Origin: Macrostomum lignano
Taxonomy: Eukaryota
DNA: 64,000 nucleotides
Assembly: GCA_002269645.1 (NCBI GenBank)
Contig: NIVC01000337.1
Span: 743,207 to 807,206 of the forward strand
Reading direction: 5' to 3'
Both the position numbers and the translations under genes were made by a program. Below the pieces are notes generated by a model. It did no database searches. It saw only the letters and a list, made by a program, of their open reading frames with translations, and had not been told where the DNA came from. Of the stretch, positions 1 through 64,000 are shown one piece after another. The stretch's first letter is position 1. Each line of letters opens with the position of its first letter.

Positions 1-46
1 AAAAAACGAGTCATTTTATGTTAGATTCGCGGCTCTCCAGTGACAG

Positions 47-2369
47 CTAGACGTCCGCCGCCTTGGACTGCCTGGCGTGGCACAGACGCAGCACGGCGTA
101 GACAATGCCGATGGCCACACCGATAGCGAACAGGCAGCCAATAACAATGGCCCAGGCCCAAGCGCCCGACGAGAAAATGGAGAACTTCGGCACCTTGTAG
201 AATTCGGCCGCACCGCCGGCCGGCATAAAGCAGGCGTAGCTTCGCTTAGCGCTGCACTTGTCCATGACGATGAACCTAAACAGGTACAGTATGTTCGTGA
301 TGAAGAAGGCGCAGCGCTCCTCTAGCTGGCAGTTGCGATTGTTGCCAAGGCGGGAGCTCTGACAGCCAATCAGATCGGGCCTGGCGATGGTTAAGAAATA
401 ATTATTCAAGCCTTCTTGCAGCAGCAGCAGGGAGGGGGCTTTTTTGAGTCTGATTTAGTTAGTGAGCTCAGTTACTTTTGCGTCACTCTTGAGTAGCTTC
501 AGTCATTATTGAGTAGACTCAATCCCTCTTGAGTAGCCTCAGTCACTCTTGAGTAGCTTTAGTCCCTCTTGAATGGCATCAGTTCATATTGAGTAGCCCC
601 AGTCACTCCTGAGTAACCTCAGTTAATCTTGATTAGCTTTAGTCACTCCTTAGTAGCCTCAGTCACTCCTGAGTAGCCTCAGTCACTCTTGAGTAGCCTC
701 AGTCACTCCTGAGTAGCCTCAGTCACTCCTGAGTAGCCTCAGTCACTCTTGAGTAGCCTCAGTCACTCCTGAGTAGCCTCAGTCACTCCTGAGTAGCCTC
801 AGTCACTCTTGAGTAGCCTCAGTCACTCCTGAGTAGCCTCAGTCACTCCTGAGTAGCCTCAGTCACTCTTGAGTAGCCTCAGTCACTCCTGAGTAGCCTC
901 AGTCACTCCTGAGTAGCCTCAGTCACTCCTGAGTAGCCTCAGTCACTCCTGAGTAGCCTCAGTCACTCCTGAGTAGCCTCAGTCACTCCTGAGTAGCCTC
1001 AGTCACTCCTGAGTAGCCTCAGTCACTCCTGAGTAGCCTCAGTCACTCTTGAGTAGCCTCAGTCACTCTTGAGTAGCCTCAGTCACTCTTGAGTAGCCTC
1101 AGTTACTCTTGAGTAGCCTCAGTCACTCTTGAGTAGCCTCAGTTACTCTTGAGTAGCCTCAGTCACTCTTGAGTCAACCCAAAGTCATTCTCATAGAGCT
1201 CACTCATAGAACTGCGAGCCATCTAGCCAATAATAATAGAACTGGCCAGCGCTGGTGTAGTCCGTCAGGCCAATCCAGTTGTCCTTGGTCAGCTGGCCAG
1301 GCAGCTGCCTGTACAGCTCGGTGATGGTCTCGATGCCGGGCAGGCCAGGCGGCAGATGCAGCAGGTTGGCCCGCATAGCAACGCAGGCGGTCTGCGAGTC
1401 ATCAAAGCTCAGAAGCGGGCCAGCCGAGCCGGCGTTGCCAAAGCAGTAGCCGCCGTAGGGCCGCCAGTCTGGCGGGCAGCCGCTGAACTGGCGCACCCGG
1501 AGGATGACGCCGACACCGGTGGTGGAAGAGGCGTCGGCAGCGGCGGCAGCGACAAAGGCGACAGTAACAGTTGGCCGCGAAGTGGTGAGGGCCATGTCGT
1601 GACCAGGCGGGGAGCCGCCCATGGGAACGGTGAGCAGGTTGTGCTGCTCCGACCAGACAGACAGATTAGCCGTCGGCATGGAGACGTTTAGTATCTGGGT
1701 AGGAAGCAAAGCCCGGGCGGGGAGAACACGAATTGGATACTTGCTACTCATAAGTAATAAGAAATGGGAAAACGCAAATAAAATACCAACATCTCTACTC
1801 CACCAAGAACTCCATTGTTGACAGATTTCTCAAATTTGACAATTAATACAAGTCTTAGTGGTTGGAGCGTTGGACTCGCGACTGAAAGGACTGGGGTTCG
1901 ATTCCCAACCCCAACTGGAACAATTTGTGTCCATGAGCAAGACGCTTGACTCTACATTGCTTCAATTCACCCAGCTGTAAAATGGGTGCCAGCATTAGCT
2001 GGGGTAATTGAGGGTGTGTGTGGCGACCCCCCCCCCCTAGTCCTGGGACTGAACAGCCGTACGCAGCCTTCAGGTGCACCGCACATTAATAACTGGGCAG
2101 AGGTCGCTACATGCACGACTCACCTGGACAAAGTAGAGCGCCCCGGGATTCTGTGACACCGCGTGAAACGAGCACCTGTCACCTGGCCGATACCTGTCTG
2201 AGCCAGCCGGCCTGGTGTGCACATAGAAATCCGACTGCCTGATGTAATCCCGGCCGGGGGTGTCGCAGTAAAAGCTCGCCGGAGGTGGCGCCAGCGTCAG
2301 CTGAGGTTGCGCCGGCTGCAGCAGCGGCAGCAGCAACGCCGCCAGGCAAGTTAAAGATGCGGAGTTGGT
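47..2369 (-). CDS. CUB + C-type lectin-like + TM receptor, paralog A (5' ATG not present in the exon)
   Basis: Exons 2369-2124, 1694-1204, 380-47 with GT-AG junctions of matching phase (0, 2); 1071 nt. Signal-peptide-like TNSASLTCLAALLLPLL, CUB-like YCD...YRPGDRCSF, CTLD CPPDW..GYCF..AQ/C..WIGLTD..YYWLDG, TM WAWAIVIGCLFAIGVAIGIVYAVL, tail ending KAADV. Aligns by eye to the paralog at 3853-5911. Confidence 0.8.
470..1175. repeat. Intronic minisatellite, 20-bp unit GAGTAGCCTCAGTCACTC(C/T)T
   Basis: About 35 tandem copies, degenerate at the left edge; fills intron 1203-381. Confidence 0.97.
1853..2079 (+). mobile_element. tRNA-derived SINE with CORE-like central domain, copy 1
   Basis: A-box-like TAGTGGTTGGAGCG, B-box GGTTCGATTCC, then TGTGTCC..GCAAGAC..CCCAGCTGTAAAATGGG. 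A second copy lies inverted at 23783-23999 and a decayed third at 40380-40483. Confidence 0.8.
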
Positions 2370-2395
2370 CTGAAGCAATTATTTAGATTATTGTA
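2370..2395 (-). promoter_or_regulatory. 3' splice acceptor (candidate trans-splice site) of paralog A
   Basis: Minus strand AATAATCTAAATAATTGCTTCAG|ACC, with an in-frame TAA just upstream and no ATG in the following exon. Confidence 0.55.
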
Positions 2396-2402
2396 GCACT
2401 GA

Positions 2403-2910
2403 GCGTACATTGGGGTTGAGGCTGGTGGGAACCGAGTGTACATTGGGGTTGAGGCTGGTGGGAACCGAGTGTACATTGGGGTTGAGGCTGGTGGGAACTG
2501 AGTGTACATTGGGGTTGAGGCTGGTGGGAACCGAGTGTACATTGGGGTTGAGGCTGGTGGGAACCGAGTGTACATTGGGGTTGAGGCTGGTGGGAACCGA
2601 GTGTACATTGGGGTTGAGGCTGGTGGGAACCGAGTGTACATTGGGGTTGAGGCTGGTGGGAACCGAGTGTACATTGGGGTTGAGGCTGGTGGGAACCGAG
2701 TGTACATTGGGGTTGAGGCTGGTGGGAACCGAGTGTACATTGGGGTTGAGGCTGGTGGGAACCGAGTGTACATTGGGGTTGAGGCTGATGGGAACCGAGT
2801 GTACATTGGGGTTGAGGCTGGTGGGAACCGAGTGTACATTGGGGTTGAGGCTGATGGGAACCGAGTGTACATTGGGGTTGAGGCTGGCGGGAACCGAGTG
2901 TACATTTGGC
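2403..2910. repeat. Minisatellite, 33-bp unit GTGTACATTGGGGTTGAGGCTGGTGGGAACCGA
   Basis: About 15 near-identical copies. Confidence 0.97.
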
Positions 2911-3227
2911 TGAAACGAGTATATTATGCTAAACTTTAGGGCCAGGTCGAGAGACGAATACAGGAACACATTTTGGGGAATTCAGAGTTTTTATTTCATT
3001 TCTGCTCGTCAAAGAACTCATTTCGAGATAAACAGTTATAAAAAGCGCGGGGTGGAAGTTTATAGCTAAAAAATTGGAATGCAGGCACAAAATCAAAAAT
3101 CGGCACTCTTAAAATTGATCACAGAAAATAAAACAGATAAATAACAAGTAAGCACTGATTCTGAAATAAAAAACAATGTAGCACTTAATTATATAATAAT
3201 ACTATAACAACTGCGATAAGTGGTTGG

Positions 3228-3650
3228 GTGGGGTCAGTCGAGTGTACATTGGGGTGAGTGGGGTCGAGAGAGTGTACATTGGGGTGAGTGGGGTCAGTCG
3301 AGTGTACATTGGGGTGAGTGGGGTCAGGAGAGTGTACATTGGGGTGAGTGGGGTCAGTCGAGTGTACATTGGGGTGAGTGGGGTCAGTCGAGTGTACATT
3401 GGGGTGAGTGGGGGCAGGAGAGTGTACATTGGGGTGAGTGGGGTCAGGAGAGTGTACATTGGGGTGAGTGGGGTCAGTCGAGTGTACATTGGGGTGAGTG
3501 GGGGCAGGAGAGTGTACATTGGGGTGAGTGGGGGCAGGAGAGTGTACATTGGGGTGAGTGGGGTCAGGAGAGTGTACATTGGGGTGAGTGGGGTCAGGAG
3601 AGTGTACATTGGGGTAAGGTCAAACGAGTGTACATTGGGGTGAGTTGGTG
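3228..3650. repeat. Minisatellite, 30-bp unit GTGTACATTGGGGTGAGTGGGGTCAG(TC/GA)GA
   Basis: About 14 copies; shares GTGTACATTGGGGT with the 33-bp array. Confidence 0.97.
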
Positions 3651-3852
3651 ATCTCATCAGTAAGTGTAAATAGGGTAAATGAGGTACTGAATAAGTTTCT
3701 CACTTAGAGAGAAAATGATTGGAATGCTAAAATAACGAACGAAAGACCACGCCAGCATTGAAAATGACCCCAATGATAAGCTAAACATTAGTAGACGCAA
3801 CAGCTTTTATAATTGTACAGAATTTCACAGATTTTATTACAGCTCTAATAAT

Positions 3853-4552
3853 CTAAACATCGGCACTGGCACTGGTAAAATTGCCAGGCGTGTAAGGCGG
3901 CGGCGGCAGCTGGTGCAGAGGCGGGAGGGCAGCAGACTGGTTATTCGCCTCTGGTGTGTAAGGAGGCGGCGGCGGCGGCTGCAGCCTGGGCTGGGCTGCT
4001 CTCAGCTGATACAATTGACGAGTCTGAGCATTGGGCGGCTTCACACCGGCGCAGTAGCGCACAGCCAGGCAGATGGCGGCGGTCAGCAGGCCGACAACCA
4101 GACAGGCGGACAGCACAGCAATCCACAGCCACATGACGGTTGGAGTGGCCTCGCCGCTGAAGCTGGTAGCGTTCGGCAGGGCGCCGGTCGGGACCCGGTC
4201 GAACCGGTCCGTGCCGCCGATCGGCATGGCGCACACGAACGGCCGGGCGGCTGAGCAGGCCGACATGAGCAGCGGGCGGCTGCTGCTGCTGCTGGACCAG
4301 GACATCAGGCCGCAGCGCTCCGAAGCCCGGCAGTCCCGATAAGCTGAGCTGCCGGATGAGCAGCCGATTTCTGAGTGCCTGAATTGTTTGAGTTAGCGGG
4401 GGCGAATTCGCTCTTGGAATATTTGCTAACAGGATTGTTAGATGCTCTTATCTTTTGCTTGCCTGCCTTAGTTTCCGCTTGAGGTAGGGTAGATCTTAAT
4501 GTTTTCCTGTCTACGCCTATCTTAGTAGTGTCTTAGTGTTTTGGGTCAGTCC

Positions 4553-4604
<52 letters not shown>

Positions 4605-4815
4605 TAGTGTCTTAGTGTTTCAGTGTCTGTCTGTCTGTCTGTCTGTCTGTCCTAGTGTCTGTGTGTTTCAGTGTCTGTCTGTCTGTCTGTCTTAGTGTCT
4701 TAGTGTTTCAGTGTCTGTCTGTCTGTCTGTCTGTCTTAGTGTCTGTGTGTTTCAGTGTCTGTCTGTCTGTCTGTCTTAGTGTTTCAGTGTCTGTCTGTCG
4801 GTCTTAGTGTTTGTT

Positions 4816-4866
<51 letters not shown>

Positions 4867-4885
4867 GTATCTGTCTGTCTGTGTA

Positions 4886-4940
<55 letters not shown>

Positions 4941-4943
4941 GTC

Positions 4944-4977
<34 letters not shown>

Positions 4978-5031
4978 GGTCTGTCTGACCGCTTTAGTGT
5001 CTGTCTGTACTACAGTCTCGCCACCACTCAC

Positions 5032-5102
<71 letters not shown>

Positions 5103-5911
5103 GTCTGTCTGTCTGTCTGTCTGTCTGTCGGTCTGTCTGACCGCTTTAGTGTCTGTCTGTACTACAGTCTCGCCACCACTCACTCTCCGAAGCGGCCCTT
5201 GTCCAGCCAGTAGTAGGCGAAGCGGCCCCAGTCGGTGGCATCCGTCAAGCCAATCCAGGCCTTGGAGACGCCCAGGCCGCGGCTCCAGCCGGCCAGCCGC
5301 TGTCGCACATTCTCAATGCCAGCCCCGGCCTGCACGCCGTAGGCCAGCGTCAGCAGGTTGGACCGCATAGAGTTGCAGGCCAACTGGGCGTTGGCAAAGG
5401 ACAGCCGCGCTGGCAGCTCGCCGTCAGCAGTGGTGCCGTAGCAAGCGTTGGACAGCTCCACCCAGCCGGGCGGGCAGTGCAGGAACGATCGGACCAGGAC
5501 GGTCAGGCCGGGCTTGGCCAGTGCACTGGCTGACACGGACAGCCGCAGACTGAGCTGTCCAGCAGGTGTCACCAAGCTGGTGGCGTGAGTTGGCAGCAGC
5601 GGCGACGCGTTTAGCAGCTGGCGGGAGCCGGAGGCCAGGCTGAGGCTGGCTCCGACATCGAGACCGCCGTTGGAGTCGTCCAGGCGAACGAACAGCAGGC
5701 TGCCCGGCAGCGAGCGGACCCGGAATTCGCAGTGCGAGCCGGGTCGGTAGGAATGCGCGGACTGGTTGTGGGTCACCAGCTGCACGGCCGGACCGGCCAG
5801 GATGTTCAAGCGGTTGGCGCTGTCGCAGTAGAAGGTGCCGCTGCCGGTCGGAGGGGAGCCGCTGACCACCGCAAGCAGCGTCAGCGCCAGTAAGCAGCAA
5901 TGCGGCGGCAT
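3853..5911 (-). CDS. CUB + C-type lectin-like + TM receptor, paralog B, with PPxY tail
   Basis: Exons 5911-5184 and 4378-3853 (phase 2, GA|GTGAGT ... TTCAG|G); 417 aa. Signal peptide [25 protein letters not shown] ([30 protein letters not shown]), [26 protein letters not shown], two PPPY motifs, ends SASADV. Confidence 0.85.
4550..5165. repeat. (GTCT)n microsatellite in the intron of paralog B
   Basis: Interrupted tetranucleotide array. Confidence 0.97.
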
Positions 5912-6021
5912 GCTCTTAGGAGAGGCAATGAATAAATGACTGCTGAAGCCCATGAATAGTCGAGTCAGTGATTGTGAAAATATTCTGCTAAACTAATGCT
6001 ACCAGTGCATTGCTAATGGAT

Positions 6022-6029
6022 AGACGGTT

Positions 6030-6086
<57 letters not shown>

Positions 6087-6143
6087 AAGACAGTCAGACA
6101 GAAAGACAGTCAGACAGACAGACAGACACACAGACAGACAGAA

Positions 6144-6186
<43 letters not shown>

Positions 6187-6195
6187 AAGACAGTC

Positions 6196-6226
<31 letters not shown>

Positions 6227-6262
6227 AAGACAGACAGACAGACAGACAGGACAGACAGACAG

Positions 6263-6294
<32 letters not shown>

Positions 6295-6329
6295 GGACAG
6301 ACAGACAGGACAGACAGACAGACAAACAG

Positions 6330-6361
<32 letters not shown>

Positions 6362-6372
6362 CACAGAAAGAC
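6022..6372. repeat. (GACA)n microsatellite
   Basis: Interrupted tetranucleotide array upstream of paralog B. Confidence 0.97.
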
Positions 6373-7285
6373 ATCTAATTGTCTGTGACTAAAAAGATTT
6401 GTAACTGACAAAACCTCTTAAATATGCTTCAAGTACCTACAGTAATAGCAAAGAAGAAAATCACCATTTGCAATAAGAAGGATTTGTTTTAGTGTTATGT
6501 TTATTTGTCTTACATTTTTTTCTGACAATAAATAGAGAAAACAAGTTTTTGACGCTGAAAAATTATTAGAAACTCAAGCGCAATTCATCAATTACTACTT
6601 ACTCAAGTAGTTTAGTTTTTTTTTTTTAAGTTAGTGAGACACCAGCAAAGCTGCAGTCGGGGCACACATTTTTGGTTCCTTAAGCTTGCAGTGCTTTGTC
6701 ATAGCGATAAGCTTTTGATAAACATATGAAACCGCTATAGCATATCACAGCAGTAGTATATGTAGGGTCAGAAATTCAGAAATTGAATAGAATGAAAAAC
6801 AAGCAATGATAATAAAGAAATCGATAAGACACAGTCCGGAAGATGAAAAACAGAGCAAATTAACCGATTACAACTGTGTAGCAGTGAGCGCGGTGGTATT
6901 GGATATGATTTTTGGATATGATATAACAAGCAATTATATCCAATTTTCTGCTAAATTTATAATGATTTCGCTTAAATAAACATAAAATACTACTAAAAAG
7001 CAGAAATACCAGTAGCATAAGAAGCAATAAATATTTAGTTTTTTAAAGTTTACTCACAATTATTTAAAAACTTAAAAAATCCTAATAAGTAAATGTAACA
7101 ACAGGCCAAAGATGGAATGTTTCAGTTATTGAAAAAAAACAATAAAACAATTATTAAAAAGATCACACACAAAAAAAGCTTATAAAGCCTCAGGCACAGC
7201 CAGAAAAAAAGCGATTAATAAGTGTAATTTAAAAAGTTCCCCGACAGAGTAACTGGGGGACTTCAGCTTCAGCAGACGGCAGCCC

Positions 7286-10200
7286 CTACACGTCCATCTG
7301 TTCGGTGAGCGACTGCAGATTGTAGCGGCTGTTGTGCAAGGAGCCGGAGTGATGAGGCGATGGGGCACCGCTCTGATTTCCGTCTGCAAAAGTTAAAAAA
7401 CGAGGATGAACTTTCTTGGAATATGGGGAGGGGGCATTTAATGACAGAATAGGTGTGCTCAGTGTGCTCAACTGAAAGCGTTTGTATATATGATAAATAT
7501 GATATGATAAATAAAGAAGTTAAGAAATTACCTGACGATAAAAAACAACACACAGTGGAGTTTTTTATATAAAAAACAAGCCTGGTTTTTATTAAGTAAG
7601 ACAAAAACCCCAATTATTCTTAAATAGAAACAAAGACTTATATAGATTTATACTAATTTAAAACAAAGAGCAAGATTTCTATTTGCAGAAAGAAAGAAGA
7701 ACCAGATTTCTATAATTATAAACAAAGAGCAAGATGTCTATTTTTAGAAACAAAGAAGAACCAGATTTCTATAATTAGAAACAAAGAGCAAGATGTCTAT
7801 TTTTAGAAACAAAGAAGAACCAGATTTCTATAATTAGAAACAAAGAGCAAGATGTCTATTTTTAGAAACAAAGAAAAGCCAGATTTCTATAATTAGAAAC
7901 AAAGAGCAAGATGTCTATTTTTAGAAACAAAGAAAAACTACATTTCTATAATTAGAAACAAAGAGCTAGATTTTTATTTTTAGAAACAAAGAAGAACCAG
8001 ATTTCTATAATTAGAAACAAAGAGCAAGATGTCTATTTTTAGAAACAAAGAAAAACTAGATTTCTATAATTAGAAACAAAGAGCTAGATTTCTATTTTTA
8101 GAAACAAAGAAGAACCAGATTTCTATAATTAGAAACAAAGAGCTATATTTCTATTTTTAGAAACAAAGAACCAGATTTCTATAATTAGAAACAAAGAGCT
8201 AGATTTCTATTTTTAGAAACAAAGAATCAGATTTCTATAATTAGAAACAAAGAGCTAGATATCTAACAATAGAAACAAACGGTTTGAGTACTACAGAATC
8301 AAAGCACATTTATATTCATACATTTATACAGATAAAGAACAGAACTTCTTAAATAGATAGAAACGCACTAAGCTAGGACCATAAGAAACTAAGACAGGTG
8401 CAGAGTTCTGTGTCAGTCTAGCCCTGTGATCTACAATCTATCATGACTTATGCACCGAAAATGGGGTGGTTTGTCGCCAAATTAGGCTAGTCGGATTTCG
8501 CAACTTGATGGTCAATTTTTGTTCACACCAACGCGTCGCGACCTTATCAGAGGTTGGTCATTGACGGCAAAGGTCATAATATAAAAAATAAAGCGCGTTC
8601 AAGCCATTCAACGAGTCAACGCTGATGACATTGGAATGAGAGACATACAAAGGTTTGTGAGATATTAAATAAACTAAAAATACTACTCATAGTTTGCGAG
8701 CCGTGTTAGTCAACACAATACAGTTATACGCAAATAGCACAAAAATGCACAGCTGCAGTACTCATTAGTCAGGGGTTCAGTCTCCCTCTCGACTGTCGGC
8801 CGTTGCCTTGAATATTGAAGCCAAATAATTTCATTCATTTCAATAAGCTGTCTGAATTAATTAGCCATAGCAAAGGAGATATTTGTTAATAAGCATTCAA
8901 GTGGTATGATATACATAGTCATATAGCTGTTATGGTATTCATTAAATATAAATATGCGAATAAAGCAAAGCCATCCAGTCAGAGCACTAAAAATTAGTAA
9001 ATAAGCGTACTACTAAAAGTAGTTTACTTGTGAATTGTCTAAACATGATAACACATGGCTAAGTAGATAAAATTACTAAACATGCAAACTGCTGTAGCAC
9101 TATGGTTTGATACATGATCTTCATTTCCTTATATCGAGCTACAGTTTCGACCATAGACAAAAATACAATTCGAAAAGGCGTCATAAGATTCTACAGTAGA
9201 TTTTAGAGTGAGCCATTTTGTCTATGGTTGAAAGCCAAACTGCCCGACTGAGGCGAAACCGGGTTCATTTCTTTCCACCAGTTTGGCATTCTCTCAATAG
9301 GCCAAGGATAAATCTTTCTAGCTTGCCAAACAGAAGAAAAAACTGCAACAATATTCTCTACATACTACTTCTGGAGAAATAGAAGATTTTCAATAAAAGA
9401 GATTTCCGACTAACCCTGCTGCTGGTAGGAGCGCGGCCCGTCCATGCTGTGCGCGTCGAACTGGCGGCTGATGCTCACGCTGCCAGCGCCGCCAGCGTCG
9501 TTCCAGGTGTAGGCGGGCGGCTCGCCGGGCTGGTCGCGGGCCAGCGAGTGGGCCAGCTCGGACTGCAGCCTGGCCCTGTAGTCGGCCGGCTTGTCGGCAG
9601 CCATCTGGTACAGAATAGCGGCGGCGTAGGTTGCCACGGCGTCGTTGCGCGAGTGCAGCAGCTGAGTGAGCCGGGCGGCGGCGCCTTCGCCTTCGAGTTG
9701 CTGGGCGGCGCGCGGATCGGCGGTCACCTCGGCCAGCAGGCCGGCAACGCAGCGCTGGATGTGCTCCTGGTTAGAGTGCAGAGCCTGGGCTAGCAGCGGC
9801 ATCACAGGGGGCCGTAGGCCTAGCAGGGCCTCACGTGACAGGTGCTCACGGCACAGGGCCTGCAGGCAGGCCAGCGCGGCCTCGGTCACCTCCTCGGAGG
9901 CAACGCCGTCAAGCACGTCGCCAGAGATGAGACTGCCGCCTGGCGAGCCGGGAGCGCTGAGCTGCTGCAGGGCATCTACGGCGGCTTCAACAAGGCCCTG
10001 CTCGCGCAGCGGGGCGCAGTTCTCGTCAAATAGGGCCAGGTTGCGGCAGAGGCCGAGAGCAGCTTTGACCAGCGGCCGGCGCGACTGGACCTCCGTCAGC
10101 AGCTTCAGCAGCACCGTGACGCCGTAGTGGTAGCGGACCGCTTCGGCGGCGGCGTGGGCCTGGCGGATGTGGGGGACGAGATCGGGTGACAGTCGGGTGT

Positions 10201-13200
10201 GACAGACCCTTGGTTGAGTCGGGTGTGACAGACCCTTGGTTGAGTCGGGTGTGACAGACCCTTGGTTGAGTCGGGTGTGACAGACCCTTGGTTGAGTCGG
10301 GTGTTGACAGACCCTTGGTTGAGTCGGGTGTGACAGACCCTTGGTTGAGTCGGGTGTGACAGACCTTTGGTTGAGTCGGGTGTGACAGATCCTTGGTTGA
10401 GTCGGGTGTGACAGACCTTTGGTTGAGTCGGGTGTGACAGATCCTTGGTTGAGTCGGGTGTGACAGATCCTTGGTTGGGTCGGGTGTGACAGACCCTTGG
10501 TTGAGTCGGGTGTGACAGAACCTTGGTTGAGTCGGGTGTGACAGACCCTTGGTTAAGTCGGGTGTGACAGACCCTTGGTTGAGTCGGGTGTGACAGACCC
10601 TTGGTTGAGTCGGGTGTGACAGACCCTTGGTTGAGTCGGGTGTGACAGACCCTTGGTTGAGTCGGGTGTGACAGATCCTTGGTTGAGTCGGGTGTGACAG
10701 ACTTTTGGATGACAGTCGGTTGTGACAGATCCTTAAGTGACAGTCAATAAGCTAACCCAGATCCCCAGTTTACCAGATCATTACCTGATCGTGCTGGTGC
10801 GTGATGTGGCGCAGGGCGCACACAACGGGCTCAGTGACCTCTTCGCGGTCCTGGGCGGCGCACAGAGTCTGGGTGAGCGCCACGGCGCCATTGGAGCCAG
10901 TCACTACGGCTTTGTTGTGCGGATTCCAGCAGGTCAAATTGCAGAGAATCCCAGCGGCGCAGATCACGTAGTCCATGTCCTGGGAGCCGAGCAGGTCGAC
11001 CAAGTCGCGGAGCAGCTGGTCCATGTCGCGCAGGTGATAGGCCTGCGGAGTGTTTAGGTGAGGCATGTTGTATCGAAATAAACAGGGAATCGCTCAGATG
11101 TCAGAGGGCTCATAGGGAATCACTCAGATGTCAGACGGCTCATAGGGAATCGCTCAGATGTCAGAGGGCTCATAGGGAATCGCTCAGATGTCAGAGGGCT
11201 CATAGGGAATCGCTCAGATGTCAGAGGGATCATAGGGAATCGCTCAGATGTCAGAGGGATCATAGGGAATCACTCAGATGTCAGAGGGCTCATAGGGAAT
11301 CACTCAGATGTCAGAGGGCTCATAGGGAATCGCTCAGGTGTCAGAGGGCTAATGGGAAATCGCTCAGATGTCAGAGGGCTAATGGGAAATCGCTCAGATG
11401 TCAGAGGGCTAATGGGAAATCACTCAGATGTCAGAGGGCTCATAGGGAATCGCTCAGATGTCAGAGGGCTCATAGGGAATCGCTCAGATGTCAGAGGGCT
11501 AATGGGAAATCGCTCAGATGTCAGAGAGCTCAAATGCTTTAAAATCGTTACAAAATACTCGAATACCCTCGTAATAAACAATGAAGTAAAACACTACCTG
11601 GTCGCTCAGATTGCGCAGAGTCCACAGCACGTTGATGACGAGGCGGCCAGATTCGGAGCGCAGGTGCCGGCCAAGAGCGTTCATGCCGCCCGACTCAACT
11701 ATGACGGGCTTGTTGCTGGAGCAGACGGACAGGACCTTGAGCAGGCGAGCTGTCACAAACAGAAGCTTCTCATAGTTGGCGCGGCGAAGAATGTCAACTA
11801 GTTCGACCGTGCCGCCCGACTTCAGGATCAACAGCTTCGTCTCCTCGTTGCCTGGCGGATGAGGCAGAGGGGAGGCATGCGGAACTACTATCTTTAAACC
11901 CTAAGACTTACAGAGGACACTACACGGAGCTAAAGTGGACACCGCTATCTACCTCTCGGATCTACCAACAGTGGACGCCGCTATCTACCTCTCGGACCTA
12001 CCAACAGTGGACGCCGCTATCTACCTCTCGGACCTACCAACAGTGGACGCCGCTATCTACCTCTCGGACCTACCAACAGTGGACACCGCTATCTATCCCA
12101 CGGACCTACCAACAGTGGACACCGCTATCTATACCACGGACCTACCAACAGCTACCTTCATTGAGTTTTAACATTCCAAATTACTTACCAAAAGCAACCA
12201 GCTGCAGGCAGTCGACCAGCAGAGCCAGAAATCGAATGTCGCCATGACGCAACAGGCGCGTTATCACAACAACGCCGTCGCAGGCGCGCAGTTCGGCTCG
12301 GGCCTCTTCAACACACAGCAGAATGGCGCGCAGACAGGTGATAGAATAGAACAACACGCGATCGTCACCCTGGCCAAGCAGGTGGACCAGCAGCGGCACG
12401 GCCCGCTCCCGGCACTGGAAGATGCACACGCAGCCCTGCTCGGAGCGGCTGATGTGACACAGGGCGCCAATGCAGGTGCGTAGCATGTCGGCGTTGGACG
12501 GGCGAGCGGCCGCAGCCAGCAGGCACTCGATCAGGTCCAGCTGGGTGGCGAATGCCAGGCGGCAGGCCTGCGGGTCGAGTAGGGATGAGCAATAATTCGG
12601 GTGATTAAGAAGGCTAAGAGGACGGTTAGTCCTAGCTGAGGGATTTTTCATGGGAGCGGAGTAGCTGAGGGGCGGATTCTTCATGGGAGCGGAGTAGCTG
12701 AGGGGCGGATTCTTCATGGGAGCGGAGTAGCTGAGGGGCGGATTCTTCATGGGAGCGGAGTAGCTGAGGGGCGGATTCTTCATGGGAGCGGAGTAGCTGA
12801 GGGGCGGATTCTTCATGGGAGCGGAGTAGCTGAGGGGCGGATTCTTCATGGGAGCGGAGTAGCTGAGGGGCGGATTCTTCATGGGAGCGGAGTAGCTGAG
12901 GGGCGGATTCTTCATGGGAGCGGAGTAGCTGAGGGGCGGATTCTTGATGGGAGCGGAGTAGCTGAGGGGCGGATTCTTCATGGGAGCGGAGTAGCTGAGG
13001 GGAGCGGAGTAGCTGAGGGGCAGATTCTTCATGGAGCGGAGTAGCTGAGGGCGGATTCTTCATGGAGCGGAGTAGCTGAGGGGCGATTCTTGATGAGAAG
13101 TAGCTGAGGGGCGATTCTTCATGAGAACCCAGTAGTGAGGGGCAGATTCTTCATGAGAACCCAGTAGTGGAGGGGCAGATTCTTCATGAGAACCCAGTAG

Positions 13201-14332
13201 TGGAGGGGCAGATTCTTCATGAGAACCCAGTAGTGGAGGGGCAGATTCTTCATGAGAACCCAGTAGTGGAGGGGCAGATTCTTTATGAGAACCCAGTAGC
13301 GGAAAGGCAGATTCTTTATGAGGACCCAGTAGCTGAGGGGCAGATTCTTTATGAGGATCCAGTAGCTGAGGGGCAGATTCTTTATGAGGACCCAGTAGCT
13401 GAGGGGCAGATTCTTCATGAGAACCCAGTAGCGGAGGGGCAGATTCTTCATGGTAGCGGAGTAGTCAAATGGAGGATTATCAATGGGGAAGCGGAGTTGT
13501 CAAAGGGAGGATTATCAATGGGAAGCGGAGTTGCAAAGGGAGGAATATCAATGGGGAAGCGGAGTCGTCAAAGGGAGGATTATCAATGGGGAAGCGGAGT
13601 AGTCAAATGGAGGAATATCAATGGGGAAGCGGAGTAGTCAAGGGGAGGAATATCAATGGGGAAGCGGAGTAGTCAAGGGGAGGAATATCAATGGGGAAGC
13701 GGAGTAGTCAAGGGGAGGATTATCAATGGGGAAGCGGTGTAGTCATGTGGAGGATTATCAATGATGAAGCGGTGTAGCTGAGGGCCAGAAAAACCCAAAA
13801 GCAGAACAGCACAGCAGGCACCCACCTGCTTCTTGCACAGCAGCAGAATGAGAGTAGCGGCCCGCATGCTGACGGTCTGGTCGCTGTCGCGCATCAGCCG
13901 GCAGAGCTCGACAGCGGCGTGGGCGGCAACGTCGGCGTCCTCCTGATAGTTGATAACGTTGACCACCGCGGTTTTGAGAGTGCGGGCCGGCTCGGCCAGG
14001 CGCTGCACGGCAGTGAAATCGCCGCTCGCTCCGCCCGACAGAGTCAGCCGGCCGAGGGTGGCGTCGCCGGCCAAGGCGGAGTCGGCCGTCTCCGGGAACA
14101 GGGCATCGCGGATGCGGCCGGCCCGGGTCTGGTGAATCCGGCGGCTCAGTGAGTCCAGAGTGCGGCTGCCGTGCTGCACCTGCTGCTGCTGCTCGAACTG
14201 CAGCTGCTGGCCGTCAGTCCGGTCCGACCAGGGCAGCTCAAAGCTCAGCTCGGGCGCCTCTTCGCGCTGCTGGCGAGTCGAGGTGCGCGAAGTAGTAGTG
14301 GTGGTGTACTGGCGAACTTCATAGGATGCCAT
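7286..14332 (-). CDS. CTNNB1-like: Beta-catenin/armadillo family protein, divergent paralog, 746 aa
   Basis: Exons 14332-13826, 12567-12189, 11851-11598, 11042-10785, 10159-9415, 7383-7286; phases 0,1,0,0,1 all consistent; 2241 nt. Family motifs: [124 protein letters not shown]. The last exon is the least certain; exon 5 alternatively reads to a TAG at 9410. Confidence 0.93.
7660..8275. repeat. AT-rich minisatellite, about 59-bp unit made of two related halves (AGAAACAAAG...)
   Basis: About 10 copies in the last catenin intron. Confidence 0.92.
10190..10735. repeat. Intronic minisatellite, 26-bp unit GACAGACCCTTGGTTGAGTCGGGTGT
   Basis: About 20 copies. Confidence 0.96.
11085..11530. repeat. 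Intronic minisatellite, 30/31-bp unit CATAGGGAATCGCTCAGATGTCAGAGGGCT
   Basis: About 14 copies. Confidence 0.96.
11935..12150. repeat. Intronic minisatellite, 36-bp unit GTGGACGCCGCTATCTACCTCTCGGACCTACCAACA
   Basis: 6 copies. Confidence 0.95.
12635..13760. repeat. Compound intronic minisatellite (33-bp, 33-bp and about 35-bp related subarrays)
   Basis: Three successive unit types sharing GGAGTAG / GAGGGG..GATT motifs. Confidence 0.95.
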
Positions 14333-14333
14333 G

Positions 14334-14352
14334 CTGTTGTGTTAGCTTTTTA
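14334..14352 (-). promoter_or_regulatory. Branch point and 3' splice acceptor 1 nt upstream of the catenin ATG
   Basis: Minus strand AAAGCTAACACAACAG|C ATG with a CTAAC branch motif. Confidence 0.55.
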
Positions 14353-15058
14353 ATAATTAGCTGCTCATCAAAATGAGTTTATATAGGTAGGTTTTTATGT
14401 AAAATCCAACACTTGTAGCTAAAATCTGTAAGTTTTTTAATGGCCAAAGCGTGTATTACCCTAGCGATTTCTTTGTAGATCAAAATGTTAGATTCTATAT
14501 AAGGCCTTGAGTTGAGTTATTTTCTTACAAAAATATTAACAGAACTTTGCCAAAATACTTTGCAATGATAATGCCTAAGATATATAGGGCATAGGCCTAA
14601 ATTGATGCTGGCCCTATAGGAATACAATTTGAGATCCTGATAAGATATTGAAGATATTCATTTTGAAGCACAGCATTAAATATAACAAATTTTGTAGTAG
14701 TTGAACACTATCTGCACAATTATTCTTATAGAAGATGCTAGCAATGAGAGATACCAGGTCTATTAGTTGAAAAAGCATTATAAAAAGTTCAAGTATATAA
14801 TTTTTCTTTTTTCTTTTTTAGACTATAATTATTGTTGCTTATAAATGCTTTATATTTATAAGTTTGTCAAACATTTTCCAAAAACCTATTTTACAAAAAA
14901 CTACTAATATCATTTTTTGAAAAAAGAAACATTTCAAAAGCATTCAAATTTTAAATAAATATACTTTGCCATTATTAGCATACTTAAACTTATTAAGCAA
15001 AGAATTTTCTTCACTATTTAATTCTTGCATTTAATTTTATTTTTATATATAGTTTGTA

Positions 15059-15095
15059 CTAGCAATCTAGTGCGGCCCCCTTCGGGGCGCCCAAT
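15059..15095 (-). mobile_element. Probable Helitron 3' terminus
   Basis: Minus strand GC-rich hairpin GCGCCCCGAAGGGGGCCGC followed about 13 nt later by CTAG|T. The 5' end was not identified. Confidence 0.4.
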
Positions 15096-15369
15096 AAGAA
15101 AGGAGCAAAAATAGTTCATGGAAAACAATAAAAAAACACATTTTCTTAAACACTAATTCCTTCTTCACATTTTAAAAATCACCTTATTCGTGTAAAATTG
15201 TCACGGACTAAGATGTTTGCAAAATTAAAAAATCACTTTTTCTCTAAAATTAACAAACAGTCAACAAAATATCGTTTCACTAAATAGAAAATATTCCCAA
15301 GACAGCAAGCAACCCTCTCCAAAAGTGAACAATCGCAGATAGCAAGCATCCTCTAATGCTCATAGCAAG

Positions 15370-15735
15370 AATCACCACAGATAGCAAGCATCTGCAGATT
15401 AGCAAGCACCCCCCAGATATTATAGAAGCATCCACCCAGATAGCAAGCATCCACTCAGATAGCAAGCATTCTGCAGATATCAAGCACCCCCAGATATTAT
15501 AGAAGCATCCTGCAGATAGCAAGCACCCCCAGATATTATAGAAGCATCCACCCAGATAGCAAGCATCCTGCAGATAGCAAGAATCCCTAAATAGCAAGCA
15601 TCCTGCAGATAGCAAGAATCCCTGAATAGCAAGCATCCCTGGATAGAAAGAATCCCATGCATGTAGCCAGTACCCCTCTCCCAAATAGCAAGTATCCCCC
15701 TCGAGAGCAAGCATCCACGAGACAGCAAGTAGCTA
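15370..15735. repeat. Imperfect tandem repeat built on GATAGCAAGCATCC
   Basis: Irregular units of about 17-25 bp. Confidence 0.8.
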
Positions 15736-15849
15736 GTGCAAATGTTACTTCCGCTAATGCAATAATCGCTTTCTCAGGTTGTGCAACAATCCACGTCTCA
15801 GCAAGCGCAATAATCTCTTTTTTAGACAGCGCAGTAATCAGCTTCTCAG

Positions 15850-18160
15850 CTAGTGCAATAATCCTTGGTTTATTAATAGCAATAATCCTTGATTAATCAA
15901 GTGCAATAATCCTTGGTTTATCAAGTGCAATAATCCTTGGTTTATCAAGTGCAGTAATCTTTGGCTTATAAAGTGCAATAATCCTTGGTTTATCAAGTGC
16001 AATAATCCTTTGTTTATCAAGTGCAATAATCCTTGGTTTATCAAGTGCAATAATCCTTGGTTTATTAAGTGCAATAATCCTTGGTTTATCAAGTGCAATA
16101 ATCCTTGGTTTATCTAGCGCAGTAATCCTTGGCTTATCAGGTGCAATAATCCTTGGTTTATCAAGTGCAATATTTGTTTATCAAGTGCAATAATCCTTGG
16201 TTTATCAAGTGAAATAATCCTTGGTTTATCAAGTGCAATAATCCTTGGCTTATCAACTGCAATAATCCTTGGTTTATCAAGCGCAGTAATCTTTGGCCTA
16301 TCAAGTGCAATAATCCTTGGTTTATCAAGCGCAGTAATCCTTGGCCTATCAAGTGCAATAATCCTTGGTTTATCAAGTGCAATAATCCTTGGTTTATCAA
16401 GTGCAATAATCCTTGGTTTATCAAGTGCAATAATCCTTGGCTTATCAACTGCAATAATCCTTGGTTTATCAAGTGCAATAGTCCTTGGTTTATCAAGCGC
16501 AGTAATCCTTGGCCTATCAAGTGCAATAATCCTTGGCTTATCAAGTGCAATAATCCTTGGTTTATCAAGTGCAATAATCCTTGGTTTATCAAGTGCAGTA
16601 ATCCTTGGCCTATCAAGTGCAATAATCCTTGGTTTGCCAAGAGCAATAATCCTTAGTTTATCGAGTGCAGTAATCCTTAGTTTTCCAAGTGCAGTAATCC
16701 TTGGTTTATTAAGAGCAATAATCCTTGGCTTATCGAGTGCAGTAATCCTTGGTTTGCCAAGAGCAATAATCCTTGGTTTATCAAGTGCAATAATCCTTGG
16801 TTTATCAAGTGCAATAATCCTTGGTTTATCAAGTGCAATAATCCTTGGTTTATCAGATGCAATAATCCTTGGCTTATCAACTGCAATAATCTTGGTTTAT
16901 CAGATGCAATAATCCTTGGCTTATCAACTGCAATAATCCTTGGTTTATCAAGTGCAATAATCCTTGGTTTATCAAGCGCAGTAATCTTTGGCCTATCAAG
17001 TGCAATAATCCTTGGTTTATCAAGTGCAATAATCCTTGGTTTATCAAGTGCAATAATCTTTGGTTTATCAGATGCAATAATCCTTGGCTTATCAACTGCA
17101 ATAATCCTTGGTTTATCAAGTGCAATAATCCTTGGCTTATCAAGTGCAATAATCCTTGTTTTATCAAGCGCAGTAATCTTTGGCCTATCAAGTGCAATAA
17201 TCCTTGGTTTATCAAGTGCAGTAATCCTTGGCCTATCAAGTGCAATAATCCTTGGTTTATCAAGTGCAATAGTCTTTGGTTTATCGAGTGCAGTAATCCT
17301 TAGTTTTCCAAGTGCAGTAATCCTTGGTTTATTAAGAGCAATAATCCTTGGTTTATCGAGTGCAGTAGTCCTTGGTTTATTAATATCAATAATCCTTGAA
17401 TAATCCAGTGCATTAATCCTTGGCTTATCAAGTGCAACATTCTTTACTATCAAGTGCAATAATCCATGGCTTATCAAGTGCAATAATCCTTGGCTTATCA
17501 AGTGCAATAATCCTTGGTTTATCAAGTGCAATAATCCTTTGTTTATCAAGTGCAATAATCCTTTGTTTATCAAGTGCAATAATCCTTGGTTTATCAAGCG
17601 CAGTAATCCTTGGCTTATCAAGTGCAATAATCCTTGGTTTATCAAGTGCAATAATCCTTGGTTTATCAAGCGCAGTAATCTTTGGCCTATCAAGTGCAAT
17701 AGTCCTTGGTTTATTGAGTGCAGTAATCCTTGGTTTTCCAAGTGCAATAATCCTTGGCTTCTTGAGTGCAGTAATCCTTGGTTTGCCAAGAGCAATAGTC
17801 CTTGGTTTATCGAGTGCAGTAATCCTTGGTTTTCCAAGTGCAGTAATCCTTGGTTTATTAATAGCAATAATCCTTGGCTTCTTGAGTGCAGTAATCCTTG
17901 GTTTGCCAAGAGCAATAGTCCTTGGTTTATCGAGTGCATTAATCCTTGGTTTTCCAAGTGCAATAATTCTTGGCTTCTTGAGTGCAGTAATCCTTGGTTT
18001 GCCAAGAGCAATAGTCCTTGGTTTATCGAGTGCAGTAATCCTTGGTTTTCCAAGTGCCGTAATCCTTGGTTTATTAATAGCAATAATCCTTGATTAATCA
18101 AGTGCAGTAATCTTTGGTTTGCCAAGAGCAATAGTCCTTGGTTTATCGAGTGCAGTAATC
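15850..18160. repeat. Minisatellite, 24-bp unit ATCAAGTGCAATAATCCTTGGTTT, about 2.3 kb
   Basis: About 95 copies; source of the LHLINQGL / SSAIILGL pseudo-ORFs. Confidence 0.97.
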
Positions 18161-18227
18161 TAAGTGTTTTTATTTAGTCCTTTAATAAAACCTTTTAATA
18201 AAAAATTTTACACTACTACTTTTAAAC

Positions 18228-18292
18228 TACTTAGATTCGAACCTAGGTCGCTGCATTAGCAGTCTGGTCTGTTCAGCTCTAGGCTAGCTCTC
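18228..18292 (-). other. tRNA-like (SINE-head-like) fragment
   Basis: Minus strand TAGCCTAG..GACTGCTAATGC..GACCTAGGTTCGAATC with a B box and a GCT anticodon-like loop; the acceptor stem does not pair. Confidence 0.4.
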
Positions 18293-18724
18293 ATCGAAGT
18301 TATCAGTGATGTTGTACCACTTATATAATTCAACACTCACACCAAGTCAGGTAGAGTAAAAAGTCTCACGAAGCAGTTATGACATAATCAATTTCTTAGG
18401 CAAGTCAGTACCAGTGTCTATGAAAGTTTACAATATGGTTACGTAATATAAATTCAGTACTGCGCTATGCTTTCACACTCAAAGCTGTGACGCAATTCAA
18501 TTGAGTGTCAAATTCAGCCAGTACACAGACGATAAATAAAGTGTATTGTGATGCAATCTATTTCAGAATCAGAATTCAACCAGTCAGTTTTTCTGCTAGC
18601 ATTCTTACGATGCATTTCAAGTCAAAAGAGCTGCTTGACCTTTGCAAAAAAGCATGTTTTTCGAATATTTAATCCCTTTAGCATCAAGCAATTTCTTAGC
18701 CACGATGCATGTACTGTCATGGGA

Positions 18725-18840
18725 AAATTTCTGATCGAACAGTGCAAGTTTGAAGAAAATTGGTTGAGCCGTTTTTGCTAAAATCAATCACACACACACA
18801 CATACACACACACACATACCGACAGACCATTTTTAGTATA
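18725..18840 (+). mobile_element. Fragment resembling a non-autonomous Helitron/DINE-like element end
   Basis: AAGTTTGAAGAAAATTGGTTGAGCCGTTTT followed by a (CA)n tract and GACAGAC, a layout I recall from such elements; not verified. Confidence 0.3.
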
Positions 18841-21507
18841 TTGGATTTTTAGGGAAAAACAAAATTCATTTTTATTCTTAGGCCCTAACCATTTTCTTTT
18901 TTCCCTTTTTAATTGGCTTATTAGACTATTTACCAATAAATTTTTACATAATTAAACTATTTTTAAAAAAGACAATAAATATTAATATATTTATTCTAAA
19001 AATTATATACTAAGGATCTATCAGCTATTATGGTCTAGAAGAAGGCATGTATGCCCAAAATTTCTAGGGTATACTCAAGAAATTTTGTATATATATTGAT
19101 ATTCAAAAGTGATTTTAGGCTTTTGGTATAAATGTTTAATATTTTGGTATGTTACATATACCAAAAAATACATTATTTCTACATATAAAATTCAATCATT
19201 AATATTTACAATAGTTTTCTATGTATTATAATTGCAAAATTTGATAACTATTAAAGCAAAACTGATTTCCATGTTTTTTAAAAGGTAATGATTTAAAATT
19301 TCAACAATTTCATCTTTAAATATATGAAACATTATATAAATATATTTATTATTTTCTGTTATTAACTTTATCTAATTGAAATTAAATATCAAAATTATTA
19401 ATCAAGTAATACTATTACAAAATTGATTTTTTGAAGCTTTAGGCATATATAAATTATATAATATTATATATTTGGCATATATTAGTATAGGCCTATACCA
19501 AAAAATATATATTTTTTCCTGGGGTACATATAGACTATTCCAAACTATGGACTTATAGATAGGCCTATATGCCAAAAATTCTAGCATATAAGACATGATC
19601 TAAGTGTATTTAAGGTTAACTTGTATTATTTAGATTAGATTAGTAAAGATTAGCCAAAAATTTATCTAGGCTTATACTTAGACTCTACTTATTAATATTA
19701 GGGCCTATCACTTTAAAATTAAAGCAAAAAATGTTTGTTAGGCTTTGAAGATAAAAATAAATGAACTATAAAATTTTATGAATTTGATAGGCTAATGTAA
19801 TGATAGGCTGCTAGACTAATCTAATTTAATGATAAATTATAAGTTTTGTCAGTTGCTTAAAAAGTCTCTAAAAATTATATAAAATTCAAAAGATATTTTA
19901 ATATTAAGCAATAGAACTGATTTAAAATAGGCCTACTATAATACAAAACAATTATGACTTATCACATTTATGATTCATAATAATAGTAGGCCCTAATATA
20001 TTTAAAGATAACTTTTCTATTTTCTATATCAGTTGGTTTTATTATTTATGCAGTAGGATTTTTCGTAGGTATGTATAGTCTACTTTACTGTATTATACAG
20101 ATCATAGACTATAGCATTTAGACTTAGGCCTAGTGTTTACATTGACTAGTCGGCTAGGCCTAGGTCCTATTGTTAATTGAGCATACTCAAACTGACTGAT
20201 ATAATTGCTAGTACATTAGCCATAGCACGTCGTAATTAGATGATAATGCAAACAGTAAAAATGAAAAGCCAACTTTATAACTTTAAAATTTATTCCACAG
20301 TGTTGTTTAAATTTTTATCCCCAAAAACTTTACAGTATACGTTTAACACAAGTAAACGGAAGGAAGAATGAAGCGAAAAAAAACAAGAAAAAATAGGAAT
20401 TTTAAAAATACAAAAATGAGTTTTAACAAAAGCTTATTAGATTATCATTTATTTAAAATTCAACAGAAATGAGCTTTGACGCATGAATTCACTTTGGAAA
20501 AATGGTAGATTGCTATTTTATTATTTATCTCTTATTGCTCCTTTACCAATTTTGGATTCATGCTAAGCATAGTCATTGCTCTTGGGCGGCACCCTGCAAA
20601 ACAAGTTTCTCTACCTAACAATACCTCGCGGGCTCATGATCAACACAAAGTTAAAACAGACTTCGGGTTCTATGTACATCGTATGATCGGTCACAGCGCA
20701 AGCTGTACATGTACAAGAGTGATCTTCAAACCCTGAATAGTCTTGCTAGATCGAATGCATGAAAAAATATAAAAATAAAAAAGAATAAAAATATTCTTTT
20801 TAGATTGCCTTAACATTAGGACCATTGGTTTTGAATATTCCAGGAAAAAATGATAAGTGCATCCAAGCCTTTCACTTTTAAAATAGATTTACACAGCTTC
20901 ATTCACCTAACAGCTTTTAAATACGTGTACATGCATACACTGTACTCTTACTTGTTACATATGTACTTGCGTACATGCACATAATGTATGGCCCATAGGT
21001 TCGTACTTTTGAACAATCATTTTAAGTGCCAGCTTGTGCTTTGTTTCCTCCTCATTGAATAGCGCTGAAATCTGCATCTCAGCCCGTCTGCATTTAGAAT
21101 TGTACAGAAAATAAAATAAAAGAATTAGCACGCAATGAAGTTTTTTCTGTCGAAGTTGAAAACAAAGAAAAGGCTGACTTAAAATTAAACCTGAATAACA
21201 TTTTATTTCTTGACCGTCTGTATGGAATGCATTTCGCACAAAAGGAAATATTTATTCTGCTGCTAGCTGCTCTGCAGGAGCAAGGAGCAGTGCAGTGCAG
21301 GCTTGATTTGTCCCTACAGGCGGCGTTTTTCATAACTTTGGCCAAGAATTTCGTGTGCGGCCGTGCACCTCCTATGTGAATTGCAAAATCAAGCAGACCG
21401 AATTGTTGGAGCGCTCTCTATATACATCGGAATGGGAGGGTAACTAAAACGGAAATGATTAAGTGCGAATGCGATCTAGCGTGTTCCAGTCTCGGGACGT
21501 TGGCAAT

Positions 21508-24500
21508 TCAATATCCAGGATGGCGGAACTGACTGGTCCTGTGAAATGTGCTGCAGACTTTTCTCAGTGAATCTCGCGTCATGTCAAAATTGACGTCGCG
21601 ATGGTGCATGGGGTTCTGGCTGACGATGTCGTACAGCATGTTGCTGCCGGGCACCCGGCTGCACTTGGGCGCAGCGAAGAACTGCCTGTCCTCGTTTGGA
21701 GCGATGATCACCTTCTTGTAGAATGTGTCAGTTGGGATGAAGCGGCATTGGTCGAATATTTTCTGCTCCCGCTGCTGATGAAGCGTCGGGCTGCCGTTAC
21801 CCTTAGCAGCAGTCCCCGCTTCCGAATTGTGCCAGCTCAGCAGTGGCAGCTCGTTCGACAGCCGTCTCATTTTCATTATGGATCTCGTTGTCTGTTGGTC
21901 TGAGGTTAAGTTACATTCATTTCATAAGGAGCAGTCCTACATGAGTCTGATGGGGGGGGACAGAGCAGTTCAGCGTTAAACGCGTCCCAATCTTCTGCCA
22001 CGATTTCTTACGCATCAACATTTTCATTTTACGCTTGTGCACGAAAACATTGGCCAAGGGAGTTGTACTTTTGTACTAGATGGGCACTTTTTATTTAGTG
22101 CAGAGCCAACCCCCAAGGCACAAAGTGTGTACAAGCCTTGCAATTAGAAAGTCAGGGCCGCTATACACCCTATATGAGCGTGTGGATGAGTTCATGCCTG
22201 TGCACAGTAGCTCGTACCACTGAAAGTGAAATGAGTTCGCACGTGTCAACACAGTCCTCGCCACCCTTAACTGCAAGTACCACGTGCATGTATACTGTCC
22301 GTCAAAAGTTCCTGAACCCTTGCTACGATGTCTTCTAGCGGACATAATTTCAGTCCGTTTCAATTGTAACTTGATTCAAATGAAAGCTGCGGATCTCAGC
22401 TCCATGATGTGGTCAAGAAAAAGTTTATTCGAATGAGCGTGTGTGAACAGGCCAGTGTTATGTACATAAAGGTTAGAGAAAAAAAGTGAGGAAAAGACTA
22501 ACAAGCAATTGTCTATGGTTGCTGAGTCTATGGAGCAAACACACATGGGAAGGAATCGGTTTGCGCGCAGTGTTCAGCCTGGCTAACATTAGTCTATGGC
22601 CAAAACTTGTGTTGAAATCAACAGGCTCTTATGGATTCTTGTGCAGTCAGCTTTCATGGGAGAGTCAATTGCTTGTTTGTCTTTTCCTCACTTTTTTCCC
22701 TAACCTTTATGTACATAACACTGGCCTGTTCACACGCGCTCCTTCGAATAAACTTTTTCTTGACAACATCATGGAGCTGAGATCCGCAGCTTTCATTTGA
22801 ATCAAGTTACAATTGAAACGGACTGAAATTATGTCCGCTAGAAGACATCGTAGCAAGGGTTCCGGAACTTTTGACGGACAGTATAGTTCTTTTTGTAGCT
22901 CGTGCCCAAGTTAGCCTAGAGCTTAAGGACCAACCTACAATGTACACCAACTGAAGATGCGAAAGTCATGGGGATCGCTGTACACCCTGTCTGAGCTGCC
23001 TGGGTATAGCGGAATGGGCCCAGCTGTCTGCCTTCTGGCTTGGCTCCGGGTCCACTGGGTTCACTGTCGTCTTGATTGCGGCAGCACCTCTGGAACTGGC
23101 TGACTGAGCTCTCACCGCATTGATTCTGCGTCGAATGACCTCCGCTGACTTCGGCCGACCTGTCAATCTCGTCTCGGGTGCGCGACTCCCTCACCGAAGT
23201 GATGGAGACACTTTTTCCTCCGAGTCGACGCGGCAGCGCCAGGCTCTGGCGACCGTAGCGCCAGCCGTCGGGCAGCTGGACGCTGCACTCCTCGGCGGTG
23301 TTGGATTCTGAGCCGCCGCCTAAAGCGCTGTTGGCCGAGTTGCTGGCGCCGCTGTTCAACTGGCGCGTTCGTCTGGCAAGGCTGCTGGCGGGGCCTGGCT
23401 GCTGCTGCTGACCAGGCGGCGTCGGCGTCGGTAGCTGTTGCGGCGACTCGCACTGCTGCTCCTGAGTCTCTTGCGTCTGCTCCTGCGGCTCCGGCTGCTG
23501 GCAGCGGTTGATAGAAGTCGCGCGCAACTGTCTGGCAGTCGAGTTAGCAGACGATCCGCCGCCGCCGACGCTGGCGCTGCCATTCCTGCTGTTTCTTGAC
23601 GCGATGGAAACTGTCAGGCTGCGCTGCGCCAGTCGGCCTGTTGGTTTGAAGCCGGGGGGGGGGCAATTCGTCAAGCTTACAGCTAATAAAAATATTAATT
23701 GATTAATTATAGTAGTTAATTACACCTTTTCCAATTGGGCCAGATGTGCAACCGACAGCTCAGCCGCAGCTATTGCGCGGCGCATCTGAAGGCTGCGTAC
23801 GGCTGTTCAGTCCAAGGACTGGAGGGTCGCCACACACCCTCAAATACTCCAGCTAATGCTGGCACCCATTTTACAGCTGGCTGAATGGAAACAATACAGA
23901 GTCAAAGTGTCTTATCAAGGACACAAACTGTTCTAGTGGGATCAGGAATCGAACCCCCGACCTTCGAGTTATGAGTTCGACGCTCTAACCACTAGGCTAC
24001 AACCCCCTAGCTACTGACGCGTATTATACACCTTAGCCGTCAATTAACTCTTTATCTTGATTGACCAGTGTTTTAGAACACAAGTGCGTGCGATTAAAAT
24101 ACATGCACATCTTCTGGGTTACTTTGTTTTTTTAAGGTTAGTAACTCAATGAAAATTTGATCACGAAATTGAGGATTGGCTTTCTGCTACATGGATTTAG
24201 CCACAGATACTATAAACACTGTGTTTATAGGATCTGTGCTGTTAGCATTAGACGTGAAAAAATTAAAACTATTAATCTTTAACTGGCATCTCAGCAACCC
24301 CCCCCCCCCCAGTGAGCCTTGTTGGCATCTCAGCAATTCCCCAATGAGCCTTGTTGGCATCTCAGCAATTCCCCAGTGAGCCTTGTTGGCATCTCAGCAA
24401 TTCCCCAATGAGCCTTGTTGGCATCTCAGCAATTCCCCAATGAGCCTTGTTGGCATCTCAGCAATTCCCCAATGAGCCTTGTTGGCATCTCAGCAATTCC

Positions 24501-24994
24501 CCAATGAGCCTTGTTGGCATCTCAGCAATTCCCCAATGAGCCTTGTTGGCATCTCAGCAATTCCCCAATGAGCCTTGTTGGCATCTCAGCAATTCCCCAA
24601 TGAGCCTTGTTGGCATCTCAGCAATTCCCCAATGAGCCTTGTTGGCATCTCAGCAATTCCCCAATGAGCCTTGTTGGCATCTCAGCAATTCCCCAATGAG
24701 CCTTGTTGGCATCTCAGCAATTCCCCAATGAGCCTTGTTGGCATCTCAGCAATTCCCCAATGAGCCTTGGCAGACAAACTTCAAAGGTTATTCAATCCGT
24801 TGTTCTACGAGCAGTCACGAATAGAAGATGACAAAGTTTCAATTGATCAAACTTGAGTAGTCTAAATCAGCGACAGTCCTGTGTTGAGAAGTCCAGCAGC
24901 TCAACTTACCAGACTTTGCCGGTCGAATCGGCAGGGTTCGAGTCCGGCCCAGGATGCCAGCACTGACAAAGGTTGGTTTCTCAAGCTGCACCAT
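21508..24994 (-). CDS. Uncharacterised three-exon protein, 347 aa
   Basis: Exons 24994-24910 (GAAGATGG start, G|GTAAGT), 23682-23116 (TTTATTAG|, G|GTGAGA), 21899-21508 (CCTCAG|); both introns phase 1; 1044 nt open. Q/S/G-rich disordered middle; C-terminal block IFDQCRFIPTDTFYKKVIIAP. An alternative phase-1 donor exists at 22947. Confidence 0.65.
22293..22883. mobile_element. MITE with about 220-bp terminal inverted repeats, TA-flanked (Tc1/mariner type)
   Basis: Left arm TACTGTCCGTCAAAAGTTCC...AACAAGCAATTG (22293-22511) is the reverse complement of the right arm CAATTGCTTGTT...GGAACTTTTGACGGACAGTA (22676-22883), with a few mismatches; TA on both sides; no ORF. Confidence 0.88.
23783..23999 (-). 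mobile_element. tRNA-derived CORE-like SINE, copy 2
   Basis: Reverse complement aligns with 1853-2079 along its whole length (e.g. CAGCTGTAAAATGGGTGCCAGCATTAGCTGG, GGACTGAACAGCCGTACGCAGCCTTCAG). Confidence 0.82.
24290..24768. repeat. Intronic minisatellite, 32-bp unit GAGCCTTGTTGGCATCTCAGCAATTCCCCAAT
   Basis: About 14 almost identical copies. Confidence 0.97.
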
Positions 24995-25449
24995 CTTCTC
25001 TGTCTCTGTCGAAAAAAGATGTTTTCCGATCTAACAATCCGTCGGTTTAAAACTCTGACGCAATTTACTGAGATAAGCAGCTAAGTAGAAGGGGCTTTCA
25101 AGCCATAGACTATAGCCACAAGCCATAGCCACTCAGACTATTGGAGATAAGATTGAATTAGTAAATTTATATATGCATTCTACAAAGTAGACTTATTTTG
25201 ATCCCAGATAGTCCATAATCCTAGTGTTTGATATAACTTTACTGTATGTATTTACAATTGTGTGCGTATAACCGTGTACATATGTACTTATATATGGACT
25301 GTAAACTGTTTATAGACCGTGGACTCTAAATTTAAAGTTCAATTAATACTCGTGTATAGAAGCAGCTAGTGCAATTTTAGGATGCTGATTTGCAGCATTT
25401 GCCATATGAGATGAGCAGTCTGAGTTTCTATGCGGTTGTGTAGCATGTG

Positions 25450-25695
25450 CGCCGGAACCGGACAAACCGGACCCGGACAAAGCGGAACCGGACAAACCGG
25501 ACCCGGACAAACTGGAACCGGACAAACCGGACCCGGACAAACTGGAACCGGACAAACCGGACCCGGACAAACCGGACCCGGACAAACCGGAACCGGAAAA
25601 AACAGAACCGGACAGACCGTAACTGGACAAGCCAGAACCGGACAAACCGGAACCGGAAAAACCAGAACCGGACAAACTGGAACCGGAAAAACCGG
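25450..25695. repeat. Minisatellite, 15-bp unit CCGGA(A/C)CCGGACAAA
   Basis: About 16 copies. Confidence 0.93.
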
Positions 25696-27234
25696 GATTG
25701 CAGCCTAATGATTGTGGAACGCAACCTTTGATGTAGTCATTAAAATATGTTTGTACTTTCAAACAGATCTGCTGCTTATCTAGAAGCGCGTGAGGAAAAG
25801 GATAACTTGGGATTATTTTGATAGAGGTGATTCCATTGCCCTACAAAGCCCTCACTGCAGCAGTGCATGCCAAATGTGTGAAATTGAAAACACAAAATCA
25901 AGCAACAACAGAAAATAAATTTCGCGCGTCTGTCACACTCGCCCGAGGTGACAATTTGAAATTTCCGACTCGCTTGGTTCCATAAATATTTATTTGTTTT
26001 CTGAAACAAAGAAAGATAGAATGAGGCCTATCCACTACTGCGAAGGCGGGTAGGTAAACTGACTAGATTAGTGTTGACTGGATTGACAAAAGAGTATGGG
26101 CCCAGGCCCTTAGGGGAGTTTCATGTAAAATCACACAATAGAATGAAATTACAGTTTCTGCAGGTGATAAACCTATGGCTACAGGCAGAATTTTGTGAAT
26201 CTAGAAAAATAGAGAGGCAAAATAAGCGAGCGATACAGGGGGGGGGGCAGCTGGCAAAACGAGCCAGAAGAGCTTCAAAAAGGGGCTGCAGGCGACCGCA
26301 GCTGCTGCTTCACAACATCGAGGTTTTCAACGGACTAGAAAAGCAATTCGAGAGAAATCGTAAAAAAGAGACAATTTATACTACTCATTCAGGGTCAGTA
26401 GCCACATCAAAATATAAATAGTGCTTTTTTGTTTAAAAAAATACAAAAACACAGATTTTAATAACAAAAAGAACTAAGTGCTAAACAAGTTGATGAGCAA
26501 AGGCTAAAATTACAGTTTTACACCCTTTAAAGCTGAATAAACATAAAAAATGCTTAAGATTAAATGGAAAGTACGTAATATTCACAGTTTAAATTCTCAA
26601 TTTGCAAAAACTGAAAGCTAAATATACTTGAGTAATCAGAATGTCACTACAATAGATTGGGTTTTAAGAAACTAAATTCAATTGATCCCCATCTCAAGAT
26701 CCCAAAGCCACTCATATTTACTCAAAATGCTCTCATGCCTTCATTAAGATTGCCATCAAAAGTACTCAACATTCTCAAAACTACCATTATCCCAAATCTA
26801 CTAATACCAAAAACTACTAATATTCCCTAAACTACTTTTAAGTCCTCAAAAATATTCAATAGAATCTGCCGAGCTACTCAATAGAGCCCTCAAAACTACT
26901 CAATAGAATCCTCAAAACTACTCAATGGAATCCTCAAAACTACTCAATAGAATCCTCAAAGCTAGTCCCAGATTCCAAAACGACTCAATAGTCCTCAGTA
27001 CTGCTCACTCTCATAGACCCAAAATCTCGAGCCAACTGTAGGTTCCTCAGCTACTCATTTTGGAAAACAGCTCATAGCCCACCTGCTCGAGCCTCAAATA
27101 TCATGGCCCCACTCCATAGCCCAGCTACTCCGTGTCCTTCAAATATCCCAGGCCGGCAGCCAGCCGTAGTTCATCAGCGCAGCCGAAATCCGTGCTCGGA
27201 TGTCCTGCAGCCAGCAGTTGAACTTGCACACACA

Positions 27235-28603
<1,369 letters not shown>

Positions 28604-29324
28604 CCTTGAAGGGCTCCCTGTCAGGCTTGCTGTCGGGCTCGCAGGCCTTGCGCACGTTGACATTATCAGGCTTGAGCTCCATCTCCTTGTAGGTGTCGTA
28701 CATCTGTTGAAGGTTGGCCATTTCGCCCGCATACGTGGCCGGCTCGCCCTGTACGAACTCGATGAGGGTGCTGTCCATGCTCGGCTGGGGCCGGAAGCCC
28801 AGGCCGGGGTTCATCTGCAGCAGCGAGTTTTCGCCTGAGCGGAGAGGAGGAGGGGGGCAAATTAAAGTGCAAGCGGCTGCTCTCGACTGGAATGCAGGAA
28901 GCTCCGCGGCCGTCCACATGCTGCTATGGTAGGAGAAGTGCAGAAGCAGAAACGGGAACCAGAAGCAAAGTCAGACTCCGTCGTATTATCATTATTCGAA
29001 AGCTTTCAAATCAATTGGCAAAACAGGATTCAGTGGAACAGCAGAAAAAGAAAAGGAACCAAGAGGCTTCTTTTGCCGTGCATTTCTGCCAGCCAGACAA
29101 AGAAAAGCAAAAACTGCGAAGGGTTTGAAGAAAGAAAAGCAGATAAAATTGACAAGGCAAGACGTTAATAGCCTAATAGGTGCTAATCATGGAAAGCAGA
29201 GATTCCTGTTTCTGCGATGGTCGTTCATGGGAGCGGATGGAAAGACAGCGTTGCTGCATGCGGAAAAAAAGGCAGAGGCCCGCATGAATGCATAACATTT
29301 ACACGGGTACACAGCATTTGTACA

Positions 29325-29702
29325 CATGTACACAGCATGTGTAAATAGGTACACAGCATGCGTTCACAGGTACACAGCATGAGTTAACAGGTACACAACA
29401 TGCGTTCACAGGTACAAATCATGCGTTCACAGGTACACAACATGCGTTCACAGGTACACAACATGCGTTCACAGGTACACAACATGCGTTCACAGGTACA
29501 CAACATGCGTTCACAGGTACACAGCATGCGTTCACAGGTACACAGCATGCGTTCACAGGTACACAGCATGCGTTCACAGGTACACAAAATGCGTTCACAG
29601 GTACACAGCATGCGTTCACAGGTACACAACATGCGTTCACAGGTACACAGCATGCGTTCACAGGTACACAACATGCGTTCACAGGTACACAGCATGCGTT
29701 CA
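29325..29702. repeat. Intronic minisatellite, 21-bp unit GGTACACAGCATGCGTTCACA
   Basis: About 17 copies. Confidence 0.96.
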
Positions 29703-30179
29703 CTCTACATAAGGAGCAGTTTCTCACCCGTCCTGTAGGGTATGTCCTCCACAATGACGCCGTACAGGAACACGGACAGCATGCCGACAAAGAAGCCGGC
29801 CAGACAGCTGTAATAAACAATGTAGAAGGCGCCAATTTTCGCCCAGGAGACGCCCGTCCGGCCGAGAATTTGGCCGGTGTTTCGATTGTACAGAAATCGA
29901 AGGAAGGCGGCGCCGCGGCAGGGCCGAGCCTCCTCGTTGGTGGCGTCGATATCGACGTCTAGGTCGGCGTTGGCGGCGCTGGCCTCAGCGTTGGCGGCAT
30001 CGGCGGCGGCTGCGGCATCGTGGTTGGACTTTTCGGCCATGTCTCGCTGGGTGGCTGGCTCAGCAAATTGGCTGCAATGGCGTCGTGTTTGACGTGAAAT
30101 GATTGAGCCAACTGACTAGTCCAGTTATGGATAGAAAAATATATTGATTTATTAACTCATATATCTATTTCGGTTGACT

Positions 30180-30382
30180 GGTTGGTTGATTGTCTGATTG
30201 ACTGATTGATTGGCTGATTAATTGATTGATTGATTGATTGACAGATTGATTGATTGATTGGCTGATTGATTGATTGATTGGCTGATTGATTGATTGATTG
30301 GCTGATTGATTGATTGATTGGCTGATTGACTGACTGATTGATTGATTGATTGATTGATTGACAGATTGACTGATTGATTGGC

Positions 30383-30426
<44 letters not shown>

Positions 30427-30590
30427 TGGCTGATTGATTGATTGACTGATTTATTGATTGACAGATTGATTGATTAATTGGCTGATTGATTGATTGATAG
30501 ATTGATTAATTGATTGACAGATTGATTGATTGATTGACTGATTTATTGACAGATTAATTGATTGATTGGTTGATTGATTGATTAGCTAAG
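30180..30590. repeat. (GATT)n microsatellite with GATTGGCTG interruptions
   Basis: Degenerate tetranucleotide array upstream of the ATP1B-like ATG. Confidence 0.95.
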
Positions 30591-31714
30591 AAATCCTGAG
30601 GAGTTAAATTAAAACCGCCAAGCAAACAAAGCCACAGTTGTTTAATATCCCTAAAACATTGACTAAATTACTGACTGACTGGCTGACTGACAGCTTTATT
30701 GTTTGGATAGATGATTAGATTGGCACTACTGTAGTGTAAATTATTTAGCTACAGCTGACCAAAAGCTACCATGTGCATCAGCATAAGACCTGGACATTGT
30801 CAAGTACATTTTCATTACTACTGTTGTCCGACATGGCAATTGCTGAGATGCAGCAGCGGGCGCAGGATCCAAGTACAGCAGCTCAATTTACTGGATTGAT
30901 TTGCTCAGTTGGAGCCCCGGAGCTCAGTGTGAATCGAGAGGCCAAGCAGATTAGTGCGAAACCCAATTTTCCCAACCTGGAGGCCGGGAGCGCAGTGGCG
31001 GGCGCGCGATAGGAAAGCAGAACTGTAATTAATTTTCTACTACCCACCCTGCTCAGCTCTTGGCTGAAGTGCATTAAGTGAAGCTAGCCGCTCATTACAC
31101 TGCATTCTGCTCTAGAAAGAAATGGCATCCCCCAAATGCTGTAATTCAAGCCAATATGCATTGCTCCTCTCGGGTTGCAGTCCACACAATGCTGCAATGC
31201 TTTGACTTGCCACAAAGGATGCTGCTCAACCCCCTTCCCGACCACCCCACACGCACAAGAAGAACCTGCAAAATTCCCTTCCTCGCTGCCTTATTCTTCC
31301 TTCTTTGCGGATACTCAGTGCACATGAAACAGCCTGGGAGCTGAGGAGGTACGGGTGGAATGGAGAGAGAGAGAGAGGAAAAGAATTATTGGAATCGGTC
31401 TGAGCCGCGTGAGGATGAAACTCAGTCCCGGCAGAAAAAATGCAGAAAGAAAGAAGAGGAGAAAGAAGGGGAGGGGGTAGGAGAGAGGCAATCTCACGGG
31501 CTTAAGCTGCTCAACAGAGTCCCTATTCACATTCGTGTAGGACATATTCTCTATGAGCGGGTTAGCACGCAAAACCCTGGTGATTCTTGTCTAGTGGGCG
31601 GGACGCGGAGCTGTCAAGGGAGAATAGAGAGGACGTGAAGGCGTCAAATCCTCATTGAGGGAGGGGTGAAGTCTCGCTTTTGCTCTCTTGATAGACTACC
31701 AGGTGGTTGTTCTG

Positions 31715-33312
31715 TGCCCATGTGTGCCTGCTCAGGAGACTGGGATCATGTGGTGTGCTCATGTGTGCCTGCTCAGGAGACTGGGATCTTGCATGCTGTG
31801 CTCATGTGTGCATGCTCAGGAGACTGGGATCTTGTACTGTGCTCATGTGTGCTTGCTCAGGAGACTGGGATCTTGTGCTTTACTCACGTGTGCCTGCTCA
31901 GGAGACAGGGATCTTGTGCTGTGCTCATGTGTACCTGCTCATCATGTGCTGTGCTCATGTGTGCCTGCTCAGGAGACTGGGATCTTGTATGCTGTGCTCA
32001 TGTGTGCCTGCTCAGGAGACTGGGATCTTGTACTGTGCTCATGTGTGCCTGCTCAGGAGACTGGGATCTTGTATGCTGTGCTCATGTGTGCCTGCTCAGG
32101 AGACTGGGATCTTGTACTGTGCTCATGTGTGCCTGCTCAGGAGACTGGGATCTTGCATGCTGTGCTCATGTGTGCCTGCTCAGGAGACTGGGATCATGTG
32201 CTGTGCTCATGTGTGCCTGCTCAGGAGACTGGGATCTTGTATGCTGTGCTCATGTGTGCCTGCTCAGGAGACTGGGATCTTGTGCTGTGCTCATGTGTAC
32301 CTGCTCAGGAGACTGGGATCTTGTATGCTGTGCTCATGTGTGCCTGCTCAGGAGACTGGGATCTTGTGCTGTGCTCATGTGTGCCTGCTCAGGAGACTGG
32401 GATCTTGTATGCTGTGCTCATGTGTGCCTGCTCAGGAGACTGGGATCTTGTATGCTGTGCTCATGTGTGCCTGCTCAGGAGACTGGGATCTTGCATGCTG
32501 TGCTCATGTGTGCCTGCTCAGGAGACTGGGATCTTGCATGCTGTGCTCATATGTGCCTGCTCAGGAGACTGGGATCTTGTGCTGTGCTCATGTGTGCCTG
32601 CTTAGGAAACTGGGATCTTGTGCTGTGCTCATGTGTGCCTGCTCAGGAGACTGGGATCTTGTGCTGTGCTCATGTGTGCCTGCTCAGGAAACTAGGATCT
32701 TGTGCTGTGCTCATGTGTGCTTGCTCAGGAGACTGGGATCTTGTGCTGTGCTCATGTGTGCCTGCTTAAGAAACTGGGATCTTGCATGTTGTGCTCATGT
32801 GTGCCTGCTCAGGAGACTGGGATCTTGTGCTTTACTCACGTGTGCCTGCTCAGGAGACTGGGATCTTGTGCTGTGCTCATGTGTGCCTGCTCAGGAGACT
32901 GGGATCTTGTATGCTGTGCTCATGTGTGCCTGCTCAGGAGACTGGGATCTTGCATGCTGTGCTCATGTGTGCCTGCTCAGGAGACAGGGATCTTGTGCTG
33001 TGCTCATGTGTGCCTGCTCAGGAGACTGGGATCTTGTATGCTGTGCTCATGTGTGCCTGCTCAGGAGACTGGGATCTTGCATGTTGTGCTCATGTGTGCC
33101 TGCTCAGGAGACTGGGATCTTGTATGCTGTGCTCATGTGTGCCTGCTTAGGAAACTGGGATCTTGTATGCTGTGCTCATGTGTGCCTGCTCAGGAGACTG
33201 GGATCTTGTATGCTGTGCTCATGTGTGCCTGCTCAGGAGACTGGGATCTTTCATGCTGTGCTCATGTGTGCCTGCTCAGGAGACTGGGATCTTGCATGCT
33301 GTGCTCATGTGT
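31715..33312. repeat. Minisatellite, 41/43-bp unit TGTGCTCATGTGTGCCTGCTCAGGAGACTGGGATCTTG..
   Basis: About 37 copies; source of the Cys-rich pseudo-ORFs. Confidence 0.97.
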
Positions 33313-36300
33313 ACGGAGAATCCAGTTTCAAAGCATTTTATTTTCGTCTATATGTCGGCAGCCCACTGTGTGCGCGTGTGTCGAAAAGTGCGAGCGGTGC
33401 TTGGCTCCTAGACCCAAAAATGAATTTCTACTCACAGTCTACTCAAGCAGGAAGGGAGAGCGAAGGCACTGGGGGGGGAGAGCCGGAAGCTGGGAGAGGC
33501 GATCTTTTATCTGCACACAGTGGCAACTATTCGGCATTCGAGCCGCATGCGGAGATCCCCCGTGGTGTCGGGGTTTTAGGGGAAGGCTGCACAGAAACAG
33601 TAAGATGGGGGGTTGGATTGGAAGCTAGGAAATCGAGATCGAGGGTGGAAGGGAAGAGAAGGAGATGGGCGGGCAGGGCAGTGTGTAAGGAAGGAGCGCA
33701 TTGAGAGCTCTTATCCCCCCCCCCCCCAAGCCGCACTGTCCCGCTCTCCTCAGTCCCCACTCCACAGTTTCTTCCGCACTGCGTATCCTTCGCTATAGGG
33801 TGAGAGGCCCGGCACAAGAGGCGTACGCTGGCCAGGAAGGGGAGGTCGGCGCTGGCAAGCTGTGGCCCCAGATCGCGATAGCCAGCAGACGAGTTACTCC
33901 CGCACAGTGAACACTAATGACCGAGCTGCTGGGGCGAGCTCAGTGTAGCTGGGAGCCGGACAAGAGCCGCTCTGTTGACTCCGCCCGGCCCTGTCCGAGG
34001 TCTCAACCCCGGCAACCCCTCCCCTTTTTTGGAGAAGTGACGGTGAAGCCGTGTCGCATCATTAGCCTGAGCTCCGCTGGCGATGGAGTGGAATAATTTT
34101 GTAAAGTAACACTTTGTCCCACTCGTCTCCTTGCCTGCTCTGGTCAGTTCACCAGTTCAGCTAACCAATAAAAGTCCCTCAGCTCCTAATTTATCAAGCG
34201 GAGAGACCAAAACCGGACAGGAGTGGATGCAGGGGGGGGATTATTGGCGCGGGCAAAGTCTGTGCGAGCTTTGGCAGTAGGGCAGCCCCCCCCCTTGGCT
34301 TGCCAAATTCGCGCCCCTGTTCCGCACCGGCGGAGAAGCAGCTGACTGCCTTCAAGCATCGACCCGCCCCATCTTAGCGCACTGGGGCCTGGGAGTTCCA
34401 AGCAGATTTCTAGCGGAGGGAGGAACAGAGAGACAGAGAGAGACGGACGGGGAAGAGAGACGGCGGACGCGCAAGACTTTGCGGACTAAGTTGGGAGAAG
34501 CCGAACGGTTGGCACGAGGATTTCCCCAATTGGGAGACGAAGCGGAGCGGCAAGTTCAGGGCGAAATAGCCGGATTATTGATCCCAAATGAGGTCCCGGC
34601 ATCGATCTCGGGATGGAGAGGCCGCTCGACGGAAGGCGGGAGTGCATTTAGCAGAATCGGAGGGAAGAAATCCCCCCAGGGCCCTCAATGAGCGAAGCAG
34701 CTCCCAACAGTAGTAAAGCTGGTCGATCCCTAGAGTGAGCCAATCAGCCGTGTAACTCACGAATTCTCTCTATCTGCAAATCTTCGAGGGCGGGCAGATC
34801 AAGCTAAGCAGTAATGCTACCGACCCACATGCCAGAGTACCTGGGTTCGCCTCTGTGGGTGGCCACATAAATTTCGGGCTCACGAAGGCCAACCGCAAGC
34901 CAAGTGCGTGTACATGCTTGATGATGACGCATTACTTTAGTTGAAAAGCATTGGCCCCGTTGTACAAAGAACTGCGCATTTTTCATCAACTTCTGCATGA
35001 AATGGGGGCATGACTGCTTCTCCCTTCTCTGGCTGCAGGTCGACTATCACCTTGATATGCGGCAGTAAACATAACCTACCGAACTATGGAACCATTTGAA
35101 AAAATGAAAATTGGCCAGCCTTGGCGCAGAGGAGTTATTCCCAATGTCTTTATCTACCTAAATAGCATGCACCGAATATTTTTATCAAGATTGAGCAAAA
35201 ACAGGAAATCAGGAGTAGAAGTGAATAGTAATCATCCCTAGCTAAGATGGCATTAAGCACATGAGCACAAAGATTGATCAGTAAAGCAAGTTTCTCAAGA
35301 AAGAGCTAGCATATTGAAGAAATTAACCTCAATTTAATAAAAACCAAATTCAGTAAGTCAAAAAGCCTTTTTAAAACTTATTGTATAAAATCTCATATAG
35401 ATTTAAGCTTCTGAATAGCGTAAAAGTCAACAAAAAGCAAACTATTTTATTGATTTTTGATTTATATATTTGATATGCATTATATGGCTAATAGAACAAA
35501 ATGAAATGCAATAATTTTTGTTGAATTTCTATGAAAGTCCTGGCATTTTTTGCTTAATAACCCTTTAATGCATTAATAATGATTGGCTTAAATGTGAAAT
35601 GCTCCAAATATTTTTGGACTTGACTATCTTCTTTAGAAAAAAAGTCGCAAAATATATGCTTTGAAATAAATTGGCTTAGAAGCCAAATTAGCTCATAAAT
35701 TAGATGCATATGCATAGCATATAGACTATAGGTTCAGAAAGATAGCTCATCATCACTTAGATGCAAGAAATATGCCACCGAAACCATTTTAATTTCTAAT
35801 TATAAACATATTTTATTCATACATACATTTAAAACATTTCATATATTAAATTTCATAAATTTGTCTTAAAAGCTTCAGTTATTAGTTAATAAGGACGAAG
35901 CAGTCTCTTGCACCACTAATTTTCATGCATTTATTTTAGGAAAGCAAATCTTATTGACATATTAAAAAGTCAATATCTAAAATGTTCATAGCGACTAAAA
36001 ACAATTTTTAATGCAGTACTTTGAAAGTGAAGGTAATTAAAAAGATTGGTTTTGCCTGCAATTTAGCATCGCATCTCAAGCTGTTAAAAAGGGTTGAAAA
36101 TGTTGTGAAGTTGCAATTAACTTGAAGCAAACTACCTAGATTAAATAAAATTTATAATTATTACATCCCAGTTTGGAGATTTGAGCTTAAATGCTAAATA
36201 AGTTGTCTACAGTCTTCGCAATGGCTTTTGTATATTTATCAGATTTGGGGGAAAAACACTTAAAATCAGCACTTAAAATTGAAAACGATATTCCCAAACA

Positions 36301-37401
36301 ACCCGATAACTTAATCAAGTAAAAAGTTATAGATTAAAAAAATAGGAGTATTCAAACATATAAAAAATACAAAAAATAGACTTCACTTTTATATTTACTC
36401 TTTTAAAAACAACAAAACGTAACTCTTTGCTTTAATCGTTGAAGTTTTAACGGTGTTTTAAATATTTTGGTCCAGACTTGCATATAATAATGCGTAGAGC
36501 CTAATTAAGAAGCTCAATTGAGACAAAAAATCCACTGTTAGCCTATTACTAACATTCAGCTTAAAGCAATAAATCTATTCTAGTTAGCTAGACTAGGGGT
36601 AACAGGGCTCCGTCCTTACTAATACTAGGCTGACATGCCTTCGACTTATCTATCCTAGTTCATTAATTAGCCCTAGCATTAGGAATTGACGAATCGTGAA
36701 TAGGCCTTGGCAGGCATAAAATGTATATATGTATGTATATAATATACTATAAAATGTATTGATTTTATGCTATTTGTCTATTTGTCTTTGATTTTTTCAA
36801 GAACTAGGGGGGGGGCCTATCTGACCATTTTTTCAAATTAGGTTAGCTTTAAAAAGTAGTATTTTTTCACAATCATGAATCGAATCATGCATGAATTTTT
36901 TATAAAAGTTTCAAATTGGAAGGGCCTAGGTCAAATATACTCAAATAAACAATTTTTTATGCTTTCAATATTTGAATTTTAAATTTGAATGTCTTTTATA
37001 GATAGGGACTTAATGCACTAGCCAAATATTAATTTAAAATTATCTTATAGTTATATTATAATCTGCCTAGTGCTAAAGCAATTTTATACTAATGTTATTG
37101 AATAGAGTTCTGCTGTAACTAAATTTTTCTAGTATCTTATATCTTGGAATTTTTCCTATAGCTTATCCGTATAATATGATATTAATATCTAATATTTAAT
37201 TATAGCTAATAAACTTCCTATAACTGTTGTACAATGCCAAGACCTAAACTTTGATAGATGCCTTGGAGAGGCAGCTAGACGCTACATATGTGGCCATGTT
37301 ACATGTGGCATTTGGAGTATATAGCAATATAGAGAATGAGACCAAAGTTATATTCCATATAAAGATGCACCTAATGTTTAATGTGGCTTTCTGACTTGCT
37401 A

Positions 37402-38755
37402 CTTCGCCTGTCTGGAAAGTCGTGAGAATGTGTCAGTCAAGCAAGAAAGCAGCAAGCTGATGACATGGCACACATAAAATTTCAATAATAGACTTATAGA
37501 TGTATATGGTGAAAATTCTTGTTATTCTAGCAGCAAAATTGGGGGCAGGGGCGAGCTCAGCATAAAGTGCTCAATAACCAATGCAACGCGGTGATCAAGC
37601 TTGAAAAATCTAATAGCGAGTTCGTCAAAATGGAAGATTTCCAGGCTTATGCCTACGCTAGATACCGTCTTGGAATCTCTGCTATTAGTTGTTATGACGA
37701 ACTACTTAAAGTTTATGGAGATGCCGCACCAGGTCATTCAACGGTTTACAGATGGTACTCAAAGTTCCGTGATGAAGCATTTCCCCTGGCCTCAGCTCCT
37801 CGGACTGGCCGGCCACGGTCAACAAGGACAACGGAACTGATCAAAACCTGCCGAGCTCTCGTTGAAGAGGATTCAAAAGTTAGTGTCCGAGACCTCGCCG
37901 ACTTTTTGGAAGTTGGTAAAACAACAGTGCACGAAATTTTGATTAAGGATTTGCACCTTCGAAACGTTTCTGCTATCTGGGTTCCTCATGCTCTATCTGA
38001 GGAGAACAAGACTGCTCGCATCAATTGTGCCAAGTAAATCCGCAGGCTTTTTTACAACAAGGGGGTGGAAAACTTTTGCGACAAGTACGTGGTGGAAGAT
38101 GAGACGTGGGTGTACCTGAACAACACTGGCACAAAGCAAAACAACAGGTGCTGGCTTGGCCAATAGGGATCATCGGCCCCAGGTTGTCAGGCACTCGGTC
38201 GGGAATGCAAAGACAATGCTTCTGGTTGCTTTCACTCCAAGCAAGCGCTTCTCCATTAAATCCACAGCCCCGAAGCAAACTGTTGATGCAGATGGCATAG
38301 TTGAGTTCATTCAGCACACGGGAGACCTATGGCGTACTCTGAGGTCAAAGCCAATTCACCTGTCGGATGTTCTTTGGCAGTGGGACAATGCGCGACCTCA
38401 CGTAGCTCATTCTGTGCAGCAGTACATTGGAGTCCCGTGGAGTTCAGCTGGTGTTTCAGAGTCCTTACAGCCCAGACTTCAATCTGTGCGACCGTTTTTT
38501 GTTCAGTTGGATGAAGAATGATTTCTCCAGGTGAGTATTCAGCGACCACAATGAAGTTCGAGAAGCTGCGTTGCAGTGGGCAAGAGGCCTTGACGAAGAT
38601 TGCTTAAAAAGAGAGGTTCAGCGACTTGTTGACCATTGCCAAGCTGTAATCAATGCAAGGGGAGATTACATTACCAACTAGTGCTGTTATCGTGTTTTCT
38701 GATAGTTCTGACTGGTTTTTTAAATACATTCTCACGACTTTCCGGACAGCCGAAG
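37402..38755 (+). mobile_element. Mariner (D34D) transposon, full length but defective, 1354 bp
   Basis: About 30-bp TIRs CTTCG(C/G)CTGTC(T/C)GGAAAGTCGTGAGAATG, flanked by TA on both sides; encloses a transposase pseudogene. Confidence 0.92.
37630..38681 (+). pseudogene. Mariner transposase pseudogene
   Basis: HTH ..STVYRWYSKF..RTGRP, WVPHAL, VEDETW, WDNARPH, SPYSPDFNLCDRFLF (34 residues between the second and third D after frame correction). Stops at 38035, 38164 and near 38532; frameshifts near 38170 and 38430. Confidence 0.9.
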
Positions 38756-40379
38756 TATATAGGCAATGAATTCAACTAGCTAGCCATATAATCTAGTTAG
38801 AGGCCCAAAGTTGCTATAAAAAATGCTACTGCTCTATCAAGCTGTAGTTACAAGGATTGCACAGGCAAGGCTAAGGGCAAATAGGCCCCTATATTTTTTT
38901 ATTCCCTCTCCTCTCTTCTTTGTCCCCTTTTTTCTCCTTTCTTTCCTTCTCTCTCCCCTCTTTTCTTTTCTCCTTCTTACCAATTTTTCCCTTTTTTCTC
39001 CATTCTCTCTCCTATTTCCTTTTCTTATATTATTAAGTAACTGGAGTAACAAAATCTCCAATTTGTACCAATATCAACAAAGACTATTTATCAATTGGTT
39101 TCCAAGAAGCCTCCATTGCAATCTAGCCTTCTTTGATAGTGATAGATACTAGGTAGCTTTCCCATTGGCTTCATTTATCATAAGCCCCTACTATCCTAAC
39201 CACAATATATATGATATAAAAATTGTTTGATTCCTTGACTCTAAGTACTTTAGAGCTCCTTTTGTATTGAAAGTAAAAACACACATGTTAACTTTAACCT
39301 CCTTCCTTATTCAAATCTCAGTGTACATATAATTTCAAAATTTTCTTTGTTGCTCCCACACTCTGGATCATGTAGTTTTTGGGCATGCATTGGCCTTGTA
39401 CACCAAAAGTAGGTGTGCACATTTGGTGTGTATCACTCTTAAAAAATAGTATGTGTGTATACCTGGTTATGCACTTCATAGAATCATGCGGAAAAATTAT
39501 TGTAAAACAGAAAAAAGATGAAAAAAGTTCATTTTTAAGCATAAATTTCAAGTATTCTGGGTTTTTAAGCTTGTAAAAAGGCATTTAAACAAATATTTGC
39601 TTATATCAATTTTCCACTGTAAACATTATTGCTGAAAAAGTAGAAAAATCAATGAAATTACCTTCTTAGAATGGGCATGCACTCAATTTTTTTGGCGTGC
39701 ATTTGGAACAGTTTGATTTTTGTTCAGGCATGCACCTAGTATGATGTTTAAGTCCCCAACCCTAGGAACCTAAAAGCTCCCCCTACATTGAAAGTGAAAA
39801 CATTCATTGTAACATTAGCTTCTATCACCCAACCACAATATGGATGTAGCATCAAAACTCTATTGCAAAGTCTCCAAATCTATGCAGGGACTTAAGAGCT
39901 TCTCTTGGAAAGCAAAAACATTTGTCTTAATATATAATTTGTTTAAAATGGTTATATAATACAAAATGGTCTTAAAACATAAGGGCTCAATTGATTTATT
40001 ATAACCAATGAAGGATATAATTAAGAAAAGGTAAGGTAAGCTAAGGAATTTTTTTCCAAAATGCTAGCTTGCTCTTTTAACTAATGTTCTAAGCCTTAAA
40101 AACAAAATAGAAATAGAAAAAAGCAAGTATTAAGCTTATAATGTGGCTCCCACACTCATTTTGGCAAAATTAGCTTTGTCTACTTCTAAATTAGTCTAAA
40201 ATATACTTTCTAAAGCCTGTATAAAATTAAAACAAATGCTTTTAAATGTGCTATTATGAATTTTTATCCATGATGCAATTAAGGTAAAAGGCAGTTTTGA
40301 GGTGTCTCCTTTTTAAGAGAACTAGAAAAATATTGTGTATATAAAATATGATTGCTAACAAAATAAAGGGATAAAAGAG

Positions 40380-40483
40380 TAGTAGTTCTAAGAGTGTTGC
40401 ACTCACAACTAAAAGTTTGGAGGTTCAATTCTCAACCCATCTAGAACAATTTGTGTCCTTATGCAATTGAGGGTAGGTGTGTC
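40380..40483 (+). mobile_element. Decayed SINE copy 3 (head plus deleted body)
   Basis: GAGTGTTGCACTCACAACT..GGTTCAATTCTC..AGAACAATTTGTGTCC..AATTGAGGGT aligns with copies 1 and 2, with CpGs replaced by TG/CA. Confidence 0.65.
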
Positions 40484-41224
40484 CATGGGCGTAGGAACAT
40501 TTCAAAAAGTAGGGGGGGGGCAGGTTCAGTGGCGGATTAAGGGGGAAGGGCACACAGGGTGCACTCCCCCTGTTGAGTTAGATTTTTCTATTTTTATGGA
40601 GAATGCACATTATCATATAGCAATTATTTTTAGAATTGGTGTTATCAGCACTCATTTTAGCGCTACAGGCACCCATTTTAGCACCGCAGGCACTCATTTT
40701 AGCGCTACAGGCACCCATTTTAGCACCGCAGGCACTCATTTTAGCGCCACAGGCACTCATTTTAGCGCCACAGGCACTCATTTTAGCGCCACAGGCATCC
40801 ATTTTAGCGCCACAGGTACCCATTTTACCGCCGCAGGCACTCATTTTAGCGCCGCAGGCACCCATTTTAGCGCCGCAGGCACCCATTTTAGCACCGCAGG
40901 CACTCATTTTAGCGCCGCAGGCACCCATTTTAGCACCGCAGGCACTCATTTTAGCGCCACAGGCACTCATTTTAGCGCCACAGGCACTCATTTTAGCGCC
41001 ACAGGCATCCATTTTAGCGCCACAGGTACCCATTTTACCGCCGCAGGCATCCATTTTAGCGCCTGGCGCTATGTTTTGTCACCCTGCAGCAAAATGCATT
41101 TATGCAAAGCAGCAAAAATAAGAGTAAAAAATAAGCAAAAAGTCTACATTTTTGCATTTAAAATGTGAAGGGGCCAAATACCATTACTGGCCCCACTGTC
41201 CCCCCCCCCGTTCCTACGCCTATG
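40484..41224. mobile_element. hAT-type MITE, 741 bp
   Basis: 15-bp TIRs CATGGGCGTAGGAAC / GTTCCTACGCCTATG (1 mismatch) and a perfect 8-bp TSD GGTGTGTC at 40476-40483 and 41225-41232. Confidence 0.85.
40650..41065. repeat. Minisatellite, 21-bp unit CATTTTAGCGCCACAGGCACT, inside the hAT MITE
   Basis: About 19 copies. Confidence 0.96.
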
Positions 41225-41408
41225 GGTGTGTCCATGGCAATCTAGTTATTGGACTGAATGGAATGCATAGCTGGCTTTTTATTGTTAATATTGTAAATAC
41301 TAAGCCCAAAAATAGGGCCCTGTATTGAGTGTTTTCAATGAAATTTGAGCCATCCCGATTCACTGTTACATGCCCAGTCTCAAAACTAACTCATGCCTGC
41401 GCACTGAC

Positions 41409-44400
41409 ATGACCAGCATCAGTGTGGTGCCACTGGGTGCTGGCCAGGATGTTGGCCGCAGCTGCATCCTTGTCAGCATAGCCGGCAGGCGCATCATGTT
41501 CGACTGCGGCATGCACGCCGGCTTTCAGGATGACCGGCGATTCCCAGACTTCACCTACATTACTAAGCAGGGCAGCCCCAATGACTACCTGGACGCCGTT
41601 ATTGTGTCCCACTTTCACCTGGACCATTGCGGCGCCCTGCCCTACTTCACTGAGATGGTTGGCTTTGATGGCCCGGTGTACATGACCTACCCGACCAAGG
41701 CCATCTGCCCCATCCTTTTGGAGGACTATCGCAAAGTCACCATGGAGAGAAAGGCTAGCGGAGAGCAGATTAACTTCTTTACTAGCGAAATGATTAACAA
41801 GTGCATGGCTAAGGTGAGTTGTTTATACATTTCACAGGATCCTCTCAGGTTAGACCTGTTCTTTTGAAGATCTTTTCAAGTAGGCTGCCAGCGCTACCTT
41901 CCCAGTTCCTCAGTTACTAGGCCATCGGCTCCCTCCCAGTTCCTCAGTTACTAGGCCATCGGCTCCCTCCCAGTTCCTCAGTTACTAGGCCATCGGCTCC
42001 CTCCCAGTTCCTCAGTTACTAGGCCATCGGCTCCCTCCCAGTTCCTCAGTTACTAGGCCATCGGCTCCCTCCCAGTTCCTCAGTTACTAGGTAATCGGCT
42101 CCCTCCCAGTTCCTCAGTTACTAGGCCATCGGCTCCCTCCCAGTTCCTCAATTACTAGGCCATCTGCTCCCTCCCAGTTCCTCAGTTACTAGGCCATCGG
42201 CTCCCTCCCAGTTCCTCAGTTGCTGGGCCACCGCCACCCTCCCAGTTCCTCAGTTGCTGAGCCACCGCTACCCTCCCAGTTCCTCAGTTGCTGGGCCACC
42301 GCCACCCTCCCAGATCCTCAGTTGCTGGGCCACCGCTACCCTCTCAGATCCTCAGTTGCTAGGCAACCGCAAGCCTCCCAAATCCCCAGTTGCTAAGCCA
42401 GCCTCCAAGATCCTCAGCTGCTGGATTACCGTTACCTGTCAGACCAGGACGATCTCGTACACTTTCTATTCCCAACGCCCCAGGTGCGGCCAGTCAGCCT
42501 GCACGAGGAGGTTCACGTGGACGCAGACCTCGTCATCAAGCCGTACTACGCCGGTCACGTGCTTGGCGCGGCCATGTTTCTGGTGCGTGTCGGCGATGCC
42601 CAGTCCGTGCTGTACACGGGCGACTACAACATGACCCCAGACCGGCACCTGGGCCCCGCCTGGGTGGACCGGTGCCGGCCCAGCCTGCTAATTACCGAGT
42701 CAACCTATGCCACCACTGTGCGCGATTCGAAGCGTTCGAGAGAGCGCGACTTCTGCGAGAAGGTACAACGGTGTGTTGAGCAGGGCGGCAAAGTGCTCAT
42801 ACCGGTGTTCGCACTGGGCCGAGCTCAGGAGCTCTGCATCCTGCTTGAGACCTACTGGGAGCGGATGAACTTGAAGGTGCGAACTGATTTTGATTGTTTA
42901 ATTTTCACTGCTTGGGACTGGAATATAGATAAAGCAATGCATAAATGAAAGCAATAAAACTTAATTGCCCGAAATTTGGTTTGGAGATGATTGCAGGTAA
43001 TAAAACCACCTGAAAACTACTAATTAACCTGGTGAATCGAAATAATAAAACCAACTGATAACTAATTAACCTGGGATTGTCGACAATAAAACCACCTGAT
43101 AACTAATTAACCTGGGAATGGGGCCAATAAAACCACCTGATAACTAATTAACCTGGGAATGGGGACAATAAAACCAACTGATAACTAATTAACCTGGGAT
43201 TGTCGACAATAAAACCACCAGATAACTAATTAACCTGAGAATGGGGACAATAAAACCACCTGATAACTAATTAACCTGGGAATGGGGCCAATAAAACCAA
43301 CTGATAACTACTAATTAACCTGGTGACTCGAAATAATAAAACCAACTGATAACTTAACCTGGGATTGTCGACAATAAAACCACCAGATAACTAATTAACC
43401 TGGGAATGGGGACAATAAAACCACCTGATAACTAATTAACCTGAGAATGGTGACAATAAAACCACCAGATAACTAATTAACCTGGGAATGGGGACAATAA
43501 AACCACCTGATAACTAATTAACCTAGGAATGGGGACAATAAAACCTCCTGATAACTAATTAACCTGGGAATGGGGATAATAAAACCTCCTGATAACTAAT
43601 AAACCTAGGGTCTTGACCAGTTAGATAATAAAATAACTTAGGGGTAACTAACTTTAATATTATATCTGGACTTGAAATCAATAAAAAACTTAGAAACTTA
43701 GAAATTATAAGAAACCCCCTGATAATTAGGTTAAATAGCGCTTGGAGGTGATGAGCTAAACCATTCACTAACGAATTACTATCTCGCCTGAGGCCTGCTG
43801 CGAATCCTTGACTTGGAACTGACTGCAAATAAAATCTTCACGTGAGGTGTACTTTTATCAGATGCCAATCTTGTCTACAATATATAGCGATGTTCTAAAT
43901 TTAGTTCTAGTTCAAATGCGTTAGGTGCATTATTATTAGGGCTGTTTGTGTTTTGCGTGTCTGGGAGGCGACGCCCATGCTGTTTTGTCTCCCATTCTAA
44001 CCTGTTTAACTACAGGACTGTTAGGAGCACTGTTGGTCACACCCTATCCGAATAATGGCGTAGGCCAGGACACATTAGCTTAAATTGATGGCATCCTAAA
44101 TTTGGACCTTGACCCAGGATGACAGCTGGCGCTGTGATTCTGACCTCTGGTATCAATCTTAATATTTCAGCGAGAAGTCCCGGTTTGAGATTAGAATCCT
44201 GTCCAGTGTATTTTAAAGAAAATATATATGCGGTTTTTCGGGATTGAGCGGGGATATACATGCTCAACACCCGGCTGACGAGAAGACTTGGCGAGAAGTC
44301 TGGTCTGGTCAAGGTAAGTCGCAAAAATGCCGACTCGAAAAATACGTCAGTAGTACTAATTAGATGACGAGGCATTTAGCCTTGATAATACAGACCTATT

Positions 44401-47311
44401 ACTCCTAACTTTTACCCAAAATTAGGTTTATTTTGCTTTAGGGTTTCTTTCATAGTAAGTCGCATTTTTGGTCAAAAAGTAAGTCACTTGTGGGAAAAAT
44501 TTTGAATTTGGGCATGTATGACTGCGAGGATCGGGATCCTGTCCTACCTCTATGAATTCGCAGTCCCCTCGCGATCCGCACCAAAAGGTCCCCATCTACT
44601 TTTCAACCGGCCTGGCCGAGCGGGCCAATCACTACTACAAGCTGTTCATCGCCTGGACTAACGAGAAAATCAAGCAGACATTCGTGGACAGAAACATGTT
44701 CGATTATAAGCACATCCGGCCGTTGCACGACAAGAGCGTCATTGACAACCCCGGGCCAATGGTGGTGTTCGCCACGCCTGGCATGCTGCACGCCGGCCAG
44801 TCGCTGCAGATCTTTAAAAAATGGGCGCCAGACGAGCGCAACATGGTGGTGATCCCCGGCTACTGCGTGGCTGGCACTGTTGGCTATAAAATTATTAACG
44901 GTGCCAAGAAGATCGAATTGGGGAAGCAGTCTCTGGATGTGCGCATGGCTGTTGAGTACCTGTCCTTTAGTGCTCACGCGGACGCCAGGTGAGCTCCTGG
45001 TACGCCACTCCGGGAACTATGAGTCTTTAGTCTAGGGATTCTGATCCCTATCTTCATTGTCTGACGGACTTTGATGTCCTTAATCTTAGGGACTCTAACA
45101 CTTTAATCTATCGGATTTGATCCCTAATATAGAGTATTGAGAGTCTTGATTATGGTAGGCGACTTCTTCAACTTGAGAATTCTATTCTTAGCCTAGGGAC
45201 TCTGATCCTTAGCCTAGGGACTCTGATCCTTAGCCTAGGAGCTCTGATCCTTAGCCTAGGAGCTCTGATCCTTAGCCTAGGAGCTCTGATCCTTAGCCTA
45301 GGAGCTCTGATCCTTAGGCTAGGAGCTCTGATCCCTAGCCTAGGAGCTCTGATCCTTAGGCTAGGAGCTCTGATCCTTAGCCTAGGGACTCTGATCCTTA
45401 GGCTAGGAGCTCTGATCCTTAGCCTAGAGACTCTGATCCTTAGCCTAGGAGCTCTGATCCTTAGCCTAGGAGCTCTGATCCTTAGCCTAGGAGCTCTGAT
45501 CCTTAGGCTAGGAGCTCTGATCCTTAGGCTAGGAGCTCTGATCCTTAGGCTAGGAGCTCTGATCCTTAGCCTAGAGACTCTGATCCTTAGCCTAGGAGCT
45601 CTGATCCTTAGCCTAGAGACTCTGATCCTTAGCCTAGGAGCTCTGATCCTTAGGCTAGGAGCTCTGATCCTTAGCCTAGAGACTCTGATCCTTAGCCTAG
45701 GAGCTCTGATCCTTAGGCTAGGAGCTCTGATCCTTAGGCTAGGAGCTCTGATCCTTAGCCTAGAGACTCTGATCCTTAGCCTAGGAGCTCTGATCCTTAG
45801 CCTAGGAGCTCTGATCCTTAGCCTAGGAGCTCTGATCCTTAGCCTAGGAGCTCTGATCCTTAGCCTAGGAGCTCTGATCCTTAGCCTAGTGAATCTGATC
45901 CTTAGCCTAGGAGCTCTGATCGTTAGCCTGGGACTGTGGTCCCCAGTCCTCGGGACTCAGACGCAAAACTCAGAGCAGACTTTAAATAAATGCAGTAAAT
46001 CCGATCTCAGATCTGGAGATTCCAAGCCTACGACCGTATATTTAGGAACATTGATACCACCAAAGTTCTTAAAACCCCAAGGCCAAGCCCTAGAATTCTA
46101 TTTAGATCCCTATCAAGTTCGCTTCCCACCCTCGCCACTGGCCTGCAGGGGCATCATGCAGCTGGTCCGCATGTGCCAGCCCAGGGCGGTCATGCTGGTC
46201 CACGGCGAGAGCGCCAAAATGGACTTCTTGCGCCAGCGAATCCAGCAGGAGCTGCAGCTGCCAGTATTAAAGCCGGCTAATGGCGAGTCAGTTGCCATAG
46301 AAACCGAGCAGGTCATGGTGGTGGAGGCGCCGGTCGGCCTGCTTCACCGCAGAGACTGGTCCGAGCCGGCCAGGCTGCGGGCCGGCCTGCTGCTGCCGCC
46401 TTCCGAGTCTACGCTGCCAGCCAAGCGGCCCCGCCTGCTAGCGAGAGACGCGGCGCTGAAGGAGGCAGGATTAGCCGAGCATAGCCTGCGGTTCACCACC
46501 AGTCTGAGCCTGTGGTCGCCGCACTCGCAGTTGTCGGATCTGGTGACTAAGGTGAGGTTTTTAATCATTTAATATATTTTTACCTGTCTAGATTCGATAT
46601 TCGCTTGTCTAGATTCGGTATTTACCTGTCTAGATTCGGTATTTACCTGTCTAGATTTTGTATTTACCTGTCTAGATTTTGTATTTACCTGTCTAGATTC
46701 GGTATTTACCTGTCTAGATTCGGTATTTACCTGTCTAGATTTTGTATAACCTGTCTAGATTGGGTATTTACCTGTCTAGATTCGGTATTTACCTGTCTAG
46801 ATTCGGTATTTACCTGTCTAGATTCGGTATTTACCTGTCTAGATTTTGTATTTACCTGTCTAGATTTTGTATTTACCTGTCTAGATTGGGTATTTACCTG
46901 TCTAGATTCGGTATTTACCTGTCTAGATTCGGTATTTACCTGTCTAGATTCGGTATTTACCTGTCTAGATTGGGTATTTACCTGTCTAGATTCGATATTC
47001 ACCTGTCTAGATTCTGTATTGACCTGTCTGGATTTAACTAACAGTTGCTAAATTCTATTCCCTCCTCCCGGCTGCAGGTTCATGCAGTCTGCGCCAGGGC
47101 CGTCGGCGACCGGCTCGCCCAGCTGCAGGACGGCAACACCATCAGCGTCTTAGACCGGGTCACCGTGCTGGTCAAGCCGCTGCCGCCGGTAGGCAGGCAG
47201 CAGAGAGACAATTTCCAGCTGCTGGTGTCCTATTCATTTGAAAACGAGGACCTTGGTTCGAGGCTATTCTCGCTGCTCAAACAGGAGGCTAAGATTGAGC
47301 AGAGTCTTTGA
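41409..47311 (+). CDS. INTS11: Integrator complex subunit 11 (CPSF73-like metallo-beta-lactamase/beta-CASP endonuclease), 611 aa
   Basis: Exons 41409-41813, 42484-42876, 44588-44988, 46149-46551, 47078-47311; phases 0,0,2,0; 1836 nt. Motifs [82 protein letters not shown]. Confidence 0.95.
41895..42420. repeat. Intronic minisatellite, 34-bp unit CTCCCAGTTCCTCAGTTACTAGGCCATCGGCTCC
   Basis: About 15 copies, drifting toward the 3' end. Confidence 0.95.
43000..43600. repeat. Intronic minisatellite, 41-bp unit AATAAAACCACCTGATAACTAATTAACCTGGGAATGGGGAC
   Basis: About 14 copies. Confidence 0.95.
44355..44417 (-). other. Isolated 28S rRNA-derived fragment matching the R2 retrotransposon target site
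   Basis: Minus strand GGGTAAAAGTTAGGAGTAA...TCAAGG-CTAAATGCCTCGTCATCTAATTAGT versus the conserved eukaryotic LSU sequence GGGTAAACGGCGGGAGTAACTATGACTCTCTTAAGGTAGCCAAATGCCTCGTCATCTAATTAGT (recalled); 23-nt exact match in the 3' part. Confidence 0.75.
45190..45930. repeat. Intronic minisatellite, 21-bp unit TTAGCCTAGGAGCTCTGATCC
   Basis: About 35 copies. Confidence 0.97.
46580..47030. repeat. Intronic minisatellite, 21-bp unit TTTACCTGTCTAGATTCGGTA
   Basis: About 21 copies. Confidence 0.96.
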
Positions 47312-47699
47312 TTAGCTCTAGTGAATGTTTTATTCAACTTTCGATACACTTCGGCAGTTCGCATCGCAAAATTCCTTTTCAAATTTTGCTCCTATTAAAA
47401 CTGATGCATTTGCTCATCTGTTCTATAGCCTGTTCTCTTGCATAAATGCTGACATTTCTACTTACAGTAGGAACATTTGCGCAACTGTTTGTAAAAAAGC
47501 TATTATATTGTATCGAATCCAGTTGCTGATACTAAAAGAATTTGACTTAAAAAAAGAAGCTGCAGCAATCGCCTCTGGCGTTCTACAAGCAGATCAATTA
47601 AATTTGCATCCTCATCCTGTTTTTTTTACCCCAGGCTGCCTCAGATTCGGAATTGCAATGCGTGTACCCCAGCCCCAAGCCAGGCCGATAAACAGTTAG

Positions 47700-48460
47700 G
47701 CTTACTGCTTACTGCTCTCTCATAGGCTGAGCTAGATTAGGCCTGCCCCTAGGCGAAGTTTCGTCCGCCTGACTGATCTTTCTCTCCTTACTGCTCTCTC
47801 ATAAGCTGAGCTATATTAGGCCTGCCCCTAGGCGAAGTTTCGTCTGTCTGACTGTGACCTCTCTCCTTACTCATCTCTCATTGGCTGAGCTAGATTAGGC
47901 CTGCCCCTAGGCGAAGTTTCGTCCGTCTGGCTGATCTTTCTCTCCTTACTGCTCTCTCATAGGCTGAGCTAGATTAGGCCTGCCCCTAGGCGAAGTTTCG
48001 TCCGTCTGGCTGATCTTTCTCTCCTTACTGCTCTCTCATAGGCTGAGCTAGATTAGGCCTGCCCCTAGGCGAAGTTTCGTCTGTCTGACTGTGACCTCTC
48101 TCCTTACTCATCTCTCATTGGCTGAGCTAGATTAGGCCTGCCCCTAGGCGAAGTTTCGTCCGTCTGGCTGATCTTTCTCTCCTTACTGCTCTCTCATAGG
48201 CTGAGCTAGATTAGGCCTGTCTCTAGGCGAAGTTTCGTCTGTCTGACTGTGACCTCTCTCCTTACTGCTCTCTCATAGGCTGAGCTAGATTAGGCCTGCC
48301 CCTAGGCGAAGTTTCGTCTGTCTGACTGTGACCTCTCTCCTTACTCATTTCTCATTGGCTGAGCTAGATTAGGCCTGCCCCTAGGCGAAGTTTCGTCCGC
48401 CTGACTGATCTTTCTCTCCTTACTGCTCTCTCATTGGCTGAGCTAAACTGGGCCGCCCCC
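47700..48460. repeat. Tandem repeat, 79-bp unit with two subtypes
   Basis: About 9.5 copies around GGCTGAGCTAGATTAGGCCTGCCCCTAGGCGAAGTTTCGTC. Confidence 0.95.
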
Positions 48461-49459
48461 CTTAGACTGAGTTTCGTCCGTCCTGCGTTGACTTGTGTAC
48501 ACCGAGTTAAATGCTTGTTGTTTATTCTTAACCCCGGAAGCTCCAGACGCCACAACCCCCCCCCCCAGGAAGGAATGGAAATTTTAGCTGTCACATTACA
48601 TTTAAGTGACAATGCGCGGAAAAACTACTGTAAAAAGAGTAGTCGCTCTGCTTTTTCACAACTTTATTTGCGAGTGACATTTATAGTTATTCTAGTATTT
48701 GTGATTCTAGTAGGCTAACTAACTTGTTTTTGAATGTTGGGGCAAATATATTAATATTAATGCGCCCTCTTAAGCAAGTGGCATTTTTTATATTATATGT
48801 TGGCTGTGTTGCTTTTCATTATTTTTGCCCTTTAAGCCGCAGAAGTGTAGAATTAAGTAACCCTAGGTACTAATCAAAGTCGTCGCGCGGTATTTACCCG
48901 CGAGTCTCACTCACCTTAACAGTCTTGTCAGACAGTGTTTTCTTTAATCCCTTTTTGCCCCTGTTTCTCTCTCTCTCTGTCTGCCTGTTTTGATTATTAA
49001 AAACAGATTAATTCTGTCTGACCTTGCTATTTAGAGAATAGAAGAAGAGAACTGCTCTCACCTTCAGCTGGATTTATTCTTTAAAAAATTGTTTTTCAAT
49101 TTTTAGTTTGTTATTCTGCAATCAGTTTGATAATAAAGGTAGAGCGGGGCGGAGCACGGACAGCAGTTGTCTTCGAATAGGAATGAGACAAGTTCTGTTG
49201 CGCCTGTGCCTTCTCAGATTTCAGCCGGAGCAGCTGCTTGGAGATGTAAACACTGACAGGGAGCTCATTTTAGCCGCGCCCACGGATTTCTGAACCGGGA
49301 AAATGTGGGCGGAATGTAGCAGTTATTCATTCGTGACTGCGAGTGAATTAATGCGATTTGCTCTGTCTGTAGATTTCCCTTTCGGTGCTCACAAACGGGG
49401 GGCGTTTATATGTTCAAAATGTCACATCACCGAAGAGTCACTAACGCAAAGCTTCCCAA

Positions 49460-52357
49460 GTTCGAAATTACACAAGCCCAAAGCTTCACAATCCATAAAT
49501 TACACAAACTCAAAGCTTCACAATCCATAAATTACACAAACTCAAAGCTTCACAATCTATAAATTACACAAACTCAAAGCTTCACAATCTATAAATTACA
49601 CAAACTCAAAGCTTCACAATCTATAAATTACACAAACTCAAAGCTTCACAATTTATAAATTACACAAGCCCAAAGCTTCACAATCCATAAATTACACAAA
49701 CTCAAAGCTTCACAATCCATAAATTACACAAACTCAAAGCTTCACAATCCATAAATTACACAAGCCCAAAGCTTCACAATCCATAAATTACACAAGCCCA
49801 AAGCTTCACAATCCATAAATTACACAAACTCAAAGCTTCACAATCCATAAATTACACAAACTCAAAGCTTCACAATCTTACACAAACTCAAAGCTTCACA
49901 ATCTATAAATTACACAAACTCAAAGCTGCACAATCTATAAATTACACAAACTCAAAGCTTCACAATCTATAAATTACACAAACTCAAAGCTTCACAATCT
50001 ATAAATTACACAAACTCAAAGCTTCACAATCTATAAATTACACAAACTCAAAGCTTCACAATTTATAAATTACACAAGCCCAAAGCTTCACAATCCATAA
50101 ATTACACAAACTCAAAGCTTCACAATCCATAAATTACACAAACTCAAAGCTTCACAATCCATAAATTACACAAACTCAAAGCTTCACAATCCATAAATTA
50201 CACAAACTCAAAGCTTCACAATCTATAAATAACACAAACTCAAAGCTTCACAATCTATAAATAACACAAGCCCAAAGCTTCACAATCCATAAATTACACA
50301 AACTCAAAGCTTCACAATCCATAAATTACACAAACTCAAAGCTTCACAATCCATAAATTACACAAGCCCAAAGCTTCACAATCCATAAATTACACAAGCC
50401 CAAAGCTTCACAATCCATAAATTACACAAACTCAAAGCTTCACAATCCATAAATTACACAAACTCAAAGCTTCACAATCCATAAATTACACAAACTCAAA
50501 GCTTCACAATCCATAAATTACACAAACTCAAAGCTTCACAATCTATAAATTACACAAACTCAAAGCTTCGCAATCCACAAATTACACAAACTCAAAGCTT
50601 CACAATCTATAAATTACACAAACTCAAAGCTTCACAATCTATAAATTACACAAACTCAAAGCTTCACAATCTATAAATTACACAAACTCAAAGCTTCACA
50701 ATCTATAAATAACACAAACTCAAAGCTTCACAATCTATAAATAACACAAACTCAAAGCTTCACAATTTATAAATTACACAAACTCAAAGCTTCACAATCT
50801 ATAAATTACACAAACTCAAAGCTTCACAATCTATAAATTACACAAACTCAAAGCTTCACAATTTATAAATTACACAAACTCAAAGCTTCACAATCCATAA
50901 ATTACACAAACTCAAAACTTCACAATCTATAAATTACACAAACTCAAAGCTTCACAATCTATAAATTACACAAACTCAAAGCTTCACAATCCATAAATTA
51001 CACAAGCCCAAAGCTTCACAATCCATAAATTACACAAGCCCAAAGCTTCACAATCTACAAATTACACAAACTCAAAGCTTCACAATTTATAAATTACACA
51101 AACTCAAAGCTTCACAATCTATAAATTACACAAACTCAAAGCTTCACAATCTATAAATTACACAAACTCAAAGCTTCACAATTTATAAATTACACAAACT
51201 CAAAGCTTCACAATCCATAAATTACACAAACTCAAAGCTTCACAATTTATAAATTACACAAGCCCAAAGCTTCACAATCTACAAATTACACAAACTCAAA
51301 ACTTCACAATCTATAAATTACACAAACTCAAAGCTTCACAATCTACAAATTACACAAACTCAAAACTTCACAATCTATAAATTACACAAACTCAAAGCTT
51401 CCCAATCTATAAATTACACAAACTCAAAGCTTCACAATTTATAAATTACACAAACTCAAAGCTTCACAATCTATAAATTACACAAGCCCAAAGCTTCACA
51501 ATCTATAAATTACACAAACTCAAAGCTTCACAATCTATAAATTACACAAACTCAAATCTTCACAATCCATAAATTACACAAACTCAAAGCTTCACAATCT
51601 ATAAATTACACAAACTGAAAGCTTCACAATCTATAAATTACACAAACTCAAAGCTTCACAATCTATAAATTACACAAACTCAAAACTTCACAATCCATAA
51701 ATTACACAAACTCAAAGCTTCACAATCTATAAATTACACAAACTCAAAGCTTCACAATTTATAAATTACACAAACTCAAAGCTTCACAATCCATAAATTA
51801 CACAAACTCAAAGCTTCACAATCTATAAATTACACAAACTCAAAGCTTCACAATCTATAAATTACACAAACTCAAAGCTTCCCAATCTATAAATTACACA
51901 AACTCAAAGCTTCACAATTTATAAATTACACAAACTCAAAGCTTCACAATCTATAAATTACACAAGCCCAAAGCTTCACAATCTATAAATTACACAAACT
52001 CAAAGCTTCACAATCTATAAATTACACAAACTCAAATCTTCACAATCCATAAATTACACAAACTCAAAGCTTCACAATCTATAAATTACACAAACTTAAA
52101 GCTTCACAATCTATAAATTACACAAACTCAAAGCTTCACAATCTGTAAATTACACAAACTCAAAACTTCACAATCCATAAATTACACAAACTCAAAGCTT
52201 CACAATCTATAAATTACACAAACTCAAAGCTTCACAATTTATAAATTACACAAACTCAAAGCTTCACAATCTATAAATTACACAAACTCAAAGCTTCACA
52301 ATCTATAAATTACACAAACTCAAAGCTTCACAATCTATAAATTACACAAACTCAAAT
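49460..52357. repeat. Minisatellite, 32-bp unit CAAAGCTTCACAATCTATAAATTACACAAACT, about 2.9 kb
   Basis: About 90 copies. Confidence 0.98.
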
Positions 52358-52874
52358 CTGTTGTTGGGCAGGCTTTCAGTGCAGCATTGCGCGTGACTGC
52401 ATGCCTAATCCCTGGCCAAGACTGTGTTTTCCTAGGCTGCTAGAAGATGGAATTGTTGATGCAATCGGATCCCGGCTTTGTCAGCCGAGATTTTTCAACA
52501 GCAACCTTATTTTTTCTTTGACTTTGATCTCCTAGCAGTTCTGCTTTTAGTGTAAAAAAACACATCGTTCTATCATTTCTGCTTTGTAAACAGTTTGTAA
52601 ACTGATTAGCGATATTTTTCATCAATCTTTGTCAAGGTTCGTCTGATCTTCCTAACCCTCTCCCCCCGTCACCTTTCTCTCGAAGACAACTTTCGAGCAG
52701 TACCTGTTTTGTTATTCCCGCAACTAATTATCTTACAGTTTGAACTTTTAAATATCTTCTAAAGCGTTTTTCTCTTTGTTTTGTTCTCTTATTCTGAATT
52801 TAGGCTAAGGGGCACACAGTTTTTTACCTACGGGCTTAAAATTTTTACACGCTCTTCTACAATTTCACATGCTA

Positions 52875-53098
52875 TCCTACAATGTACAGCAGTCTACAAT
52901 GTACACCCAGTAGCCTAAAATGTACACCCACTAGCCTACAGTGTACACCCAGTAGCCTACAATGTACACCCACTAGCCTACAATGTACACCCACTAGCCT
53001 ACAATGTACACCCACTAGCCTACAATGTACACCAACTAGCCTACAATGTACACCCACTAGCCTACAATGTACACCCACTAGCCTACAATGTGCACCAA
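52875..53098. repeat. Minisatellite, 21-bp unit CTACAATGTACACCCACTAGC
   Basis: About 10 copies ending about 20 nt before the MND1 acceptor. Confidence 0.95.
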
Positions 53099-53103
53099 AT
53101 GGC

Positions 53104-53117
53104 ACTTGCCTTTTTAG
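53104..53117 (+). promoter_or_regulatory. Polypyrimidine tract and AG acceptor 5 nt upstream of the MND1 ATG
   Basis: CTTGCCTTTTTAG|CCACC ATG. Confidence 0.6.
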
Positions 53118-53122
53118 CCACC

Positions 53123-53794
53123 ATGTCCAAGAAGGGTCTCAGCTTCGAGGAGAAGCGCAATCGGATGCTGAGCTTCTTCCACGAGAAACAGGACTTCTTC
53201 CAGCTCAAGGAGGTTGAGCGGCTCTGCCACAAGGAGAAGGGCATCACCACCATGTCGGCCAAGGAGGTGCTGCAGAGCCTCGTCGACGACGGCCTGGTTG
53301 ACACGGACAAGATCGGCACCTGCGTCTATTTCTGGGCCTTTCCCAGCAAGCTTGGCGAGCGGCTCCGGGCCCGCCTCCGGGCCGCCGAGGCCGCCCTGTC
53401 CGAGACCCGCGAGCAGCGCCGCCGCCTGGAGGCCGAGCTGGCCGAGGCCAAAGCCGCCGCCGCTGCCGCGGATGCAGCCGAGGGTGACAACGACGGTGAA
53501 GCCGAGCGGACTCGGCTGGCCGCCGCCCTGGCCGAGGCCGAGTCGGCGAATTCTGCGGCCGACGAGCGGCTCAAACGGTTGCGCGACTGCGACCCGGCCG
53601 CGCTGGACGGCCTGCTGGACGAGACGCGGGCCGCGTACGCCGGCGCCAACCGGTGGACGGACAACGCGTTCGCCCTGTCCGGCTGGCTGCGCGCCAAATT
53701 CCCGGCCACGGACAGCGCCGCGGTGGCCAAGCAGTTTGGCATCGCCGAGGACTTGGACTACGTGGCCAGGCCCGACCTGGCCCCCTTCGACTGA
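53123..53794 (+). CDS. MND1: Meiotic nuclear division protein 1, intronless, 223 aa
   Basis: MSKKGLSFEEKRNRML..FFQLKEVE..KEKGIT.MSAKEVLQSLVDDGLV..DKIGT..YFWAFPSK winged helix, then coiled coil, DCDP, ANRWTDN, FGIAEDLDY. Confidence 0.95.
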   Translation: MSKKGLSFEEKRNRMLSFFHEKQDFFQLKEVERLCHKEKGITTMSAKEVLQSLVDDGLVDTDKIGTCVYFWAFPSKLGERLRARLRAAEAALSETREQRRRLEAELAEAKAAAAAADAAEGDNDGEAERTRLAAALAEAESANSAADERLKRLRDCDPAALDGLLDETRAAYAGANRWTDNAFALSGWLRAKFPATDSAAVAKQFGIAEDLDYVARPDLAPFD

Positions 53795-54029
53795 GGCCGG
53801 GGAGGAGGGGGTGGGCGCTCCAGATCCCCTCACCTGCGGCTTTGAGCACGGCGTGTGGCGGTGACTTTTTGGTGGATTTTTCAGCAGCTCCCTGCTGTCT
53901 CTGGGACTGCATCTCTGCGCCTCCCAGCCTCTCATATGTTTAGCGTCTTCTATTCTCAATCTCTCCTGCTCTTAGCCTCATTCCTACTAGTATTCTCAAT
54001 CTCCTCCCTCTCCTTCTCAATCCCCCTCT

Positions 54030-54970
54030 TCCTAAATCCCTCCATGTCTGCAATTCCCTCTCTCAATCCCTCCATGTCTGCAATTGCCTCTCTCAATCCC
54101 TCCATGTCTGCAATTGCCTCTCTCAATCCTTCCAGTCTGCAATTGCCTCTCTCAATCCCTCCATGTCTGCAATTGCCTCTCTCAATCCCTCCATATCTGC
54201 AATTCCCTCTCTCAATCCCTCCATGTCTGCAATTGCCTCTCTCAATCCCTCCATGTCTGCAATTGCCTCTCTCAATCCTTCCATGTCTGCAATTCCCTCT
54301 CTCAATCCCTCCATGTCTGCAATTCCCTCTCTCAATCCTTCCATGTCTGCAATTCCCTCTCTCAATCCCTCCATGTCTGCAATTGCCTCTCTCGATCCCT
54401 CCATGTCTGCAATTCCCTCTCTCAATCCTTCCATGTCTGCAATTCCCTCTCTCAATCCCTCCATGTCTGCAATTGCCTCTCTCGATCCCTCCATGTCTGC
54501 AATTCCCTCTCTCAATCCCTCCATGTCTGCAATTCCCTCTCTCAATCCCTCCATGTCTGCAATTGCCTCTCTCGATCCCTCCATGTCTGCTGTTCCCTCT
54601 CTCAATCTCTCCATGTCTGCAATTCCCTCTCTCAATCCCTCCATGTCTGCAATTCCCTCTCTCAATCCCTCCATGTCTGCAATTCCCTCTCTCAATCCCT
54701 CCATGTCTGCAATTGCCTCTCTCAATCCCTCCATGTCTGCAATTCCCTCTCTCGATCCCTCCATGTCTGCAATTGCCTCTCTCGATCCCTCCATGTCTGC
54801 AATTGCCTCTCTCAATCCCTCCATGTCTGCAATTGCCTCTCTCAATCCCTCCATGTCTGCAATTGCCTCTCTCAATCCCTCCATGTCTGCAATTGCCTCT
54901 CTCAATCCCTCCATATCTGCAATTCCCTCTCTCAATCCCTCCATGTCTGCAATTCCCTCTCTCAACCTCT
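54030..54970. repeat. Minisatellite, 30-bp unit CTCTCAATCCCTCCATGTCTGCAATT(C/G)CCT
   Basis: About 31 copies between MND1 and the FAPP2-like gene. Confidence 0.97.
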
Positions 54971-55304
54971 CCCTCCGCGAATCAGCGGCCTAACTCAGTG
55001 CAGTGCTTGTTATTAATCTAGCCAGCGCATTTATTTAGCAAATTCAAAGTGGCACCTGCTAATCCACCATTTCATTCGGTGCCATTTGTTGTTTGTTGAA
55101 ATCAGTTTTCAAATTTATATTTTTTGCTCGGTATTTTTACTGTCTGTTCACCCAGTTGTGAAACTCTTTAAACCCGGTTTTTCTGTTGCTTATTATTCAA
55201 ATAATACCATTTTTTCTTGCTTATGTTTAACTCAAACTCAAAAAAGTCATCTCTTTAAAAACAGCTTGACAGCTTTTGTCACAGGTTATTTTCATTAGAA
55301 GCAA

Positions 55305-55610
55305 TCATTCCCTTAGCAACGGACATTCCCTTAGCAACGGACATTCCCTTAGCAACAGCCGTTCCCTTAGAAACAGCCATTCCCTTAGCAACAGCCATTC
55401 CCTTAGCAACAGCCATTCCCTTAGCAACAACCATTCCTTAGCAACATTCGTTCCCTTAGCAACAGCCATTCCCTTAGCAACAACCATTCCCTTAGCAGCA
55501 TCCGTTCCTTAGCAACTGCCATTCCCTTAGCAACAGCCATTCCCTAGCAACATCCGTTCCCTTAGCAACAGACATTCCCTTAGTAACAGACATTCCCTTA
55601 GCAACAAAGC
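55305..55610. repeat. Minisatellite, 18-bp unit CCCTTAGCAACAGCCATT
   Basis: About 17 copies ending about 30 nt before the FAPP2-like ATG. Confidence 0.94.
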
Positions 55611-55641
55611 CAGCCAGCTTGAATTTGCCCTCAATGCGTTG

Positions 55642-57180
55642 ATGGCAGCCACCGGCTCAGAACGCGCAGCCAAGGAGGGCGGCCTGCACAAGTGGACCAA
55701 CTATTTGAGCGGCTGGCAGCCCCGCTGGTTCCGCCTATCCGAAGGCAGCCAACTGTCTTATTACCTCAGCAAGGAGGAGGTCAGCTCCGGCTGCCGCGGC
55801 TCGGTGAACATCTCCGTATGCGACGTGCTGCCCAGCCAGCACGACCCCCTGCGCTTCGATCTCAGCATCCCCGGCGAGCAGCTCTGGCACCTGCGGGCCA
55901 CCACACAAGCCGACAGGCAGAGCTGGATTGTCGCCATCGGCTCCTCCAAGGCCTGCGTCTCTAACGGGTCCGGCCGGCCCGATGGCGCAGCTCCCAGCGC
56001 TGCTGCTGCCGCCGCGGCCGCCTCCGTGCCCAGCATCAACGCCCGGACGATGGAGCTGATGGCGCAAAGAAATCGGAGCTGCGGCTCTACCACAGCCTGC
56101 TGCGCCAGCAGCTCCACGATCTCAAGTCCCAGCTGGGCGAGGGCCGAGTGCCCGATTTGGCCCAGCTCGATGACACCACGGCCTGCTCAACGCCACCGCT
56201 GACACCTTCGCCGTGGCGCTGGACGACTGCATGATCTGGCCAACACCATCGGGGAGCCGGCAATGCCGGCCGCCGCCACCTCGTCGCGGCCGCTCCCGCT
56301 GCAGCACCGGCCGCTGCAACGACCGCCGTCGAAGGACTCCTCGACGCTCGCTCGGTGCTAGCGGCGCCCACTTCGCCAATTTTCGTTGCCAACCCCGGCG
56401 AAGAGGGCGTCCTGATGCCGGTCGTCACCGACCTGTCAATCGACTCCAACGCCTCCACTTCGTCGACCGCTTCGGAGGCCGCCGTCGACCGGCCGCCGAT
56501 TCGCCGACGTCAGCCGGCCAGGAAACGCCGCATCAACACCTTCTTCAGCCTGCTGCCGGCCTCCTTCGAGGACATCCGCCTCGGCCCTGGCGGCGACGTT
56601 CCCGTCGTGCCCTTCCTGGAAGCCTGCGGTGGCCTCGTCAACCTGATTGACATCTTCGAGTCTACCGCCTTTCTGCCTGTCCGAAACGACGTCCTTGGCA
56701 ACATCGGCAAGCTGCGCGCCAAGCACGACTCGCTCAGCCCGCTGGCAGCTCACGCGCTGCAGTCGCTGATCGAGGCGGAGGTCCGGCTGGGTCACAGCGC
56801 CGATTTGAACTCGGCGTGCGTGGCTCTCCTCTGGCTGAACCGGTCCATCCTGTTCCTGCAGCTGTTCATTTCCAAGCTATGCGACACCATGGCGAGGACC
56901 TGACCCAGGCCGCCACTGAGGCCTACCATGGCTCGTTGAAGCCCTACCACGGCTGGGTTGTGCGCGGCGTTTTCTCGCTGGTTATTAAGGCGTTGCCAAG
57001 CAGATCGGAGCTGCTGTGTCGGCTCGGCCGGGCCAGAACCGAGCCGGCTGCGGAGGCGGCGCAGTACAGGCAGCCGTGGTTGCCGACGCCAGGTGCTACG
57101 CTGGCGCTATGGCCGTGGTGACTGAGCTCATCACCAAGATGCTGATTGCGAACGGCCTGGAGTCCCAGCAGCAGATTTGA
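55642..57180 (+). pseudogene. PLEKHA8-like: PH + GLTP domain protein (FAPP2/PLEKHA8-like), intronless, six -1 frameshifts (pseudogene or assembly error)
   Basis: PH domain EGGLHKWTNYLSGWQPRWF..YY..GCRGS..RFDLSIPGEQ..RQSWIVAIGSSKAC; linker KKSELRLY and LLNAT..TF..LDDC; GLTP domain TFFS..FLEAC..VRNDVLGNI..ALLWLNRS..AYHGSLKPYHGWVVRGVF..GLES. Needs frame changes near 56066, 56180, 56236, 56280, 56887 and 57068. Confidence 0.88.
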
Positions 57181-57289
57181 CGCGCTGACTGATAGGCGCC
57201 TGTGCTTTGCTCCTGCTCGGCCGGATGCGTGAGAAATTGCGTGAAACGGCGCGTTTCTGTGGAACTGCAAAACTATAGAATGGACCTGC

Positions 57290-57432
57290 ATTACTGTAGA
57301 AAGATCTGCATAACTGTAGAACAGATCTGTATTACTGTAGAACAGACCTGTATTACTGTAGAAAAGATCTTTATTACTGTAGAGAAGATCTGTATTACTG
57401 TAGAACGGATCTGTATTACTGTAGAACAGATC
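57290..57432. repeat. Short minisatellite, 21-bp unit TGTATTACTGTAGAACAGATC
   Basis: About 6-7 copies in the 3' flank. Confidence 0.9.
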
Positions 57433-58479
57433 TTAAATTACTTTTTAAATGGCACTGTAATGCTGTAGTACATGATCATGTGTGTTTCAAAGCACTGCGA
57501 AACTGTAGAACAGACCTGTACTACTGCACGAGTAGAATATGAGTCTGTAGAAGCGTAGAGCGTGTCTGTAATAATGTAGAACAGATATGTAAAACGGTAG
57601 AGCGGATTTGGATATATATATACATGTGTAGTATACGTTTCAGCCCGTAAGCGCAGGGTGTAAACTCGAGTCACCACCCTACCAGCTATCGGTCAGCTAG
57701 TGAAACATTAGTTTCAAGTTTTACTATCGATGTTTCTTTTTTGTTTTAATTTTTGTGTGACACTATCTTAACAATATTTTTGCGCACTGCATACCGGATG
57801 CCCCGTGTGTATGCAGTTCTCAGAATTCCCCAGGCCGAGGCAAGTACGCTTTATATTCCAAATCGTTTTCATCCATCCAGGATACTCCAGTGAACTCATC
57901 TCTCAACGCGGTGTTGCTGGCGCCCTCCAGACCGATCTACATTATTTTCTTTGCTAATCTGATAGCAACTTTGCTTTTTTGTTTGTCTGCCCTTGATTTT
58001 GTATTTTTTAGAAAAACCGATTATTATAGGTCAACACGTGGATTTGTGTTGCTTTGCTGCCTAGTGCGATATTCAAGCCATGGGATAAATCTGTTCATGC
58101 CATTTTCTGTGATAACCCCCCCCGCCGTGTGTTTGCCTCACCTGTGCAACCCCCAATGCAGTTCCACCTGCTTGCTTGTACCGCCAGTGCCCTGACCTGT
58201 CCGTGTATGTTTCTATAGACATGTGCATTAAATCTTATGAATATACATATTGATAAATATACACACACAAACATTAATGAGGCGATGGCTTCTCTGCCCT
58301 TCGTTTGGTTTATTGGACACTCAACGCAATAAAATCGATTGACGCTTTTGTGTTCAATGACTGTTCAATGTGATTAGCAGAGCGGTGTGTGAATTCGATG
58401 AACAGTTATTGCAATTCAATGAAATAAAGATCGGGTGAACATCTGTCACCTATTCATCAGCTTATCCAACTCCTCTTAT

Positions 58480-59720
58480 GTCTCAGGACCATAGTGACTC
58501 AATCATTTGTTTGTCAGGACCATAGGGACTCAATCATTCGTTTGTCAGGACCATAGTGACACAATCATTCGTTTGTCAGGACCATAGTGACTCAATCATG
58601 TGTGTGTCAGTTACCATAGGGACTCAATCATTCACGTGTCAGTTACCATAGGGACTCAATCATTCACGTGTCAGGACCATAGGGACACAAGTGTGTCAGG
58701 ACCATAGGGACACAATCATTCGCGGTCAGGACCATAGGGACACAAACATTCGTGGGTCAGGACCATAGGGACACAAACATTCGTGGTCAGGACCATAGGG
58801 ACACAAACATTCGTGGGTCAGGACCATAGGGACACAATCATTCGTGTGTGTCAGGACCATAGGGACACAAACATTCGTGGGTCAGGACCATAGGGACACA
58901 AACATTCGTGGGTCAGGACCATAGGGACACAATCATTCGTGGGTCAGGACCATAGGGACACAATCATTCGTGTGTGTCAGGACCATAGGGACACAAACAT
59001 TCGTGGGTCAGGACCATAGGGACACAAACATTCGTGGGTCAGGACCATAGGGACACAATCATTCGTGTGTGTCAGGACCATAGGGACACAAACATTCGTG
59101 GGTCAGGACCATAGGGACACAAACATTCGTGGGTCAGGACCATAGGGACACAATCATTCGTGGGTCAGGACCATAGGGACACAAACATTCGTGTGTCAGG
59201 ACCATAGGGACACAAACATTCGTGGGTCAGGACCATAGGGACACAAACATTCGTGGGTCAGGACCATAGGGACACAAACATTCGTGTGTCAGGACCATAG
59301 GGACACAAACATTCGTGTGTCAGGACCATAGGGACACAAACATTCGTGGGTCAGGACCATAGGGACACAAACATTCGCGGGTCAGGACCATAGGGACACA
59401 AACATTCGTGGGTCAGGACCATAGGGACACAAACATTCGTGGGTCAGGACCATAGGGACACAATCATTCGTGGGTCAGGACCATAGGGACACAAACATTC
59501 GTGGGTCAGGACCATAGGGACACAAACATTCGTTGGTCAGGACCATAGGGACACAAACATTCGTGGGTCAGGACCATAGGGACACAAACATTCGTGGGTC
59601 AGGACCATAGGGACACAAACATTCGCGGGTCAGGACCATAGGGACACAAACATTCGCGGGTCAGGACCATAGGGACACAAACATTCGTGGGTCAGGACCA
59701 TAGGGACACAAACATTCGTG
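58480..59720. repeat. Minisatellite, 31-bp unit CAGGACCATAGGGACACAAACATTCGTGGGT
   Basis: About 39 copies, with 33-bp variants. Confidence 0.97.
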
Positions 59721-60299
59721 GGTCAGGACCATAGGGACAACTCCAGAATTTAAAATTAAATTTCCAAAAGTCCGCATTCATAGATTGAACATTGATTTTA
59801 TCAAGTTATTGATTCTGGAGTAGAGGTCAGCATTGTTTATTTAAACGTCTGGTTTGTGGTTTTTTGCTTGTTCGAAGCAGAAAAAAAGCGTGTTTTTGCG
59901 ACGTGATAAAACAGTTAAAAAGCGTTTATTACAAGCATTTAAAAAAACGTTTAGAAAAAAAACTTTTCTGTGGTTGCATAGTACAATTTTTTAACTCTGT
60001 TGTATTGTAAGTTGAAGAAGGATTCGCAGAACTGTATGAGCAGCGGGAAAGTGAGAATAGAGTTGCAAAAGATTCCGCAGGGACAGAAGTGCTACAGCAT
60101 ATTAAATTATAATTCGCAAGAGCTTATAGCTATACAGTTAAAGACAGCTAAAGCACGTTCGGGTGCAGATCGTAGGAACTTTCGCTTGCTAAAAGTTTTC
60201 CGGTTTTCCGTTAATGAACATAAATTATCTCTCTGTCAGAGGTGGGATATTGCAATGAAGCATTGCAATGAAGGTTCAGTCAGATTGAGTCACTAAACT

Positions 60300-61708
60300 T
60301 GTGCCAGTCATGGACATGCTAATGCCAGTGATGGACACGCTAATGCCAGTCATGGACACGCTAATGCCAGTCATGGACACGCTAATGCCAGTCATGGACA
60401 CGCTTATGCCAGTCATGGACACGCTAATGCCGGTCATGGACACGCTTATGCCAGTCATGGACACGCTAATGCCAGTCATGGACAGCGCGCTAATGCCAGT
60501 CATAGACACGCTAATGCCAGTCATGGTCACGCTTATGCCAGTCATGGACACGCTTATGCCAGTCATGGACAGCGCGCTAATGCCAGTCATAGAGAGCGCG
60601 CTAATGCCAGTCATGGACACGCTAATGCCAGTGATGGACACACTTATGCCAGTGATGGACACGCTTATGCCAGTGATGGACACGCTTATGCCAGTGATGG
60701 ACACGCTTATGCCAGTGATGGACACGCTTATGCCAGTCATGGACACACTAATGCCAGTGATGGACACGCTTATGCCAGTGATGGACACGCTTATGCCAGT
60801 CATGGACACGCTAATGCCAGTGATGGACATTCTCATACCAGTCATGGACACGCTAATGCCAGTGATGGACATTCTCATACCAGTCATGGACACGCTAATG
60901 CCAGTGATGGACATTCTCATACCAGTCATGGACACGCTAATGCCAGTGATGGACATTCTCATACCAGTCATGGACACGCTAATGCCAGTGATGGACATTC
61001 TCATACCAGTCATGGACACGCTAATGCCAGTGATGGACACGCTAATGCCAGTCATGGACACGCTTATGCCAATCATGGACACGCTAATGCCAGTCATGGA
61101 CAGCTTATGCCAGTCATGGACAGCGCGCTTATGCCAGTCATGGACAGCGCGCTTATGCCAGTCATGGACAGCGCGCTTATGCCAGTCATGGACAGCGCGC
61201 TTATGCCAGTCATGGACAGCTTATGCCAGTCATGGACAGCGCGCTTATGCCAGTCATGGACAGCGCGCTTATGCCAGTCATGGACAGCGCGCTTATGCCA
61301 GTCATGGACAGCGCGCTTATGCCAGTCATGGACAGCGCGCTTATGCCAGTCATGGACAGCGCGCTTATGCCAGTCATGGACAGCGCGCTTATGCCAGTCA
61401 TGGACAGCGCGCTTATGCCAGTCATGGACAGCGCGCTTATGCCAGTCATGGACAGCGCGCTTATGCCAGTCATGGACAGCGCGCTTATGCCAGTCATGGA
61501 CAGCGCGCTTATGCCAGTCATGGACAGCGCGCTAATGCCAGTCATAGAGAGCGCGCTTATGCCAGTCATGGACAGCGCGCTTATACCAGTCCTGGACAGC
61601 GCGCTTATGCCAGTCATGGACAGCGCGCTTATGCCAGTCCTGGACAGCGCGCTTATACCAGTCATGGACAGCGCGCTTATGCCAGTCATGGACAGCGCGC
61701 TTATGCCA
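60300..61708. repeat. Compound minisatellite: 21-bp ATGCCAGTCATGGACACGCT(A/T) changing to 24-bp ATGCCAGTCATGGACAGCGCGCTT
   Basis: About 63 copies; source of the MPVMDTL pseudo-ORFs. Confidence 0.97.
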
Positions 61709-61939
61709 ACTATTTTCCTCTTTCGGTGGAACAAAATGGTTCCTCTTGCCGCTTTTCGCACGCCCTCCCGTCCTCATTACGTCAGTTTCGTCCATGATTA
61801 CGAACAAGGACCGCTAGAAATCGAATTCCGTACTAATTAATAATATGAATTTTATACCACAATCACAACTAACTTTGACACACGACAAGGGTACAGTGCA
61901 GTCAGCTTACAATGTGACATCGCCGGACGTGGATCATCA

Positions 61940-62467
61940 TCAAGCAGTGCTCAGCTGAGCATGCCTCGCCAGCAGGCGGTGATAGAGCTCGACTCGCTTG
62001 ACCTCGGCAATGAGCAGCAGAGCCTGGCTGTACCGGTCAGCGCTGCCGTCGCCGCCTCCGCCGCCTCCCAGCATGAACTCCCTCAGCCAGCGCAGGTGGT
62101 CCGCGTGGTAAGCCTTGAACAGCCTCTGATCGTTGGCCTGCCGCAGTGTGTTGAAGTCGGGCCGATAGAAGTACACGCCGAGCAGGATCATCGCGCCCAC
62201 GCCCAGCCGGCCGGAGAACACCACCTGCAGCTGCTCGTACAGGCGGGTCATCGAACTCACCAGGGCTACCACGTCTGAGGCAGCCAGCAGCGGGCGCTCG
62301 CCGATGATCAGATCGCTGAACAGGCCGGCAACTAACTGGGACAGCGCTTGTCTGGCCTCTGCCGGCCGAGAGCCGCCCGCGATTGCCGCGGCGGCGGTGA
62401 CCATCTGGCCGCTGAGCCGCTGGTAGTTCAGCGAGCGCATCAGAGCGCACAGGCCGCCGAGTTTCTC
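61940..62467 (-). CDS. Terminal exon of a nuclear-receptor ligand-binding-domain-like protein
   Basis: Acceptor CTTGCAG|GAG at 62467, GC-rich codon use. ILLGVYFYRPDFNTL..LFKAYHADHLRWLREFM..DRYSQALLLIAEVKRVELYH matches the LBD helix 8-11 pattern (LL.AI.LF.PD..L; Y...L..Y; RF..LL..L..LR). Upstream exons were not found in the window. Confidence 0.6.
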   Translation of the reverse strand, partial: EKLGGLCALMRSLNYQRLSGQMVTAAAAIAGGSRPAEARQALSQLVAGLFSDLIIGERPLLAASDVVALVSSMTRLYEQLQVVFSGRLGVGAMILLGVYFYRPDFNTLRQANDQRLFKAYHADHLRWLREFMLGGGGGGDGSADRYSQALLLIAEVKRVELYHRLLARHAQLSTA

Positions 62468-62529
62468 CTGCAAGTTTTTGGTCTTTCTTGAAGCTTTTGA
62501 TTATGCGTCTCTATTAGGAGTCGATTGCG

Positions 62530-63170
62530 TGCTTGAGTGTTTTCTGTGTTTATGAATGTGCTCTACTGGGTAGCTTGAGTGTTTTCTGTATTTATGAAGG
62601 TGCTCTACTGGGTAGCTTGAGTGTTTTCTGTGTTTATGAATGTGCTCTACTGGGTAGCTTGAGTGTTTTCTGTGTTTATGAATGTGCTCTACTGGGTAGC
62701 TTGAGTGTTTTCTGTGTTTATGAATGTGCTCTACTGGGTAGCTTGAGTGTTTTCTGTATTTATGAAGGTGCTCTACTGGGTAGCTTGAGTGTTTTCTGTG
62801 TTTATGAATGTGCTCTACTGGGTAGCTTGAGTGTTTTCTGTGTTTATGAATGTGCTCTACTGGGTAGCTTGAGTGTTTTCTGTGTTTATGAATGTGCTCT
62901 ACTGGGTAGCTTGAGTGTTTACTGTGTTTATGAGTGTGCTCTACTGGGTAGCTTGAGTGTTTACTGTGTTTATGAGTGTGCTCTACTGGGTAGCTTGTGT
63001 GTTACTGTGTTTATGAGTGTGTTCTACTGGTAGCTTGAGTGTTTACTGTGTTTATGAATGTGCTCTACTGGGTAGCTTGAGTGTTTTCTGTGTTTATGAA
63101 TGTGCTCTACTGAGTAGCTTGAGTGTTTATTGTGTTTATGAATGTGCTCTTCTAGGTAGCGTGAGTGTTT
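62530..63170. repeat. Minisatellite, 42-bp unit CTTGAGTGTTTTCTGTGTTTATGAATGTGCTCTACTGGGTAG
   Basis: About 15 copies in the intron upstream of the LBD exon. Confidence 0.96.
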
Positions 63171-63709
63171 CCTGACTGGCTATCCTGTATTGAACTGGTT
63201 GGGTATTTAGGAGTTAAACAAAATAGAAGGTTTCAAACCAAGCATTGAGGTTCACGCCATTTCTCTCACACGCCTTTTCATTCAGATCGGGGCTCGCAGA
63301 CCTGCGCATAAATTGCTGCTTTGATTTTTAATTTCAGATAAATGCTCTCAGAAACACCTGTTCTCTTCTAATCGCAATGTTTACTAGCGAATCTTCTCGA
63401 AGGCTCCTGACTATAATTTGAATGAAAACAGCCGCTCTTTGCTGCGAGGCTTTTAATTAGTCGACAAAAAATTGCAGCTTTGAGGCCACTCGAGTGGTGC
63501 ACGCAGGTTGGCTGCTTTGATTGATTTTGGATGGCCAATTTCTGGATCTCTGCGATTCTCTACCTGCTTCGTGCGTCCTCAGCCAATTTGGGCTAATTTC
63601 TGGGATAAAAATAGGCTGTTTTCCATGGCGAGACAGTGAGGCTTGTTTACAGCAAATGTGACAGGGTTCTGCTTCGCATTCGCTGAGTTCTAACTCACGT
63701 CGCACTCAA

Positions 63710-64000
63710 ACGGACCCCTCTCAGTTTGAGACACTCAGGTGGGGGCAACTGACCCCTCTCAGTGTGGGCACACGGGTGTGGGCAGCTGACCCTCTCAGTG
63801 TGAGGCACTCGGGTGGGGGCAGCTGACCCCTCTCTGTGTGAGGCACTCGGGTGGGGCAGCTGACCTCCCTCGAGTTGAGATCTCAGGTGGGGGCAACTGA
63901 CCCTCTTCAGTTTGAGACCCTCAGGTGGGGACAACTGACCCCTCTCAGTTTGAGACCCTCAGGTGGGGGCAACTGACCCCTCTCAGTTTGAGACCCTCAG
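63710..64000. repeat. Minisatellite, about 38-bp unit AACTGACCCCTCTCAGTTTGAGACCCTCAGGTGGGGGC
   Basis: About 8 copies, running off the window edge. Confidence 0.92.

What the first reader, a model, noticed from the sequence alone, without database searches (positions are those of the whole stretch)
2124..2395. Signal-peptide exon with no ATG, in frame with a 3' splice site: start codon may come from a spliced leader
Seen: the first exon of paralog A begins TTGCTTCAG|ACC AAC TCC (T-N-S-A-S-L-T-C-L-A-A-L-L-L-P-L-L). There is an in-frame TAA just upstream and no Met until mid-CUB in the next exon; the track's start at 2378 is a TTG. Established: flatworm spliced leaders end in AUG, and that AUG can initiate translation. 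Inference: SL-AUG joined to this phase-0 acceptor gives MTNSASLTCLAALLLPLL, a complete signal peptide. The gene would then depend on trans-splicing for its start codon, whereas paralog B carries its own ATG.
Basis: partly seen in the sequence, partly recalled or inferred. Interest (0 to 1): 0.75.

Follow-up and report, generated by a model that had tools for sequence, protein, structure and literature searches.

The report
Spliced leader supplies gene's start codon
A membrane lectin-like gene of the flatworm Macrostomum lignano has no start codon of its own in this stretch of genome and very probably receives its AUG from the trans-spliced leader RNA, a mechanism already known in flatworms, so this is a good new example, not a new principle.

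Summary
On the minus strand, exon 1 (2369..2124) starts right after TTGCTTCAG. An in-frame TAA lies 9 nt upstream. The exon encodes TNSASLTCLAALLLPLL… and has no ATG; the first in-frame ATG is in exon 2.

The window is the end of contig NIVC01000337.1 of the Macrostomum lignano Mlig_3_7 assembly. The published M. lignano spliced leader (SL) is 35 nt long and ends in ATG. The acceptor fits the published SL-acceptor motif [T/C]TNCAG.

GenBank's RNA-seq-guided model (Mlig026538g2) is 5'-partial. It has no Met and no upstream exon. It shares its transcriptional-unit name with upstream paralog B (Mlig026538g1), which suggests an operon.

Two other assembled copies of the locus are identical over the 120 aligned bases around the junction, except that CAG is replaced by ATG. 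A neighbouring TMX2-like gene shows the same swap (TAG/ATG/TTG). The assembly was polished with RNA-seq reads, so I read these ATGs as imprints of SL-bearing mRNA. That is indirect RNA evidence for SL-AUG|ACCAAC.

No cis ATG exon with a consensus donor exists in the 1.48 kb upstream.

It is a new member of a known kind (Cheng et al. 2006, Schistosoma). No SL-containing read was inspected directly.

The parts
2370..2378 (-). Trans-splice acceptor TTGCTTCAG (AG at 2371-2370). The last six bases, CTTCAG, match the published M. lignano SL-acceptor motif [T/C]TNCAG.
   Evidence: motif from PMC8629364. In two other assembled copies the CAG reads ATG.
2379..2381 (-). In-frame TAA that closes the reading frame 9 nt upstream of exon 1, in the outron.
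2124..2369 (-). Exon 1 of paralog A (GenBank Mlig026538g2). It is 246 nt, phase 0, and has no ATG in frame. It encodes the signal-peptide-like TNSASLTCLAALLLPLLQPAQPQ and the start of the N-terminal (CUB-like) domain.
2122..2123 (-). GT of the exon 1 donor (CAG|GTGAGT).
1204..1694 (-). Exon 2 (acceptor ACCCAG|, donor GA|GTGAGC). It contains the first in-frame genomic ATG (1679-1677) and the start of the C-type lectin domain.
47..380 (-). Exon 3: the end of the lectin domain, the transmembrane helix, a short tail and stop TAG (49-47).
   Evidence: The spliced product equals GenBank PAA85330.1/PAA91121.1 from residue L6 onward.
2382..3832 (-). Outron / intercistronic region between the poly(A) signal of paralog B and the acceptor. 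It includes two minisatellites: 2401-2906 (33-mer x15.3) and 3228-3645 (30-mer x14.1). From B's stop to the acceptor is 1483 nt, or 559 nt after removing the repeats.
   Evidence: Operon criterion (<1 kb, repeat-adjusted) from PMC8629364.
3833..3838 (-). AATAAA poly(A) signal of upstream paralog B, 15 nt after its stop codon (3855-3853).
3853..5953 (-). Paralog B (GenBank Mlig026538g1 in the second copy). Exon 1 runs to 5184 and the last exon is 4378-3853. Its own ATG is at 5911-5909, with a window-only ATG at 5953-5951. An acceptor-like CTTCAG ends at 5943.

Best explanation
Paralog A is the downstream gene of a two-gene transcriptional unit (B then A) in Macrostomum lignano. I infer that its mRNA is matured by SL trans-splicing at the acceptor TTGCTTCAG|ACC (window 2370/2369, minus strand). 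The 35-nt SL ends in AUG, so the mature mRNA would begin …UUAUUGCAUG|ACC AAC UCC….

The SL's only AUG is then the first AUG of the message. It is in frame and opens a 357-codon ORF, MTNSASLTCLAALLLPLLQPAQPQ…. The predicted product is a type-I membrane protein: signal peptide, CUB-like domain, C-type lectin domain, transmembrane helix.

Without the SL the message has no usable start. The next AUG is out of frame, and the next in-frame AUG removes the signal peptide and half of the first domain.

Shown: the sequence anatomy, the identity of the organism and its SL, the 5'-partial RNA-based gene model, the shared transcriptional-unit name, and the CAG/ATG discordance among assembled copies.

Inferred: that the ATG in the other copies comes from SL-bearing RNA-seq reads used for polishing, and that ribosomes initiate at the SL AUG.
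For: 1. Organism and SL. The hits are 100% identical M. lignano proteins, and the locus is NIVC01000337.1 of GCA_002269645.1. The SL is CGGTCTCTTACTGCGAAGACTCAATTTATTGCATG, the SL-acceptor motif is [T/C]TNCAG, and 30% of genes are SL trans-spliced (PMC8629364).

2. Precedent. The flatworm SL AUG is an established initiator (Cheng et al. 2006, cited in PMC12582326 and PMC9851317).

3. No public model has a start at this exon. Two ML2 models drop exon 1 and start at the internal Met (P0001, P0004). One fuses B to A exactly at this acceptor (P0002, …SASAD|TNSAS…). The RNA-seq-guided GenBank model PAA85330.1/PAA91121.1 is '5' partial', begins LTCLAALLL at 2354, and has no upstream exon. The exact sequences beginning MTNSAS… are absent from a 15-billion-protein collection.

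4. Operon context. B is Mlig026538g1 and A is Mlig026538g2. In this annotation, g1 and g2 of one prefix are genes cut from one transcriptional unit (Suppl. Fig. 5 of PMC5730564). B and A are only 34% identical, so sequence clustering cannot explain the shared prefix. The repeat-adjusted spacing is 559 nt, under the 1 kb criterion.

5. ATG at the junction in other copies. L002 (NIVC01000094.1) and L003 (NIVC01004156.1) are identical to the window over 120 nt around the junction, except that CAG reads ATG at -3 and -2. Between 2499 and 2124 these are the only differences between L001 and L002. L003 shares all three flanking SNP states with the window copy yet carries ATG, so the state is discordant with haplotype.

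6. The same swap in a second gene. It sits at the annotated 5' end of the neighbouring TMX2-like gene: TAG in L001, ATG in L002, TTG in L003.

7. A documented source for the artefact. The assembly was polished with Pilon using RNA-seq reads mapped by STAR (PMC5730564 methods). The only sequence that precedes both exons in mRNA and ends in ATG is the SL.

8. No good cis alternative. There are only 7 ATG…|GT phase-0 candidates in 2370-3852, and none has GT[A/G]AG.

9. Reading frame. In the SL+mRNA, the SL AUG is the first AUG and gives 357 aa. The next AUG is out of frame (35 aa). The next in-frame AUG gives 269 aa.

10. Family architecture. Family members P0022 and P0023, and paralog B, have M plus a 15-20 aa hydrophobic leader directly before the conserved xYC motif. 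This matches M+TNSAS…FYC.
Against: - No SL-containing read or cDNA was inspected. The RNA evidence is an inferred polishing imprint.
- The imprint covers only positions -3 and -2. Positions -4 and -5 keep the genomic TT, not the SL's GC. That needs reads trimmed of the SL up to the ATG, or a mapping limit of two mismatches or fewer. I could confirm neither.
- The GenBank transcript starts 13-15 nt downstream of the acceptor, not exactly at it, so the annotation pipeline did not evidently place an SL peak at 2369. For TMX2 the CDS does start exactly at the junction.
- L003 keeps three uncorrected 1-bp homopolymer deletions, so polishing there was uneven.
- The SL AUG context (U at -3) is not a strong Kozak context.
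- No SL RNA gene lies in the window. That is expected but uninformative.
- Expression level and the protein itself are unverified.
Confidence: 0.8

Rival explanations
1. The ATG seen in the other two assembled copies is real DNA. In this view the gene normally has its own genomic start codon (CTT ATG ACC…). The window copy is then an allele or duplicate in which ATG became CAG. It would be either a start-less, possibly dead copy, or one that switched to SL dependence.
For: Two of three assembled copies read ATG, and an ATG there gives exactly the same protein. Adjacent double differences do occur elsewhere between the copies: 22 among 245 substitutions, mostly inside tandem repeats.
Against: - The same AG-to-ATG swap at a second gene's annotated 5' end, with a TTG intermediate in the third copy, is very unlikely to arise naturally.
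- The ATG state is discordant with the flanking SNP haplotype.
- The ML2-based models, from an independent earlier assembly, never start at MTNSAS or MALPSL, and two of them use the position as an exon boundary (P0002, P0014).
- RNA-seq polishing is documented.
- GenBank still calls the CDS 5'-partial in the copies that read ATG.
Confidence: 0.08
2. A cis-spliced upstream exon supplies the ATG. It could be an unannotated first exon in 2370-3852, or a read-through fusion with paralog B, as in UniProt A0A1I8GG32 (donor GAT|GTTTAG at 3859/3858 joined to 2369).
For: One public model (P0002) makes exactly this fusion. Seven ATG…|GT phase-0 candidates exist upstream.
Against: - None of the seven has the GT[A/G]AG donor reported at 122,399 of 187,627 donor regions (about 65%).
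- The fusion donor GTTTAG is also non-consensus. The fusion would place a signal peptide after a transmembrane helix and a PPxY-motif tail.
- P0002 also starts at an internal Met of B and skips part of A, which is typical of an ab initio work-around.
- The RNA-seq-guided model has no upstream exon.
- A B-derived exon would end …GAT, not …ATG, so it could not produce the imprint seen in L002 and L003.
Confidence: 0.04
3. No Met is added. Translation starts at the exon 2 ATG (the 269-aa product of UniProt A0A1I8GJH2) or at a near-cognate codon such as TTG 2378. Alternatively, the gene is an untranslated pseudogene.
For: Two ML2 models start at MPTANLSV. TTG 2378 is in frame.
Against: - The 269-aa product lacks the signal peptide and about half of the first domain, although exon 1 is intact.
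- Between the copies, 1071 exonic bases differ at one position, and that difference is synonymous (identical protein).
- An out-of-frame AUG precedes the exon 2 AUG.
- TTG lies in the outron, in a poor context, 3 nt after a stop.
- All splice sites, the ORF and the domain cysteines are intact.
Confidence: 0.05

Closest known systems
Schistosoma mansoni mRNAs that use the SL 3'-terminal AUG as initiator methionine (Cheng, Cohen, Ndegwa & Davis, J Biol Chem 2006; summarised in PMC9851317 and PMC12582326)
   Same: The flatworm SL ends in AUG. The acceptor is in phase 0 with the ORF. There is no genomic in-frame AUG upstream of conserved coding sequence. The SL AUG becomes the first AUG of the mRNA.
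   Different: This is a free-living, early-branching flatworm (Macrostomorpha), not a trematode. The donated Met heads a secretory signal peptide. Translation from the SL AUG has not been tested in this species. The papers I found and read for M. lignano (PMC8629364, PMC5730564, PMC10468722) note only that the SL ends in, or 'likely contains', ATG. They list no SL-AUG-dependent genes.
SL-resolved operons of M. lignano (Wudarski et al. 2017, PMC5730564; Ustyantsev & Berezikov 2021, PMC8629364) and, more generally, nematode operons
   Same: The two genes are on the same strand and share one transcriptional-unit name (g1, g2). The repeat-adjusted spacing is 559 nt. The downstream gene begins at a [T/C]TNCAG acceptor. 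Minisatellites inflate the spacer, as those authors describe.
   Different: The two cistrons are paralogs, a tandem duplicate pair. The raw spacer is 1.48 kb, so an internal promoter cannot be excluded. M. lignano uses one SL, not an SL1/SL2 division.
slORFs (ORFs created by start codons within SL sequences; slORFfinder, PMC9851317)
   Same: The start codon is supplied in trans by the leader.
   Different: Here the SL AUG does not create an alternative or extended ORF. It is the only way to translate the full, conserved protein.

Membership tests
SL-AUG-initiated flatworm mRNA (Cheng et al. 2006 type) | The organism's SL exon ends in AUG. | tested here: met
   The organism was identified as M. 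lignano. The published 35-nt SL ends …TTGCATG (PMC8629364). It has a single ATG, at positions 33-35.
SL-AUG-initiated flatworm mRNA (Cheng et al. 2006 type) | The first coding exon begins at a 3' splice site with no cis donor upstream, and the ORF is in phase 0 with that site. | tested here: met
   CTTCAG|ACC matches [T/C]TNCAG. The frame is open from 2369 and homologous to paralog B from residue 28. No GT[A/G]AG phase-0 ATG exon lies in 2370-3852.
SL-AUG-initiated flatworm mRNA (Cheng et al. 2006 type) | There is no genomic in-frame AUG between the upstream stop and the conserved coding sequence. | tested here: met
   TAA lies at 2381-2379. The first in-frame ATG is at 1679-1677 in exon 2.
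SL-AUG-initiated flatworm mRNA (Cheng et al. 2006 type) | The SL is physically joined to this exon in mRNA (SL-containing reads or cDNA). | tested here: inconclusive
   The evidence is indirect only. ATG replaces the acceptor CAG in two RNA-seq-polished assembly copies, and the same happens at a second gene. The GenBank model is 5'-partial and is g2 of a two-gene unit.
SL-AUG-initiated flatworm mRNA (Cheng et al. 2006 type) | Translation initiates at the SL AUG. | not testable with these tools
   This needs N-terminal proteomics, ribosome profiling or a reporter. By sequence, the SL AUG is the first AUG and the only productive one.
M. lignano operon (Ustyantsev & Berezikov 2021 criteria) | Adjacent same-strand genes, repeat-adjusted distance under 1 kb, downstream gene SL trans-spliced. 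| tested here: inconclusive
   Same strand: met. Distance of 1483 nt minus 924 nt of tandem repeats gives 559 nt: met. Shared transcriptional-unit prefix Mlig026538 g1/g2: met. The SL status of the downstream gene is only indirectly supported.
Secretory signal peptide | An N-terminal Met, a short n-region, a hydrophobic h-region of about 7-15 residues, and a polar c-region before the mature domain. | tested here: inconclusive
   M+TNSAS / LTCLAALLLPLL / QPAQPQ. The Kyte-Doolittle 9-residue window peaks at 2.76, against 2.94 for paralog B. Relatives P0022 and P0023 have the same layout. No dedicated signal-peptide predictor was available.
C-type lectin domain protein (Pfam PF00059) | A match to Lectin_C above the gathering score. 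| tested here: inconclusive
   Gene A scores 15.7 bits (cut-off 22.6) and B scores 18.5. Family members P0022 (28.5) and P0023 (24.1) pass. UniProt names the ML2 models 'C-type lectin domain-containing'.
CUB domain protein | A match to a CUB profile. | tested here: not met
   There is no Pfam CUB hit at E <= 0.1 for A, B, P0022 or P0023. The label 'CUB' rests only on UniProt's automatic name for A0A1I8GG32. I call the domain CUB-like.

The most novel reading that the evidence does not exclude
The CAG/ATG difference (and TAG/ATG/TTG in the neighbouring TMX2-like gene) is real DNA polymorphism among duplicated copies of the M. lignano genome. A trans-splice acceptor and a genome-encoded start codon would then interchange at exactly the same three bases without changing the protein. 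That would be a caught-in-the-act view of how genes gain or lose dependence on the spliced leader for their AUG.
Probability: 0.07. Interest if true: 0.75.

Novelty: new member of a known kind. Interest (0 to 1): 0.4.

Why it matters
For biology: in the papers I found and read, no M. lignano gene had been described as depending on the leader's AUG. M. lignano belongs to an early-branching flatworm lineage (Macrostomorpha), far from the trematodes where this was shown. Here the donated AUG heads a secretory signal peptide. Together with the TMX2-like neighbour, it suggests that SL-donated start codons are not rare in this model organism.

For annotation: genes of this kind are systematically mis-modelled. 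This one has been truncated at an internal Met, fused to its operon neighbour, or flagged 'partial'. Adding the SL AUG in silico at trans-splice sites would repair such models.

For the reference genome: if the imprint reading is right, the widely used Mlig_3_7 assembly contains SL-derived ATGs that overwrite genuine acceptor AGs in some copies. That creates false start codons and destroys splice signals. It matters to anyone designing promoters, guides or transgenes from this assembly.

Tried and rejected
- **SL in the window.** I searched the window for the SL sequence or an SL RNA gene, allowing up to 3 mismatches. Nothing was found. This is uninformative, because SL genes lie elsewhere in the genome.
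- **Exact-protein look-ups.** Look-ups failed for the UniProt models P0001 and P0002, for two mechanical ORFs, and for two guesses at the MND1-like gene. Only the GenBank partial proteins are indexed. P0003, P0016 and P0015 worked.
- **INTS11-like exon search.** A homology search with an INTS11-like exon, meant to reach more duplicated loci, returned no M. lignano protein.
- **More AG/ATG swaps.** I scanned the roughly 35 kb of paired sequence held (L001-L004). The only real cases are the gene A site and the TMX2 site found. Every other hit is a single A/T SNP or a tandem-repeat misalignment.
- **MBOAT-like gene.** The ATG 6 nt upstream of its partial CDS is identical in both copies held, so it says nothing.
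- **Literature.** 'Mlig026538' appears in no paper. A search combining spliced leader, Pilon and polishing returned 25 papers. None of the 10 titles and abstracts listed concerns SL imprints, and I opened none. Cheng et al. 2006 itself is not held, so I cite it through papers that summarise it.
- **Domains and RNA genes.** Pfam finds no CUB domain. ARAGORN finds no tRNA gene in the window.
- **Rejected ideas.** TTG 2378 as a start is only a mechanical ORF boundary, 3 nt after a stop and in the outron. The B-A fusion protein is topologically implausible, has a non-consensus donor, and would leave a …GAT imprint, not …ATG.
Full report
**What is in the sequence**

The gene lies on the minus strand. 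Reading that strand, a 33-bp minisatellite (2906-2401) is followed by …CTAAATAA TTG CTT CAG | ACC AAC TCC GCA TCT TTA ACT TGC CTG…. The key positions are:

| Feature | Window coordinates |
|---|---|
| In-frame TAA | 2381-2379 |
| TTG (mechanical ORF start) | 2378-2376 |
| AG of the acceptor | 2371-2370 |
| First exon base | 2369 |
| Exon 1 (246 nt, phase 0 at both ends), donor CAG\|GTGAGT | 2369-2124 |
| Exon 2 | 1694-1204 |
| Exon 3, stop TAG at 49-47 | 380-47 |

- The three exons splice into a 356-codon ORF without a Met.
- The 'track start' TTG is only the first NTG after the stop in a mechanical ORF list.
- The first in-frame ATG is at 1679-1677 in exon 2.
- Every factual element of the finding is therefore confirmed.
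- The bare pattern (motif, open frame, upstream stop, no ATG) occurs at 6 of 270 YTNCAG sites in the window. Only this one opens a frame with protein homology.

**What the gene is**

- The product is 34% identical (E = 3e-45) to the tandem upstream paralog B (5953..3853, same strand). Homology begins at residue 28 of A and residue 19 of B, counting B from its Met at 5911.
- Ahead of that point, both proteins have a short polar stretch and a hydrophobic core: LTCLAALLLPLL in A and [12 protein letters not shown] in B.
- The family is small. An all-against-all HMMER search of 1.84 billion representatives found 13 hits.
- The two best relatives, P0022 and P0023, begin M + 15-20 hydrophobic residues + QQxYC. 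They pass the Pfam gathering score for Lectin_C. A and B fall just below it.
- Pfam finds no CUB domain in any of them. 'CUB' is UniProt's automatic label for one model.
- The architecture is: signal peptide, CUB-like domain, C-type lectin domain, transmembrane helix, cytoplasmic tail. The tail is proline-rich with PPxY motifs in B and short in A.
- A signal peptide is thus expected exactly where exon 1 encodes one. Only the Met is missing.

**Organism and leader**

- The protein search returned 100%-identical Macrostomum lignano entries.
- An exact look-up placed the gene on NIVC01000337.1 of assembly GCA_002269645.1 (Mlig_3_7). The window is the last 64 kb of that contig.
- The M. lignano SL is a single 35-nt sequence, CGGTCTCTTACTGCGAAGACTCAATTTATTGCATG. 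About 30% of genes carry it, or 38.8% by another count.
- The top motif at SL acceptors is [T/C]TNCAG. Operons are defined by a repeat-adjusted spacing under 1 kb (PMC8629364; PMC5730564).
- CTTCAG|ACC fits the motif.
- That flatworm SLs end in AUG, and that this AUG can initiate translation, is established (Cheng et al. 2006). In S. mansoni it is in frame with 28% of trans-spliced transcripts, and more than 40 cDNAs need it (PMC9851317; PMC12582326).

**What the public gene models say**

- Two ML2-based UniProt models drop exon 1 and start at the exon 2 Met (P0001, P0004).
- A third model (P0002, A0A1I8GG32) fuses B's last exon to A exactly at 2369 (…SASAD|TNSAS…). It uses a non-consensus donor GAT|GTTTAG one codon before B's stop.
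- The RNA-seq-guided GenBank model (PAA85330.1/PAA91121.1, 'BOX15_Mlig026538g2, partial') begins LTCLAALLL at 2354. It has no Met and no upstream exon.
- Paralog B in the second copy is 'BOX15_Mlig026538g1, partial'.
- In this annotation, g1 and g2 under one prefix are genes cut out of a single transcriptional unit (Suppl. Fig. 5a of PMC5730564).
- B and A are far too different to share a prefix through the 95% clustering step. The RNA-seq assembly therefore joined them in one precursor.
- The spacer is 1483 nt, of which 924 nt are two minisatellites. That leaves 559 nt, within the published operon criterion.
- B has AATAAA 15 nt after its stop (3838-3833).

**The unexpected evidence: other assembled copies**

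The exact look-up returned two further copies: L002 (NIVC01000094.1) and later L003 (NIVC01004156.1).

- Over 120 nt centred on the junction, all three copies are identical except at positions -3 and -2. The window reads CAG; L002 and L003 read ATG.
- Between 2499 and 2124 these are the only differences between the window copy and L002. The exons differ at one synonymous site in 1071 nt.
- L003 shares the window's state at all three SNPs that distinguish L002 within the gene (2115, 1765, 278), yet it carries ATG.
- The same thing happens 7 kb away at a TMX2-like thioredoxin gene. Its GenBank CDS is again partial and starts (ALPSLRSLV…) exactly at the junction. The three preceding bases are TAG in L001, ATG in L002 and TTG in L003.
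- ML2-based models of that gene begin either at the junction without a Met (P0014) or at an internal Met (P0018-20). None begins MALPSL.
- The exact sequences MTNSAS… and MALPSL… are absent from the 15-billion-protein collection.

The simplest reading is that SL-bearing RNA-seq reads, which carry …ATG immediately 5' of each exon, out-voted the DNA reads at these two positions in some redundant copies. TTG would be a half-completed imprint.

A B-derived cis exon would have left …GAT, not …ATG.

**Caveats on the imprint**

- Only -3 and -2 are changed. Positions -4 and -5 keep the genomic TT, whereas the SL has GC.
- That requires reads trimmed of the SL up to the ATG, or end-to-end mapping with at most two mismatches. 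I could document neither.
- L003 also retains three 1-bp homopolymer deletions. Reads crossing those deletions may have mapped preferentially to the intact copies; I did not test this.
- The GenBank transcript of gene A begins 13-15 nt inside the exon, not at the acceptor.
- The alternative is that ATG is genuine DNA in two copies. I give it about 7-8%. It would still confirm the N-terminus M-TNSAS and leave the window copy dependent on the SL, or dead.

**Alternatives for the start**

- Between B's stop and the acceptor there are only seven ATG…|GT combinations in phase 0. None has the GT[A/G]AG found at 122,399 of 187,627 donor regions (about 65%).
- In the modelled SL-mRNA, the SL AUG is the first AUG and opens 357 codons. 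The next AUG is out of frame (35 codons). The next in-frame AUG yields a 269-aa protein without the signal peptide and without half of the first domain.
- TTG 2378 lies in the outron, 3 nt after a stop.

**Conclusion**

Paralog A is most likely the SL-trans-spliced downstream cistron of a B-A unit, and it takes its initiator AUG from the leader. Paralog B encodes its own ATG at 5911, which is conserved in L002. The extra ATG at 5953 is window-specific.

The mechanism is known from Schistosoma. This is therefore a new member of a known kind, in a distant free-living flatworm. In the M. lignano papers I found and read, no such gene had been pointed out. The likely polishing imprint in the reference assembly is a practical by-product worth reporting to its users.

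No step in this work touched anything that needed referral.

Noticed in passing
L002 9983-9985 and 16355-16357; L003 2365-2367 and 9998-10000 (window equivalent 2372-2370): In the public Mlig_3_7 assembly, some redundant copies carry ATG (or TTG) where another copy has a trans-splice acceptor CAG or TAG. The swap sits exactly at the annotated 5' ends of two genes. It is probably an artefact of Pilon polishing with RNA-seq reads that carry the SL's terminal ATG. It would create false start codons and erase real acceptors.
   Followed up: partly
L001 17045-18806 (outside the window, about 4.7 kb beyond its start on the same contig): A TMX2-like thioredoxin-domain gene (GenBank Mlig017034g2, 272 aa, 'partial') begins ALPSLRSLV… directly after an acceptor TTCTAG| whose TAG is an in-frame stop. 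It is a second candidate for a start codon donated by the SL AUG, this time in a broadly conserved gene.
   Followed up: partly
L001 20910-20925; L003 13588-13603: The COP9 signalosome subunit 4 gene has a genomic ATG (…ccaATGagcgctcag|cta…), but its GenBank CDS is 'partial' and starts downstream of that ATG. The in-frame CAG|CTA looks like an SL acceptor. If used, it would swap the genomic ATG for the SL AUG and shorten the protein by four residues.
   Followed up: no
window 5938-5953 (minus strand); L002 about 5470-5515: Paralog B's upstream ATG (5953) exists only in the window copy. L002 reads gacTTGCTTCAG|CAGTCA there, the same 9-mer as gene A's acceptor. If B is trans-spliced at this CTTCAG (exon starting at 5942), the SL AUG opens a 9-codon upstream ORF that ends 4 nt before B's own ATG (5911).
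   Followed up: no
UniProt models P0002 (A0A1I8GG32) and P0014, P0018-P0020 (A0A1I8JH41 and others): The ML2-based annotation fuses operon neighbours into chimeric proteins: paralog B with A, and the TMX2-like gene with COPS4. It also starts several models at internal Mets. These are the typical errors made when SL-resolved operons and SL-donated AUGs are ignored.
   Followed up: partly
L003 2368-4700 (window equivalents 2260, 2037, 1498): The third assembled copy of gene A has three 1-bp deletions relative to the window copy. At least two lie in homopolymer runs: a C run in exon 1 and a G run in intron 1. GenBank therefore annotates a 173-aa product that starts in the wrong frame (P0021). This looks like residual long-read error in a redundant contig, not a pseudogene.
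   Followed up: partly
window 62450-62490 (minus strand): Another ORF begins right after an acceptor-like cTTGCAG|GAG AAA CTC… in phase 0, with no ATG (mechanical TTG start at 62473). It could be an internal exon or another SL-AUG case.
   Followed up: no
window about 1860-2045 (intron 1 of gene A): This is a tRNA-derived SINE-like insertion: on the plus strand it contains …GGTTCGATTCCCAACCCC…, resembling a tRNA T-arm. It follows a run of 10 G (minus strand). ARAGORN calls no tRNA gene anywhere in the window.
   Followed up: no
window 37567-38521 (plus strand): Two adjacent ORFs encode what looks, by eye, like a broken mariner/Tc1-type transposase. It was not searched against any library.
   Followed up: no
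PMC8629364 (text): [quoted passage not shown] So at least one locus has the leader sequence written into the assembly upstream of a gene. This may be related to the imprint seen here.
   Followed up: no
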